From an uncultured Planctomycetota bacterium (GTDB taxonomy: Bacteria > Planctomycetota > PLA2 > JAEUHO01), in contig CAVVXN010000002.1 in the NCBI GenBank assembly GCA_963752285.1, positions 384,001-448,000 on the forward strand: DNA of 64,000 nucleotides, given 5' to 3'. Below are positions 1 through 64,000 of the stretch, one piece after another (within the stretch, counting starts at the first letter, position 1; each line of letters starts with the position of its first letter). Position numbers and translations under genes: made by a program. The notes beneath the pieces are model-generated. The model ran no database searches, was not told where the DNA came from, and worked only from the letters and a program-made list of their open reading frames with translations.

Positions 1-811
1 CGAGGCGCCGACGCCCATCTCCATGATCCTGGCCGGCGTGCTCCTCAAGATGGGCGGGTATGGCCTGCTCCGGATCGCGTACCCGTTCTTCCCCGAGGCC
101 TCGGCGTCGCTGTGGCTGCCGATCGCGACGATCTCGGTGATCGCGATCGTCTACGGCGCGCTCGTCGCGATGGCCCAGACCGACTTCAAGAAGCTGATCG
201 CGTACTCGTCGATCGGGCACATGGGCTTCGTGACGCTGGGCATCGCGTCGGCCACCGCCGGGGGCCTCAACGGGGCGATGTACATGATGCTCGCGCACGG
301 GACGATCAGCGCGATGCTCTTCATGGTCGTGGGCGTGATCTACGACCGCGCGCACCACCGCGACCTCGACCGCTTCGGCGGCCTCGCGTGGGTGATGCCC
401 CGGTACGCGGTCCTCGCCTCGTTCGCCATGTTCGCGAGCCTGGGCCTGCCGATGCTCTCGGGGTTCGTGGCGGAGGCGACGACGTTCATCGGCGCCTTCG
501 GGAGCCCCATCCCGGGCTTCCAGGTGTTCGCGCTCCTCTCGCTCGCTGGCGTCGTCGTGACGGCGGGGTACTACCTGATCACCCTGCAGAAGGTCTACCT
601 CGGGCCGACGCCCGAGGCGTACCGCGACACGCGGCGTTTCCCGGACCTCTCGGCGCGGGAGATGGCCGTCCTGCTCCCGCTGGCCGCCGTGACGCTCTTC
701 ATGGGCATCTACCCCGCCACCGCGATGAACCTCTACACGGGTGTGATGGACAAGATGCTGCCCACGCTCGAGCTCGGCGTGCGGATGGCGGCCGGTGGGG
801 GCGGCGCGTGA
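1..811 (+). CDS. nuoM: NADH-quinone oxidoreductase subunit M (5' truncated by window edge)
   Basis: Frame open from base 2 (EAPTPISMILAGVLLKMGGYG); motifs KKLIAYSSIGHMG, AHG, SLGLPMLSGFVAE; stop overlaps nuoN start (GTGA). Confidence 0.95.
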   Translation, partial: EAPTPISMILAGVLLKMGGYGLLRIAYPFFPEASASLWLPIATISVIAIVYGALVAMAQTDFKKLIAYSSIGHMGFVTLGIASATAGGLNGAMYMMLAHGTISAMLFMVVGVIYDRAHHRDLDRFGGLAWVMPRYAVLASFAMFASLGLPMLSGFVAEATTFIGAFGSPIPGFQVFALLSLAGVVVTAGYYLITLQKVYLGPTPEAYRDTRRFPDLSAREMAVLLPLAAVTLFMGIYPATAMNLYTGVMDKMLPTLELGVRMAAGGGGA

Positions 812-2289
812 ACGAGCTGCTCGTCCTCCTCCCCGCGGGCCTCGTCGCGCTCGGAATCCTCGCCGTGCTCGCGACGGACCTCCTTCTGCACGGGCGTCGC
901 TTTGGACTGCCGACGGCGCTCGCGCTCCTCGCGCTCGTCGCGGCCGCGGCGGCGGCGCTCGTCGGACCGCGCGACGACCACGGCACGTGGCTCGGCGCGA
1001 TGCGGCCCGACGGCTTCGCGATCGCGTTCACCGTGTTCTGCGCGGCCACGGGCGTCGTGACCGTCCTCGCGACGCTCCGCGGGGAGACGCTTCGGAGGCC
1101 GAGCGGCGAGTACCTCGTGCTCGTGCTCTCGGCCGTGCTCGGCATGATCGTGCTCTCGAGCGCCGTGGACCTGATCCTCCTGTACCTCGCGTTCGAGACC
1201 GTCTCGATCCCGGCCTACGTGCTCGTCGGGATGCGTCGGGCCGACCGCGCGGCGAACGAGGCGAGCCTCAAGTACGTGCTCTTCGGCGCCGTGTCGTCCG
1301 CACTGCTTCTCTACGGCCTCACGTGGCTCGTGGGCCTCTCCGGCGGAACGTCGCTCGCCGCGCTCTCCGCCGCCGTGGACCGCGGTGTCGCGTCCGAGCC
1401 GGCGTTCCTCGTGGCCTCGGTGCTCGTGATGTCGGGCTTCGCGTTCAAGATCTCCGCGGTACCCTTCCACTTCTGGGCGCCCGACGTGTACGCGGGCGCG
1501 CCGGCCGCCGTCGGCGGGTTCCTGGCCGTGGCGAGCAAGGCGGCGGGCTTCGCGGCCCTCGTTCGCGTGATCGGGGCGACCGCGCCGGTCGTCCCGAACG
1601 CCCTCCACCCGCTCACGACTTTCGCGTGGGCCGGCAACCCGTTCGTCCTCGCGGTCACCGTCCTCTCGGTGCTCTCGATGACCGTCGGGAACCTCGGGGC
1701 GCTCCGCCAGACCGAGGTGAAGCGCCTCCTCGCGTGGTCGAGCATCGCGCACGCGGGGTACCTGCTCCTGGCCGTCGCGGTCTGGTCGGACCTCGGCGCC
1801 GCCGCCCTGCTCGTGTACCTGATCGCCTACCTCTTCATGAACCTGGCCGCGTTCCTGATCGCCGGCATCGTGATCCGGGAGCGAGGAACGGGGGACCTCT
1901 CCGCTTTCCGGGGCCTCGGCCGTCGCGCGCCCTGGCTCGGCGCGGCGTTCGCGATCGTGCTCTTCAGCCTGACCGGCCTGCCGCCCCTGTTCGGCTTCGT
2001 CGGCAAGATCGCGGTCTTCTACGCCGTGTTCGCGAAGGGATACCTCTGGCTCGGGGTGGTCGGGCTGCTCAACGGCGTCCTGTCGCTCTACTACTACGCA
2101 CGCGTCCTGGTTCGGATGTACCTGGACGACGCCGACGAGGCCGCGCTCGCCGCGCCGCTCGACCTTCGCGCCGCGGACTTCTTCCTCTGCCTCGCGCTCG
2201 TGGTGCCCACGATCGTCTTCGGCGTGTTCTGGGGCCAGGTGTGGGACCTCGCGCGCGCGGTGGTCCCGGTCCTGTTCAAGGGGGCGTAG
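808..2289 (+). CDS. nuoN: NADH-quinone oxidoreductase subunit N
   Basis: GTG at 808; motifs EASLKY, FKISAVPFHFWAPDVYAGAP, KRLLAWSSIAHAGY, SLTGLPPLFGF. Confidence 0.95.
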   Translation: MNELLVLLPAGLVALGILAVLATDLLLHGRRFGLPTALALLALVAAAAAALVGPRDDHGTWLGAMRPDGFAIAFTVFCAATGVVTVLATLRGETLRRPSGEYLVLVLSAVLGMIVLSSAVDLILLYLAFETVSIPAYVLVGMRRADRAANEASLKYVLFGAVSSALLLYGLTWLVGLSGGTSLAALSAAVDRGVASEPAFLVASVLVMSGFAFKISAVPFHFWAPDVYAGAPAAVGGFLAVASKAAGFAALVRVIGATAPVVPNALHPLTTFAWAGNPFVLAVTVLSVLSMTVGNLGALRQTEVKRLLAWSSIAHAGYLLLAVAVWSDLGAAALLVYLIAYLFMNLAAFLIAGIVIRERGTGDLSAFRGLGRRAPWLGAAFAIVLFSLTGLPPLFGFVGKIAVFYAVFAKGYLWLGVVGLLNGVLSLYYYARVLVRMYLDDADEAALAAPLDLRAADFFLCLALVVPTIVFGVFWGQVWDLARAVVPVLFKGA

Positions 2290-2292
2290 GCC

Positions 2293-3554
2293 GTGCCCGT
2301 CCACGACGACCCCGTTCGCGAGCGACTGAAGGAGCTCTTCACGCGGGCCTGGAACGGGGTCGCCGCGTACATGCTCGACGCGGAGCCGTACACGACGGCG
2401 GAGGACGCCGACCTCGTCCGCAGGGTCGAGGGCATCCGCGACGACGACCAGCGTCACGCCCGCCGGCTCGCCGAGTGGATCGACCGCCGGGGCGACGTAC
2501 CCGAGGCCACCGCGTTCCCCTACTGGCGCCGGGACCTCAACTACCTCACGGCCCCGCGCCTCGCCTCGTTCCTCGCGGGCGTCCTGGAGCGGGACGTCGC
2601 GCTGCTCGCGGAGCTCGTGGCGGACCCGTCCCTCTCCGACGAGGAACGCGCGCTCGCGCGATCCCTCCACGCCGACCGCGTGCGCCAGGTCTCCGAGCTC
2701 CGACCGGCGGTCGCCGCGGCGCTCGAGCGCGAGGCGAGACGGCTCCGCGAGGAAGCCGACGCGCTCGAGCGGACACGCCGCGTCGCCCAGGCGGCGCGCG
2801 CCGAGCGAATCGCCGCCGCGGCGGCGAAGACGCCGCCCACCCCTCCACGCGCCCGGCCGGCCGCCAAGGCCCCGCCCGCCGCGGCGCGCCCGGCCGTCGC
2901 GCCGCCGAGCGCGGCGCCTCCTGTGCCTTTGCCCGCCGCGGTGCTCGACCCGGACGAGCCCGGGATCACGGCGAAGGAGAAGGCGCGCCGCCAGATCCTC
3001 AGGATGCGCGCCGCGAAGTCGGGCGCGACCGGGTCCGCCCCGCCGCCCCCGCCGCCCGCACCGGCTGCCCCGGTCGCACCGGCCGTCCCGGCCGCTCCAG
3101 CGCCGCCCGCCGCGGCGCCTTCGCCGACCCCGACGAGCCCGGGATCACGGCGAAGGAGAAGGCGCGCCGCCAGATCCTCAGGATGCGCGCCGCGAAGTCG
3201 GGCGCGCCGGGTCCGCCCGCCGCCCCCGGCCGCACCGGCGCCCCGCCGCGCTCCACGCCCCCCCGGCCCTTCGCCGGGCCGGGGCTCCTCGACCCGGACG
3301 AGCCCGGGATCACGGCGAAGGAGAAGGCGCGCCGCCAGGTCCTCAGGATGCGCGCCGCGAAGTCGGGCGCGACCGGGTCCGCCCCGCCGCCCCCCCCGGC
3401 CGCTTCGGCTGCTCCGGCGCCGCCCGCGCCCGTGGCGGCGGACGCTCCCGCGCCCGCGCCCGAGCTTCCCGACCCCGACGAGCCCGGGATCTCCGCCAAG
3501 GAGAGGGCGCGACGGCAGGTTCTCCGGATGCGTGCGAAGCGGGACGGGGCCTGA
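2293..3554 (+). CDS. Ferritin-like domain protein with four C-terminal DPDEPGI(T/S)AKE(K/R)ARRQ(I/V)LRMRA repeats; one apparent frameshift near 3118
   Basis: Starts 3 nt after the nuoN stop. Helical N-terminus with DDDQRHARRLAEWIDRRG. Repeat 1 is in frame +1 and repeats 2-4 in frame +3, ending at TGA 3552-3554. Confidence 0.75.
2944..3540 (+). repeat. Four ~80-bp near-identical intragenic direct repeats separated by Pro/Ala linkers
   Basis: gacgagcccgggatcacggcgaaggagaaggcgcgccgccag recurs at ~2953, ~3132 and ~3297, with a diverged copy at ~3477. Confidence 0.95.
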
Positions 3555-3582
3555 TCGCGCGCGGCCCCTATCCTCTCCCCGC

Positions 3583-4848
3583 GTGACGGACGACCGATCA
3601 GCCACCGTGCCCCGGCCGCTCGTGATCGCGCACCACGGCGAGCTCGGGTTGAAGGGCGGGAACCGCGCGTCGTTCGCCCGGCGCCTGCGCGACCGTCTCC
3701 TCGAGGGGATCCGGAGCGCCGGGATGGACGCGACCGTCAGCTCCCGGGGCGCCCGCTACTTCGTCGTGCTGGAGGGCGAGACGCGTCCGGAGCACGCGCG
3801 ACGTGCGATCGACGTGGTGACGCGCGTCCCCGGCGTCGCCAACGCCGCCGCTGCGTTCCAGACGGGCGCCGACCTCGACGAGATCGTGCACGCCGCCACG
3901 CTCGCCCTCGCCCAGGCGTCGGACGGCACCTTCAAGGTCGAGACGCGACGCGCGGACAAGTCGTTTCCGCTGACGTCCATCGAAACCTCGCAGCGGCTCG
4001 CCCCGCTCCTCGCGGAGCGGACCGGGCGGACCGCGCAGGTCCGCGGTCCCGACGTCCTGGTGCGGGTGGAGATCCTCCCGGGAAGCACCGTCGTGAGCGC
4101 CGGTCTCGAGCCCGGACCCGGAGGCCTCCCCGTCGGCAGCTCGCGCCGCCTCCTCTCGTTCCTCTCGGGTGGCATCGACTCCGCCGCGGCGACCTGGCAG
4201 ATGCTCCGGCGGGGCGCACGCGTGACCGCGGTGCACTTCCACAACCGGACGCAGCAGGGCCAGGCGGTCCTCGACAAGATCGACGACATCTGCGGCGTGC
4301 TCGCCTGGTCGGCGGGGCGTCTTCCTCTCGTCGTCGTGCCGTTCGAGGCGTGCCAGCGCGCGATCGTCGCCGTCGTGCCGGCGCGATACCGCATGCTCGT
4401 GTACCGACGGGCGATGCTCCGCATCGGCGCCGCCCTCGCGCGACGCGAGCGTGCGCTGGGCTTCGTCGTCGGCGACAGCCTGGGCCAGGTCGCGAGCCAG
4501 ACCGCGGAGAACCTCCGCGCGATCCAGGCCGTCGCGACGCTCCCGGTCTACGCGCCGCTCATCGGGAGCGACAAGTCCGAGATCGTCGCGCTGGCGCGTC
4601 GCATCGGCACGTTCGAGATCTCGATCCGGCCCCATGCCGACTGTTGCTCCTTCCTCCTCGCGCGGCACCCCGCCACGCGTTCCACGCCCGCCGAGCTCGA
4701 CGAGATGGAGGCGGGCCTCGACTGGGACGCGCTCGTTCGGGAGGCGGTCGCGCGCGCAACACGCCGACTCGTCTCGCCCGACCCGGCGGCGCTCCGCGAC
4801 GCCGCGCCTCCGCCGACGCCCGCGACGGCCGCGACGCCCCGGGCGTGA
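3583..4848 (+). CDS. thiI: tRNA 4-thiouridine synthase ThiI (no rhodanese domain)
   Basis: HGELGLKGGNR, THUMP region (FKVETRRADKSFP), GGLPVG, PP-loop SGGIDS, GDSLGQVASQT, DCC. Start GTG 3583 or 3607. Confidence 0.93.
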   Translation: MTDDRSATVPRPLVIAHHGELGLKGGNRASFARRLRDRLLEGIRSAGMDATVSSRGARYFVVLEGETRPEHARRAIDVVTRVPGVANAAAAFQTGADLDEIVHAATLALAQASDGTFKVETRRADKSFPLTSIETSQRLAPLLAERTGRTAQVRGPDVLVRVEILPGSTVVSAGLEPGPGGLPVGSSRRLLSFLSGGIDSAAATWQMLRRGARVTAVHFHNRTQQGQAVLDKIDDICGVLAWSAGRLPLVVVPFEACQRAIVAVVPARYRMLVYRRAMLRIGAALARRERALGFVVGDSLGQVASQTAENLRAIQAVATLPVYAPLIGSDKSEIVALARRIGTFEISIRPHADCCSFLLARHPATRSTPAELDEMEAGLDWDALVREAVARATRRLVSPDPAALRDAAPPPTPATAATPRA

Positions 4849-4938
4849 GGCGAGGCTTCGCGCGGGCCGAGGGCGCCGTGCGCGGCCGGGCGTCCGTGCC
4901 AGAGGCGGTACGCGGACGAGGCGAGGCTGGCGACGCGT

Positions 4939-5646
4939 TCATCCCGTCTGGGGACCCCTCTTCCCGCGCCGTCGCCTCCGCCGACGGGTCGCGCCGAACC
5001 CCAGGGCCGCCGTCCCGACGAGGAGCAGGCTCGCGGGTTCGGGCACGGGCGCCACGGACGGCCCCGTACCGGGCGTGGGCGTTCCCGACGCCGTCCAGTC
5101 GCTCGCGTTGTCGTCGGTGTCGGTCGCGTAGGCGTCGCGCGTGAGGCTGTAGCCGGCCGGGACGTCCTCTGCGTACGCGCCCTCGCCCGCGCCGTACGCG
5201 CCGGCGTCGCCGTACTGGAGCGCGTCCGCGATCGCTCCGTCCGGGTCCACGAGGCGGATCGCGTCGGGCCCGTTCTGCCAGTCCACCTCGGCCACCCCGT
5301 CGCGCGCCGCGAGCACGTCGCCCGCCGCAAAGGACGTCGCCAGGACGAGGAGCCCGTCGTCGGGGATCGACACGTCGTCGAGGGAGACGGTGCGGTAAAC
5401 CGAGCCGTCGAGCCCGTTCACGCCCTCGATCGACCACCCGTCGAGCGAGAACCCCGCGCTCCCGTAGATCTCCGTGAACACGTCGTCGGCGTCCGCGCCG
5501 TCGCCGTCGTAGCAGACCTCGTAGAGGATCGGGTCGGCCCGCGCCGGACGCGCGGCGAGCGCGAGGCCGGCGAGCGACGACGCGAGGAGGAGGGGGAGGG
5601 CGAACAGGGTTCGTCCGATCGGCGGGACGGTGGCGGGGCGTCGCAT
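4939..5646 (-). CDS. Secreted PEP-CTERM protein with acidic lamin-tail-like domain
   Basis: Signal peptide ending PARA; EVCYDGDGAD...FTEI and WQNGPDAIRL; C-terminal VPEPASLLLVGTAALGFG followed by poly-Arg. Confidence 0.88.
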   Translation of the reverse strand: MRRPATVPPIGRTLFALPLLLASSLAGLALAARPARADPILYEVCYDGDGADADDVFTEIYGSAGFSLDGWSIEGVNGLDGSVYRTVSLDDVSIPDDGLLVLATSFAAGDVLAARDGVAEVDWQNGPDAIRLVDPDGAIADALQYGDAGAYGAGEGAYAEDVPAGYSLTRDAYATDTDDNASDWTASGTPTPGTGPSVAPVPEPASLLLVGTAALGFGATRRRRRRRGKRGPQTG

Positions 5647-5882
5647 GGGTTCCTCGGCGTGGGGGGACACCCCTCCATCGCGCGGGCCTCGCGCACGGTC
5701 ACACACGTCGCCCGCGGCGGGGACCTCTGTCCCGACGGCGGCGAGCGCGCGGGGTCGCCGCGCGTCCCGCCGCGCGCCCCGCCACGGGGGTTGGGATCTC
5801 TCGTTGGAGGAAGGGCGCCCGCCCGGCTGCGAGGTAGGGTTTCCTACTTCGCCTCTTCCCAGGCGCTTCCCGAGGAGGGTTC

Positions 5883-7316
5883 ATGATCGACCGCATCGGC
5901 GAGCGCTTCCGCGCCGTCTGCCCGTCGGCCGACTTCGTGTCGCTCAGGTACGTCGACGACCAGACCGAGGGCTTCGGCGTGCGCCAGGGCGTCGTCGAGC
6001 CCGTGGAGACGCAGCGTGACGTCGGTGCCATGCTCACGGTCGTGGACCGCGGCGGCCTCGGCTACGCCGCGACGAGCGACGTCAGCCAGGCGGGCCTCGC
6101 CGAGGCCGCGCGGCGCGCGCTCGCGTGGGCGAGGAAGAGCGCGGGGCGTACCGTCACCGACTACTCCCGCCTCCCGCTCGGCGGCGGGAAGGGCGCCTAC
6201 GAGTCACCGGTCCGCGTGCCGTGGAATCGGACCTCGCTCGCGGACAAGGTGGACCAGCTTCGCCAGGAGAACGAGCGCCTCAAGACGGATGAGCGCATCG
6301 TCGACTGGTGGGCGCGCCTCGCACGCGTCGAGGAGGACTCCCTCTACGTGGACTCGGAGGGCGCAGAGATCCGCCAGCGCTTCGAGATCGTGATGCCGAG
6401 CATGGGCGTGGTCGCGTTCGACGGGAAGGAGCCCGTGCGGCGCACGCTCTACGGCCACGGCGCGGTCCGTCAGGGCGGCCTGGAGGTCTTGGACGACGTC
6501 GGGTTCTACACCGCGGCGCCGCGGCTCGTCGAGGAGGCGCTCGTGCTCCTCGCCGCCCCCGATTGCCCGTCCGGCGCGCTCGACGTGGTGCTCGCACCCG
6601 ACCAGATGATCCTCCAGATCCACGAGTCGATCGGGCATCCCCTCGAGCTCGACCGCATCCTCGGCGACGAGCGCAACTACGCCGGCACGTCGTTCGTCAC
6701 GCTCGACATGTTCGGCACGTACCGGTACGGCTCCGACCTCCTGAACATCGTGTGGGACCCGACGCGCCCCGAGCAGCTCGCGTCGTTCGCGTTCGACGAC
6801 GAGGGCACGCCCGCGAGCAAGGAGCACGTGATCCGCGAGGGGATCCTGCTCCGGCCCCTCGGGGGCCGGACCTCGCAGGCGCGCGCCGGGATCGCGGGCG
6901 TCGCCACCACGCGTGCGAGCGGGTGGAACCGCCCGCCGATCGACCGCATGGCGAACCTGAACCTCGAGCCGGGCACGAGCACGTTCGACGAGCTCGTGCG
7001 CGGCGTCGAGCGCGGCGTGTACATGGAGACGAACACGTCGTGGTCGATCGACGACTCCCGAAACAAGTTCCAGTTCGGGTGCGAGCGCGGCCGCCTGATC
7101 GAGGACGGCGAGCTCAAGGGCGTGGTGAAGAAGCCCAACTACCGCGGGATCTCGGCCACGTTCTGGCGAAGCCTCACGGGCGTCGGCGACGAGAGCACCT
7201 TCCAGGTCCTCGGCACGCCGAACTGCGGCAAGGGAGAGCCCAACCAGCTGGTCCGGGTCGGGCACGCTTCCCCGGCGTGTCGCTTCTCGGGTGTGGAGGT
7301 GTTCGGTGGTGTCTGA
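5883..7316 (+). CDS. tldD: TldD family metalloprotease
   Basis: QIHESIGHPLELDR (HExxGH), FDDEG, PIDRMANLNL, CGKGEP; RBS ggag upstream. Confidence 0.92.
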   Translation: MIDRIGERFRAVCPSADFVSLRYVDDQTEGFGVRQGVVEPVETQRDVGAMLTVVDRGGLGYAATSDVSQAGLAEAARRALAWARKSAGRTVTDYSRLPLGGGKGAYESPVRVPWNRTSLADKVDQLRQENERLKTDERIVDWWARLARVEEDSLYVDSEGAEIRQRFEIVMPSMGVVAFDGKEPVRRTLYGHGAVRQGGLEVLDDVGFYTAAPRLVEEALVLLAAPDCPSGALDVVLAPDQMILQIHESIGHPLELDRILGDERNYAGTSFVTLDMFGTYRYGSDLLNIVWDPTRPEQLASFAFDDEGTPASKEHVIREGILLRPLGGRTSQARAGIAGVATTRASGWNRPPIDRMANLNLEPGTSTFDELVRGVERGVYMETNTSWSIDDSRNKFQFGCERGRLIEDGELKGVVKKPNYRGISATFWRSLTGVGDESTFQVLGTPNCGKGEPNQLVRVGHASPACRFSGVEVFGGV

Positions 7317-8679
7317 CGCAGCCCTCCTCTCTCCCGACGCCACGCGTGCCGCCTCTGCGCGCGAGACGTTCGGTCGCCTCGCGGCGCGGATGATCGGCCA
7401 GCTCCAGTCGGGCGAGGTCCTCTTCTGCACGATCCGCGGCGAGGACTCCGATTTCGTCCGTCTGAACCACGGCGAGGTCCGGCAGGCCGGCTCGGTGATG
7501 CAGCGTCACTTCTCCCTGCACCTGATCCGGGGCGCGCGGCACGTGACGGGCCGCGTCACGCTGGCCGGCGAGGAGGCCGACGACGTCCAGCGCCTCGAGA
7601 CCGCCCTGCGCGGCCTCCGCGAGCGCATTGCGCTCCTCCCCGAGGACCCGTACCTGCTCTACGCCACGGACGCGGGGGAGCGCGAGACCCACGCGTCGAG
7701 CGACCTCCCCGACCCCGGGGCGGCCCTCGACAAGATCCGCGCGGCGTCGGGCGACCGGGACCTGGTCGGGATCTACGCGTCCGGCGCGATCTACGTGGGG
7801 CTCGTGAGCTCGCTCGGGCAGTCGTACTGGTACGACACGCGGAACTTCAACTTCGACTGGAGCTTCTACCACGCGGGCGACAAGGCCGTGAAGACGGCCT
7901 ACGCGGGCTTCTCGTGGGACGACGAGGCCTTCGAACGCAAGGTGGACCTCGCGTCGCGCCAGCTGGAAGCCCTGAAGCGCCCCGCGCGCACGGTGCCGCC
8001 CGGCCCGTACCGGGCGTACCTCGCCCCGGCCGCGCTCTCGGACGTGTTCAGCCTCCTCTCGTGGGGCGGCTTCGGCCTGAAGATGCTGAAGACCCGGCAG
8101 AGCCCCCTGATGCGCCTCGCGAGCGGCGAGGCCGCGATGCACGAGAGCGTGCGACTCGTCGAGAACACGGCGGAGGGCATCGCCCCGGACTTCCAGGAGG
8201 ACGGCTTCCTCAAGCCCGCCACGGTGCCGCTGATCCAGTCGGGTCGCCTGGCCGAGACGCTCGTGTCGCCGCGGTCGGCGAAGGAGTACGGCGTACCCAC
8301 GAACGGGGCCTCGGCCGCGGAGACGCCGGAGGCGATGGACCTCGGCGCCGGCGACCTGCCGCACGACGACGTGCTGGCGAAGCTCGGCACCGGCGTGTGG
8401 ATCGGGAACGTCTGGTACTTGAACTACTCGGACCGCGCCGCCTGCCGCACGACGGGCATGACGCGGTTCGCCACGTTCTGGGTCGAGGACGGCGAGATCG
8501 TCGCCCCCCTGAACGTCATGCGCTTCGACGACACCGTGTACGACATGCTCGGCAAGAACCTGGACGGCCTGACGCAGGACCGCGAGCTGATCCTCGAGCC
8601 CGGCACGTACTTCCAGCGCGAGGCGGCGAGCGGACACTTCCCCGGCGCCCTCGTGAACGACTTCCGCTTCACGCTGTAG
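7309..8679 (+). CDS. TldE/PmbA-type partner subunit
   Basis: Overlaps the tldD end; no HExxH; WYLNYSDR...TGMTRFATFWVEDGEI motif typical of TldD partners. Confidence 0.85.
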   Translation: MSDAALLSPDATRAASARETFGRLAARMIGQLQSGEVLFCTIRGEDSDFVRLNHGEVRQAGSVMQRHFSLHLIRGARHVTGRVTLAGEEADDVQRLETALRGLRERIALLPEDPYLLYATDAGERETHASSDLPDPGAALDKIRAASGDRDLVGIYASGAIYVGLVSSLGQSYWYDTRNFNFDWSFYHAGDKAVKTAYAGFSWDDEAFERKVDLASRQLEALKRPARTVPPGPYRAYLAPAALSDVFSLLSWGGFGLKMLKTRQSPLMRLASGEAAMHESVRLVENTAEGIAPDFQEDGFLKPATVPLIQSGRLAETLVSPRSAKEYGVPTNGASAAETPEAMDLGAGDLPHDDVLAKLGTGVWIGNVWYLNYSDRAACRTTGMTRFATFWVEDGEIVAPLNVMRFDDTVYDMLGKNLDGLTQDRELILEPGTYFQREAASGHFPGALVNDFRFTL

Positions 8680-8748
8680 TCCCCCTCGTCCGCTCGGGGT
8701 CCGCGTGGGGTCCTGGCCCGCCGCGGGGGCCGCCTCCCCGGCCGTCCG

Positions 8749-9200
8749 TCAGGCCGGGTCGTCGGGTTCCTCCAGCCAGCTGGCGTCGAACAGGTCCTTC
8801 TTCCGCCCCGTGGCCTTCTTGTTGCGGAGGAGGGCTTCCCTCCCGAGCACGGGAACCGCCTGCCCCTCCACGGGGGCCGTGACCCGGGAGGTCGACGCCT
8901 CGTCGAAGGTCACGCCGTCGATCTCGGTGAGGAGGTCGATTCGATTCGGCACCACGCCGATCTGGAAGATCAGCCCCGGCGTGGCGAGGTCCTGCTCGGA
9001 GGGATCGGCGAGCGGGGCCCCGAAGCTCCTGAGGGCGAGCAGGACCCGCTTCGCGTTCTCGGGCGTGGGGCGACCCAGATTTCGATGTCACCGGTCGCCC
9101 TCGGGTACCCATGTGCGATGAGCGCGTATCCACCTACGACGAGGTAGTCAGCGCCGGCCTCGGACAACGCGGACAACATCTCTCTGAAGTCCCTGTTCAC
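8749..9200 (-). CDS. Nucleotidyltransferase-fold protein (DUF6036-like), 1-nt frameshift at the G run 9067-9070
   Basis: VVGGYALIAHGYPRATGDIEIWV continues in another frame as TPENAKRVLLALRSFG...NRIDLLTEIDGVTF...NKKATGRKKDLFD. One added base restores a ~150 aa protein. Confidence 0.85.
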
Positions 9201-9357
9201 CGATCGGCTCTCCCCGGAATGCCCACACGTCCTTCGTGATCTGCCAGGCGATCTCCCAGAGCTCCGCGATGGTCTTGCCCTTCACCCGGCTGCCCGGACG
9301 GGGCTGTCCGGGGCGGACGACGCGGACGGGGCCACGGGATCGATCCACGAGCGACAT
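9148..9357 (-). CDS. Small (69 aa) putative partner protein upstream of the nucleotidyltransferase
   Basis: ELWEIAWQITKDVWAFRGEP...LQRDVVRVVRGRR; overlaps the downstream gene by 53 nt. Confidence 0.7.
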   Translation of the reverse strand: MSLVDRSRGPVRVVRPGQPRPGSRVKGKTIAELWEIAWQITKDVWAFRGEPIGEQGLQRDVVRVVRGRR

Positions 9358-9403
9358 TCTATCCCGACCGGTCTCCGAGGGGATCGCCCTCGTGGGCGGC
9401 GGG

Positions 9404-10789
9404 TCAGCCCGCGGCGGGCGGCTCCTCCGTGGGGAGCGGCCGGTGCACGAGCCCGCCGTGGGGGCGGACGCCCACGACGCGGAGGAGGAGCGCGCGGCGG
9501 CCGACGGTCGGGCGGCGGCCGAGCGCGGGCACGAGGCGCGGGAGCGCGGCCGCCACGCCGAGGCGCGCCAGCGCGCTCGCGAGGAAGAGGACGTACACGT
9601 CGTGATCGAGGGCGACGAGGAGGGCCGCGCCGAGGAGGCCGCCCGTGACCTGGCCCGTCGCGTTCACGACGTTCTGCGCCGCGAAGACCCAGACCCGCAC
9701 GCGCTTCGTGGTGGACTCGAGGACGAGCGAGAAGTAGCCGACCTCGTGCCCGCCCCACGCGAAGCCCGAGAGCCCCTGCGCGACGACCACCCACGCGAGG
9801 CCGCGCGCCCAGAGCCACGGCAGGGGCACGATCCCGACGAGGAGCGCCGCGAGGGAGAGCACCGGCCGTGCGCCGTAGAGGTCCACCGCGTGCCCCCAGG
9901 CCGGGAGCACGAGGACCTTCAGCGCCACGACCGCCGCGCTCGCGAGCGTGTACTCGAGGTAGGAGAAGCGGAGCCCCTCCAGCATGTGCGGGCCGAAGTA
10001 GGGCGCCGCGAGGTACACGGCGACCTGCATGGCCCCGCCGAACGCGAGGAGTCGCCACGCCGCGCGGCCGCGCGCCGTCGCGAGGAAGCGCCGGGCGGTC
10101 GCGGGCCCGGGCGGGGGCGGCGCGGGCGGCTCGGGCGAGAGGAGGAGGAGCGCGCCCGAGACGACCCGCGCGAGGGCGGCGGCGGCGAAGAGCGCGGCGT
10201 AGCCGAGGCCGCCCGCGCCCGCCGGGACCGAGCCCGGGGCGCCCGGCTCGACGTGCTGGAGGACGACGCCCGAGACCGCGAGCGACGCGAACGTGAAGAG
10301 GTGCACGAACCGGCTCCGTCGCGCGAAGTAGCGGCCCCGGACGCCCGCCGGCACGAGGTCGCCGAGCCACGACGCCCATGCGGGGCCGGAGCACTGTCCG
10401 CCCACCTGCTGCACCACCGCGAGGAGCACGAGCGCCGCGATCGACGCGGCGTGCGTCGCGTGGAGCAGCGCGAGCGTCGCCAGCACCGCCACCTGGATGG
10501 CGACACCGAGGAGGACCACGCGCTTGCGCCGACCCCCGCGCCGGAGCAGGACCACGGAGAGCAACGCGCCGAGTGCGCCCCCGGCGAAGGGGAGGGTCAC
10601 CACCAGCGCCACGGCCAGCGGCGTCGCGCCGAGCCGCACGGCGTCGGCCACGAACCACGCCTCGCTCGCGCCCACCATCACGGCGAAGAGCGAGCCCTCC
10701 GGCATCGAGAGGCGCATCGTCCGCTCGACCTCGCCGGGGGCGAGGGAGCGCCGCGGCGCGGGCCCCGAGCGCTCGCCGCCCCGCGCCAT
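9404..10789 (-). CDS. MFS transporter
   Basis: About 12 hydrophobic segments; WASWLGDLVPAGVRGRYFARR and WGHAVDLYGARP; ATGA overlap with the GCS2 stop. Confidence 0.88.
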   Translation of the reverse strand: MARGGERSGPAPRRSLAPGEVERTMRLSMPEGSLFAVMVGASEAWFVADAVRLGATPLAVALVVTLPFAGGALGALLSVVLLRRGGRRKRVVLLGVAIQVAVLATLALLHATHAASIAALVLLAVVQQVGGQCSGPAWASWLGDLVPAGVRGRYFARRSRFVHLFTFASLAVSGVVLQHVEPGAPGSVPAGAGGLGYAALFAAAALARVVSGALLLLSPEPPAPPPPGPATARRFLATARGRAAWRLLAFGGAMQVAVYLAAPYFGPHMLEGLRFSYLEYTLASAAVVALKVLVLPAWGHAVDLYGARPVLSLAALLVGIVPLPWLWARGLAWVVVAQGLSGFAWGGHEVGYFSLVLESTTKRVRVWVFAAQNVVNATGQVTGGLLGAALLVALDHDVYVLFLASALARLGVAAALPRLVPALGRRPTVGRRALLLRVVGVRPHGGLVHRPLPTEEPPAAG

Positions 10790-12015
10790 CAGGGGAGGAA
10801 GGGCTGGTCGGCCGCGAGCGCGTCGGCAAGACGCCCGTACACCCCGGCGAGACGCGCGCGCGTCGGGCCCGGTCCCGCGGCCTCGAGGAGCCGCCGGGCG
10901 AGGGGGCCGCGGTCGAGGATCAGGTCGAGGCGCTCCCGGAAGGGCCTGTGCCTCGGCGCCGCGCGTTCGAGGAGCGCGCGCCACGCCTCGCCGAGCGAGA
11001 GCGCGCCGTGGTCGGGGAGGCCGAGGGCACGCTGGTGCGCGCGGTCGTCGATCACGCCCCACTCGCCGTGCTCTGCCGCCGACCAGAGGGTCTTCGCGAG
11101 CGCCTCGCTCGAAAGCGCGCGCAGCTCGTCGTCGTCCCGCCGCACGAGATCCTTCAGGATCTCGCTCGTGGCCGCGGCGACGGCGAGGTCGGCCGTCGGG
11201 CCCTCCTGGGTGTCGAGCACGCGGATCTCGATCGCGTAGCGGTCGAACCGCGCGATCGCGCCGCGCGCGTTCACCCACTCGTAGCGGAGCACGCCCTCGG
11301 GGTCGAAGGGCGCCAGGTCCTGGTAGATGCCCGCGAGCAGCACCCCCTCGTACGCCGCCCGCGTGTAGTGGGGCTCGGGCACCACCACGCCGCTCACCGA
11401 CGGCACGCGGCGCGCGTTCGACCGGTAGGCCCGTAGGCGGCTGTCGAGCCAGCCGGTCGCCTCGCCCTCGACGAAGGGCGAGCTCGCCGCGAGCGCGGGC
11501 AGGAGCGGAAGCACCGCGCGGATCGCCGCGTGGAGGCGCCCGAACTCGTCGTCGTCGGCGAACGGCAGGTTCACGTGCATGCTCTGCAGGTTCGACCAGC
11601 CGTGGCCGCGGCAGTCGAAGATGCGGTGGAACGTCTCGTAGACCGCACCGTACTCGTGGGGCCAGAGGCGGGTCTCCGTGTCGGGCTGCATCCAGGGGTG
11701 CATGCCGCCGGGCAGCAGGCGCGCCCCGAGGGGCGCGAGGATCCCGTCGATCCGGCGGACGTCCGCGGCGAAGTGCGCGGGCAGGGGCGCGAGGGCCGGC
11801 GCCGGACCGTTCGTCTTCAGCTCGACGACGTGGAGGACCAGCTCGTTCGACCACGAGAGCGGGCCCTGATCGGTCTCCGACACGATCTCGCCCGCGGCCG
11901 CCTCCAGCACGCGGTCGGTCAGGGGGGCCACGTCGAGCGTACGGCGATCGACGATCATGTACTCGATCTCGATCCCGTAGCCCTGGAAGAGGCCGAGGCG
12001 CGGTGATTCGTCCAT
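10789..12015 (-). CDS. Glutamate-cysteine ligase family (GCS2) carboxylate-amine ligase
   Basis: GIEIEYMIVD, NELVLHVVELKT, GMHPW, NLQSMHVNLP, ASSPF, IEIRVLDTQE. Confidence 0.9.
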   Translation of the reverse strand: MDESPRLGLFQGYGIEIEYMIVDRRTLDVAPLTDRVLEAAAGEIVSETDQGPLSWSNELVLHVVELKTNGPAPALAPLPAHFAADVRRIDGILAPLGARLLPGGMHPWMQPDTETRLWPHEYGAVYETFHRIFDCRGHGWSNLQSMHVNLPFADDDEFGRLHAAIRAVLPLLPALAASSPFVEGEATGWLDSRLRAYRSNARRVPSVSGVVVPEPHYTRAAYEGVLLAGIYQDLAPFDPEGVLRYEWVNARGAIARFDRYAIEIRVLDTQEGPTADLAVAAATSEILKDLVRRDDDELRALSSEALAKTLWSAAEHGEWGVIDDRAHQRALGLPDHGALSLGEAWRALLERAAPRHRPFRERLDLILDRGPLARRLLEAAGPGPTRARLAGVYGRLADALAADQPFLP

Positions 12016-12032
12016 GGGGGCCGTGGCGCCGC

Positions 12033-13490
12033 TCAGGCGCGCCGCGCCTCCATGCGGGCGAGGAACACGTCCGCGAGGCGCAGCCAGAGGTCGTCCTTCA
12101 ACACCTTGTCCTCGAACCCGCCGTCGAGGTTCGGGTTGTCGTTGACCTCCATCACGAAGCACGAGCGGCCGCGCTGCTTCACGTCCACGCCGTAGAGGCC
12201 GTCGCCGACGGCGTTCGCGGCCCGGAGCGCGGCGTGCACCACCGCGCGGGGTGCGTCGCCCACGTGGAGCGTGTCCACCTTGCCGTACTCCGTCTCCCGG
12301 CCGGCTTGGTGCTTCATGATCTGCCAGTGGTTCTTGGCCATGTGGTACCGGCAGACGTAGAGGGGGCGGCGGTCGAGCACGCCGACCCGCCAGTCGAACT
12401 CGGTGGGCAGGAACTCCTGCGCCACCACGATCTCGGAGTCGGCGAGGAGCCGCGCGACCTCGCGCTCCCGGTCCTCGACGGTGCGGGCGAGGACCACGCC
12501 CCGCGAGAACGACGAGTCGGGCTGCTTCAGGACGCAGGGGAGCCCGATGTCGGCGAGCGTCTCCTCCTGGTTGTCCTGGTGCACCAGGCGGGTCTTCGGC
12601 TGGCGCACGCCCTGGCGCTCCAGGAGCTCGGAGAGGTAGACCTTGTTGCCGCAGCGGATGATCGAGCGCGGGTCGTCGATGACGACGATCCCCTCGGCCG
12701 CCGCGCGCCGCGCGAACCGGTACGTGTAGTGGTTGACCGCGGTGGTCGTGCGGAGGAAGAGCCCGTCGAACTCGGGGACCCGGCCGTAGTCCTCGCGTTC
12801 GATGTGCTCCACCCCGATGCCCACCGACTGCGCCGCGCGCTCGAATCGATCGAGGGCGCGTTCGTTGCTGGGCGGGCTCGTTTCTTTCGAGTCCACGAGG
12901 ATCGCGAGGTGGAAGCGGGGGGGCTTGCGACGGCGCACGGGGGTCCGCCGCCCGGCGAAGTAGCGCTCCGCCGCCTCGCGCACGAACGGCCGATGGTTCT
13001 CGGGGATCTCGGCCGTGGCGATCGGACCGACGCCCACGAGCTGCCACTCGCCGTCGTCCTTCTCGAAGCGCGCGCGGAGGAGCGGGGCGGGAAACTGGTT
13101 GAAGAGCGCGCGGGCCAGCGCCCCGTGCGACTGCGCCAGCGGGCGTCCGAAGTAGACCGACAGGACGAACTCCGACGACTGGATGCGCGAGAAGCTCCGC
13201 TCGATGAGCGTGCTCAGGTCGCTCGAGACGAGCCGCGTGACGGCCTTGTCCCGGAGGTCCTGCAGCGTTGCGACGCTCGGGATCGGTCGATGGCCCCGCG
13301 CCTCCGCGAGGAGCGAGACGTAGTACCCCGTCCGTTGGTACGCGTACGAGCGGCAGATGTTGAAGACGAGCGCGCCGCGGAGCGTGCTGTACTCCGGCTG
13401 CGTCAGGTACGCGCGGGCTGCGACCACCTCGACGCCCGGGATCTCGAGCGGCCAGCGCGCGGGGTTGTCGACGACGATCAGCGGTCTCAA
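12033..13490 (-). CDS. RimK-family ATP-grasp ligase with N-terminal RLAN domain
   Basis: FNICRSYAYQRTGYYVSLLAEARGH (RLAN); VLKQPDSSFSRGV, QEFLPTEFDWRVG, YGVDVK, EVNDNPN; TTG start overlaps the upstream TGA. Confidence 0.9.
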   Translation of the reverse strand: MRPLIVVDNPARWPLEIPGVEVVAARAYLTQPEYSTLRGALVFNICRSYAYQRTGYYVSLLAEARGHRPIPSVATLQDLRDKAVTRLVSSDLSTLIERSFSRIQSSEFVLSVYFGRPLAQSHGALARALFNQFPAPLLRARFEKDDGEWQLVGVGPIATAEIPENHRPFVREAAERYFAGRRTPVRRRKPPRFHLAILVDSKETSPPSNERALDRFERAAQSVGIGVEHIEREDYGRVPEFDGLFLRTTTAVNHYTYRFARRAAAEGIVVIDDPRSIIRCGNKVYLSELLERQGVRQPKTRLVHQDNQEETLADIGLPCVLKQPDSSFSRGVVLARTVEDREREVARLLADSEIVVAQEFLPTEFDWRVGVLDRRPLYVCRYHMAKNHWQIMKHQAGRETEYGKVDTLHVGDAPRAVVHAALRAANAVGDGLYGVDVKQRGRSCFVMEVNDNPNLDGGFEDKVLKDDLWLRLADVFLARMEARRA

Positions 13491-14221
13491 GCGGTCCCCC
13501 CGGGCCTCGGCTTCAGCACGAGCAGGTTGGCGTCGTACGTGACGATGCCGAGCATGATCGAACAGATCAAGCGGTCGATGTTCACGGCATACCGAGGCGG
13601 CGTGCCCGCGGGGTTCGGCTGGAGGGGGTCCGCCACCAGCACGCCGCGCGCGTCCGGATCGTAGCCGCAGAGGACCACGAAGTGGCCCTGGGGGTCGCCC
13701 CAGACGTCGTCCTCCCGCAGCCGGTTCCCCTCCGGCACCTCGCGCATGGTGCGGTAGAGGTAGGTCGCGCTCAGGCCGCAGAGGATCGGGACGCCCTGCC
13801 GTAGGTACCGGCGGAGCAGGCCGGTGGTCAGGTCCTCGAGGAGGATCGTCCCGCCGAGGCGCAGGAACTCCCGGTACGCGTCGATCGCCCGCCCGTGCCG
13901 CGCTTCGCCATCGGCTTTCGCCGCCCGGCGGAGCGCCAGGCGCTCGGAGAGGCGCCCGTCCGGGGGACCATGCCCGAACCAGGACGGGTCGAACACCATC
14001 AGGTTGTACGTGAAGACCGTCGCGTCGAACCCCCGGCGGAGCGCGTCGGTCCCGAGCATGACGGCGAGCGTCCCGCCGTCCTGGAAGCGCGCAGTCGCGT
14101 CGATCACCTGGTCGAGGGTCAGGTCGAGGCCGTGATAGCGGTAGACGGCGTGGAGGCAGGTGGGCCCGCACGTGGTGTCGTCGGGCTGGGGGAGGATCTC
14201 GAGGTCGAGGGCGCCGAGCAT
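13487..14221 (-). CDS. Peptidase C39-like papain-fold protein
   Basis: QPDDTTCGPTCL (Q..C), GHFVVLCGYD (H), VADP (D). Confidence 0.85.
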   Translation of the reverse strand: MLGALDLEILPQPDDTTCGPTCLHAVYRYHGLDLTLDQVIDATARFQDGGTLAVMLGTDALRRGFDATVFTYNLMVFDPSWFGHGPPDGRLSERLALRRAAKADGEARHGRAIDAYREFLRLGGTILLEDLTTGLLRRYLRQGVPILCGLSATYLYRTMREVPEGNRLREDDVWGDPQGHFVVLCGYDPDARGVLVADPLQPNPAGTPPRYAVNIDRLICSIMLGIVTYDANLLVLKPRPGGTA

Positions 14222-14348
14222 CCCCGGATTGTCCGCCCGGACGGCGCGAGGGACGCGATTCTCGGAGCCGTCGGTGGACCGCGCGGGGCCCCGCCGGGCC
14301 CGCGTGGGGCCCGCCGGGCCGGGACGCGGGCGCCGCGGCCGCCGCCGG

Positions 14349-15368
14349 CTACCCGACCGGCACGGTGGGCAGCGCGCGGACGACGGCCTCCGTCAGCGCC
14401 TCCGTCGTGCCCGTTCCGCCGAGGTCGGGGGTCAGGACCGCCTTCTCCTCCTTCGTGACCTTCGCGACCGACCGGCGGATCCGGGTGAACGCCTCCGGGT
14501 AGCCGAGATGGTGACACATCATGGCCGCCGAGAGGATCATCGCGATCGGGTTCGCGATCCCTCGGCCCGCGATGTCGGGCGCGCTCCCGTGGATCGCCTC
14601 GAACACGGCGACGTCGTCGCCGTAGTTCGCGCCCGGCGCGAGGCCGAGGCCGCCGATCAGGCCCGCCGCGAGGTCGCTCACGATGTCGCCGTAGAGGTTC
14701 TCGAGCAGGAGGACGTCGTATCGGCCGGGGTTCGTCACGAGGTGCATGCAGAGGGCGTCCACGAGCACGTCGTCGAACGCGATGCCGTCGCCCGACGCCT
14801 TCCCCTCCTCCTCGGCGCAGCGCAGGAAGAGCCCGTCCGCCTTCTTCATGATGTTCGCCTTGTGGACGGCGGTGACGCGCTTCCGCCCCCAGGTCCGGGC
14901 GTACGCGAACGCGAACCGGGCGATCCGGCGGCTCGCGCGGTCCGTGATCACCTTGATCGAGGTCACGACGCCGGGGGCGACCTCGTTCTCGAGGCCCGCG
15001 TAGAGGCTCTCCGTGTTCTCCCGGACGACGACCAGGTCCACCGCGCCGTGCGAGGTCTCGAGACCGGGCACCGTCTTCACGGGCCGCACGTTCGCGTAGA
15101 GGTCCAGCTCGCGCCGCAGGCGGACGTTCGCGGACGCGTGCCCGCGGCCGATGGGGGTGGTGGTCGGGCCCTTCAGCGCCACGCCGGCCCGCCGGATCGT
15201 CTGGACGACCTCGGCCGGGAGGGCGTCGCCCGCCCGGTCGAGCGCGGCGAGGCCCATGTCGCGGTCGATCCAGCGCACGGGGACTCCGGCCGCGTCCACG
15301 ACCCGCCGGGCCGCGCCGGCCACCTCGGGGCCGATTCCGTCGCCGGGGAGGTAGACGACGTCGTGCAT
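14349..15368 (-). CDS. Isocitrate/isopropylmalate dehydrogenase family, probably NAD-dependent isocitrate dehydrogenase
   Basis: PGDGIGPE, LKGPTTTP, DLYANVRP, RENTE, VHKANIMK, NLYGDIVSDL, EAIHGSAPDIAG. Confidence 0.92.
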   Translation of the reverse strand: MHDVVYLPGDGIGPEVAGAARRVVDAAGVPVRWIDRDMGLAALDRAGDALPAEVVQTIRRAGVALKGPTTTPIGRGHASANVRLRRELDLYANVRPVKTVPGLETSHGAVDLVVVRENTESLYAGLENEVAPGVVTSIKVITDRASRRIARFAFAYARTWGRKRVTAVHKANIMKKADGLFLRCAEEEGKASGDGIAFDDVLVDALCMHLVTNPGRYDVLLLENLYGDIVSDLAAGLIGGLGLAPGANYGDDVAVFEAIHGSAPDIAGRGIANPIAMILSAAMMCHHLGYPEAFTRIRRSVAKVTKEEKAVLTPDLGGTGTTEALTEAVVRALPTVPVG

Positions 15369-15416
15369 GGGCGGGTCTCCGGGGGAAAACGAGCGAGGGT
15401 ACGCGATACTTCCGGC

Positions 15417-17252
15417 GTGATCGGCCTTCTCTCCGGCCCCGGCTCCCCCGCCCGCCGTCTCGCGGGCGAGATCGTGCCCGCCGGGATCGGCGTGGCGGCC
15501 GGCGCGACGGCCGCCACGTTCCTCGGGTTGGTCGGCGGCCTTCTCGTGGGCCTTTCGGCCTGGCTCGCCGCGTCGTTCGTGCTCGCGCGCGTCCGCCGCT
15601 ATCCGACGGCGCGGCGCGTGTATCGCGCGCTCGTGCTCCTCCACGTCCTCTTCTGGACCGCGCGCGGCGTGGTCCTCGCGCGCCCCGAGGCCACCGCGTC
15701 GCCCCGCACGGCCGGGCGCCTCGCCTGGCCCGCACCGGAGAGCTTCCGCGCCGGCGTGGCCACGCGCCCCTTCGCGCTGCCGCCGGGCACCACGCTGGCC
15801 GGCTGGGGCGCCGGTCCGCGGCGCCGCACGGTCCCGGCCTTCTTCGGGCTGGGGGTCCTCGGTCGTCTCTCGCATCGGCTCGCCGGGGCGCCCGCGCCCG
15901 GCGCGCCGCCCCGCGCGCACTACCTCGCCGGGCCCACCGCGCCCGGCGACGTGCTGTCGGCCCGCGCGCTCGTGCTCCGGCCCGACGGCGGCGGGGCACC
16001 GGTCGCGTTCGTGCGCCTCGACCTCGTCGTCGTGGACCCGGGCCTCGTGGACGCGGTCCTTCGCCGGGCGCCACTCGAGGGGCTCGGGCGCGACGGACTC
16101 CTCCTCTTCGCCACGCACACGCACAGCGGGCCCGGCGGCGCGGTCCACGCGCCGCTCGCCGAGGTCCTCGGGGCCGGGCGGTTCGACGCCCGGGTGTTCG
16201 ACGCGGTGGCCGACGCCGCGGCCGGCGCGATCGAGGAGGCCGCGCAGACGGCGCGGGAGGCCCGGCTCTCCGTCGTCGAGGCGAGCGACCTCGACCCGGA
16301 AGGGCTTCCCGGCCTCGTCCGGGGCCGCGGCGAAGCGGCGGACGAGGAGCCCGCGGCGGACCGCGCCCGCATCGACCCGCGCGTCCTCGCGCTCCGCTTC
16401 GACGACGCGGGCGGCGGCGGCCCGATCGCCGTGCTCGTGAGCTACGGCGTGATGCCGGTGATGCTGCGCCCGCGCCACCTCGCGTTCGACCGTGACCTCG
16501 CGGGCGCGATCGAGGACGCGCTCTCGGACGCGCTCCCCGGGCGGCCGCCGGTCCTCTTCGCCAACGGCGCGCCCGGCGACACGACGCCGCGCCGCGGCAC
16601 GGAGTCGGGTCACGAGGCCGCGCGCCGGCTCGCCGACGCGTTCGCGCGCCGTGTCGCCGGGGACCTCGCGGGGCCCGGCCGGACGGCGGCGAAGGTCGCC
16701 GTCCGCGCGGCGCGCGTGCGCCTCGACCCGGGGACGCCGTTCGGCCTCGTCGGCGTCGGCTCGCGCCCCGCCCTCGAGGCGCGCTTCCGCGGGGGGGCGT
16801 TCGGGCCGGACCTCCCCGCGGTCGTGGCCGACGTCGTGGCGCTCCCCGCGAACGTGCTCGTCTGGAGCCTCGGGATCCCGGAGGCGCGCGTCCTCGTGTC
16901 GTTCGACGGGGCGGTCGGCGCCGCGGTCCGCCTCGACGGCGTCGTGCCGCCCGCGGCGCCCGAGGTCGGCGCGATCCGCCTCGAGGACGCGGACGGGCAC
17001 CCGCTCGCCGTCGTGCTCTGGGAGGGCGGCGTCGCCACGCAGGCCGTCCTGAGGACCTGGCGCGCCCGCGCGGAGTCCGAGGGCCTCTTCGCCCCGCTCG
17101 TCGTGGGCCTCGCGAACGGCGCCGCCGGGTACCTGGTCTCGCCCGCCGAGTGGGACGAGGGAGGATACGAGGCCCTCTCCTCGATCTTCGGCCGCGACGG
17201 CGCGGCCGAGGTCGAGGCGGGACTCTTCCTGGCGCTCCGGGACGCGCCGTGA
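15417..17252 (+). CDS. Membrane-anchored neutral/alkaline ceramidase-like protein
   Basis: N-terminal TM helices; ARALVL, ATHTHSGPG, NGAPGD, GLANG..GY...GGYE. Start uncertain. Confidence 0.7.
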   Translation: MIGLLSGPGSPARRLAGEIVPAGIGVAAGATAATFLGLVGGLLVGLSAWLAASFVLARVRRYPTARRVYRALVLLHVLFWTARGVVLARPEATASPRTAGRLAWPAPESFRAGVATRPFALPPGTTLAGWGAGPRRRTVPAFFGLGVLGRLSHRLAGAPAPGAPPRAHYLAGPTAPGDVLSARALVLRPDGGGAPVAFVRLDLVVVDPGLVDAVLRRAPLEGLGRDGLLLFATHTHSGPGGAVHAPLAEVLGAGRFDARVFDAVADAAAGAIEEAAQTAREARLSVVEASDLDPEGLPGLVRGRGEAADEEPAADRARIDPRVLALRFDDAGGGGPIAVLVSYGVMPVMLRPRHLAFDRDLAGAIEDALSDALPGRPPVLFANGAPGDTTPRRGTESGHEAARRLADAFARRVAGDLAGPGRTAAKVAVRAARVRLDPGTPFGLVGVGSRPALEARFRGGAFGPDLPAVVADVVALPANVLVWSLGIPEARVLVSFDGAVGAAVRLDGVVPPAAPEVGAIRLEDADGHPLAVVLWEGGVATQAVLRTWRARAESEGLFAPLVVGLANGAAGYLVSPAEWDEGGYEALSSIFGRDGAAEVEAGLFLALRDAP

Positions 17253-17313
17253 GGCGGCGCGGCGCGCGGACCGCCCCGCGTCGGGCGCCCGGAGAGGGGT
17301 AGGCTTGTCCGCC

Positions 17314-18222
17314 ATGGCCCACACGACGCGAGTTCCGGGCGCCTGGGCGCCGTGGATCACCCGCGTGATCGGGGTGTGGGTCCTCGCGGGTGCGGTCCTG
17401 AAGCTCTTCTGGGGCGGGCCGAAGGACCTGCCCGTCGTGCTGCTCCGCACGATCCCCGTGGACCCCGCGGTGCTCTACCGCGTGGCCGTCGCGGCCGAGA
17501 TCTCGACCGGCCTCCTCGCGCTCCTGCGCCCCCGGTGGTCCTGGCTCCTCGTGATCTTCCTCCTGCTCTTCTTCGACGCGGTGCTGGCCTACCAGGTCGT
17601 GAGCGGGGAGGCGAGCTGCGGTTGCTTCGGGTCGCGGATCTCGATCTCGCCGCTGGTGATGCTCCCCGTGGACAGCGTCCTCCTCCTGGCGCTCCTGCTC
17701 GCCCGGCCGTGGGCGACGCCGGGCAGCGACGCGGCGGGCGGGGTGCTCGTCGTCCTCGCGGTGGCGGGCGCCGGGGCGCTGCCGTGGGTGCTCGAGAAGG
17801 CCGAGGTGGTCACGCGCCCGCTCACGCTGGACGTGCGGACCTGGGTGGGGCGCCGGCTCGCCGACACGGAGCTCGCCTCCGCGGTGCCGCTCGACCGGCT
17901 CCCGAAGGACGGCACCTGGGTGATCTACTCCGTGAACTGCGAGGTCTGCGCGAAGCTCCTGGAGGACCTGGCGACGCGCGAGCGAGGCCAGGAGCCGGTC
18001 GTGCTCCTCAAGCTCCCGCCGGAGCCCGGAGAGGAGGTGCAGGTCCACCACGAGCCCGAGGGCGGCTGGGTCACCGACCTGGACCTCGACCCGCGCCTCC
18101 CCTGGGCGGTCACGCCACCGCAGGCCTGGCGGCTCCGCGGGGGCGTGGTGGTGTGGGCCGACGGCCCCACCGACACCGAGCGCCTCCAGGAGGAGCTCGA
18201 CCGCCGGCCCCCCGGGGGCTGA
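17314..18222 (+). CDS. MauE/DoxX-like membrane protein with C-terminal thioredoxin-like CxxC domain
   Basis: TM helices with SCGCFG; later YSVNCEVC and VTPP. Confidence 0.75.
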   Translation: MAHTTRVPGAWAPWITRVIGVWVLAGAVLKLFWGGPKDLPVVLLRTIPVDPAVLYRVAVAAEISTGLLALLRPRWSWLLVIFLLLFFDAVLAYQVVSGEASCGCFGSRISISPLVMLPVDSVLLLALLLARPWATPGSDAAGGVLVVLAVAGAGALPWVLEKAEVVTRPLTLDVRTWVGRRLADTELASAVPLDRLPKDGTWVIYSVNCEVCAKLLEDLATRERGQEPVVLLKLPPEPGEEVQVHHEPEGGWVTDLDLDPRLPWAVTPPQAWRLRGGVVVWADGPTDTERLQEELDRRPPGG

Positions 18223-18274
18223 CGCCGGGCCGCGGCGACCCTCGTACCTCGGCGCCGAGCGCCCGCGGGACCCT

Positions 18275-18970
18275 TCAGTTGAGGTGCGGGTCGGCGACGT
18301 CCACCGCGCGCGGCGCGTCCTCCGCGGCCTTCGACTCGAGGTGGTGGATCAGGATCTCGAAGCGCCGGAGCACGTCCACCTCCTCCAGGAGCTCGTAGAG
18401 GACGTCGCGGGGGAGGTCGCTCGCGTGGGCGACGGCGTCGGCGTACCGGCCGGGCGCGGCGTCGATGCCGCGCACCTGCTCCGACATGCGCCGGAGCCCC
18501 CAGACCATCGGCTTGCGGCCCGGGATCATCTCGAGCGCCCGGCGCATGCGGTGGGCCACCACCTCGTCGTTCCCGGGCGGCACGACGTCGGAGAGCAGGT
18601 CCACACGCGCGACGCGGTACGGCGCGGACGCGACCTCCTCCCGGATCCTCCCGCGCGCGATGCCGTACAGCAGGATCTCGACGTGGCCGTTCGGCTTCTT
18701 CCGGTGCCGGAGGATCTTGCCGAGGCACACGACGGGGTGGATCTCCGGCCGGCCCTCGTAGTCGGCCTCGTAGCCGGGCTTGAGGAGCGCGGTGGCGATC
18801 AATCCGTCGTCGGGCACCGCGTCCTCGACCATCTTCACGTACCGGTCCTCGAACACGTTCAAGGGGGCGAAGCCGTCGGGGAGGAGCACGACCGAGGGGA
18901 GCGGGAAGAGCCGCGCGTTCCCCGAGAAGGTGTCGAGGATCGCTCGGACGTCGAGCTGCGGAGCGGCCAT
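18275..18970 (-). CDS. LON peptidase substrate-binding domain protein (stand-alone)
   Basis: LFPLPSVVLLP..PLNVFEDRYVKMVED; no AAA or protease domain. Confidence 0.88.
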   Translation of the reverse strand: MAAPQLDVRAILDTFSGNARLFPLPSVVLLPDGFAPLNVFEDRYVKMVEDAVPDDGLIATALLKPGYEADYEGRPEIHPVVCLGKILRHRKKPNGHVEILLYGIARGRIREEVASAPYRVARVDLLSDVVPPGNDEVVAHRMRRALEMIPGRKPMVWGLRRMSEQVRGIDAAPGRYADAVAHASDLPRDVLYELLEEVDVLRRFEILIHHLESKAAEDAPRAVDVADPHLN

Positions 18971-19053
18971 CGAGATGGAGCATACCCCCGCCGCGAACCC
19001 CCGCGCCGCGTCCCGTGCCGGCGGCGGAGTCGATCTCGTGGTTCCATGGACGC

Positions 19054-19839
19054 ATGGACCGGGACCACCTCGACGATCTGCTGCAGAAGGTCCGGGACGG
19101 GACCGTGGACGTCGCCGAGGCCGCGCGTGCCATCGCGGGGATCCTGCCGCAGGCGGGCGCTCCGGGCTCCGCCGCCCGGCCCTGGACGATCGACCACCAC
19201 CGGGGCGTTCGCTGCGGCTTTCCCGAGGTCGTGTACGGCGAGGCGAAGACCCCCGACGACCTCGTGTCGATCGCGGCCGAGGTGCTGCGGCGATCGGAGA
19301 CGCTGCTCGTGACGCGCGTAGACGCCGAGCGGGCGGCGCGGCTCCTCGCGGCGTTTCCCGACGCGCGCCATCACGAGCGCGCGCGCGCCGTCGTGGTCGC
19401 GCGCGGCGCACGGCCGCCCGGACGCCCGGGCGTGCTCGTCCTCGCCGCGGGCACCGCCGACGTCCCCGTCGCCGAAGAGGCGCGCGTCACCGCGGAGGCG
19501 ATGGGGGAGGCGCCGACCCCGCTCTACGACGTCGGGGTGGCCGGGCTCCACCGGCTCCTCTCGCGGCACGAGGCCCTCCGTGCCGCGCGTGTCGTGGTCG
19601 TCGTGGCCGGGATGGAGGGCGCGCTCCCGACCGTGGTCGGGGGCCTCGTCGCGGTGCCGGTGATCGCCGTGCCGACGTCGGTCGGCTACGGCGTCGGCGT
19701 GGGAGGGGTCCCGGCCCTGCTCACGATGCTCAGCTCGTGCGCGCCGAACGTCACGGTCGTGAACGTGGACAACGGGTTCGGCGCGGGCTACGTGGCGTCG
19801 TTGATCAACCGCGGCGTCCCGGAGGGCCCGGGGGGGTAG
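19054..19839 (+). CDS. larB: Nickel pincer cofactor biosynthesis protein LarB
   Basis: DHHRGVRCGFPEVVYGEAKT, AGTADVPVAEEA, DVGVAGLHRL, AGMEGALP, PTSVGYG, VNVDNGFGA. Confidence 0.92.
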   Translation: MDRDHLDDLLQKVRDGTVDVAEAARAIAGILPQAGAPGSAARPWTIDHHRGVRCGFPEVVYGEAKTPDDLVSIAAEVLRRSETLLVTRVDAERAARLLAAFPDARHHERARAVVVARGARPPGRPGVLVLAAGTADVPVAEEARVTAEAMGEAPTPLYDVGVAGLHRLLSRHEALRAARVVVVVAGMEGALPTVVGGLVAVPVIAVPTSVGYGVGVGGVPALLTMLSSCAPNVTVVNVDNGFGAGYVASLINRGVPEGPGG

Positions 19840-19923
19840 CGCCGCGCGCGGGGGGGGCCACGCGACGCGGGCGGCCTCGCGACGGGCACGCCGTGGGCCC
19901 GCCGACTGCTATCCTCTCCGCCC

Positions 19924-21072
19924 GTGTCCGAGTCGCGCCCCGCCCTGCTCGTCCTCGCCGACGGCACCGTGTTCGAGGGCCGCGCCTTCGGCGCGTCCGG
20001 GGAGCGCCGGGGCGAGGTCGTCTTCAACACGGCGATGACCGGCTACCAGGAGATCGCGACCGATCCTTCGTACGCCGGCCAGATCGTGTGCATGACGTAC
20101 CCGCACATCGGGAACTACGGCGTGAACCCCGACGACGTCGAGGCCTCGCACCCGTGGATCGAGGGCATGGCCGTCCGCGAGCTGAGCCCCGTCAGGAGCA
20201 ACTTCCGCTCGACCGAGAAGCTCGAGACCTGGTTCGCCCGGATGGGCGTGGTCGGGATCGAGGGCATCGACACGCGGCGCCTCACCCGCCGGCTCCGGCG
20301 GGACGGGGCCGTGAACGGCGTGCTCTCGACGGAGGACCTCGACGCGGGGCGCCTCGCCGAGAAGGCCCGGTCGGGGCCCTCGATGCAGGGGCTCGACCTC
20401 GTCCGGACCGTCTCCTGCTCGAAGTCCTACACGTGGGACGAGGGCTGGCCGGAGCCGTGGTTCCAGGGACCGCGCGAGCGTCCGGAGGGGGGCTGGAGCC
20501 CCGTCTACCGCATCACGGCGATGGACTTCGGGATCAAGCGGAACATCCTCAGGTCCCTCAAGGCGTACGGCTTCGAGGCCACCGTGGTACCGGCCCGGAC
20601 GACGGCCGCCGAGATCCTCGCGACCCGGCCCGACGGCGTCTTCCTCTCGAACGGCCCCGGCGACCCCGCGGCCGTGCCCTACGCGATCGAGACGATCCGC
20701 GGCCTGCTCGGAAAGGTCCCGCTCTTCGGCATCTGCCTCGGACACCAGCTCCTGGCGCTCGCCGCGGGCGCGCGGACGTACAAGCTCAAGTTCGGCCACC
20801 GCGGCGCGAACCATCCCGTGCGCGACCACGCGACGCGCGCCATCGAGATCACGAGCCAGAACCACGGGTTCGTGGTGGACGAGGCGAGCCTCGAGGGCAC
20901 GGGCTTTCACGCGACGCACACGAACCTGAACGACGGGACCAATGCGGGCGTCGCGAGCGACGAGCGCCGCGCCTTCGGCGTCCAGTACCACCCCGAGGCC
21001 GCCCCGGGTCCCCACGACGCGCACCACCTCTTCCTCCGGTTCCGCCGCCTGATCGCGGGCGGCGCCGCCTGA
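19924..21072 (+). CDS. carA: Carbamoyl-phosphate synthase small subunit
   Basis: GEVVFNTAMTGYQE, LSNGPGDP, GICLGHQ, SQNHGF, QYHPEA. Confidence 0.97.
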   Translation: MSESRPALLVLADGTVFEGRAFGASGERRGEVVFNTAMTGYQEIATDPSYAGQIVCMTYPHIGNYGVNPDDVEASHPWIEGMAVRELSPVRSNFRSTEKLETWFARMGVVGIEGIDTRRLTRRLRRDGAVNGVLSTEDLDAGRLAEKARSGPSMQGLDLVRTVSCSKSYTWDEGWPEPWFQGPRERPEGGWSPVYRITAMDFGIKRNILRSLKAYGFEATVVPARTTAAEILATRPDGVFLSNGPGDPAAVPYAIETIRGLLGKVPLFGICLGHQLLALAAGARTYKLKFGHRGANHPVRDHATRAIEITSQNHGFVVDEASLEGTGFHATHTNLNDGTNAGVASDERRAFGVQYHPEAAPGPHDAHHLFLRFRRLIAGGAA

Positions 21073-21170
21073 GGCCGACGCCCGAGGGCGCCGTCGATGG
21101 GCCCAGGGGCCCGGATCGGGCGTCCGCGCCGCCTCCGGGCTACCATGACCGTTTCCGGCCGGGAGGCCCG

Positions 21171-22469
21171 ATGGCGGTCACTTGCGTCTTCGGCATGCAG
21201 TGGGGCGACGAGGGGAAGGGGCGCATCGTAGACCTCCTCGCCGCCCGTTCGGACGTGGTCGTCCGCTACCAGGGGGGCGCCAACGCGGGCCACACCGTGG
21301 TCGTGGGGGACGAACGCTACGTCCTCCACATGCTCCCCTCGGGCGTGATCCAGCCCCACACGACGAACGTCATCGCGAACGGCGTGGTCGTGGACCCGTG
21401 GACGCTGCTCGAGGAGATCGACGACCTCGCGGCGCGCGGCATCGACCTGGCGGGCCGGCTGCTCGTCTCGGACCGGGCCCACGTCGTGCTGCCGTACCAC
21501 CGGCGGATGGACCAGGCGATGGAGGCCCTCCGCGGCGCGGCGGCGATCGGGACCACGAGTCGCGGCATCGGCCCGGCGTACGGCGACAAGTCGATGCGCG
21601 AGGGGTTCCGGGTGGCGGACCTCCTGCGCATGGACCGCGCGGAGACGCGTCTCCGCGCCCACCTCGCGGCGCGGAACGAGATCCTGTCCCGCGCGGGCCT
21701 CGAGCCCCTCGACGCCGACGAGGTGGTCGGCGCGATCCGGGAGGTGATGGGCCGGATCCGGGGCTACGTGACCGACACCACGGCCTGGCTCCTCGACGCG
21801 TGGCGCGGGGGCCGCTCGATCATCCTGGAGGGCGCCCAGGGCTTCGCGCTCGACGTGGACCAGGGGTCCTACCCGTACGTGACGTCCAGCCACACCGGGC
21901 CGTCCGGGGTCGCCTCCGGCACGGGCCTCCCGCCGAAGGCGATCGACGACGTCCTCGGCATCCTGAAGGCGTACGCCACGCGCGTCGGCGCGGGCCCCTT
22001 CCCGACGGAGGACCGGGGTCCCGCGGGACGCCACCTCGCCAAGCGCGGCCACGAGTTCGGCGCCACGACGGGCCGGCCGCGCTCGTGCGGGTGGTTCGAC
22101 GCGGTCGCGGCCCGCCGGGCCGCCGCGTGCGAGGGCGTGGACCGCGTGGCGCTGATGAAGCTCGACGTGCTCTCGGGTCTCGACGAGATCCGGCTCGCCG
22201 AGGCGTACGAGATCGACGGGCGTCGCCTCGACGTTCCGCCGGCGAGCGCCGAGGACTGGGCCCTCTGCCGGCCCGTGTACCGGGTCTTCCCCGGCTGGGG
22301 CGAGGACCTCGCGGGCGTGCGCCGGTTCGCCGACCTCCCCGCCGCGGCGCAGGCGTACGTGCGTGCGGTGCAGGACGTCCTGGGGGTCCCCGTCGGGATG
22401 ATCAGCGTCGGCGCCGAGCGCGAGCGCTCGATCGAGATGGCCGCCGGCGTTCCCGTGGCGTCGGCCTGA
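21171..22469 (+). CDS. purA: Adenylosuccinate synthetase
   Basis: QWGDEGKG, GGANAGHT, EGAQG, YPYVTSS, EFGATTGRPRSCGWFD. Confidence 0.97.
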   Translation: MAVTCVFGMQWGDEGKGRIVDLLAARSDVVVRYQGGANAGHTVVVGDERYVLHMLPSGVIQPHTTNVIANGVVVDPWTLLEEIDDLAARGIDLAGRLLVSDRAHVVLPYHRRMDQAMEALRGAAAIGTTSRGIGPAYGDKSMREGFRVADLLRMDRAETRLRAHLAARNEILSRAGLEPLDADEVVGAIREVMGRIRGYVTDTTAWLLDAWRGGRSIILEGAQGFALDVDQGSYPYVTSSHTGPSGVASGTGLPPKAIDDVLGILKAYATRVGAGPFPTEDRGPAGRHLAKRGHEFGATTGRPRSCGWFDAVAARRAAACEGVDRVALMKLDVLSGLDEIRLAEAYEIDGRRLDVPPASAEDWALCRPVYRVFPGWGEDLAGVRRFADLPAAAQAYVRAVQDVLGVPVGMISVGAERERSIEMAAGVPVASA

Positions 22470-22479
22470 CGGAGCGCCG

Positions 22480-23370
22480 ATGGAGGGCACGTTGACGGCG
22501 GCGACGCGTCCGGCGGACCCGAGGGCGCGGCGGCGCGCGATCTGGATCCGGCTGGTGGTCGCGCCGATCTCGCTCGCCGTCGTGGTGGGCGTGCTCTTCC
22601 TGCACGACCGCACCGGGAACCCGCTCCCGACCGACGTCCTCCTCGCGGTCCTCGGCGCGGGGGCCGCGTTCGAGCTCGCGCGCGTGCTCCGGACCGGCGG
22701 CGTGGAGGCGGACCTCGCGGTCGCGACGGTGGCGAGCGGCCTCACGGCGGGCGTCGGACTCTTCGCGCCCTTCGATCCCGCGGCGCGGATGGCGGCGCGG
22801 GCGATCCTGCCCGTCGCGGCGCTCACCGCGCTCCTGTTCCTCCGGCTCCTCGACCTCCGGCGGGCGTCACTCGCCGGACTCTCGGCGACGATCCTGCCGA
22901 TCGTCTACGTCGGCCTCCCGCTCGGCTTCGCCCGCGAGATCGACGGCACGCAGGACCTCGCCCGGTGGCTCGTGTACGTCGTGGTCGTGGCGAAGGCGAG
23001 CGACATCGGCGGCTGGGTCGTCGGGAAGCCGCTCGGCCGCCACAAGCTGATCCCGGCCGTCTCGCCCGGGAAGTCGTGGGAGGGCCTCGCGGGCGGCCTC
23101 GCGCTCTCCCTCCTCGCCGCGGTCCTGCTCCCCGAGCCGCTCGCGATCGGCGCGACCGGATGGTCGGTCGCGAAGCGCGCGGCATTCGGTCTGCTGCTCG
23201 GCGTGGCCTCCGTCGCGGCGGGTCTCACGCACAGCGCGTTCAAGCGGCGGGCCGGCGTCAAGGACTCCGCGCCGCTGATCCCCGAGATGGGCGGGCTGCT
23301 CGACATGGTGGACTCGATGCTCCTCGCCGCGCCGGTCGCGTGGCTCTGGTTCGCGGTGGGCCTGGGCTGA
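22480..23370 (+). CDS. cdsA: Phosphatidate cytidylyltransferase
   Basis: SDIGG, SPGKSWEG, SAFKRRAGVKDS, GGLLDMVDS. Confidence 0.92.
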   Translation: MEGTLTAATRPADPRARRRAIWIRLVVAPISLAVVVGVLFLHDRTGNPLPTDVLLAVLGAGAAFELARVLRTGGVEADLAVATVASGLTAGVGLFAPFDPAARMAARAILPVAALTALLFLRLLDLRRASLAGLSATILPIVYVGLPLGFAREIDGTQDLARWLVYVVVVAKASDIGGWVVGKPLGRHKLIPAVSPGKSWEGLAGGLALSLLAAVLLPEPLAIGATGWSVAKRAAFGLLLGVASVAAGLTHSAFKRRAGVKDSAPLIPEMGGLLDMVDSMLLAAPVAWLWFAVGLG

Positions 23371-23400
23371 CCAGACGGGACCCACCGCCGGGAGACGCAG

Positions 23401-24432
23401 TTGACGAAGGTCCGAATCGCCGGCACGGGGACCGAGGAGCAGCGCACGCTCTTCGGGCCGATGGACCGCCACCTCCGCGCGCTCCGCGAGGACGCGGGCG
23501 TTCGCATCACGGCGCGGAAGGACGCGCTGTTCCTGGAGGGCGACGACGAGACGCGCGTGCGCGAGGTCGAGCGGCGCGTGCGCCAGGCGCTCCGCGAGAT
23601 GCGGTCGTCGCGGGAGCCCCTCGGGGAGGATGTGGTCGAGGACCTGCTCCTCGGCCGCCGCGACGGCGAGCGCGGGCTCCCCATGCCCGGCACCGCGTCC
23701 GGCGCGCCCGCGGGGCTCCCGCGCACGCGCGGGCCGGTCCGCCGGTCGGCCGCGAGCCCGCCGGGCATGCCCGAGCCCCTGACCGCCAACCAACAGCGGT
23801 ACGTGCGCGCGATCAAGAAGTGCGACGTCGTGTTCAGCATCGGTCCCGCGGGCACGGGCAAGACGTACCTCGCCGTCGCCGAGGCCGTCGCGGCGCTCCG
23901 CGACGGCGACGTGCGCCGGCTCGTCCTGACGCGCCCCGCGGTGGAGGCCGGCGAGAAGCTCGGGTTCCTGCCGGGCGACTTCCAGGCCAAGGTCAACCCG
24001 TACCTGAGGCCGCTCTACGACGCGCTCGGCGAGCTCCTTCCGTACGGCGAGGTGAAGCGCGCGCTCGACCGCGACGTCATCGAGATCGCGCCCCTCGCGT
24101 ACATGCGCGGGCGGACGCTGAAGGAGGCGTTCATCATCCTCGACGAGGCGCAGAACACGACGCCCTCGCAGATGAAGATGTTCCTCACGCGCATGGGCAA
24201 GGGCTCGAAGATGGTCGTGAACGGCGACGTCACGCAGGTGGACCTCCCGGACGACACCACGTCCGGGCTCGTAGACGCGATCCGCATCCTCGATGGCGTG
24301 AAGGGCATCGCCGTCGTGCGCCTCGGCCCGAAGGACATCGTCCGCCATCCGCTGGTGCAGCGGATCGTGGACGCGTACGAGCAGCGAGAGGACCCCCGGC
24401 GCGCGGCGGCCACCGACCCGAGCGGCGCGTGA
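23401..24432 (+). CDS. phoH: PhoH family ATPase
   Basis: [40 protein letters not shown]. Confidence 0.95.
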
Positions 24433-24911
24433 GCGAGCGGACCGCGGCGACGGTGGGCCTCCACGTCGAGGGCGTCCGCGTCCCGGGGGGCCGGGCCCGG
24501 CTCCGCGCGGCCCTCCTCCGGCTCGGCGCCTACGCCGCCGGGCGGGCCGAGCGGCCGGTGGAGCTCTCGTTCGCCCTCGTCACGGACGACCGGATGGCGG
24601 CGCTGAACCAGGGCTTCCTGGGCCACGAGGGCCCGACCGACGTCCTCTCGTTTCCCCTCCAGGAGGAGCCGCGCCTCGTGGGCGACGTCGTGATCTCGGT
24701 GGACACGGCGCGGCGGGAGGCGGAAAGGCGGCGGCACCCGGCGTACGATGAGGTCGTGCTGTACGCGGTCCACGGGGTCCTCCACCTCCTGGGCCACGAC
24801 GATCACGACCCGGCCTCGCGCCGGCGGATGCGACGCGCGGAACGCCGCGTGCTCCGCGCGCTCGGGGTCGAGCCCGTCTTCCGTCGCCGTCCGGGGAGGA
24901 CACGAAGATGA
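24429..24911 (+). CDS. ybeY: rRNA maturation endoribonuclease YbeY
   Basis: [29 protein letters not shown] overlap with phoH. Confidence 0.93.
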
Positions 24912-26032
24912 CCGCCGCCCAAGACCCCCTCGTCTCCCTGCTCGTCGAGCGCGCGCTCGTGACGCAGGACCAGATCGCCGAGGCGCGCCGGATCCAGCAG
25001 CAGATGGAGTCCATGGGTCTCCGCGCGCGGTCCGTCCCGGACGTCCTCGTCGAGAAGGGCTGGCTCGACGGGACCGACCTCGAGAGCCTGCAGAAGGACC
25101 TGCACACCGTCGAGGGACGGGACCAGGTCGCGGGCTACAAGCTGCTCGAGCTCGTCGGTCGCGGCTCGATGGGGGCGGTCTACAAGGCCAAGCAGCTCTC
25201 GCTCGACCGCGTCGTCGCGCTGAAGGTGCTCGACCCCGAGCTCGCACGGGACGAGGCGTACGTCGCGCGCTTCCTCAAGGAGGCGCGCGCGGTCGCGCGG
25301 CTCTCGCACACGAACCTCGTGTCCGGTATCGACGTCGGCGAGGAGGGCGGTGTTCGGTACCTCGCGATGGAGTTCGCCGACGGCGTCACGCTCGCGCGCG
25401 TGCTGCGCCGCGGCGGGGCGCTCGACGAGGAGCGCGCGCTCTGGCTCGGGACCCAGATCGGTCGCGCGCTCGAGTACGCGCACAAGAACGGGCTCGTGCA
25501 CGGCGACCTGAGGCCCGAGAACGTGATCATCACCGGCGACGGCGTGGCAAAGGTCTCCGACCTGGGCGTGGCGCGCCGCGAGGCGGACGCGACCGAGGAG
25601 GGCCGCGAGCTCAAGGGCTCGCCCGACTACCTGAGCCCCGAGCAGGCGCGCGGGCTCGAGAACGTCGGGCCGCCCGCCGACCTTTACGCGCTCGGCTGCA
25701 TCCTCTTCCACATGCTCACGGGACGCGTGCCCTTCCCCGCGGAGCAGCGCGAGGCCACCGTCGCGAAGCACCTGACCGAGCCGGCCCCCGCCGTGGAGAG
25801 CCTCGCGCCCGAGACGTCCGCCGAGACCTCGGCGATCGTCGCGCGTCTGCTCCAGAAGAACCCGACCGAGCGCATGCCGAGCGCGACGGCGCTCCTCGAG
25901 GCGCTCGACGACGCGACGACGCGCCTCAAGGCGGCGCGCCTCCGCGCGGCGCCGCCTTCCTCCTCCGCGCGCCCGGGTGCCCCGTCCTCCGCCGGCGGCG
26001 CGCCCGTGGTCCGCCGTCGCCGTCGCCGCTGA
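24908..26032 (+). CDS. Hanks-type Ser/Thr protein kinase with N-terminal helical domain
   Basis: GRGSMGAVY, VALK, HGDLRPEN, DLG, YLSPEQ, DLYALG; ATGA overlap with ybeY. Confidence 0.92.
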   Translation: MTAAQDPLVSLLVERALVTQDQIAEARRIQQQMESMGLRARSVPDVLVEKGWLDGTDLESLQKDLHTVEGRDQVAGYKLLELVGRGSMGAVYKAKQLSLDRVVALKVLDPELARDEAYVARFLKEARAVARLSHTNLVSGIDVGEEGGVRYLAMEFADGVTLARVLRRGGALDEERALWLGTQIGRALEYAHKNGLVHGDLRPENVIITGDGVAKVSDLGVARREADATEEGRELKGSPDYLSPEQARGLENVGPPADLYALGCILFHMLTGRVPFPAEQREATVAKHLTEPAPAVESLAPETSAETSAIVARLLQKNPTERMPSATALLEALDDATTRLKAARLRAAPPSSSARPGAPSSAGGAPVVRRRRRR

Positions 26033-26118
26033 CCGTCCCGCCGGCGCGAACGACGTCGTCGTGCGCGTGCACCGGCCCCGGGACCCCGCGCGGGACGACC
26101 GTCTCGGCGGCGGCCACA

Positions 26119-27558
26119 TCAGAGGATCGGAGCGAGGAGGCCTGCGGCGTTTCGGAGCAGTCGGCCGCCGAGCCCGAAGCGGACCTCCTCGGAGCGGAGC
26201 CGTCGGGCGTGGGCGATCTCGCGATCGATGAGCGTACGCAGTGCGACGGCCGTCGGGGGGTGGGGAAAGGCGGCGTTGAGCTCGAAGTTCAGTCGAAGGC
26301 TCCGTGCGTCCATGTTCGCGCTGCCGAGCGTGCCCCACTCGTCGTCGACGACCAGGATCTTGCCGTGGAGCATGCGAGGATAGACCCACACCTCGAGGCC
26401 GGCGTCCATGAGGCGCGGAAGGATGCTCTCCATCGCGAGGCGCACCGGAACGTGGTCCGTCCGGGCAGGGACCAGGAGCCGCACGGGCAGGCCGCGCAGC
26501 ACCACGGCGCGAATGGCCGCCATCAGCGGTTCCGGCGGAAGGAAGTAGGGCGTCATGATGTCCACGCGCACGCGTGCCGCGGCGATGGCGGCGAAGAAGA
26601 GATCCTCGATCTGGCTCGTCTCTCGGTCGGGGCCGCCCGCGACCACCTGCACGGGGACGTGACCGTGAGGAACGGCCCTTCGGAAGTACCGCTCGTCGGC
26701 GAGAGGCTCCCGGGTGGCGAACTGCCAGTCCTCGAGGAACGCGCGCTGGAGTCCGAGCGCCGCCGGCCCCACGATCCGCACGTGCGCGTCGCGCCACCGG
26801 TTCGTCTCCGCGTACTCGTCGGCGATGTTCATGCCGCCGGTGAACCCGGTGTGGCCGTCCACCACGATGATCTTGCGGTGGTTCCGGAGATTGACGCGCA
26901 GGCCCGGGTGGAGGGGGCCCACGGGAAGGAACGCGGCCACGACCCCGCCGGCTTGCACGAGGGGCTGGAAGAGGGTCACCGGGGTGCGGTAGGAACCCCA
27001 GGCGTCGTAGAGCACACGGACGGCCACGCCGCGGGCTGCGGCGCGCGCGAGCGCGGCCACCACCGTGTGGCCGGTCCGATCCGCTCGGATGATGTAGGTC
27101 TCGACGTGGACATGGTCGTGCGCGCCGTCGATGGCCTCGAGCACCGCGGCGAATGCGACCGGTCCCTCCGCGAGCAGCAGCACCTCGTTGCCCGGATACG
27201 GCGGGAAGGCTCCCATGACCTCGGCGGTTCGCACGAGCTCGGGCGAGAATGCGTGGCCGAGCTGCTGGGCTACCGACTCTCGGAAGGGACGCTCGATGGA
27301 CTCCACGTACGAGGCGTGGCCATGGCGGAGGAGGAGCACCTTTCGTCGCAGGCGACTCCGGCCGAGAACCCAGTAGAAGAAGAGGCCGAGCCCGGGCAGA
27401 CCCAAGACGACCAAGACCCATCCGATCCGGCCCTGGGGTGTCTTCGGGGCCAGGAGGATCACGGGAATCGTCGCCAGGCTCGGCAGGATGCTCAGCATCC
27501 AGAGGTGGACGAACACCGATTCCCAGGCGAGACCCAGGGTGAACATCGAGATCGTCAT
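26119..27558 (-). CDS. cls: Cardiolipin synthase
   Basis: Two N-terminal TMs; two HKD motifs (NHRKIIVVD, HGKILVVD); GSANMDARS. Confidence 0.93.
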   Translation of the reverse strand: MTISMFTLGLAWESVFVHLWMLSILPSLATIPVILLAPKTPQGRIGWVLVVLGLPGLGLFFYWVLGRSRLRRKVLLLRHGHASYVESIERPFRESVAQQLGHAFSPELVRTAEVMGAFPPYPGNEVLLLAEGPVAFAAVLEAIDGAHDHVHVETYIIRADRTGHTVVAALARAAARGVAVRVLYDAWGSYRTPVTLFQPLVQAGGVVAAFLPVGPLHPGLRVNLRNHRKIIVVDGHTGFTGGMNIADEYAETNRWRDAHVRIVGPAALGLQRAFLEDWQFATREPLADERYFRRAVPHGHVPVQVVAGGPDRETSQIEDLFFAAIAAARVRVDIMTPYFLPPEPLMAAIRAVVLRGLPVRLLVPARTDHVPVRLAMESILPRLMDAGLEVWVYPRMLHGKILVVDDEWGTLGSANMDARSLRLNFELNAAFPHPPTAVALRTLIDREIAHARRLRSEEVRFGLGGRLLRNAAGLLAPIL

Positions 27559-27572
27559 GAAGGGGGCTCGGC

Positions 27573-28163
27573 CTACCGGTTCCCCGACGGAGCTCCTGCC
27601 GTCACCGCAAAGCGCAGCGCCTGCTCCACGCTCATGGACACGGGCGTGAGCGAGGATCGACGCGCCAGCACCGAGTATCCGCCGAGACCGTAGCTCATCG
27701 GGACGTAGACGACGGCGACCGGGTCGCCTTCCTCTCCGGGGTCGATCTCGGGCACCTCGTGTCGGGTGACGAGTCCGAGCATCCGGACCGGGGAGGCGGC
27801 GATCTTCACGAGCACCACCTGATCGACCCGCTCGGGGCCCTGCCTGGTGAACAGGGAGAGCAGGTCGCTCACCGAACCGTAGATCGTCTTGACGAGCGGA
27901 ACTCGGTCCATCAGGGTTCGGAAGTACGCCCCGATCTTCCGCGCGACGACGGCGCGCATGATCAGCCCCACGGCCACGAGGAGCGCAAACGCCAGGACGA
28001 GACCCGCGCCAGGTATGTAGAGGCGGTCGGGCACGGCGCGGCGCAAGATCCCCCCCAGGATCGTCTCGGCGCCGGAACCCAGCCACCAGCCGATGTAGAG
28101 CGTGATGGCGACCGGAAGCACCGTGACGAGTCCGCTCAACGCGAGCTTCCCGATGGTCTTCAT
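27573..28163 (-). CDS. DUF502 family membrane protein
   Basis: GLVTVLPVAIT, RVPLVKTIYGS, VYVPMSY..GG, MSVEQALRF; RBS ggag. Confidence 0.88.
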   Translation of the reverse strand: MKTIGKLALSGLVTVLPVAITLYIGWWLGSGAETILGGILRRAVPDRLYIPGAGLVLAFALLVAVGLIMRAVVARKIGAYFRTLMDRVPLVKTIYGSVSDLLSLFTRQGPERVDQVVLVKIAASPVRMLGLVTRHEVPEIDPGEEGDPVAVVYVPMSYGLGGYSVLARRSSLTPVSMSVEQALRFAVTAGAPSGNR

Positions 28164-28398
28164 GCCATCTCCTCCGGGCGTCCTGTCGGCGCACACGACG
28201 TGTACGGCATCCCGCCGCGGAGATCCACAAACGGTGCGGGCTCCACCCCGCCCGGGCGCTCGGGTCCGTTCGGTACCGGTGTGCATCCGGCCGCGGCGGG
28301 ACGAAGGCCCGGCACGGGGCGGCCACCGACGTCGAAGGGCGCCGGGGGGACGCCCGCCGGTCGAGCCGATCGGCGGGCGTCCCTTCGAGCCGGCGTTC

Positions 28399-29646
28399 CT
28401 ACCGCGCCTGCGGACCGGGGACGCGCGACTCCGTAGGGGCGTTCGAGGGCGCGGCCGGTTGAGAGCGCCCGGGGTTGACCGGGTCGGACACCGGGCACGT
28501 GTCCTTCGGCGACTCGGGGTCGGAGCCCTTCTCGACGAACGGCGCGTCCTCGGGCGACGTCGCCGCCGCGGTACGCAGCGTGGCCTCGTCGATCTGGTGC
28601 CACGACGGGTCCGGATCGAAGGACTCGATCTTCGCCGCGACCCGGAGCGAATCGGGCCCCAGGTCCTTCTCGTAGACTCGGCCCTGGTTGCTCACGACGA
28701 ACGACATGATGCCGGTGTTGCGGTGCGTCGCCGGCACGCCGAGCAGCGCGAAACCGGCGATCATGCGGCCATTGATCACGTACGAGTAGGCGCCGCCGAG
28801 CGCGTGCGGGCCCTGGGCCGTGAGGATCCGCCAGTAGTAGCCGCCGAAGGGGGCCTTCGCGTCCAGCGCAGCCTTCTGCGCCGCCTCGAGCGGCGTCAGC
28901 TCCGGCCCCGCCGGGCTCAGCTCCTCGTCCGCCGTCGACTCCCAGCAGAGTCCGTCCTTCTCCCCCGGCGTGGAGACGAGCCGCTGCGCGTACTCCTTGA
29001 CGCCGTCGCCGTTGCGATCCATCGAGGCGTACTGGACCTGGGCGTCGGCGTAGGCGAGGCAGATGCCGATCGCCTCCAGCTCGTACTCGCCGATCCGCCG
29101 GACGAGCAGCTCCTCGCGGCCGGCCGCGGTGTCGGCCATCCACCCGCCGTCCTTGTGGACCAACGGGATCGCGAGCGGGTAGCTCAGCGGTCCGACCACG
29201 CATACGACGCGCCCGTCGGACTGCTTCGCCAAGGTGAGATGGGACTTGGCTGCGGTCGCCAGCTCGGCACGCTCCGTACGCACGGTAGGGTCGCTGCCGT
29301 CTTGCACGAGGTCTTCGTTGCCCGGGCCCATGATGGCCTTGAGCGCCGCGTCGTCGTTCTTGTCGAACGCCTCGAACAGCGCCTTGGCCGCGGCCTCGGG
29401 CGTCTCGAAGGTCTTCCCCAGGGAGGGGCTCGGCGGGACGACGGGGGTACCGACGTCGGTGGGGGCCTCCGGCGGGGCGGCGGGCGTGTCGGGCGCGACG
29501 GGGGCGGCCGGTGTCGGCGGCTCCTCGCCGGCGGGAGCCGTCAGGGACACGACGCCGATCGTCGCGAGGAACGCGAAGGCGAAGTACGTGGCAGCGCGAC
29601 CGAGACGAGGAGCGACGCGCTCGACGGGGGGGACTCGGCAGGACAT
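28399..29646 (-). CDS. DUF2950 family secreted protein
   Basis: FETPEAA, RRIGEYEL, AQVQYA, DGLCW, PFGGYYWRILTAQG, GIMSFVV, YEKDLG. Confidence 0.88.
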   Translation of the reverse strand: MSCRVPPVERVAPRLGRAATYFAFAFLATIGVVSLTAPAGEEPPTPAAPVAPDTPAAPPEAPTDVGTPVVPPSPSLGKTFETPEAAAKALFEAFDKNDDAALKAIMGPGNEDLVQDGSDPTVRTERAELATAAKSHLTLAKQSDGRVVCVVGPLSYPLAIPLVHKDGGWMADTAAGREELLVRRIGEYELEAIGICLAYADAQVQYASMDRNGDGVKEYAQRLVSTPGEKDGLCWESTADEELSPAGPELTPLEAAQKAALDAKAPFGGYYWRILTAQGPHALGGAYSYVINGRMIAGFALLGVPATHRNTGIMSFVVSNQGRVYEKDLGPDSLRVAAKIESFDPDPSWHQIDEATLRTAAATSPEDAPFVEKGSDPESPKDTCPVSDPVNPGRSQPAAPSNAPTESRVPGPQAR

Positions 29647-29694
29647 GGAAAACCTCCGATGGCTCTGGGGGGAACTCTGGCGACGGCGGGGCGA

Positions 29695-31176
29695 TCAGGA
29701 CCCGGACCCGGACGGGTTTCGGCGCCCGCGCGCCGCTTCGATGCGGGCGCGCACGCCGTCGAGCACCGGATGCGACGAGCGGACCTGCGGTCCGAGCACG
29801 CGCCGCGGCGTGGCCTTGGGCGCCGGTGCGGCACGGGGCGTGGCGGGGGCCCGCGCCGCGGGCGCGGCACGGGGCGTGGCGGGGACCCTCGGCGCCGGCG
29901 CGGCATGGGGCGTGGCGGGGACCCTCGGTGCCGGCGCGGCGCGCGGCGCCGGAGCGGTGGTGACCGGAGGCGGCGTGGTGCGGTCCGGGCCCTGGATGCT
30001 CCCGCGGCCGCGGCGGCGCCACGCGTCCACGCTCTGGCCGTCTACGACGTTGGGGGTCGGCGCGAGGATGCGCCGCGGGGGGGCCACGATGGGGCGACGA
30101 GCGGGAGCCGGCGTCGGCGCGGTCCTCCCCGGAGGCGTTACGACGCGCGGGGTCGGGGTGGGCCTCGCCCGCGGCGACCACCGGGTGATCGGAGCCGCCG
30201 GCGCCAGAGGCTGCGTCCGCGCGCGCGCGGTGGGCGCGGCGTTCGATCGCCAGATCGTGTTCGTGTACCTCCTCGGAGGGGGCGGCGTCACGTTCACCAT
30301 CCGCATCCCCGTTCCGCGGGTGCCGACGCGCGGTGCGGCGGGCCTCGCGATCCCGACCGACTCGCGCCACCCGGAGTGGAGCCAGGGCTGGTCGGCGTGC
30401 CGCGGCGCGCTCCAGAGCAGGGGCCGGCGCGTGCCCCAGTCGGCGGCGCTGTTGCGCCAGCGGCCCCACCACCACGTGTCGCCGTAGTCGTAGATCCCGT
30501 AGCCCCACAGGATGCGGTAGCGACCCCAAAGGCCGCGGCTACCGAACGAGAACGAGAGCCACGACCGGTAGAAGACGAGCCCCGGCGCCCAGGAGTCGAG
30601 CGTCCAGGGGTCGTAGACGGGGATGTAGACGTAGTTGGGATTCCGCGCCACGATGACGATCGTGGTCCCCCGCTCGACGGCGACGACCTGGTTCTCGGTC
30701 GACACGAGGGCGCCTCTGGCCAGGGCCCTCGCACGGTAGCGCTGGACCGCGTCGAGGACGTCCGCCTGCGCCGTGGCGACGGCGAACCCCATCTGCTCGA
30801 CCCAGGACGGGTTGTCGCCCATCCACTCGAGCACGTCCGGGAACTGGAGGAGGGCCACGAGGCTCGCGTCCCACGTGGAACCCGCCGGCGCGCCCTGGAC
30901 CACGCCACGATTCGATGCGACGAATCGGGCCGCCGCCACGACGTCGAGCGGAGCCTCGGTGGCGGGGAGCAGGGAATCGAGGACGACGTCGGGGTAGAGC
31001 GCGACGGGGGCGACCAGCTCGTCGAGCTCCGCCGCGGAGAGCAGAGCCGGTGCATACGGGTCGTCGGGCTGTCCCATGGCGCGGGCTCCCCCGACCGTGA
31101 TCGCCGCGAGCGCCACGAGGGTGCCGGCGAGGGAAAGCATGGAACGGCGCCGGGTGGGGAGGACGGTCGGGCGCAT
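29695..31176 (-). CDS. DUF3300 family secreted protein with Pro/Ala/Arg-rich tail
   Basis: ELDELVAPVALYPD, WDASLVAL..FPDVL, DVLDAVQRYR, VYIPVYDP; usual neighbour of DUF2950. Confidence 0.88.
   Translation of the reverse strand: MRPTVLPTRRRSMLSLAGTLVALAAITVGGARAMGQPDDPYAPALLSAAELDELVAPVALYPDVVLDSLLPATEAPLDVVAAARFVASNRGVVQGAPAGSTWDASLVALLQFPDVLEWMGDNPSWVEQMGFAVATAQADVLDAVQRYRARALARGALVSTENQVVAVERGTTIVIVARNPNYVYIPVYDPWTLDSWAPGLVFYRSWLSFSFGSRGLWGRYRILWGYGIYDYGDTWWWGRWRNSAADWGTRRPLLWSAPRHADQPWLHSGWRESVGIARPAAPRVGTRGTGMRMVNVTPPPPRRYTNTIWRSNAAPTARARTQPLAPAAPITRWSPRARPTPTPRVVTPPGRTAPTPAPARRPIVAPPRRILAPTPNVVDGQSVDAWRRRGRGSIQGPDRTTPPPVTTAPAPRAAPAPRVPATPHAAPAPRVPATPRAAPAARAPATPRAAPAPKATPRRVLGPQVRSSHPVLDGVRARIEAARGRRNPSGSGS
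29810..29950 (-). repeat. ~36-bp tandem repeat encoding (APAPRVPATPxA)n in the DUF3300 tail
   Basis: ggggcgtggcgggg(a/g)ccc recurs about 3 times at 36-bp spacing. Confidence 0.8.
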
Positions 31177-31209
31177 GACGGGCTCCACGGACAGGAGGTG
31201 CGGACGTCC

Positions 31210-31238
31210 CTTGGATGCCGTGCCCGACGCCTCGGGCC
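31210..31238 (-). promoter_or_regulatory. Candidate ECF promoter, GGCCC-N14-GGCATCCAAG, upstream of DUF3300
   Basis: cttggatgccg at 31210-31220; the same 11-mer lies before three other genes. Confidence 0.55.
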
Positions 31239-31387
31239 CGACAATCCACGCGCATGGCCCCCGCGGCACCGCGCGACACGAGAACGGGCCGCGAGGCGTC
31301 GTGTGCCTCGCGGCCCGCGGTGGAGCATCGAGTCGGTTCCGGCGCGCGTGCGCGCCCCGGACCGGACCGCGCGGATCCGCGTCCGGG

Positions 31388-32578
31388 CTATCGACTGAGG
31401 CTCGTGTACACGCTCTCGGTGACTACGCGCGAGGTGCCCATCTGGGTCCCCGCGTGAGTCGCGTGCCCGTCCGGGACGACCGTCACCCACTCGCCGGGGA
31501 TCACGCGGCTCTGGGTGAACGTCACGGTCCGCTCGGGCTGGACGATGTACGTCTCGGTCCGGTAGCCCGCGAGGCGACGCTCGGTCCGCGTGCCGTTCTG
31601 GACGACCTCCACGCGGGTGCCGGCGAAGACCTGCCGGGTGTCCGTGCGCGCCAGGTATCGCTCCGGCCGCGTGCCGGACTGGTACCGCTCGGTGCGGTAG
31701 CCGGCGAGGCGCTGCTCGGTTCGCGTGCCGTCCTGGTAGGACTCGCAGCGGGTGCCGCGGGTGTACTGCTGGGTGGTGTAGCCGGCGAGGCGCCGCTCGG
31801 TCCTCGAGCCGCACTGGACCCGCTCCGTGCGATAGCCCGACAGGCGCTGCTCGGTACGGGTTCCGCTCTGGTAGCGTTCGGTCCTCGAGCCGCAGACCTG
31901 CACCGTGGTCTGGCCCGTGCACGGGTCACAGACCGTTTGCGTGACGGGGACTTCCCGCGTGGCGTACTCGGGGATCTCTACGCCCGCGTACTCGGGGACG
32001 CACTGGTTCCGGTACACGGGAACGTCCACGTTCTCGTACTGCGGCACCCGGCACGTAGCCACGACGGGCACCTGCCTCGTCCTGTACACGGGAACCTCCA
32101 CGTTCGCGTACTCCGGCACGCATCGGTTCGCGTACACGGGGATCTCCCGCGTCTCGTAGACGGGGACGTCGCACGCGCGGTACTGCGGCGTGCAGCGGCG
32201 CACGTAGACGGGCACCTCGACCTCGCGGTACTGCGGCACACGGCGGCATGCCGTCTCCGCCGGGATCCTTCGCTCGCACGGGGCGCACTCGACGCGGCAC
32301 GGAATCCACGCGCGACGCGTGCAGGGGACCTGACACGGGACGGTGCACGGCGGGCCGACGAGGGCCGCGTCGGCGGACACAGCCGCGTCGGCGGACGGAG
32401 CCGGGACGCCGTCCGCGGGGGTGTCGAGGGCGAACGGACCCGCGGTCGGGGGCGCGTCCTCGTCGGCGGCGGCGGACAGGGACGCGACGCTGAGCGTCGC
32501 GACGAAGGCGAGAGCGACATACGTGGCGATGCGGGCGAGGCGAGGAACAGCTCGCTCGGCGGGAACTCGGCAGGACAT
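31388..32578 (-). CDS. Secreted Cys/Val/Tyr/Thr-rich mirror-repeat protein (YTV-like composition)
   Basis: RBS ggag plus ATG 32578; signal peptide; 13 VPxYxxxx repeats, CDPCTG, 13 GxRTExxxx repeats. Confidence 0.85.
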   Translation of the reverse strand: MSCRVPAERAVPRLARIATYVALAFVATLSVASLSAAADEDAPPTAGPFALDTPADGVPAPSADAAVSADAALVGPPCTVPCQVPCTRRAWIPCRVECAPCERRIPAETACRRVPQYREVEVPVYVRRCTPQYRACDVPVYETREIPVYANRCVPEYANVEVPVYRTRQVPVVATCRVPQYENVDVPVYRNQCVPEYAGVEIPEYATREVPVTQTVCDPCTGQTTVQVCGSRTERYQSGTRTEQRLSGYRTERVQCGSRTERRLAGYTTQQYTRGTRCESYQDGTRTEQRLAGYRTERYQSGTRPERYLARTDTRQVFAGTRVEVVQNGTRTERRLAGYRTETYIVQPERTVTFTQSRVIPGEWVTVVPDGHATHAGTQMGTSRVVTESVYTSLSR

Positions 32579-32862
32579 GGGAAATCTCCAGTGGATCCGA
32601 AGGGATGTGGGTGGGGGGAATGGGAGAGGACGAGGCGCGTGGGTCGGAGACGGCCGGGCGGCGGCGGCCCGGCTGGCGACGGGCGGGGACATGTGCCGTC
32701 GGGCACCGGCGGTCGTGGGCGGGTCTCGGCCCGCCGCCCCTCGGGGACGGTCCTCGCCGCCGGTTGCCCGCCCCCGCGCAGGCGGAGCCGACGGCACGAG
32801 CCTCGAGAGCCCCGGGGGGCCTGGTCACGACGAGAGGGAGCCGCGGTGCGAAGCGGCCTCGG

Positions 32863-33030
32863 TCAGAGGGACCTCGCCCGGCGTCCGAAGAAGAACGACG
32901 CGACGAGCAGCACGAGGAAGACGAAGAACAGGATCTTCGCGAAGCCGAGGGCGGTGGCGCCCAGCAACCCGAATCCGAAGACTCCGGAGACGAGGGCCAG
33001 GACGAGGAGCAGGAAGATCAAGCCGATCAT
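32863..33030 (-). CDS. DUF1328 (UPF0391/YtjA-like) small membrane protein, 55 aa; absent from the ORF track
   Basis: Read by hand: MIGLIFLLLVLALVSGVFGFGLLGATALGFAKILFFVFLVLLVASFFFGRRARSL; RBS aggaga. Confidence 0.9.
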   Translation of the reverse strand: MIGLIFLLLVLALVSGVFGFGLLGATALGFAKILFFVFLVLLVASFFFGRRARSL

Positions 33031-33520
33031 GTTGCAGTTCTCCTGAGGCGGCGGATCTCGAGATCGCCCGTCTTCAAGACCGGGCCCGGCGGCGAAGCGC
33101 GCGTCTCCATCGCCACACCTTCGAGACGTTCGGCTCCGAAGGAGCCTTGGTTTCGACGTGGCCCGGAACCGATCGTGCGCCCGTCACCCACGCCCGAGTC
33201 CCTCTTGGGGCTGTTGAGCCGCATGCACCAGACCAGAGGCTCGGGCGACGACCCGGATCCCCTCGCAACCGAGCGTGGCAGTCCGTGTCGCCACCTGATC
33301 AGATGCCGGGGGCCGACGATGGGCACGGGGAATCCGGCGCGGCGGGAGTCCCGGCCGGGGCGAGGAGCGTTCGGGCGGCGACGCGGGGGCCGAGACCCAC
33401 CGGTCGGCAGCGGCCGAGTCGGGATCCGAGTTCGTCGTTTCCAAGCCTCGGTGCCGTACCCGGCGCGTATGCTGACGCTTCGAGCCATCACGGGCCGTCG
33501 GGTCGTGATCCATCATGATC

Positions 33521-33563
33521 GTGACGCGTCGAGATGGTGACCCGTCGAGATGGTGACCCGTCG
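33521..33563. repeat. 16-bp tandem repeat gtgac(g/c)cgtcgagatg, about 2.7 copies
   Basis: Directly visible in the sequence. Confidence 0.8.
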
Positions 33564-34047
33564 CGCGTCGAGGGGACACGTCCCCTGCCGTCGCCTGCAA
33601 GGAGGGTTTCATCGTGGCAACCGGTCGAGGTCGCGGGGTCGAGAAGTTCCATTCGTCCCGAGGCGCCGCCAAAGCCCAAGGCAGCGACAAGGACCGCCAC
33701 CGCGCAACCGACCACGGCCGCGCGCAGCAGGCGATGGGCAGCGGTGGACGGTCCGGCGGCACGAAGTCGGCGGGTGGCCGTGTGCGCGGCGGATCGCATG
33801 GTGGCACCCGAGGTCGAGGGCGAACCACCGGCGGATCCCACAAGTAGCCCTGCGGGGCGGCGGGAAGCGGGCCGAGAGCGGCCCCGGGTCGAGAGCCCGG
33901 GCCCACGGAATCGGGCCCACGGAACCGGGCCGGCGGGCCTGTCGGATCCGGGCGCGATGGCTCGCAGCGCACGGGCTCGCGGTCCCGGAAGCCGAGACGC
34001 CCGGCCGGGGCGCGGGAAGCACGTGCGGACGCTCCTCTCGGAGAGGG

Positions 34048-37000
34048 TCAGCTCCGGCGACTGGCCATCGGGGCGCGCTCGCCGAGCACGAGTCCGATTC
34101 GATGGACCCCACCGTCGTCCACGAGGGGGATCTCACACGGATCCACCGGGCTCCCGTCCAGGACGGCCTCGGCGGCGCCCCGGCCCCGGCGCTCCGGGTT
34201 CTCGACCTCGATCTCGTATCGCGTCGCGCCGAATCGAAACGCGATGGAATACCCGGGCCATCCCGCGGGAATGCAGGGGGCCAGCCTGAGCGTCGCGCCG
34301 CGTCGCTGGAGCCCGAGGATGCTCTCGAGGCCGGCCCGGTACATCCAGCCGGCCGAGCCGGTGTACCAGGTCCAGCCGGCCCTTCCGGCGTGAGCGGGAT
34401 CAGCGAGCACGTCCCCGGCGAGGACGTAGGGCTCGGCCTGGTACCGCTCGACGTCACCCGCGGTCCTCGTGTGATTGACGGGATTCAGCATGTGGAAGAG
34501 CTCGACCGCCTCGTCGCCGGAACACAGCTCGGCCAGGGCCATGATCGTCCACACCGCGGCGTGTGTGTACTGGCCGCCGTTCTCTCGGACCCCGGGCGGG
34601 TAACCCTTGATGTAGCCGGGCTGCTGGGGCGAGCGGTCGAAGGGCGGCGCGAGCAGCGGCAAGATCCCGGGCCCGCGCTGGACGAGGTGCGTGCGGACGG
34701 CGTCCATGGCACGCTCGGCGAAGCGGATCGGCACCGCGGCCGAGAGCACGGCCCACGACTGGGCAACCGAGTCGATCCGACACTCGTCGTTCTGGGCGGC
34801 GCCCAGGGGGGCGCCGTCGTCGTAGTAGCCGCGCCGGTACCACTCCCCGTCCCACGACTGTTCCAGCATCTCCCCCAGGTGCCGGGCCTCGCGCCGATAG
34901 TGCTCGGCCCGTGCCCGGTCGCCTCGCGTCTCGCAGAGATCGGCAAAGTCGCACAGGATCGGGTGGAGGAAGAAGCCCAGCCACGTGCTCTCGCCCCGTC
35001 CTTGCCAGCCCACCCGGTTGAACCCGTCGTTCCAGTCTCCGCTGCCGATCCGTGGCAAGCCGTGCGCGCCGGCGGTCAAGCCCCTCTCGATGGCGCGCAG
35101 ACAGTGCTCGAAGAGGGCCGCCTGCTCCTTGGACACGCGGGGTAGGATGTAGGCCTCCTGCGACTCCGGGGCGAGCGGCGGCGCCTCGAGGAAGGGGACG
35201 ACCTCGTCCAGCACCCCCGCGTCGCCCGTCGTCCGCACGTAGTGAGCCACGGCGTGGGGAAGCCACAGCAGGTCGTCCGAGCACCGGGTGCGCGTACCGC
35301 GTCCGCTCGGCTCGTGCCACCAGTGCTGGACGTCGCCTTCCACGAATTGCCGACGTGCGGCACGCAGGAGATGCTCCCGCGCGAGGTCCGGCCGGGCCCA
35401 TCCGAGGGCCATGACGTCCTGAAGCTGATCCCGGAATCCGAACGCCCCTCCGGGCTGGTAGTAGCCCGTCCTCGCCCAGAGTCGGCAGCTCAGGTCCTGG
35501 TAGAGGAGCCAGCCGTTCATCAGCAGATCGAAGGAGTCGTCCGGCGTGCGCACCTGTACCGCGCCGAGCGTGGCGTCCCAGAGCCGACGTACCGCGGCGA
35601 GAGCCGCCTCCGCCGCCGCCGCCGGGCCGTGGCGTTCCACGAGCTGACGGACCCCCGCGGCGCTGCTCGCCTGGCCGAGCAGGAACACGAGGCTCCGCTC
35701 CTCTCCCGCGCCGAGGTCGATCGACACGTGCAGCGCCGCGCACGGGTCCAGGCCGGCCCCGAACCGGCCCGAGAGCGCCTCGCGCGCGAGGGCCGCGGGA
35801 CGCGCCAACGAGCCGTTGCGGCCGAGAAACGACGCTCGGTCGCCCGTGGCCGAGCGGAGGGCCTCGCTGGCGTGTGCGAACGCCACCTGCCCTCTCTGCT
35901 CGGTGTTGTAGGGGTTCTGGGCCAGGATGGTGCCCGTCGCCTCGTCGAGCTCGGTTACCACGTGCATCGAGTAGCCCGGGCGCGGCGGACCCAGGATCCA
36001 CTCGTTGTACGCGAAGACGCTGAGGTGGCGCCGCGAGCCCCCCTCGTTCCTCAGGGTGAGGCGCGAGAACTTGACCGGGTCCTCCGGGTCTACGAAGACG
36101 TCGAGCTGCTGCCGGAGTCCGTGTGACGATCGCGAGAAGCTCGTGCATCCCGCAGCGTGCCGGACGACGACGCGGCCGCTGGCCGACGTGCGCGGCGTCG
36201 GGCCCGGAGTCGCCGCCCACGCCTCGCCCGTGTCGTCGTCACGGACGAACAGGGCCTCGGCCGTGGGGTCGGTCACGGGGTCGTTCGAGAACGGCGTCAG
36301 GCGGTTCTCGGAGCTGTTCGTCGCCCAGGTGAACGCGGCTCCCGACGCGGTGATCACCGTTCCGAAGCGGGGATTGGCGATCACGTTCGCCCACGGAAGC
36401 GGCGTCTCCGCCTCGCCGTCCAACACGATCACGTATTCGCGGCCGTCGCCCGTGAACCCACCCAGGCCGTTGTAGAGGGAGAGCGGAGGGACGTCGATGG
36501 TCGCAGGCGACGACGTCGCGGGAGCTGGCGCGCGCGAGGGCTCGAGATCGGGCGGTTCCGGCGGCGTCCAGTCCGCGCCAACGCGATCGAGCTGTGCCGA
36601 CAGGCTCCCTTGGTCGCCGACCAGCACGGCCCGCGCCAACGCGGCGAGCAGCAGCCGCTCGGCCTCGCCCAAGCGGTCCGCACGCAGCAGGTAGGCACCG
36701 CCGGGTTGTTGGTTCCACGCCCGCCACGGGCCATTGTCGAGCAGCGCCGTGATCTGGTCGTGCATCTCGTCCAGATAGCCGATGGGGTGCTCGTTCAAGA
36801 TGACGACGTCCGCCCGGAGCCCCTTGAGCCGCCAGTACTCCTGGGCCTGCAACACCTCGCGCACCAGCGACAGATCGTCCTCCTCGACGACCCTCACGAG
36901 GAGGATCGGGAGGTCTCCCGATATCGCATGCGGCCACAGCCCCTCCTGTCCGAGCTCGCTCCGGGCCAGGATCTTCGGGCTCGCACGCAACGACTGATCG

Positions 37001-40000
37001 CGGTACAGGACGCGGGACGCCAGGCGCTCGTAGCGGATCTCGTCCTCGGGGGTGATGCCCAAGTGCAGGGACGCGCTGCGCACCTGCGCGGCAGCGAGGG
37101 CGAAGCTCCGCGCGACGGCGCTGGGGTCGCGGTACTTCTCGGCCAGCGCCAGGGCTGTCTCGCGGGAGAAGGCCAGGCCGGTCGTGAACGACATCCGCAC
37201 GAGTTCCCCGGGTGCAAGCCGGATGCGCTGACGCAGGCTCACGATGGGGTCGAGCCCGAGCCCGGTCGTGCCGGAGAGGGAGCGGCCGTCGAGCGCCTGG
37301 GGGTTCTCCAGCGACCTCCCGCGGCCCAGGAAGCGCATGCGGTCGCTCTCCCACTCGACGGGACCCAGCGACCGGCCCTCCACGCTCAGGACGTGTACGG
37401 CCCACAGCGCCTCCTCATCGACCGCGCGCGGCCGGCGCCGGCAGAGGAGCGCCGTCCTCTCCGGCAGGTACTCCGTCTCCACGAAGAGCTTTCCGAAGGC
37501 GGGATGGGCGATGTCGTCCGCCGCCGGGGCGAGGACGATCTCCGCGTAGCTCGTGACCTCGATCTCCCGGGGGCGGTCTCCCCGGTTCGTGACCGCGATC
37601 CGTCGTACCTCCACGTCGTCCTCCGTCGAGACCGCAATCTCGAGGAGCGTGGCGATGTCGTCGTCTCGGCGACGGAACGACACCTTCCCCGGGAGGAACG
37701 TCACGAGGTAGTCCTCGGGCTCTCGGCACACGGGCTGATACGCGGCCGACCACGCGGTCCCGCTTCGCACGTCCCGCAGATAGACGAACTGGCTCCCCGG
37801 GTCCCGGGTGGCGTCCTCCCGGTACCGGGTCACGACGCGGCCCCGACAGAAGCTCGCCCCCCCTCCCGCGTTCGTCACCACGGTGGTGTAGCTGCCGTTG
37901 GACAGGAACTGGGCATGAGGCCACCGCGTGTGCGGCGAGCGGAAACGACGAGGGGCGGGAGCGGTGACCGACCCCCCCGACCGCGTTTCCTCGACGGGTC
38001 GAGGTTGGACGACGGGAGCGTATCGCGGCACGCGCTCCTGTAGCAGCAGCTCCGTGGCCTCGACGCGCGGGTCCGCGTGGAACCGCTTCACCATGGGGTC
38101 GCCCAGGAGCACGTTGGCGAGCGAGACGAGGGTCATCCCCTGGTGGTGCGCCATGTACGTCTTCACGATCGTTCCGCGCGAAGGGCCATCCCCCTCGGCG
38201 GCGCCCGGGTCCTCGTCGGGCGTCACGTGGCTGTAGTCGATGGCCTCGTAGTACCCGTAGGCACCCGTCAGTCCACGCGCGGCCAGGCGCCGCAGGTTGC
38301 GAGCCGCGAGTCGGGGCTCGACCATCGCGGCGAGGGCGGTCGCGTAGGGGGCCACCACCAGCTCGTCTCCGAGGCCCCGCTTCAGGCCCAGGCCGGGAAC
38401 GCCAAACGCCTTGTATTGGTAGACTCGATGGCGGTCCACGAGTCCGTAGGCACACTCCGAGATCCCCCAGGGGGACCCTCGCCCCGCCGCGTACTCGATC
38501 TGCCGGCGAACGGCCATCCGACAGGACTGGTCGAGGAGGGTCTCCGGGTAGCTCCTCATCACCAGGAGCGGCATGAGGTACTCGAAGAGCGTGCCGCTCC
38601 AGGAGAGCAGCGTGGGCGTCCCGTCGATGCTCGTGAGCAACCGCCCCAGGTGAAACCAGTGCGCTTCGGCCACGTCGCCCCGCGCGATGGCGATGAAACT
38701 CGCCAGACGCGCTTCCGATGCGAGGAGGTCGTAGTAGGACGCGTCGAGTCGGCCCGGCCTCTCCGCATCCGCGAGGTGATAGCCAATCGAGAGGATCCGG
38801 CGCTGCGGGTCGTGGAGGAAGCCAAAACCCATACCGTCCGCGAACGCGGCCGCGCGGCGGGCGAGCCGCTCGAGACCGACCTCGCGCAGGCCCTCGGCCA
38901 GCGCCAGGAGCGAGCCGGCCAGGTTCCCGCTGTCGACGGTCGATACGTACCGGGGGTAGAGGGGCGCCAGGCTCGTCGTGTCGTACCAGTTGAGCAGATG
39001 ACCCTCGAAGCGCTCCAGCCCCTCCATGGTCGTGAGGGTCGCTTCGATCCGCTCGGCCAGGGCGTCCGTCGCAATGAAGCCGAGGTCGTGCGCGGCCAAC
39101 GTAGCGAGCAACCCCATGCCGATGTTCGTGGGAGAAGTCCGGTGGGCCACCCGGGGCTCGGGCGTCTCCTGGAAGTTGTCGGCGGGCAGGCTGTGGCTGT
39201 CGGGGCCCATGAACGCCTCGAAGAACCGCCAGGTCTCGCGTGCGACCTGCTCGAAGAGCGTGCGGTCCTCCGGGCTCAGGTCCCGCCGGTGGTCGCGGAC
39301 GGGTCGACTCAACGCGTAGGCGATCAGCGGGGCGACGGCCCACAGGGCGAGCACGGGCGCGGCCGCCGGCAGTGCGGCCGGGCGGACCACCCACACGACG
39401 ACGAGGCCGAAGAGGGCCATCAGCGGACTGGCGATCATCCCTCGTGCGAATGTCCGCACGCGGGGCGGGCCGCCGCCCCGCTCCGCGCTGGCCGCCGCCG
39501 TTTCCCACTCCAGCATCCGGCGATGCGTGACGGAGATCCGGACGAGGGTCAACGCGATCGCGTGCGCCCCCTGCCAGGCCTCGTTGGCCAGGAAGGCGAG
39601 GCGCAGCCCGGTCTGGGCGAGCGCCTCGCTCACGTCGTTCGCCAGGAGGCGAACGAACACGTGCCATGGCTGACGCGGCCTCGGTCCGGCGGCGCCCTGC
39701 AGGATCAGCGGGTAGAGCGGAAACGCCAGGGAGACCAGGAGCGCGGCGGTCCACACCGCCGGACTTCCCGGCAGGGTCGTCCAGGCGAGGAAGAGCAAGA
39801 CGACGGTGGCCGGGGCCAGGAGACTGCGCCTCAGGTTGTCGAGGATCTTCCAGCGCGAAACGAGGGGGAGACGGTTGCGCTGAAGGCCGGACCGTGTCGG
39901 GACGAACGGGAACAGCCACCACAGGATCTGCCAGTCACCGCGCACCCAACGGTGTTGGCGGCGCGTGTGGGCGAGGAAGGTCGAGGGATAGTCGTCTACG

Positions 40001-42306
40001 ACCTCGACGTCCGAGACGAGCGCCGTGCGGGCGTACAACCCCTCGAAGAGGTCATGGGAGAGAACGGCGTTCTCCGGCACCCGCCCATCGAGTGCGGCGA
40101 TGAACGCGTCCACGTCGTACAGTCCCTTGCCGGTGAAGATCCCCTCCGAGAAGAGATCCTGGTAGGTGTCCGAAACCGCGGTCGTGTAGGGATCCACGCC
40201 CGTGTGCCCCGCATAGAGCCGAGAGAACAGCGAGCTCGCGGCGCTCTTCATGGTGACGCTGACCCGTGGCTGCAAAATTCCGTATCCTCGGGTAACGCGA
40301 CCGACGCGGGCGTCGAAGTGGGGCTGGTTCAGGGGATGGGCGGCGATCCCGATGAGAGCCTTCGCCGCGTCGCGTGGGAGTCGCGTGTCGGTGTCGAGCG
40401 TGATGCAGTACCGTACCCGTGGGAAGATCCCGGCGTCTCCGGCCTCCACCGAGAAGCTCGTGTCCTTCGCTCCGCGTAGGAGGCGGTTCCACTCCTCGAT
40501 CTTGCCGCGTTTGCGCTCCCAACCCATCCACACGCCTTCGCCCGCGTTCCACTGGCGCACCCGATGGACGAGGTAGAAACGGTCGGTACGCCCCTCACCA
40601 TAGCGCGTGTTGAGTGCTTCGACGCCCGCCCGTGCCGCGGCGAGTATCGCTGGGTCCTCCGGCATCTCCCGGGCCCGGGCGTCTGCGAAATCGCTCAGGA
40701 TGGCGAAGTGCACGTGCGGATCGAGGTTGCCCAGGGCGAGCACCTCGAGGTGCTCGAGCAGAGGGGCAATGCGCTCGACGCTCGTGAGCAGCGTCGGTAC
40801 GACCACGATGGTCCGCGCGCTCTCCGGGACGCCCCCCTGGAAATCGAGGCGGGGAAGACGCTGCGGCCGGACGAGACGGGCGCACGCGCGTTGGACCGCG
40901 GCGATGGCGAGGTCGCTGGCCGGGAACAGGAGCACGAGCGCCACCCAGGCCTGCGCCCAGGGGGAGACGGTGTGGCGCGCAACGTACGCGCAGCCGAGCC
41001 CGAGCAGGAGCGCGGTGAGGGCCGCGATGGACCCGAAGTACGCCAGCCCCGCGTGGGCGAAGATGAAGCGTCGTATGCGACGGCCGAATCTGGGCCGGTG
41101 TGCGACATCGGCCTCGAGGTTCGCGCGACCTCTCCCGATCAGGTAGTGGCCCACGTGGGTCGCGGTACCCGAGGCTCCCTTCTCGGCAGCCTGCCGTGCG
41201 CTCTCCACCGCCCGGAGGGCTACGCGGAGCTGGGCGTCCCCGCTGGCGTCGGCCAGGATCTCCACGGCCCGGCGGTATCGGTCGCGGCTCAGGAAGTCCA
41301 TTCTTCCGTAGTCACCCGACGGGTCGCGCTGCAGCACCCCTTCGACGAGGCTCACGGACTCGAAGTACCGACTCCAGTCGAGGGTGGCGGAGAGGCGCAG
41401 GCTCGTGACGGCGTTCGCCACGGAGACCTGGGCGGCGGCCTCGCGCTGGTGCTCGCTTCGCACCGCGTCGTCCGAGGCGGTCTGTTCCGCGACGAGATGC
41501 GAATCCACGGCCGTGCGGACCGCGGAGAGACGGGGGCCGTACTCGCGCGCGAGCTGCAGGAGCTGCACCACGAACGCCGGGTGGATCCGGGTCGGCAGCG
41601 GCGGCGACTGGCCGTGGCCGACGGCGTCGATCTGCGCGACGTAGGCCTTGGCGGCCTGGCGCGCCTGGCGCGCCTCGATGGCCTCCTCCGCGAGGCGACG
41701 CAGGTTCTCGATGAGGGCGAGCTCGAGCGTGCTCGGCCACGCCCACAGCTCGCCGATCGTGAGCCGTGCGACGGTCTGGTAACTGTCCATGAAGCGCACC
41801 AGCTGCAGGCGGTCCAGGCGGCTGTCGCTGTGGCGGACGAGCGCGACGGCCATCGCGTAGACCCGGGCCTGGCCTCTGCACTCCTCCGCGGCGAGCTTGG
41901 GCAGCTCGCGGTAGTAGCCTCGGGGGAGATTCTGGCGTATTTCGCGGATCTCGGAGGCGATCAGGTGGTAGTTGTCGAGAAGCCACTCCGCGGCGCCCGT
42001 GACGACCTCGCCGCTGTGGACGTCCTGCGCCATGACGAGATACGCCTTGCGCAGCACGCGGGCGTTCTCGTCGAACCGCGAGAACAGGTCGGGCGCCGAC
42101 CGCGGCGGTGAGGGGTCGAGGGTCAGGCGAGCGGCGAGGGACTTGGCCCTCTCCTCGAGCCGTTCGATGTCGAGCAGCTCGTCCCGAAGCGGCTTCTCCG
42201 GCGTGCCGGCGCGGCGGAGACCGAGGAGCCGCAGCGTCGCACAGAGCATTCGGGCCACGGCCACGCCCGCACCTTTCCCACCCGAGCCCGTGGATGGATC
42301 TACCAA
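34048..42306 (-). CDS. Cyclic beta-1,2-glucan synthase (Cgs/NdvB/ChvB-like) with C-terminal GH94 phosphorylase
   Basis: 2752 aa; [88 protein letters not shown]. Confidence 0.93.
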
Positions 42307-42424
42307 GCTCCGCGCGGCTCGGACTCGCCAATGGTAGCATGCGCAGACGTCGTTCGCTGGGTGGCGACTCGCGGGTAACCTCGTCCGTTGGCGAAGCCGC
42401 GACCCGAAGCCGGAGCACCGACCG

Positions 42425-44677
42425 ATGGAGGACTTCTTCGAGGCTGCACCTCTGGGGATTCACGTCGCGCGCGCCGACGGGCTCATCCTCCGCGCCAACG
42501 CGGCGGAGCTCGCGTTGGTCGGCCATCCCCACGAGGCGTACGTGGGAAAGTTCCTCGCGGACTTCCACGTGGACCGTGGCACCATCGACGATCTGTTCGC
42601 ACGTCTCGCGCGTGGGGAGACCGTCTTCGACCTCGTATCCCGCGTGCGGCGCGCGGACGGCACGATCCGGTGGCTTCGGATGAGTGCGAACGCCGTCGTC
42701 GAGGGAGGAGCCTTCGTCCGATCGCACTGCTTCAGCCGGGACGTCACCGAATCCAGGGAGGCGGAGGCGGCCGTGCGGTCGAGCGAGAGGCAGTACCATC
42801 GCCTCGTAGAGGGCGCGCGCGACTATGCGGTCCACGGCATGGACCCCGACGGCCGCGTCGCGACGTGGAACCCCGGCGCCGAACAGCTCTTCGGTTGGAC
42901 CGAGGGCGAGGTCCTCGGCCGCGACTTCTCCATGTTCTTCGCTCCGGAGGACCTGGCCGCGGGTATGAGCGACCGCATGCTGCGGCTGGCCTGCAACGAG
43001 GGTCGCTTCCACCACGTCGGCTGGCGGACCCGCAAGGACGGGTCGCGGTTCTGGGCCGAGACGACGCTCACCGCCCTACGGGATCCCGAAGGACGCGTAC
43101 AGGAGATCGCCCACGTGACGCGCGACGCGTCCGAACGGCGGCGCCTGGACGCCCTGCGGCGCCGGGCGGCGGACCTCTCGGCGGCGAACGCCGCCATCAT
43201 GCGGGCGCAGCGAGAGACCGTGCATCGGCTCGGCTCCGTCGCCTCACACTTCGACGTGCCGATGGCCGCCCTCGAGCGCGCCGCGGCGCGGCTCGACGCC
43301 CCGCGGGCCTCGGAGAAGGTGAGGCGCGCCGCTGCGGACGCCGTGCGGGACGGCGTGGCGGCGCTGCGGACGTCGCTCGCGCGCTGGCAGGAGGGCGCGA
43401 GGACGGCGGCGGGCGGGCTGGACCTCCAGGTCAGCGCGGTGGACCTCCTCCGCCTGGCCGTCGAGGCGCGGGACGTGCTGCGGGAGCCCGCGCTCGCGCG
43501 TGAGATCCGGGTGGAGGTCGACGTGGACCCCGAGCTGAGCTCCGTGCGGGTGGAGAACGGCCACCTCGAGCTCGTCCTCTACAACCTCCTGGCGAACGCG
43601 ATCCAGCGGAGTCGGGAGGGCAGCCTCGTCGCGATCCGGGTTCTGCCCGAGGGCCCCGGCTCGTTTCGGATCGAAGCCGAGGACGCGGGGATCGGGCTCT
43701 CGCCCGACGAGATCGCCCGGATCCTTCGGGGCGACGACGACGCCGGGTCCGGGCGCCAGGCCACCGAGCAGTGGATCGCTCCCACCTTGCAGATCGTCGA
43801 GCAGCGAGGAGGGCGCTTCAGCGTCAAGAGCGTCCCCGGGCGGGGGAGCCTGTTCTCGGCCGTCCTGCCTCGGAAGCCGCTCCGGGGTGTCGCGCTGGGA
43901 ACGGACGGCGAGGGCCGAGCCGCCGGGCCGGGAGCCAAGGTCGGCGTCGTGCTCGTCGTGGCCGACAGCGCGGCCGCACGAGCGAGCCTGGGGTGGGCGT
44001 TCGGGGCGATCGGGTGGGAGGTGGTCCAGATGGTCTCGGTCGAGGAGGCCTTCGGCGTCCTTCGATCGCACACCTTCGATGTGGTCGCCGTGGACATGAC
44101 GCTCACCAAGGTCGGGGCCGTGGACTTCGTGACGCGCCTCCGCCGGGAGGGCCTCAGCCGCTCGATCCCGCACGTGCTGGCCGCCGTGCACGCGGGGGCC
44201 GCCGGCGTGGCCGGTCTGCTCGTGGCGGACGTCGTGCCCCAGCCCGCCCCGGCCGACAACCTCTTCGCGGCGCTCGAGCGCGCGTGCGTCCCCCGCGGAC
44301 GCGACGGGACCGTCCTGATCCTGGGGGGCGACGCCGAGACGCTGCGCACCACCCGCGAGACGCTCGACATGCTCGGCTATCACCCCGTTCAGGAGACCGA
44401 TTCCGACCGTGCGCTTCGCTGGTGCGCCGAGCGGGCTCCGTCGGCGGTCGTCCTGTCTCCGCTTCCCCTGGGTCCCGACGCGTTCGAGTTCGTGCACCAT
44501 CTCCGGAGGAGTCCGGAGCTCCGGCACACGCCGTTGCTCCTCCAGGCGCCGAGGTCGTTGGCCCCCGTGCAGATCGAGGCGCTGCGCAAGGCGGCGGCTG
44601 AGGCGATCCAGCGGGGGGAGGGAGACGTCCGACAGGTTCTCGAGGACGCGGGGTGGGCCTTGAGCGTCACCGCGTGA
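42425..44677 (+). CDS. PAS-PAS-HATPase-REC-REC hybrid sensor, degenerate
   Basis: Two PAS/PAC domains ([26 protein letters not shown]); N box NLLANAI; G1 box EDAGIG; two receiver-like domains. Confidence 0.85.
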
Positions 44678-44780
44678 GCGGACATCGCAAGCCTGGGCGC
44701 AGCCAGGACTTGTGCGCGGCGCCCGGATCCCCATCGGTCAGATCGTCCTCCGCCAGGCCGTGCGGATATCCTGGGGGTCC

Positions 44781-45410
44781 ATGACGACGGTCTACGATCC
44801 CCTCGTTGCCCAGCGCCCGATCCCAGAGGCGGGCCGAGTCGTCTCGGACCTCGTCGATCGTCTGGTGGCGCGTGACGCAGACGCATTCGAGGAGCTCGTA
44901 CGGACGCGTAGTCCCCGCATGCTGGCCGTCGCGATCCGCTACCTTCCGCGCCGACAGGACGCGGAGGACGCGCTGCAGGAAGCGTTTCTCAACGTCGTAC
45001 GCTCCATCTCCGGGTTCAAGGGCGCGTGCAGCCTCGACACGTGGCTGCACCGCATCGTGGTCAACTGCGCGCTGATGCTCCTGCGCGGGCGTCGGCGCAA
45101 GCCCGAAATCACGCACGCGGAATCGGTCTTCGAGACCGAGCGCACGGGGCCGTGGCGCCGCTGGCCTCCTCCGTCGGCGCACGATGTCGTCGCCAACCGG
45201 GAGCTGAAGAGCATCGTGCAGCAGGCCGTGGCCCGGCTGCCCGAGATCTACCGCGTGGTGCTGTTGCTCCGCGACGTCGAGGCGCTCGATCTCAAGCAGA
45301 TCTCGGAGCTGCTCGGCGTGGGGGTACCAACCGTCAAAAGCAGGCTTCGCCGGGCTCGGAACGCGCTCCAGTGCGCCCTGGGCCCGCAGCTCTCGGAGTC
45401 GAGCACATGA
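44781..45410 (+). CDS. ECF sigma-70 factor
   Basis: DAEDALQEAF, TWLHRIVVN, LPEIYRVVLLLRDVE, TVKSRLRRAR. Confidence 0.93.
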   Translation: MTTVYDPLVAQRPIPEAGRVVSDLVDRLVARDADAFEELVRTRSPRMLAVAIRYLPRRQDAEDALQEAFLNVVRSISGFKGACSLDTWLHRIVVNCALMLLRGRRRKPEITHAESVFETERTGPWRRWPPPSAHDVVANRELKSIVQQAVARLPEIYRVVLLLRDVEALDLKQISELLGVGVPTVKSRLRRARNALQCALGPQLSESST

Positions 45411-45691
45411 CCACCTCATGCCACCGCATCCGCTCCATGCTGGACGACGACGAGATTCGGGGGACCGATTCGCGCGAGGAGCGCGCCCGGGCCGAGCACC
45501 TGCGCGCGTGCGCGGACTGCAGGGAGGAACTGAAGGGGGTCATCGCCCAGCGCGCCACCCTGCAGGGCGTGTTCCTCGCCGAGGACGCCCCGCCCCCGCT
45601 GTCGGAGGCCCTCGTCACCAGGTACGTGACGGCGATGGTCCGGGCCGCGCGCGGTGACATGGACGCCGGGCTCTCCGCCGGGCGGGCCTGA
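45407..45691 (+). CDS. Soluble zinc-binding anti-sigma factor (ZAS)
   Basis: ATGA-coupled to the ECF gene; C...HLRACADC (HxxxCxxC); 94 aa; no TM. Confidence 0.85.
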   Translation: MTTSCHRIRSMLDDDEIRGTDSREERARAEHLRACADCREELKGVIAQRATLQGVFLAEDAPPPLSEALVTRYVTAMVRAARGDMDAGLSAGRA

Positions 45692-45826
45692 CCGTCTCGC
45701 CCGCGCGCCGCGGGCCGGGCGCGCGCCCCTTCCCGCGAGGGCGGGAGGTGACGACGAGGAGCGCCGCCGGCCGCGCGCGTCGCGAACCGAACCCGGCGGC
45801 GCCCCCGAATGGAAGTCGCGACCGGG

Positions 45827-46345
45827 CTAGCCGTGCATCCCCTGGAGCGACTGGATGTGCGAGCGCGTGCGCTCCAGCAGGTCGCCCCGGATCATGGTCT
45901 TCGTGTCGGCATCGGTGTCGGAGTCGTTGAGGGCGTGTTCGTAGGCGTCTACGCCCTGCTTCTCACCCTTCTCGAGCGCGGCTCGTCCCGTCTCGTCTCC
46001 GATGAGGGCGGCGCCCTTGGCGACGAGATCCGTCCACCCGCCCCACGCCCCGGACCCCATCTCGGGATCCCCGCCCAGCGCGACGACATGCGCGCGGAGC
46101 TTCGCCGCGGAGGCCTTGTGATCGTCCAGGATGGTCGTCAGACCCGCGGCCCACTCCGTCTTGTCGTTCCTCTTGATCACGTCCTCGTAGGTCGTCACGG
46201 CGGCCAGCTCGCCGCGCAAGAGGCTCTTCGCGTTCTCGAGGGCGTTCCTCGACACGCCGGGCGCCGGCGTGTCCTTGTGGGCGTCGCATCCCGAGAGGGG
46301 TAGGACCGACAGCAGGATCAGGGACAGGAACAGAGGTCTCTGCAC
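45827..46345 (-). CDS. DUF2383/PA2169-like ferritin-like four-helix protein with lipoprotein signal
   Basis: Lipobox LSGC; LLRGELAAVTTY, SGAWGGW, LEKGEKQGVDAY. Confidence 0.82.
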   Translation of the reverse strand: MQRPLFLSLILLSVLPLSGCDAHKDTPAPGVSRNALENAKSLLRGELAAVTTYEDVIKRNDKTEWAAGLTTILDDHKASAAKLRAHVVALGGDPEMGSGAWGGWTDLVAKGAALIGDETGRAALEKGEKQGVDAYEHALNDSDTDADTKTMIRGDLLERTRSHIQSLQGMHG

Positions 46346-46394
46346 GGGATTCTCCGACGAGGGCGGCCGGCCGGGATTGGTCGGAGGCGCGTTC

Positions 46395-46423
46395 CTTGGA
46401 TGCCGTGGTCGCTCCGGCGGTGC
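46395..46423 (-). promoter_or_regulatory. Candidate ECF promoter, GCACC-N14-GGCATCCAAG
   Basis: About 50 nt upstream of the DUF2383 start. Confidence 0.6.
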
Positions 46424-46526
46424 GTGCTTTCCTCCACGTCGGGGTCCCGTCGCTCCTCGCACGCGCTGGCTCCCCCGCGACGGCGCGGACGAGGAGGGCG
46501 ACTCGGGACCTTCGCCGCGCCGGCTC

Positions 46527-46555
46527 GCACCGTATGAACTCCATCGGCATCCAAG
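46527..46555 (+). promoter_or_regulatory. Candidate ECF promoter, GCACC-N14-GGCATCCAAG
   Basis: About 70 nt upstream of the 46628 start; divergent twin of the 46395 site. Confidence 0.6.
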
Positions 46556-46627
46556 GGGCAGTCGATCCGCGGCGCGGCGTCGGGCTTTCCTTCTCTCGCG
46601 TGCACGTGATCCAACATGAGGTGAACC

Positions 46628-47518
46628 TTGAAGAGTCGATTCTTTGGAGTGGCGGGAATGGGTTCCGTCGTGGCCGTGCTCGGGTTCGTGCTGAGCACCA
46701 GTGGAGCGTGGGCCGGCGAGCCTCCGGCGGCCGGCGCCGTGCCAGCCGCCCCGCAGCGCGCCGCCGACGCGGCCACGGCGAGTCGATCGTCCGAGGGCGC
46801 GAAGGGCGCCTGGATCACGTACGAGACGACGGGCGTGAGCTACGAGCAGCCGCGCTTCGTCGGTGACGCGCAGCTCTTGGTGCGCGATTCATCCCCTGAG
46901 ACCGCAGGCCCCGACACGAAGGCGAAGGACTCGGCGACGTGGCGCGTGTACCGAGGACTCGACCTCGCCGCCATCGTCAAGGCCAACGACAAACTGGCAT
47001 CGGCGCCCTACATGGCGGCGCTGCGGTCGTCCGTCGAGGCCGACGCGCAAGAGGCAGCCGACCCGGCGCAGGTCACGAGTGCGGTGCGCACGAGCGTGGA
47101 GGCCCCGGGCCTCACCTACGAGCAGGGCACGACCGGCGGGGCGCGCCTCTTCGTTCTCGAACCGACCGGTCGCGAGACGCTCTACACGGGCGACGATCTC
47201 GAGAAGGTGGTGTCGTCGAACCCGTCGTTGGCCGACCTCCCGGGCTTCAAGAGCTTCCGCTCGCGCGTGGAGCAGATGCACGGCATCGACCCGCTCGTCC
47301 TTCGTCAGGACACCTCGACGATCCTGATCGTTTGCCACACGCCCGACGGGGTGGTCGTGACGTCGAACACCTGGCTCGACGGCGCGTGGACCTCTCAGAA
47401 GTACGAGGGCTCCGACATGGCGGCGGTCCAGGCGGCGGCGCCGGCGCTGCGCGCCCTTCTCGAGACGAGCTACCACGCCACGCAGGCGGTCGGCACGGAC
47501 GAACAGCGCCTGCGCTAG
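46628..47518 (+). CDS. Secreted hypothetical protein with three internal repeats
   Basis: RBS gaggtg plus TTG; signal peptide ending AWA; YRGLDL, YTGDDL and YEGSDM repeats. Confidence 0.75.
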   Translation: MKSRFFGVAGMGSVVAVLGFVLSTSGAWAGEPPAAGAVPAAPQRAADAATASRSSEGAKGAWITYETTGVSYEQPRFVGDAQLLVRDSSPETAGPDTKAKDSATWRVYRGLDLAAIVKANDKLASAPYMAALRSSVEADAQEAADPAQVTSAVRTSVEAPGLTYEQGTTGGARLFVLEPTGRETLYTGDDLEKVVSSNPSLADLPGFKSFRSRVEQMHGIDPLVLRQDTSTILIVCHTPDGVVVTSNTWLDGAWTSQKYEGSDMAAVQAAAPALRALLETSYHATQAVGTDEQRLR

Positions 47519-47648
47519 AGCGTCTTGGACGGTCCCGAGCAGCGATGCTCCCCCCCGGGGGCGTCGGCCTTGCGGCCGGCGCCCCCGCATCGTTTCCCGG
47601 GAGTCGCCCTCGGGGCGGGGACGTCGGCGTCCAGCGGCTGCGGGGCGG

Positions 47649-47678
47649 GAACCTCGGTTGCCCCGACCGGCATCCAAG
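47649..47678 (+). promoter_or_regulatory. Candidate ECF promoter, GAACC-N15-GGCATCCAAG
   Basis: Ends 15 nt before ATG 47694. Confidence 0.6.
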
Positions 47679-47693
47679 AGGTCGGAGGCGCCA

Positions 47694-47939
47694 ATGAAGC
47701 CGATCCAGATCGTAGGTGTCGTCCTCTTGATCCTGGGCATCGTCGCCGTCGCCGTGTCGGGCTCGTGGACGACCGGGGCGGAGACGAGTACGCGCGTCGG
47801 TCCGATGCACATCGAGACCGGAAACACCGAGCGGGTGGTAGTCCCCACGTGGGCCGGGTTCGCGGTGATCGCCATCGGGGGCGTTCTGGTCGCCTATCCC
47901 CTGCTCCGCAAGAAGCACCGATCACCGCAGGCCGGGTGA
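47694..47939 (+). CDS. Small two-TM membrane protein (DUF3185-like)
   Basis: RBS ggagg; MKPIQIVGVVLLILGIV...VGPMHI...VPTWAGFAVIAIGGVL. Confidence 0.8.
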   Translation: MKPIQIVGVVLLILGIVAVAVSGSWTTGAETSTRVGPMHIETGNTERVVVPTWAGFAVIAIGGVLVAYPLLRKKHRSPQAG

Positions 47940-48233
47940 GCGGGCACCCTCGGCGACACGGCGACCGTCCCCTCTCACCGCCACACAACCGTCGAGAGCG
48001 TGATCGGGTGGTCGAGGCCGGCCCTCGCGGTGCCGCTCGAACCGAAGATGCCCCGCGCCGAGGCCCGCCGGCAGCCGGGCCCGGTCCTCGACCGCCTCCG
48101 GTACCACCAGCGGCGGAACCGGCGTCCCGAGCATCGCGCGCCAAGACCGGTCTGCGGCGGCTCGAGGACGCCGGCGTGCATCCAACGGCGCGCGAGCGTG
48201 TTCGGGCGTGTCACAAGACGTGGCGCGGTCGGA

Positions 48234-49418
48234 CTAGCGTTGCGCCGCCCTCCATCGCAGACCCCGCCGGGCGCAGTTGGAGATCACGAAGAACTCCCCA
48301 TCCGACGAGACGACGAGGCCCACGGAGCCCGGTAGCGCGGCAACGATGGCTGCGAGCGACCGGTGCCTGGTCCCACGGCGCTCCAGGATCGCCCCCAGTT
48401 CCTCGGGAAGTCTGGAGATGTCCTCCCTGCAAACGGTGAGCTTCGCGCCCACGGCCAGGGGCGCCAGAAGGGGCGTCACGATCACGGCGCCATCGATGCG
48501 CGCCAGGTCGGCAAGCCGGTGTGCCTGCAGAGCCAGCGCCTTCTCGATGCGTTCCGGTCGGGGTCTTGGGACTCGCTCCCCGGAGTGCGCGATCTCCCAG
48601 GCGATGCTCTTCCTGAGGGGCGCCGACCAGGGGAACGCACCCTGACCACACTCTTCGAGTCGCGCCACGCCGGAGGCGAGATCCAGCGCGTCCAGCGCCG
48701 AGGACTGCCCGGAGAGCAGCAAGAGTCCGATGCCGACGCCGTCGCGCACGCAGTTCGCAGACGCCTTGAACAGCATCTCGCTCACCTGCCGGGCGCCAAC
48801 CTCCGGCATCGATCGCACGGCTTCTCGGGCCGTCGCCTCTCGGTCGCCGGGACCTTCCCCAGGGAAGGTCCGCAGCACCTCCCCTACGAGTTCCCCCTCG
48901 ACCCCATCGAGAAGGTCGCCCGGGAGCAGATCGAGGATCCCGGCTTGGATGGTCCGCTGTGCACAACGGCCGCGTATGAAGTGCACCTCCGTCACACCGC
49001 GGCGGTACGTGAGAACCGCGGCGTCATGCACCTCCACGGTGCACACCTGCTCCTGGGATACGACCGGGGCGAACGAGTTCTCCTCGAGAGCGAACACACT
49101 GTGCGCCCAAAGGCTGTCTTCGTTCCAGGTCACGACGACCGCTGTACGGTCGCGGGCGAATCCAACGCCCAGCTTTCGCATCCACTGCGTTCCCAGGAGC
49201 GGAGCGGGAGAAAAGCGCAGCAGCATGTTCACGGCGAGCTCTTCTGGAACGAGCACGTAGGTTCCTCGGACCGCTCGGCCCTCTTCGCGGAGCAGGCTGG
49301 CCTCGTAGGCCAACACGAGCAGCTCGTGGGTCCCGGGGATGGGCGCCAGCGTCTGGCCGCCGGACGCCCTGTAGGCATCGAGGACGGAGGCAGGATCGAA
49401 CGTGACGGTGGGGCTCAA
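48234..49418 (-). CDS. Diadenylate cyclase (DisA_N/DAC) domain protein with N-terminal putative sensor domain
   Basis: LARIDGAVIV (DGA), RGTRHRS (RHR), VVSSDG; N-terminal ASLLREEGR. Probable TTG start at 49418 after ggag. Confidence 0.82.
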   Translation of the reverse strand: MSPTVTFDPASVLDAYRASGGQTLAPIPGTHELLVLAYEASLLREEGRAVRGTYVLVPEELAVNMLLRFSPAPLLGTQWMRKLGVGFARDRTAVVVTWNEDSLWAHSVFALEENSFAPVVSQEQVCTVEVHDAAVLTYRRGVTEVHFIRGRCAQRTIQAGILDLLPGDLLDGVEGELVGEVLRTFPGEGPGDREATAREAVRSMPEVGARQVSEMLFKASANCVRDGVGIGLLLLSGQSSALDALDLASGVARLEECGQGAFPWSAPLRKSIAWEIAHSGERVPRPRPERIEKALALQAHRLADLARIDGAVIVTPLLAPLAVGAKLTVCREDISRLPEELGAILERRGTRHRSLAAIVAALPGSVGLVVSSDGEFFVISNCARRGLRWRAAQR

Positions 49419-49758
49419 GGAGCCAGCTCCCGTGCGGTGGAACGAACGCCCGGTGCTCGTCCTCGTGGACGTTCGCGGGGGATGTGCACTCCGCGTGCCC
49501 AGCCTACCCGGTGCCGGCACGCCCGGGGAATGCGATCGCAAGCCCGGTACGCAGGCGATCGCCACGCGGACCGCTGGCTTCGATCTCCCGACGCCGGCGA
49601 TCGGCGCGGGCCGGAGCGGCGTGGTCCGGGCGTACGCGCTCGCCTCGTTCCTGCGGCGCGACCGGGTCGAGCTCGTCGCGGAACGGACGCTCGCCCCGCG
49701 CCGACGGGCTTCGGCCCGAGGGGCGCGGCGGGAGAGCCGAGGGCGGACCCGCGGCCGG

Positions 49759-50010
49759 CTAGACGCCCTCGGTCGGGCGCGGCAGGGGCTTCTCGACCAC
49801 GCCCCGGCGGAGGAGCTTCGCGGCGACCTTCACGCGGACCACCCGCCCGTCGATCAGGGCGCGGACCTTCTGGACGTTCGGCTTGAAGGTGCGGTTCGTC
49901 TTGCCGGTGATCTTCTTGCCGACGCCGCCCTTGGACTTGGCGAGACCGCGCGTGGTGTACTGGCGCCCGGCCCGGGTCCTCTTCTGGCTGTACTGGCAGA
50001 CGCGAGCCAT
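49759..50010 (-). CDS. rpmB: 50S ribosomal protein L28
   Basis: MARVCQ...GLAKSKGGVGKKITGKTNRTFKPNVQ. Confidence 0.93.
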   Translation of the reverse strand: MARVCQYSQKRTRAGRQYTTRGLAKSKGGVGKKITGKTNRTFKPNVQKVRALIDGRVVRVKVAAKLLRRGVVEKPLPRPTEGV

Positions 50011-50126
50011 GGCGGTTCTCTCCGAGGAAGCGGGGCATGGTACGGGCGATCGCGGGTCGGGCCAACGACCGCGCGGACCGCCCGGGGCGCGGGCGGGGTC
50101 CCGGAGGCCGTACAATCGGGCGGCCC

Positions 50127-52327
50127 ATGTCGTTTCCCGCCTCCGGCCCGGATCGCGGGCACCTCCTCGAGGACCTGAACCCCTCGCAGCGCGAGGCGGT
50201 GACCCATCACGGCGGCCCCCTCCTGGTCGTCGCGGGGGCGGGGACCGGCAAGACGCGGGTCCTCACCCGGCGCGTGGCCTGGCTCGTCGAGGGCGGGCTC
50301 CCGGGCCGCGCGCTCCTGGCCATCACGTTCACGAACAAGGCGGCCGGGGTCCTTCGCGAGCGCCTGCAGGCCCTCCGGGCGGGCGCCGACGCGTGGGCGG
50401 GGACCTTCCACGCGTTCGCCGCCCACGTCCTCCGGGTGTCCGGGACCGCGATCGGGATCGACCCCGAGTTCACGATCCTCGACCGGGACGACCAGCGTCG
50501 TCTCCTCCGCGACCTGATCCACGACCTCGCCCCGGGAGAGCCCGCGCTCAAGCCCGCGGTGGTGGCCGAGATGATCTCGCTCGGCAAGAACCGTGGGGCG
50601 GGCCCCCGGCCGCTCGACCTCACGTCGCCCTCGCTCGAGGAGGCCTTCGACCGGGTGGTGCGGGCCTACGCCGCGCGCACCCGCGCGGCGAACGTGCTCG
50701 ACTTCGACGACCTCTTGCTCGAGGCGCGTCGCCTGCTCGAGGAGGACGAGGAGGCCGGCGACCGCTATCGCCGTCGCTTCGCGCACGTGCTCGTGGACGA
50801 GTACCAGGACACGAACCCGGTTCAGGCGGAGCTGCTCGGCGCGCTACTCTCGCCCGCGAGGAACCTCACCGTCGTGGGCGACCCGGACCAGAGCATCTAC
50901 CGGTGGCGCGGCGCCGCGGTGCGCAACATCCTCGAGTTCGACCAGGACTTTCCCGGCGCCCGGATCGTGGTGCTCGAGCGCAACTACCGCTCGACCGCGC
51001 GCATCCTCGAGGCCGCCGAGCACGTGATCGCGGAGAACGTCCAGCGTCACGCGAAGCGGCTCTACACAGAACGCGAGCCGGGCGCGCCCCTGCTGGAGAT
51101 CGGGTCGCCGACGGCGGAGCACGAGGCCGACCGCATCGCCGACCTCGTCGAGAGGTGGCGCGGTGAGGGCTTCGGCTACCAGGACATGGCCGTCTTCTAC
51201 CGTGTGAACGCCCTCTCTCGGGCCATCGAGATGGCGTTTCGGATCCGCGACATCCCGTACGTGGTGGTCGCCGGCGTCGAGTTCTTCCAGCGGCGCGAGG
51301 TGAAGGACCTGCTCGCGTACGCGCGGCTCGTCGAGAACCCCGACGACGACGCCGCGTTCGTCCGGGTGGTGAACGCGCCCCGCCGCGGCATCGGGGCGAC
51401 GAGCCTCGCGCGGATGCGCCTCGCGGCGGCCGAGCGCGGGCAGTCCTACACCGCCACCCTCCGGGCCGGGGGCGTGAACCTGCCCAAGCGCGCTCGGGAG
51501 GGCGTGGCCGCCCTCCTCGGCCTGATCGACGCGGTGCGGAAGATGCCCCGCGCCCCGGTCCACCCGATCCTCGCGGCCCTGGCCGAGCGCTCGGGGTACC
51601 GCGCGGCGCTGGAGGCCGACGCGCGACAGGACGACATCTCGACGAGCCGCCTCGCGAACGTCGAGGCCCTCGTCGCGCACGCGCACGCGTACGAGAAGGA
51701 GGCGCCCGAGGGCGACCTCCGCTCGTTCCTCGAGCGCGCGGCGCTCGTCGCCGACCAGGACGCGTACGAGGAAGGAGGGGGGCGCGTATCGCTCATGAGC
51801 GTCCACGCCGCGAAGGGGCTGGAGTTCCCCTGCGTGGTCGTCGCCGGGGCCGAGGACGGGTACTTTCCCCACGCGCGTTCCGAGACGCCCGTCGAGCGCG
51901 AGGAGGAGCGCCGACTGTTCTACGTGGCGATGACCCGCGCCGAGGAGCGCCTCGCCGTGACCCACGCCGCCACGCGCGGCACGTTCCGTGGGTCGGAGCG
52001 CCGGTGGCCCTCGCCCTTCCTCCAGGCCGTGCCGCGGCGCCTCCGGGAGCAGCGGGGGATGGAGTCGTACGCGCTCTTCGGCGACCCCGAGTGGGGCCAA
52101 CGCGCGACGGATCTCCCGCCCGATCCCGGCTACCCTCCCGAGGGAGACGTCGTGCGCGAGGGATCGTTCCCGTTCGCGACGGGCGAGCGCGTGGTCCATC
52201 CCTACTTCGGCGAGGGCGTCCTCACGGACGTGCTCGGGAGCGGCCCGGACGTCCGCGTGACCGTAGAGTTCGACGAGCACGGAAGGAAACAGATGCTCTT
52301 CAAGCACGCCCGCCTGGAGCGCCCCGC

Positions 52328-52331
<4 letters not shown>
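50127..52331 (+). CDS. pcrA: UvrD/PcrA superfamily 1 DNA helicase
   Basis: AGAGTGKT, TFTNKAA, VDEYQDTN, VGDPDQSIY, NYRST, HAAKGLEF, EERRLFYVAMTRA; C-terminal Tudor-like VHPYFGEG. Confidence 0.93.
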
Positions 52332-54394
<2,063 letters not shown>

Positions 54395-54562
54395 GGCACG
54401 GCCCCGCGGTCCCCTCGGTCCCCGCCGGCCGCCCGCGGTCGGACGTTTCGTTGACACCCGCGGCTGCACCTCGCCCCGGCCGCGCCCGTGGCCGATTTGG
54501 CGGATTGGCCCGAACCAGCGGTCCGACAACGGGTTGCGTCGATCCTCCCGGCGGCGCCAGAC

Positions 54563-54577
54563 CGGCACGGGCTTTGT
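54563..54577 (+). promoter_or_regulatory. Candidate sigma-54 -24/-12 promoter CGGCACG-GGCT-TTGT
   Basis: Exact spacing of YGGCACG-N4-TTGC with a C-to-T change at -12; 31 nt before ATG 54609. Confidence 0.5.
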
Positions 54578-54608
54578 TTGCGCCCGGTGCCCCCTTGGAG
54601 GCCCCCGC

Positions 54609-57590
54609 ATGGCCGTGCTCGTGATCCAGGCGCCCGACGGCTCCTCCCGGAGCGTGTTCCTGGAGGATCGCCCGGTCGTAATCGGGAGCGGGCCCGACGC
54701 GGACGTCGCGCTCCCGGGCCCCGACGTCTCGGCGCGGCACGCGCGCCTCCGCCCGCTGGAGGACGGGGGCTTCGTCCTGCGCGACCTCGGGTCGGACGCC
54801 GGGACGCGCGTGGGGGGACGGATCGTCCTCCGCGCGTACCTGGGTCTCGACGACACCTTCGAGGTCGGGGGAACGCGCCTGTCGGTCCGCGAGACCGCGC
54901 CGCCGCCGCGTCGGGCCGGGCCGGTCGTCGGGGGGACGCTCGATCTGAGGCCGGTGGCCGCGCCGTCCGCCGCCCCGCCTGCGACCGACGCGCCCGCGGA
55001 CGTCGAGCCCGCGGCGGCGGAGCCCGCCCCGCGCGGGGCGGCGCCGCGCTCGCTCCTCGACGTGCGCGCCCTCGAGCGGGCTTCGGTCGTGCTCGCGCTG
55101 GGCCTCGCCGCCGTCGCCGCGGTGTTCGCGTTCCTCGTCCCCGCGGCGGCGCACGCCCGGGCGCGGGCCGACGCGCGCCGTGACCTGCGCCAGGTCCTCG
55201 AGAACCTCGACCTCGCGCCCGACACGTTCGAGGTCAGCGCGCGCGCGTACCTGGCGGAGCACGCCGACGGTCCCGAGGCCGCCGAGCTCCAGGCGTACCT
55301 CGCGGCCGTGCGCGCCCGCGAGGCGGAGCGGGCCCGCCGGCAGGCCCGCCTCGTGGGCCTGACGCAGGACCTCTACGGGCTGCCCGAGAGCGAGGTCCGG
55401 GGCGCGTTGATCGACCTCGCGTCGGGGTTGCCGAAGGACGACGACCTCGCGCGGCAGGTGGCCCTCGCGCTCGAGGGCCTCGACCGCCGGCACGAGGCCG
55501 CCCAGGCCGCGGCGCTCGACGCCGTGCTCGGAACCGTTCGCTCCCGCATCGCCGCCGGGGACCCGGCCGGCGCGCTGCGCCGCCTCGCCGCGTTCGAGAA
55601 GGCCTGGCCCGCGGTCTCCTCCGCGGACCGGCCCCGCTACGAGGCGGCGACGGACGAGGCGGTGGCGGCGGTCGAGGCGCTCTCGACGAACGCGATCGCG
55701 GAGGCCGAGAAGACGACCGACCCGGTGGAACGCCGCCGCATCCTCGCCAAGGCCTGGCGGGGGCTCGAGGGCACGCCGCAGGGCGACCGCATCGCCGACG
55801 CGCTGCGGTACACCCGGATGACCGGGCGGCGGACGCCGACGGGGCCGACGCCCTCCACGGCGCCGCCCGGGCCGACCCCCGCGCCTGCCGAGACGCCGGA
55901 GGTCCCGCCCGAGGTCCTCGCGCGGGCGTCGGCCGCCGACGAGCTCGCCCGCCAGCGGCACTGGGCCGCCGCAGGGGACGCGTTCCGGGCGCTCGTCGAG
56001 GAAGCGCCGCCGCGCGGACGGCTCGCCGCCGAGTGGACGAGCCGGGCCGGCGACCTCGCGCGCCTGACCGCGCTCGTGGACGGTCTCGTCGCGCGCGCGG
56101 GGGGGCCCCGCCCGATCCACGCGCGCCTCGGGAGCGCGCACGCCACGGTCACGGCCGCGGACGCCGACGGCGTGACGTTCGCGGTCGGGGCGGAGGCGCG
56201 TCGTCTCGCCTGGCCCGAGATCCCCGACGACGCCCTGCTGCAGGTGCTCGCGCCTCCGCAGCCGACGCCGGCCGACCGCCTCGGCGTCGGCGTGCTCGCG
56301 GCTTCGCTCGGCAAGAAGGACGAGCTCGTGAAGGTCCTGGTCCCGCTCTTCGAGAAGGGAGAGGAGGTCGCCGCGGCGGGCGACCTCGTCGCGCGGTTCC
56401 TCTACGGCCGCGCCCGTCCGCCCGCGGACGGGTACCGCGTCTACAAGGGAGAGATCCTCGACCCGGAGACGTACACCCGTCGGGTCCGGGACGAGCGCGT
56501 CGCCGCGCTCCGGGACACCGCGACGCGGCTCTTCGCGCGGGTCGAGAAGGACCCGGGATTGAAGAAGCTCGAGAAGCTTCGCGCGCTCCGCGCGCAGCTG
56601 GACGAGCGCCGCCGCTACGCCCTCCTCGCGATCTTCGACGAGGTGCACTACCCCTACCCGGCCGACAAGGCCAGTCGCCCGTACCAGGAAGTGCAGAAGG
56701 AGATCGACCGCCGCGTCGCCGCGGCCCGGGAGATCTGGGACGACCCCTTCAAGGTCATGCTGCACCGCAAGGACGCGTTCGGCCGGCTGCTCGACGACTG
56801 GGACCGGACCCTCGGTGAGCTCCGCGCGGAGGGCGACGACGTCTCCGATCTCGAGGCCCGGATGAAGCCGATCTCGGACTACGTGACCGACACGCCGATC
56901 ACGATCCACGAGTTCTGGAAGGACGACGCCGAACGCGCGCTGCTCGCCTACAACCGCTGGGTGATGGACGTCTACAACCCGGCCCGCGTGGCAGAGGCCA
57001 CCGCCGCCGAGCGTGAGCAGACGCGCATCACGAACGAGTACCGGGCCCTGATGGGCTTCACGGCGACCGTCAGGCCGGGTCCGGGTCTCTACGACGCGAT
57101 CGACGAGAAGAACGTCCAGAAGATCCTCGACGAGGGGCGCATCGAGGCCACGCTGCCGCTCTACGCGGTGCGCATCGACGATCGCCTCGTGCGCTCCGCG
57201 CGGGGTCACAGCATCGACATGGACCGGCGCGGCTACTTCGCGCACTACGCGCCGCCCGACCCCGCGACGGGTGCGCCGTCCACCTCGCCCTTCGACCGGA
57301 TCCAGGCGGCGGGCTACGAGGGCGGCGGCGCCTCCGAGAACATCGCGACGGGGCCGTCGAACGGCCAGCAGGCCCACGACATGTGGGTCCACTCGAGCGG
57401 TCACCACCGGAACATCCTGAGCGGCTGGACCGACCAGGGCGTCGGCGTCTCCGGTCGGCTGTGGACGCAGAACTTCGGCGTGGGGGGCGGTGCGCCCCCC
57501 GAGATCCCCGCCGACGCGGAGCGCCCGCCGCCCGGCGACGCGGGCCGTTCCGCGGGCGGCGCTGGCGGGCCGCGGCGTCCTGGCCGATGA
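54609..57590 (+). CDS. Degenerate FHA, TM, helical region and C-terminal CAP (SCP) domain protein
   Basis: SARHARL..DLGS; one TM; ARGHSIDM..GYFAH, ENIA, SSGHHRNIL, WTQNFG. Confidence 0.85.
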   Translation: MAVLVIQAPDGSSRSVFLEDRPVVIGSGPDADVALPGPDVSARHARLRPLEDGGFVLRDLGSDAGTRVGGRIVLRAYLGLDDTFEVGGTRLSVRETAPPPRRAGPVVGGTLDLRPVAAPSAAPPATDAPADVEPAAAEPAPRGAAPRSLLDVRALERASVVLALGLAAVAAVFAFLVPAAAHARARADARRDLRQVLENLDLAPDTFEVSARAYLAEHADGPEAAELQAYLAAVRAREAERARRQARLVGLTQDLYGLPESEVRGALIDLASGLPKDDDLARQVALALEGLDRRHEAAQAAALDAVLGTVRSRIAAGDPAGALRRLAAFEKAWPAVSSADRPRYEAATDEAVAAVEALSTNAIAEAEKTTDPVERRRILAKAWRGLEGTPQGDRIADALRYTRMTGRRTPTGPTPSTAPPGPTPAPAETPEVPPEVLARASAADELARQRHWAAAGDAFRALVEEAPPRGRLAAEWTSRAGDLARLTALVDGLVARAGGPRPIHARLGSAHATVTAADADGVTFAVGAEARRLAWPEIPDDALLQVLAPPQPTPADRLGVGVLAASLGKKDELVKVLVPLFEKGEEVAAAGDLVARFLYGRARPPADGYRVYKGEILDPETYTRRVRDERVAALRDTATRLFARVEKDPGLKKLEKLRALRAQLDERRRYALLAIFDEVHYPYPADKASRPYQEVQKEIDRRVAAAREIWDDPFKVMLHRKDAFGRLLDDWDRTLGELRAEGDDVSDLEARMKPISDYVTDTPITIHEFWKDDAERALLAYNRWVMDVYNPARVAEATAAEREQTRITNEYRALMGFTATVRPGPGLYDAIDEKNVQKILDEGRIEATLPLYAVRIDDRLVRSARGHSIDMDRRGYFAHYAPPDPATGAPSTSPFDRIQAAGYEGGGASENIATGPSNGQQAHDMWVHSSGHHRNILSGWTDQGVGVSGRLWTQNFGVGGGAPPEIPADAERPPPGDAGRSAGGAGGPRRPGR

Positions 57591-57640
57591 TGGGCGGTTT
57601 CCGCCCGACCCGGGCCGACCCACGAACGAGGAAGTGAACG

Positions 57641-59146
57641 GTGCCGAAGCTGTACATCGCCGAAGACGGCGCGACGTCGATCTACGAGATCCTGGAGGAC
57701 GAGGTCCAGGTGGGGCGCGGGGCGGCGAACCAGGTGCAGGTGCGCGACCCTCGGGCGAGCAAGGTGCACGGCGTGATCAAGAAGGTCCACGGCCGCTGGA
57801 AGTACGTGGACCTGGAGAGCAAGAACGGCACGCGCGTGAACGGGCGGTACCGGAACCAGCGATGGCTCCTCGCGGGCGACGCGCTCTCGGTCGGCCAGGC
57901 GACCGTCCGGTTCGACGCGCCCGCGGCGCCCGTCGCGCCGGTCCAGCCCGTCCCGGCGGCGCCCGCCGTCGCGCCGCCCGTGCCGCCCGTCGCGTCTCCG
58001 GCTCCGGTCGCGTTGCCGCCGCCCGTCCCCGCCGCGCGAACCGCGCCCCCGCCCGCCCCGCGGCCGGCGTCCGCGCCGCGCCCGTCCGCCGCGCGCCCGG
58101 CCGCGCCGTCGCGCCGCCCCGCGCCGCCCGCCGCGCCGCCCCCGGCTGCGCCGCCCGCGCCGCGTCCCGCTCCGGTGTCGCGCGCCTCCGGGCCGGTACG
58201 CTCGGGCGCGCCCCGTGCGCGCGCGGCCGCGCGCGGCGGACGCGGCGAGCCCCCGTACGACGAGTACGACGAGCGCCCCGGGCGCGCGCCGGGGCGGTCC
58301 TCGCGCTCGGCGTCGATCTGGATCCTCGGCGGGCTCGGCGCCGCCGCGTTCCTGGTCGTCATGTTCGTGGCGATGAACCCGAGCAAGAGCGTGAACCTCG
58401 AGGTCTGGCAGAAGGCGACCACGATGGTCGAGGACCAACACGACGTCCAGCGCGCGATCGACTATGCGAAGCGGAACGGCGTGAAGGGCGAGGATGGCTA
58501 CTGGCGCATCGAGACGAGCATCCCCAAGTGGGAGAAGATGCTCGAGCTCGAGCAGCGGAACGCCGAGAGCGACAAGGCCGAGGCCTGGCTCCGTCAGAAC
58601 GTCACGGACCACACCATCACGACGGCCTTCACCCCGCCCCGCGAGAAGCAGCTCCCGGACGAGCAGATCGCGAAGAGCCTCGCGTGGTTCTTGAACGAGT
58701 ACCGGGACACCCGGCCCGTCACCGACCTCCTGGGCAAGCCGGGCGAGCCCTGGATGACGTTCAAGCGGCTGCTCCGCGACTTCTCGAGCTCGGACGCCAC
58801 GGCGGCGGACAAGGCCTTCGAGGCGGCGAACGACAAGGCGAGGCACCTCGCCGCGGGCCAGCGGTTCGGCGAGGCCTACGCGGGCCTCGAGCGCGAGGCG
58901 CGGATCCAGGCCCTGCTGCTGAAGCCCGACCTCGCGAAGGCCTTCTCCGAGAAGGTGGACCGCGCGCTGCTCGGTCTCCAGACGGAGGCCGAGTCGGCGT
59001 TCGCACAGGACATGGCGGAGGTGAAGCGACTCGAGGCGGGCGGCCGCATGAACGAGGCGCGAGGCCGTCTGGACGCGATGATCGACCTGTACGGGATCGA
59101 GAGCCTCACGCGACAGGCGCAGGCGGAGCTCGACCGGATCCACTGA
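57641..59146 (+). CDS. FHA, Pro-rich linker, TM and helical extracytoplasmic domain protein
   Basis: VGRG..ASKVH..DLESKNGTRVNG; ~80 aa Pro/Ala linker; TM IWILGGLGAAAFLVVMFVAM. Confidence 0.85.
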   Translation: MPKLYIAEDGATSIYEILEDEVQVGRGAANQVQVRDPRASKVHGVIKKVHGRWKYVDLESKNGTRVNGRYRNQRWLLAGDALSVGQATVRFDAPAAPVAPVQPVPAAPAVAPPVPPVASPAPVALPPPVPAARTAPPPAPRPASAPRPSAARPAAPSRRPAPPAAPPPAAPPAPRPAPVSRASGPVRSGAPRARAAARGGRGEPPYDEYDERPGRAPGRSSRSASIWILGGLGAAAFLVVMFVAMNPSKSVNLEVWQKATTMVEDQHDVQRAIDYAKRNGVKGEDGYWRIETSIPKWEKMLELEQRNAESDKAEAWLRQNVTDHTITTAFTPPREKQLPDEQIAKSLAWFLNEYRDTRPVTDLLGKPGEPWMTFKRLLRDFSSSDATAADKAFEAANDKARHLAAGQRFGEAYAGLEREARIQALLLKPDLAKAFSEKVDRALLGLQTEAESAFAQDMAEVKRLEAGGRMNEARGRLDAMIDLYGIESLTRQAQAELDRIH

Positions 59147-59189
59147 GTCGGGGACCGTACGTCGCGCGGCGAGGCGTGGGCCGCCCATC

Positions 59190-60107
59190 CTACAGGATCG
59201 TCTTCCCCATCGCGCTCGCGACGAGCTCGACGGCGAGGGCGCCGGTCCGGTTCGACACGTCCACGACCGGGTTCAGCTCGACCATGTCGAGCCCGAGTAG
59301 GCGTCCGGTGCGTGCAACCTCCTCGCAGCAGAGATGGGCCTCGCGGTACGTGAGCCCGCCGGGGATCGGCGTCCCGACGCCGGGTGCCACGCTCGGGTCC
59401 ACGCCGTCGAGGTCGAAGGAGAGCCAGACGCCCGCCGTGTCGGTGGTGGCGACGCGGATCGCCTCCTCCACCGCGGCGGCCATCCCCGACCGGTCGATCT
59501 CGGCCATCGTGATCACGCGCACGCCGCTCCGGCGGACGAGGTCGCGCTCGGCGCGGTCCACGTCGCGCACGCCGACGACGGCCACGTGGCGGCCCTCCAC
59601 GGCCGGCGTCTCGCCGGCGAGCGAGGCGAGCTCGGGGATGCCGTAGCCGAGCAGGTGTGCGAGCGGCATCCCGTGGACGTTGCCGCTGGGCGAGGTCTCG
59701 GGCACGTTCATGTCGGTGTGCGCGTCCACCCACACGAGGCCGATCGGCTCGCCCCGCGCGTGGTGGTGGGCGGCCGCGGCGGCCACGCTCCCCATCGCCA
59801 CCGAGTGGTCGCCCCCGAGGCAGACCGGCACCGCGCCCTCCGCCATCGACGCGCCGACCGTCGCCATGAGTCCACGACAGACCGCGGCGATCTGGGGGAG
59901 GTAGCGCGCGTCCGGCCGGCCGACGTCCGTGGACTCCGCGTCGGGCGCCTCGATCGACCCGCGGTCGAGCACGCGCCAGCCGATGTCCGACAGGGCGGCC
60001 CCGAGCCCGGCGATGCGGATCGCGGAGGGGCCCATGTCCACGCCGCGTCGTCCCGCCCCGAGGTCGAGACGCGCCGACACCACCGCGCAGGTCCGGGACG
60101 TGTTCAT
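59190..60107 (-). CDS. rocF: Arginase
   Basis: GVDMGP, GGDHS, DAHTD, SGNVHGMP, SFDLDGVDP, GTPIPGG, VELNP. Confidence 0.93.
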   Translation of the reverse strand: MNTSRTCAVVSARLDLGAGRRGVDMGPSAIRIAGLGAALSDIGWRVLDRGSIEAPDAESTDVGRPDARYLPQIAAVCRGLMATVGASMAEGAVPVCLGGDHSVAMGSVAAAAAHHHARGEPIGLVWVDAHTDMNVPETSPSGNVHGMPLAHLLGYGIPELASLAGETPAVEGRHVAVVGVRDVDRAERDLVRRSGVRVITMAEIDRSGMAAAVEEAIRVATTDTAGVWLSFDLDGVDPSVAPGVGTPIPGGLTYREAHLCCEEVARTGRLLGLDMVELNPVVDVSNRTGALAVELVASAMGKTIL

Positions 60108-60127
60108 GCGCCGATTCTCGCTCCCGC

Positions 60128-61675
60128 TCAGCGGGGTCGCCCGGAAGGTCCGCGCTTGTGCTCCACGAAGCGCCGGATCCGGGCGACGAAACGCCGTCGG
60201 TCCACGTCGAGCCGGGGGTGGAGGCCGAGGTACGCCCGGAGCACGCGCGCCCGGTCGGTCGAGCCGGCGGCGAGGCTCGCGTCGAGCCGCGCGAGGTCGC
60301 GGGCGCGCCGCCGCCAGCCGACGCCCCGCCGGACGACGCGGGCCCCGTCGAGGTCGGTGACCCAGAACGCGGGCGTCGCCCCCGACCCGGCGCGCACGAG
60401 GAGGTTCGGGGCCTTGAGGTCGCGGTGGCGGACGTCCGCGTCGTGGAGACGGCGGAGGAACCTCCCCAGCGCCCGGGCGAGCGCGCGGCGTTCGCCGGGC
60501 GAGAGCCCGTCGAGGCCGGGCCCGTCCGTCGCGTTCGCGAAGCGGTGGAGGTCGGGCGCGTCCACGTGCTCGGAGACGAGCACGCCCGCGCGGTCCGGGC
60601 CCGAGACCGCGAGGAGCGCACGCGGCACCGCGACCCCGCGGTGATCCAGTGCGACGGCCAGGCGGAACGTGCGGATCGACCGTGGCGTTCGCCCCCGCAG
60701 GACGGGCCGCCATCGCTTGAGCACGACCGGGTCGGTGCCCGGGAGGCGCGCGAGGACCACGCGGCCGTCGCCCTTCAGTGCGCGCGCGTCCGCGGGGTCC
60801 GCGGCGGCGATCGTCCCCGCGAGCGCGCGCCACGCCTCGGGCGTCTCGCGGCGCCGTACCGCGCGGCCGCCGCCGGGCGGCGTGAACACCTCGTAGTGCA
60901 GGCCGCTCCGGGTCGCCCGCCGGTCGCGCCGTCGCCGGTACGCGCGCGCGACCTGGCGGGCGCGTCGTTCGACCTCGACGGCGAGCGGCGCCCAGCGGCT
61001 CCGCGGCGCGCCGCCTTCCGCGGCGACGAGGCACGCGAGGAGCGCGCGGAGCCGCTGTGTACGCGACGCCTCGCCGAACACCGCGTGCCGCGCGCGGGCG
61101 AGCGTCCGGAGGAGACGTGCGCGGAGGCGGACGGCCGAGACGCGCGTCGCGCGGTCCACGCGCGCACCTCCCACGTCCACGAGCCAGGGGTCCTCGCCGA
61201 CGAGGCCGAGGTTCTTCCCCGTGAGGTCGCGGTGTTCGAGCCCGACGGCGACCGCGCGACCCAGGAGGTCGCCCACGCGCGCCGCGAGGCGCGGCGGCGC
61301 GTCGCGCCAGGGGGGGAGCGGACGAAGACCCTCCACGGCCTCCGTCGCGAGGAGGTCCGCGCCCTCGTCCGTCCACCCGAGCGCGCGCGGAACGGGGAGG
61401 CCGGCGGCGGCGAGCCGCACGAGGAGCCTCCCCTCGCGCGGGCCCTTCCCGCCGGAGAGCCGCCGGCGGAGGCGGTCGCCCCGCGTGACCGGCCGGCTCC
61501 ACTTGACGACGACCGCCGACGGCGCGCCCTCGGGGCGGCCGCCGACCACGGCGCGCATCGGCCGCGCGCGCGCGAGGGGCGTGAACGGCGGCGGCGCCTC
61601 GGGCCACGTCGCGGCCGTGAAGCCCGACTCGAGCCGGCGTCCCACCGCCTCCCAACCAGGTGCCCACCAATCCAT
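60128..61675 (-). CDS. Tandem Kdo/WaaP-family lipopolysaccharide kinase-like protein
   Basis: Two kinase-like domains, HRDLTGKN..LVD and HRDLKAPN..TDLDG, then RDLARL. Confidence 0.8.
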   Translation of the reverse strand: MDWWAPGWEAVGRRLESGFTAATWPEAPPPFTPLARARPMRAVVGGRPEGAPSAVVVKWSRPVTRGDRLRRRLSGGKGPREGRLLVRLAAAGLPVPRALGWTDEGADLLATEAVEGLRPLPPWRDAPPRLAARVGDLLGRAVAVGLEHRDLTGKNLGLVGEDPWLVDVGGARVDRATRVSAVRLRARLLRTLARARHAVFGEASRTQRLRALLACLVAAEGGAPRSRWAPLAVEVERRARQVARAYRRRRDRRATRSGLHYEVFTPPGGGRAVRRRETPEAWRALAGTIAAADPADARALKGDGRVVLARLPGTDPVVLKRWRPVLRGRTPRSIRTFRLAVALDHRGVAVPRALLAVSGPDRAGVLVSEHVDAPDLHRFANATDGPGLDGLSPGERRALARALGRFLRRLHDADVRHRDLKAPNLLVRAGSGATPAFWVTDLDGARVVRRGVGWRRRARDLARLDASLAAGSTDRARVLRAYLGLHPRLDVDRRRFVARIRRFVEHKRGPSGRPR

Positions 61676-61728
61676 GCGGGGCCGCGTATCCTACCCCCCG
61701 CGGGGGAAGGGAGCCGTAGCCCAAGGCG

Positions 61729-62856
61729 ATGCTCAGGTTCCAGCGCGCGCTCCTGGGGGAGATCGCCTTCATCTTCCTCGGCGTGCTCGGCGTCGTGACG
61801 ACCGTCATCTTCGCCGGGATCACGCTTCGGCTCTTCGCCAAGGGCCAGGGCGCGGGGCTCGACCTCATGCTCGAGCTCCTGCCGAGCATGCTTCCCCTCT
61901 CGCTCTCGTTCAGCATTCCGTTCGCGTGGCTCGCGTCCGTGACGCTCGTGCTCGGGCGCATGGTCGCCGACCACGAGATCATGGCCCTCCGGGCCGCCGG
62001 CCTCCACCTCGGGGTGGTCGCCATGCCCGTGATCGCGGTGGGCGCGATCCTGTCCGTCGTGACGGTGGCCTTGAACGTGTACGAGGTCCCGGAGGCGCAG
62101 CGCGACCTCCGCGCGGGGGTCCGCCGCTACCTCCCCGTGTTCCTGACCTCGCTTCGGAACGTGGACCGGACCGTCGCCTTGAACAACGGCCGCTTCTCGT
62201 TTTCCAGGTACCGCGACGGGGCGTTCTGGGACGTGGAGCTCGACCGCCGGCGCGGCGACGGGCAGCTCGAGATCAAGGTGCTCGCCCACAAGGTCACGAT
62301 CAGCAGCCTCGCCGAGGGCGAGGGCCAGGACGCCCTCGAGTTCCTCTTCGAGGACGCCACGGTGCTCCGTGCCACGTCGAGCGGGGAGACCCAGGTGGAC
62401 GTGCAGAACGTGTGCACGCTCCAGATGGGGCAGGTCGAACGCGTCGGCGCGAGCGTGCTCTTCAACGAGTTCTTCGGGACGCGACGATTCCTCGAGCGGC
62501 CGCGCGACATGGACCTCCCCGAGCTCGCGTACGCCGAGGCGCAGGGCGGCGTGTGGCGGGGCTCGTTGCACCGCATTCGCAAGGCCTACCACGGACGGCT
62601 CGCGGTCGGCCTCGCGCCGTTCGTCCTCGGCCTCTTCGCCATCGCGATGGCCCTGCTCCTGCCTCCAACCGGCCGGCGCGTGCGCGACTTCCTGCTCTGC
62701 TTCCTGCCGCCCGTGCTCCTGTACTTCCCGGTCTACCTCGCGGCGTACTCGACCGGCGGCATCGGCCCGATGTCGGAGTGGGTGGCGATGTGGTCGGCCG
62801 ACCTGCTGCTCGGCGCCCTGGGGCTCGGTCTCCTCGTCGCGGCGTTCCGGCGATGA
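61729..62856 (+). CDS. lptF: LptF/LptG family LPS export permease
   Basis: 3+3 TM layout; GRMVADHEIMALRAAG; tandem with the next permease. Confidence 0.82.
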   Translation: MLRFQRALLGEIAFIFLGVLGVVTTVIFAGITLRLFAKGQGAGLDLMLELLPSMLPLSLSFSIPFAWLASVTLVLGRMVADHEIMALRAAGLHLGVVAMPVIAVGAILSVVTVALNVYEVPEAQRDLRAGVRRYLPVFLTSLRNVDRTVALNNGRFSFSRYRDGAFWDVELDRRRGDGQLEIKVLAHKVTISSLAEGEGQDALEFLFEDATVLRATSSGETQVDVQNVCTLQMGQVERVGASVLFNEFFGTRRFLERPRDMDLPELAYAEAQGGVWRGSLHRIRKAYHGRLAVGLAPFVLGLFAIAMALLLPPTGRRVRDFLLCFLPPVLLYFPVYLAAYSTGGIGPMSEWVAMWSADLLLGALGLGLLVAAFRR

Positions 62857-63962
62857 TCGGCGTCCGCCGCCACGACCGGTACGTGCTGCGCGCGTTCTGG
62901 AGCGCGTTCGGCGCGGTGCTCGTGTTCTTCACGGTCATCGTGATCGTGATCCACATGTCCGACCGCCTCGCGCGGCTCGTCCGGCACTGGCAGCCCCTTC
63001 GCGACCTCGGCTACCGGCCGCTCGCGATCCTCGCCGAGTACTACGCGACGCTCGTCCCGTTCCTCTGGATGCAGATCGTCCCGCTCGCGGCCGTGCTCGC
63101 CGCCGCGTTCGCGTTGACGCGCCTTACCCGTCACAACGAGCTCGCGCCCGTCGTCACCGCCGGCGTCTCCACGCGCCGGCTGACCCTCCCGATCCTCGTG
63201 GCCGGCGCGGCGATCGGGGGCGCGCTCTTCCTCATGCAGGAGACGATCGCCCCGCGGCTGAACCGCCGGAACCTCGCGCTCGAGCGGCTGATCAACGAGT
63301 CCGATCCGGGCCGCGACACCGAGGTCCCGCACTTCGACGACCCGGGCGGCGCGCGGCTCTCCGTGGCGGCCTTCGACACGAACGACCTCCGGCTCGAGGG
63401 CGCGATCCTCGTCTTCCGAAGCCCCGAGGGCCGGATCGACGAGGTCCGCGCGTACCCCGCGCTCAAGTGGGATCCCGCGGGCCGGTGGATCGCGGAGGGG
63501 GAGGGCACGCGGTACGTACTGCCGCCCGGCGGCGGGGACCCGCAACGCGTCCGCATCCCGGTCACGGAGCCGGTGCCCCTCGAGACCGATCTCGACCTCT
63601 TCGAGGTGAACACGCTCAAGGACGCCGCCCTCGGCCTCTCGACCCACGAGACGGGGGAGCTCGTCCGGGCCGACCCCGACAACCCGCGCATCGTGATGCT
63701 CCACAACCAGCTCTTCGCGCGCGCCTTCGTGCCGTTGGTGCTCCTCCTGTTCGGCCTGCCGTTCTGCCTGGGCCTCGGGCGGCGGAGCGCGATCCCGGGC
63801 ACGATCGCCGTCCTCGCGACGGGCGCCGTCTACTACGCGACCAGCTTCCTCGCCGAGAGCCTGGCGGCGAGCGGGTCGCTCAATGCGGTGTTCCTCGCCT
63901 GGTTCCCGGTGGTCGCGTTCGGGAGCGTCGGGCTCGGGCTCTGGGCCACCATGGACTCGTGA
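62853..63962 (+). CDS. lptG: LptF/LptG family LPS export permease
   Basis: DRYVLRAF, LTRHNELAPVVTAGVS, LAWFP; ATGA overlap. Confidence 0.82.
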   Translation: MIGVRRHDRYVLRAFWSAFGAVLVFFTVIVIVIHMSDRLARLVRHWQPLRDLGYRPLAILAEYYATLVPFLWMQIVPLAAVLAAAFALTRLTRHNELAPVVTAGVSTRRLTLPILVAGAAIGGALFLMQETIAPRLNRRNLALERLINESDPGRDTEVPHFDDPGGARLSVAAFDTNDLRLEGAILVFRSPEGRIDEVRAYPALKWDPAGRWIAEGEGTRYVLPPGGGDPQRVRIPVTEPVPLETDLDLFEVNTLKDAALGLSTHETGELVRADPDNPRIVMLHNQLFARAFVPLVLLLFGLPFCLGLGRRSAIPGTIAVLATGAVYYATSFLAESLAASGSLNAVFLAWFPVVAFGSVGLGLWATMDS

Positions 63963-64000
63963 CGAGCGGGCCGCGCCGGGGCGCGGCCCGACGGCGAATG

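Follow-up and report, generated by a model that had tools for sequence, protein, structure and literature searches.

We describe a protein of an uncultured planctomycete in which two unlike repeat arrays, one built of eight-residue units (arm A) and the other of nine-residue units (arm B), flank a conserved turn. The arms of homologues hold equal numbers of units and covary along one antiparallel diagonal, and in one paralogue a block of units has been duplicated at mirrored positions of both arms. Taken together with AlphaFold2 (AF2) models, these data make it likely that the arms of this presumably exported protein pair unit for unit as a single two-stranded antiparallel β-ribbon, which would act as an extracytoplasmic stalk or spacer of set length. 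This type of protein rod matches none of the family and structure libraries searched.

The gene lies on the minus strand of a 64,000-nt stretch of contig CAVVXN010000002.1 (the window, 73% GC; positions count from its first letter). Its open reading frame starts with an ATG at 32578, encodes a product of 396 aa and has a GC3 of 0.909. We regard the gene as real because this GC3 value is accompanied by a signal-peptide-like leader and an upstream GGAG; the GGAG also recurs at the neighbouring DUF2950 gene, whose 5' end is similar. An Rfam scan of positions 26000-36000 yielded no match. Fixed-frame chopping of the product resolves arm A into consecutive units from VPQYREVE to VPVTQTVC and arm B into consecutive units from GSRTERYQS to GYRTETYIV. 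Together with the CDPCTG turn, the two arrays occupy nt 31541-32239, exactly where an initial inspection of the DNA letters and translations (the sequence-only reading) had placed them. All features are collected in Table 1.

Table 1 Features of the gene and of its predicted product, in window coordinates
Feature	Residues	Positions	Strand	Description
Whole gene		31388..32578	(-)	396 codons plus TAG stop (31388-31390); homologues found
GGAG, Shine-Dalgarno-like		32586..32589	(-)	8-11 nt upstream of the ATG (-11 to -8)
Signal peptide (predicted)	1-38	32465..32578	(-)	Hydrophobic helix, then SAAA, then DED; cleavage site placed by eye
Acidic Pro/Ala-rich linker	39-86	32321..32464	(-)	Predicted disordered
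N-side base	87-113	32240..32320	(-)	Conserved IPx...R.V..PA motif; 4 Cys (94-111)
Arm A	114-217	31928..32239	(-)	13 units x 8 aa, xPxYxxxx
Tip DPCTGQTTVQVC	218-229	31892..31927	(-)	Conserved CDPCTG turn; three Cys including C217
Arm B	230-346	31541..31891	(-)	13 units x 9 aa, GxRTExxxx
C-side base and tail	347-396	31391..31540	(-)	xPxRT...V.PxxWVTVVPDG...GT..V.TE..Y; short terminal helix

In the signal region, AF2 places a helix at residues 13-34 of the window protein, and a similar hydrophobic leader starts all homologues. The linker shows pLDDT values of 40-46 over residues 37-86 and varies in length within the family. The N-side base is modelled as strands E88-92 and E95-105 and scores 17 bits against its landmark HMM; the C-side base and tail comprise E350-360, E363-368, E384-387 and the helix H388-395, with a landmark score of 42.6 bits. 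The tip, which reaches 25.7 bits with the turn landmark HMM, ranks with the most strongly conserved stretches of these proteins. Within the arms, the proline of each arm A unit is nearly invariant across homologues, and 12 of the 13 arm B units start with glycine, unit 10 starting with arginine. From residue 87 onward, the protein contains 14.8% Arg, 13.2% Thr and 9.0% Glu. Its 18 cysteines are distributed over the signal peptide (residue 3), the N-side base (seven within 78-111, of which residues 78, 82 and 86 lie at the linker end), arm A (five), the tip (217, 220 and 229) and arm B (two), with none in the C-side base. The mature protein would thus hold 17, an odd number.

The numbers of units were compared between the arms of 51 proteins, namely those carrying all three landmarks (base, tip and base) with an HMM score of at least 10 bits each. 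In this planned check, the equality of the arms anticipated by the sequence-only reading was found in 49 of the 51 (nA = nB within 0.3); in the other two the base landmark is displaced, and their arms read by eye as 6:6 and about 8:8. The family falls into classes of n = 4, 5, 6, 8, 9, 11, 13 and 18 units, the n = 8 class including 26 exact cases and 4 within 0.3, and the n = 11 class 11 proteins. The length of arm B follows that of arm A with a slope of 1.133 (Pearson r 0.98), close to 9/8 = 1.125. Eight length states imply that the length changed at least seven times, every time in both arms alike. In a MAFFT alignment with n = 11 relatives, the window protein shows two inserts, one of 16 aa in arm A and one of 18 aa in arm B. 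Its genome holds paralogues with 6, 8, 13 and 18 units. In the n = 18 paralogue, arm A contains 3.5 copies of a 72-nt period and arm B 3.5 copies of an 81-nt period, and the repeated blocks extend from 5.1 to 15.6 and from 4.2 to 14.8 units from the turn, respectively; this corresponds to a three-unit block in 3.5 copies, placed equally high in the two arms. Counting by P/G phase and by PSSM chains was dropped as too noisy for the planctomycete set (68 of 103 within one unit, r 0.65), the chain counts being noisy because the chains ran through the tip and base. Landmark HMMs replaced the PSSM chains, and approximate chain counts were kept for the permuted proteins only.

Covariation between the arms was computed from 34 ungapped n = 8 relatives, a small and mutually related set (Neff 28) that represents the n = 8 class only. 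The inter-arm signal forms one antiparallel diagonal of slope 9/8, which lies within about one unit of the register proposed by the sequence-only reading. In the covariation register, position p of an arm A unit faces position ~12-p in the arm B unit that comes next on the way to the tip. Along this diagonal, the mean APC-corrected mutual information (MI) peaks at offsets of -6, -8 and -4 (0.057, 0.046 and 0.043, respectively); the even offsets prevail, which is the pattern that same-face neighbours of a β-ladder should give. The smoothed diagonal MI is 0.040, compared with a mean of 0.0085 and a maximum of 0.019 over 100 permutations, of which 0/100 reached the observed value, and a parallel mapping of the arms in the same 34 sequences gave no signal (MI 0.003). 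The diagonal is already visible with 25 sequences. At the unit level, MI is highest at a single shift (6.08 versus 2.98-4.81 at the other eight).

The order of unit types was also claimed to be mirrored about the turn, with the four VP[EQ]Y units of arm A exactly opposite the GY units of arm B. This is indeed the case for GY units B3, B5, B8 and B13, which face A3, A5, A8 and A13 (counted from the turn). However, two more [EQ]Y units, IPEY (A2) and TPQY (A11), lack a GY partner, and the match therefore amounts to four of four GY units versus four of six P[EQ]Y units. The chance that four GY units fall within six given places out of 13 is 15/715, or ~0.02 by hand arithmetic. VPV-type units, described as mostly facing xQxG[ST]-like junctions, do so in 4 to 5 of 7 cases. 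Across 11 proteins, a polar residue at position 3 of the arm A unit accompanies an aromatic residue at position 2 of the arm B unit, with an odds ratio of 10.7 in the mirror register, calculated from cells that are not independent. When the arms are shifted by +1 or -1, the two residue types are anticorrelated; a second peak lies at +3 (odds ratio 9, likewise from non-independent cells). We also considered a cross-arm disulfide ladder. At the derived register no arm cysteines face each other across the arms, and the enriched Cys-Cys pairs, which involve position 3 of A with position 9 of B (shifts -1 and +2) and position 8 of A with position 9 of B (shift -2), miss the covariation register by one to two units. 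The ladder was rejected; the enriched pairs look like echoes of the repeat pattern, not contacts.

The AF2 models of the n = 8 paralogue and the window protein contain long paired strands and are neither solenoidal nor disordered, the pairing being read from DSSP strand lengths only. In the n = 8 paralogue, two unbroken strands, E96-164 and E173-250 (69 and 78 residues), are separated by an eight-residue turn. The block pLDDT is 96-97 over most of both arms and 80-94 around the turn, with a mean of 83.9, and the base segments match in length as well (E83-93 with E253-263, and E76-80 with E266-271). In the window protein (mean pLDDT 75.3), E108-171 and E276-347 span 64 and 72 residues, eight units each; arm A additionally holds E173-187 and E206-217, and arm B holds E224-236 and E240-255. 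The hairpin is interrupted at residues 188-205 and 256-275, which correspond to its two inserts without alignment cover, and the tip-nearest units of this model are paired two units out of mirror order. Altogether, equal unit numbers, covariation and the AF2 models support the antiparallel, in-register pairing of the arms that was originally suggested.

To place the protein among known families and structures, we searched Pfam, NCBIfam, PDB sequences, Foldseek and VIA-align and found no match to a characterised family. A Pfam scan of the window protein at E <= 1 returned only a chance N1_PEX6 row, an NCBIfam scan returned nothing above threshold, and the family profile gave one chance row against PDB sequences (hmmsearch, E 0.12). 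Neither the window model nor the n = 8 model had a Foldseek match in the PDB at E <= 1e-3 or a VIA-align Z >= 5 against 48,161 chains, the rows for the window model covering mostly the signal helix only. An ESM Atlas feature search had no match at 0.9 or above, and the literature searched holds no description of a paired 8/9-repeat architecture. The likeness to YTV wall proteins noted earlier holds for composition and fails for the PF07639 profile, which has no match at E <= 1 in the window protein and none at E <= 0.01 in ten relatives. Several further candidates were rejected. Collagen-like Scl adhesins (NF038329 and NF038330) scored 13.6 and 14.1 bits versus cut-offs of 325 and 400, and glycine recurs every ninth residue in the window protein, not every third. 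Cornifin/SPRR (PF02389, gathering score 34.8) is absent from the window protein and reaches 20.4 and 18.3 bits in relatives P0060 and P0049; its sole common feature is an eight-residue Pro-containing period. Membership of the antigen I/II adhesins, which are defined by alanine-rich A repeats, a V domain, proline-rich P repeats, Ig-like domains at the C terminus and an LPXTG anchor, was dismissed in view of no Pfam family, no Ala-rich heptads and no LPXTG in the window protein. In these structure searches, a free-standing two-stranded ribbon of such length has no solved precedent, the nearest rows being hairpins inside oligomeric barrels.

These data suggest how the protein may be built. The 13 xPxY units and 13 GxRTE units would zip into a ribbon of ~100-130 residues per strand, ~35-40 nm long if fully extended (estimated at ~0.33 nm per residue), and the one extra residue in each arm B unit implies a bulge in roughly every unit, possibly at its Gly. 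The Cys-rich base beside the flexible linker would hold the two ends of the chain, and the conserved CxxC-containing loop would form the distal tip. The ribbon may serve as a rigid extracytoplasmic stalk or spacer, with the number of units determining its length, a length that would change only when both arms gain or lose equal units at the same height.

The hairpin could instead be merely the protomer of an assembly, with copies associating, possibly through cross-links between surface Cys, into a long β-barrel or tube, a sheet or a fibril (a sheath, wall layer or channel stem). We consider this unlikely, although several observations are in its favour. The only solved chains with an alignment spanning the arms are barrel-stem hairpins, all below significance: the anthrax PA channel (6psn; VIA-align Z 2.9, rmsd 8.6, 68 aligned residues), the lysenin pore (VIA-align Z 2.1, Foldseek E 0.24) and the phi29 tail knob (best Foldseek E 2.4e-3, probability 0.28, TM 0.08). 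The mature cysteines, none of which face across the arms, hint at intermolecular links, and Cys-rich wall proteins have been reported from planctomycete envelopes (PMC8567305). On the other hand, the arms are highly charged and lack the hydrophobic/polar alternation typical of membrane barrels, and the monomer model of the n = 8 paralogue has high AF2 confidence, a monomer also being the state that we infer for the window protein.

Equal unit numbers and inter-arm covariation would fit pairing within or between chains alike, and the arms of permuted relatives lie up to 339 residues apart. Arms A and B might pair between chains, as a domain-swapped antiparallel dimer or as a polymer with open ends, giving a filament rather than a hairpin. 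Such an arrangement appears very improbable, however, given the short and strongly conserved turn that joins the arms, the closure of this turn into a hairpin by AF2 at the pLDDT given above, and the N-side and C-side base segments that also pair in length in the n = 8 model. Hardly credible is a disordered, low-complexity wall protein of the YTV type, rich in Cys, Pro and Thr, in which the hairpin would be an AlphaFold artefact on repeats. The composition is similar, and the second ESM Atlas match (0.82, 131/256 shared features), a lead below the 0.9 level, is a cluster with PF07639 YTV in 96% of its members; yet the window protein itself has no YTV match, and disorder would not enforce equal unit numbers in eight classes, mirrored duplications or register-specific covariation.

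Among the genomes sampled, 9 of 10 from one planctomycete family encode proteins of this type, as do 2 of 290 genomes from other planctomycetes. Of 166 retrieved proteins with a length of 150 aa or more, 103 carry both arrays by PSSM chaining, the proposed family being defined by 8-aa xPx[YFW] units and 9-aa Gx[RK]xE units in one chain. Some relatives are permuted, with the arrays in reverse order, a spacer of none to 339 residues between them and, in some, a domain inserted at the tip; their approximate unit counts correlate with r = 0.88, 8 of 10 agreeing within 1. The permuted versions include N-terminally membrane-anchored surface proteins of uncultured Bacilli, and one permuted protein carries a YSIRK signal of 19.2 bits, just under the Pfam cut-off of 20. 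Proteins with a single array (such as P0064, P0086, P0073 and the 2072-aa P0055) were left out as compositional look-alikes, and P0049, with both arrays far apart (43 versus 18 units), was excluded from the permuted counts as uncertain. P0039, used as a query, returned no confirmed relative. Among 63 of 96 GC3-filtered ORFs scanned at 11 of 12 loci (locus L045 yielded no ORF passing the filter), no recurrent gene partner was found; the DUF3300/DUF2950 neighbours of the window do not recur in other loci, and the sole recurrence is an SDR / prolyl-tRNA synthetase frame common to two genomes of one genus. The neighbours at the Bacilli locus gave no functional clue.

More tentatively, the ribbon may represent a new fibrous fold class, in which a free-standing two-stranded β-ribbon of co-expanding 8/9 arrays works as a genetically encoded ruler and the A:B zipper is reused in permuted form in Bacilli; we offer this as a possibility rather than an expectation. 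Versions of 6, 8, 13 and 18 units would then measure ~16 to 48 nm and could define spacings within the envelope of planctomycetes or carry a reactive CxxC tip outward, and in Bacilli the circularly permuted zipper would hold whole domains away from the cell. If the model holds, coiled coils, collagen, β-solenoids and triple β-spirals would be joined by a further fibrous fold type, a long two-stranded ribbon that lacks a core and is stabilised because two different short repeats pair with each other. The family would also offer a clean natural case of repeat-number co-evolution between two distant parts of one gene, with the mirrored 72-nt and 81-nt block duplications as the co-expansion process in action. 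Additionally, it would provide a designable rod with length steps of about 2.7 nm, and a handle on the poorly understood envelope architecture of planctomycetes and on unannotated surface proteins of gut Bacilli. Natural variants of 4 to 18 units exist, so these claims are directly testable with recombinant protein.

Several known systems resemble the protein in part. YTV genes are restricted to Planctomycetales, as reported in PMC8567305. Like the window protein, which is predicted here to be secreted, YTV wall proteins are secreted by planctomycetes and combine short repeats with a high content of Cys, Pro, Thr, Tyr and Val, whereas the two-array 8/9 architecture does not appear in the YTV description.

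In streptococcal antigen I/II proteins, whose repeats are tens of residues long, an alanine-rich α-helix winds with a polyproline-II helix. As outlined in PMC7732690, two distant and unlike repeat arrays of these proteins (the A and P regions of SpaP/SspB) fold back and pair lengthwise into an elongated stalk, with the two ends of the chain at the base near the cell and a domain at the distal tip. The permuted relatives (B array, inserted domain, A array; one with the near-threshold YSIRK) follow the same fold-back logic. In contrast, both partners in the present family are predicted β-strands of 8- and 9-residue units without sequence or Pfam likeness to antigen I/II, and the tip of the planctomycete form is only a 12-residue loop.

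The stems of anthrax PA, lysenin and phi29 gp9 also contribute one long two-stranded antiparallel hairpin per chain, but they are not built of repeats, are much shorter and are stable only in oligomeric barrels. Elongated core-less β-structure, rich in Thr, Val and charged residues and with a length set by repeat number, is known from the central sheet of OspA, from SasG/Aap and from 'periscope' proteins, in which small three-stranded or domain-sized repeats are strung in one chain direction. The proposed ribbon differs from these in that two unlike arrays must change together and in that it would be two-stranded throughout.

The gene encoding the window protein (GC3 = 0.909 in a window of 73% GC) is preceded by GGAG located 8-11 nt upstream of its ATG. 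Fixed-frame cutting of the product reproduces exactly what had been described by the sequence-only reading, namely 13 8-residue units (arm A), a turn or tip, and 13 9-residue Gly-anchored units (arm B). When units are numbered outward from the turn, B units of GY type fall at 3, 5, 8 and 13, the places of the four VP[EQ]Y units of arm A, as proposed, but [EQ]Y at 2 and 11 finds no GY partner; the mirror between the arms is strong but not perfect. The chain carries a signal-peptide-like leader followed by a disordered acidic linker, and its N- and C-ends both lie at a Cys-rich base. The conserved tip contains CxxC and a third Cys, in some cases a fourth. From residue 87 on, the protein consists of R (14.8%), T (13.2%), V (13.2%), E (9.0%) and Y (7.1%) among others, which is typical of exposed beta-structure. 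Lipobox-like leaders were seen by eye in two fetched relatives, P0042 and P0189.

Coordinates of the predicted hairpin gene, its parts, its neighbours and related loci (genome:contig:positions for the tandem loci; n, units per arm)
Feature	Position	Strand	Description
Hairpin gene	ATG at 32578, TAG at 31388-31390	minus	ORF of 396 residues
Arm A	residues 114-217		13 consecutive 8-residue units (fixed-frame cutting), Pro at position 2 in each
Tip segment	residues 218-229		DPCTGQTTVQVC
Arm B	residues 230-346		13 consecutive 9-residue units (fixed-frame cutting), 12/13 with initial Gly
Directly upstream ORF	34048-42306	minus	2752 aa; GT2, GH94 supersandwich and GH94 catalytic domains; cyclic beta-1,2-glucan synthase layout
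DUF3300 + DUF2950 gene pair	28399-31269	minus	524 aa and 415 aa
PLD-type gene	26119-28326		cardiolipin-synthase-like; after the DUF3300/DUF2950 pair
Own-genome paralogue	contig C4		551 aa; n=18 in both arms
Own-genome paralogue P0024	contig C1		302 aa; n=8 class
Own-genome paralogue	contig C5		183 aa; 6:6 by eye
Tandem groups of two or three hairpin genes	G233:C220:2387-7086; G167:C3:60929-63903; G025:C6:95738-98339; G201:C3:24997-27244

By using three landmark HMMs (N-side base, tip and C-side base), we measured the base-to-tip (dA) and tip-to-base (dB) distances in all fetched proteins and locus ORFs. All three landmarks reached >= 10 bits in 51 distinct proteins; for 49 of these a single n satisfies both dA = 8n+14 and dB = 9n+20 to within 0.3 unit, so that repeat numbers stay equal in the arms of homologues. 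Eight values of n occur (4, 5, 6, 8, 9, 11, 13 and 18), and dB follows dA with a Pearson r of 0.98 and a slope of 1.133 (9/8 = 1.125). These eight states imply at least seven changes of n, each matched in both arms. The N-side landmark is displaced in the two outliers, P0048 and P0025, which by eye are ~8:8 and 6:6, respectively. Additionally, dB falls one residue short in the n=9 and n=6 classes; P0071 (n=6) and all n=9 proteins belong to the subgroup with a one-residue tip deletion. The sole n=13 member is the window protein, which in a MAFFT alignment with the n=11 proteins carries inserts of 16 residues in arm A and 18 residues in arm B.

The n=8 class was stacked gap-free (34 sequences, Neff 28), and the APC-corrected mutual information (MI) between columns of the two arms was averaged along candidate diagonals. 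On the antiparallel diagonal of slope 9/8, MI peaks at 0.057, 0.046 and 0.043 at offsets -6, -8 and -4, with 0.034 at -5 and <= 0.018 at the others, an even-offset preference such as same-face neighbours in a beta-ladder would produce. The 5-offset smoothed peak is 0.040, versus a mean of 0.0085 and a maximum of 0.019 when arm B was permuted 100 times across the sequences, while a parallel mapping of the arms in these 34 sequences gives just 0.003. Specifically, the peak sets VPx of an A unit against the B-unit junction (..xxA|Gx..), the same register that had been deduced from the VP[EQ]Y/RLAGY correspondence. Pooled unit-level MI favours one shift (6.08 vs 2.98-4.81). In 11 closer relatives, a polar residue at A position 3 is associated, at the mirror register, with an aromatic one at B position 2 (36/18 vs 12/64, odds ratio 10.7, the counts not being phylogenetically independent and the comparison between shifts serving as control); the association turns negative at shifts +1 and -1 and echoes at +3.

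The AlphaFold2 (AF2) model of the window protein, built from a 35-sequence alignment, has a mean pLDDT of 75.3. Its arm A comprises strands 108-171, 173-187 and 206-217, and its arm B strands 224-236, 240-255 and 276-347. The long outer strands comprise 64 and 72 residues, eight units each, and the low-confidence stretches between strands, 188-205 and 256-275, are the inserts of two units each that are specific to this protein and have no alignment cover. For P0024 (43-sequence n=8 alignment), the model contains two continuous strands, one of 69 residues (96-164) and one of 78 (173-250), in a ratio of 1.13, with block pLDDT of 96-97 across most of both arms, and the shorter base strands flanking them are likewise length-matched. 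From the DSSP strings we infer that the arms pair, since strands so long have no other possible partner. Together, arm lengths, covariation and AF2 all support one antiparallel in-register hairpin.

How the arms grow is best seen in the n=18 paralogue, in which Tandem Repeats Finder detects 3.5 copies of a 72-nt period (three A units, 90% match) in arm A; arm B has 3.5 copies of an 81-nt period (three B units, 76% match). The arrays span units 5.1-15.6 and 4.2-14.8 from the tip, respectively. The matching copy numbers and heights indicate that three-unit blocks were multiplied equally often at the same height on both arms. The duplication history of the window gene, with periods of 135 nt (five units) in arm B and 72 nt in arm A, appears less clean. 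We infer that duplications took place separately in each arm, after which selection made the arms match again; with its two bulged inserts, the window protein as modelled by AF2 might picture a tolerated intermediate.

A word-indexed search returned 39 proteins with E <= 1e-3, exhaustive phmmer against 1.84 billion representatives returned 177 (74 at E <= 1e-10), and a profile search added 13 further relatives. Relatives with a name come from Planctomycetota MAGs and are called 'hypothetical protein'. Of 301 sampled planctomycete genomes, 12 carry the family (the window's own, 9/10 others of its family and 2/290 elsewhere), and a carrier usually has several paralogues, some of them arranged in tandem. 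A length series of 6, 8, 13 and 18 units is present in the window's own genome, and arms of ~19 units occur in other planctomycete subfamilies (P0046, P0063). Arms are short (n about 5) in the subfamily of P0035 and P0037-P0039, which has a Gly-rich N-terminal segment and then a PVAYP pentapeptide run before the hairpin, and P0039 also a long C-terminal tail rich in Arg/Pro/Gly. The eukaryote-like P0064, P0086 and P0073, with dozens of near-identical 8-aa (VEVPRxQT, GVPxYIVT) or 9-aa (QAGTRHDMV) units, resemble one arm only and were regarded as compositional matches. Many single-array matches and the giant P0049 were also left out. P0049 (4166 aa) and P0055 (2072 aa) bear long 8-aa xPxYGNxx runs; in P0049 a 9-aa GNxxxNVxV run lies >2300 residues upstream of the 8-aa run (43 vs 18 units by count), and the protein also carries Laminin_G_3 and, at its C-terminus, a Peptidase_S74 chaperone domain like those of tail-spike or fibre proteins.

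The arrays are also found in the order B then A. Such proteins of uncultured Bacilli MAGs are N-terminally membrane-anchored, about 480-730 aa long, with 49-77 residues between arrays and, in some, Listeria-Bacteroides repeat domains. In P0092, arrays of about 14 and 13 units lie 339 residues apart, and a YSIRK-type signal scores 19.2 bits in Pfam, just below the 20-bit cut-off. Approximate unit counts correlate in ten B-then-A proteins (r = 0.88; 8/10 within one unit).

The hairpin gene sits between the GH94/GT2 gene and the DUF3300-DUF2950-PLD run. This run does not recur beside hairpin genes in other genomes, and eleven other hairpin loci have no recurring gene partner; the neighbourhood offers nothing on function. 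In two genomes of one genus, a hairpin-gene pair is flanked by short-chain dehydrogenase and prolyl-tRNA synthetase genes. Two genes downstream, the DUF2950 protein has an N-terminus 61% identical to residues 1-56 of the hairpin protein (signal peptide and linker start). At the DNA level (29468-29828 and 32400-32760 of the window, minus strand) the resemblance begins ~20 nt upstream of both ATGs, GGAG included, and looks like a shared or duplicated 5' leader cassette.

With the neighbourhood unhelpful, the leader, linker, base, tip and composition lead us to commit to a putative exported rod-like stalk or spacer, whose length would be set by n and which, in the window protein, would hold its tip some 35-40 nm away from the base. 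At the derived register no arm Cys lies opposite another, and the mature chain has 17 Cys in all, so intermolecular disulfides or lateral assembly is a real alternative; the oligomeric state, like the Gly-bulge detail of the hairpin, is putative.

Pfam and NCBIfam scans of the window protein gave nothing above threshold, the family profile matched no solved structure by sequence, and Foldseek and VIA-align found no significant structural neighbour of either AF2 model; only the long hairpins of pore stems and of a phage tail knob aligned across the arms (Z <= 2.9). Among the families, structures and papers searched, none describes a matched 8/9 two-array hairpin, and we rate it a new kind of fibrous architecture. 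The suggested likeness to YTV wall proteins extends to composition only, PF07639 being absent from the window protein even at E <= 1. The nearest analogue in principle would be the stalk of streptococcal antigen I/II (AgI/II), in which, according to PMC7732690, the A and P regions pair and lift the V domain off the surface. The B-then-A proteins would follow the same paired-array stalk logic, here with beta-strands.
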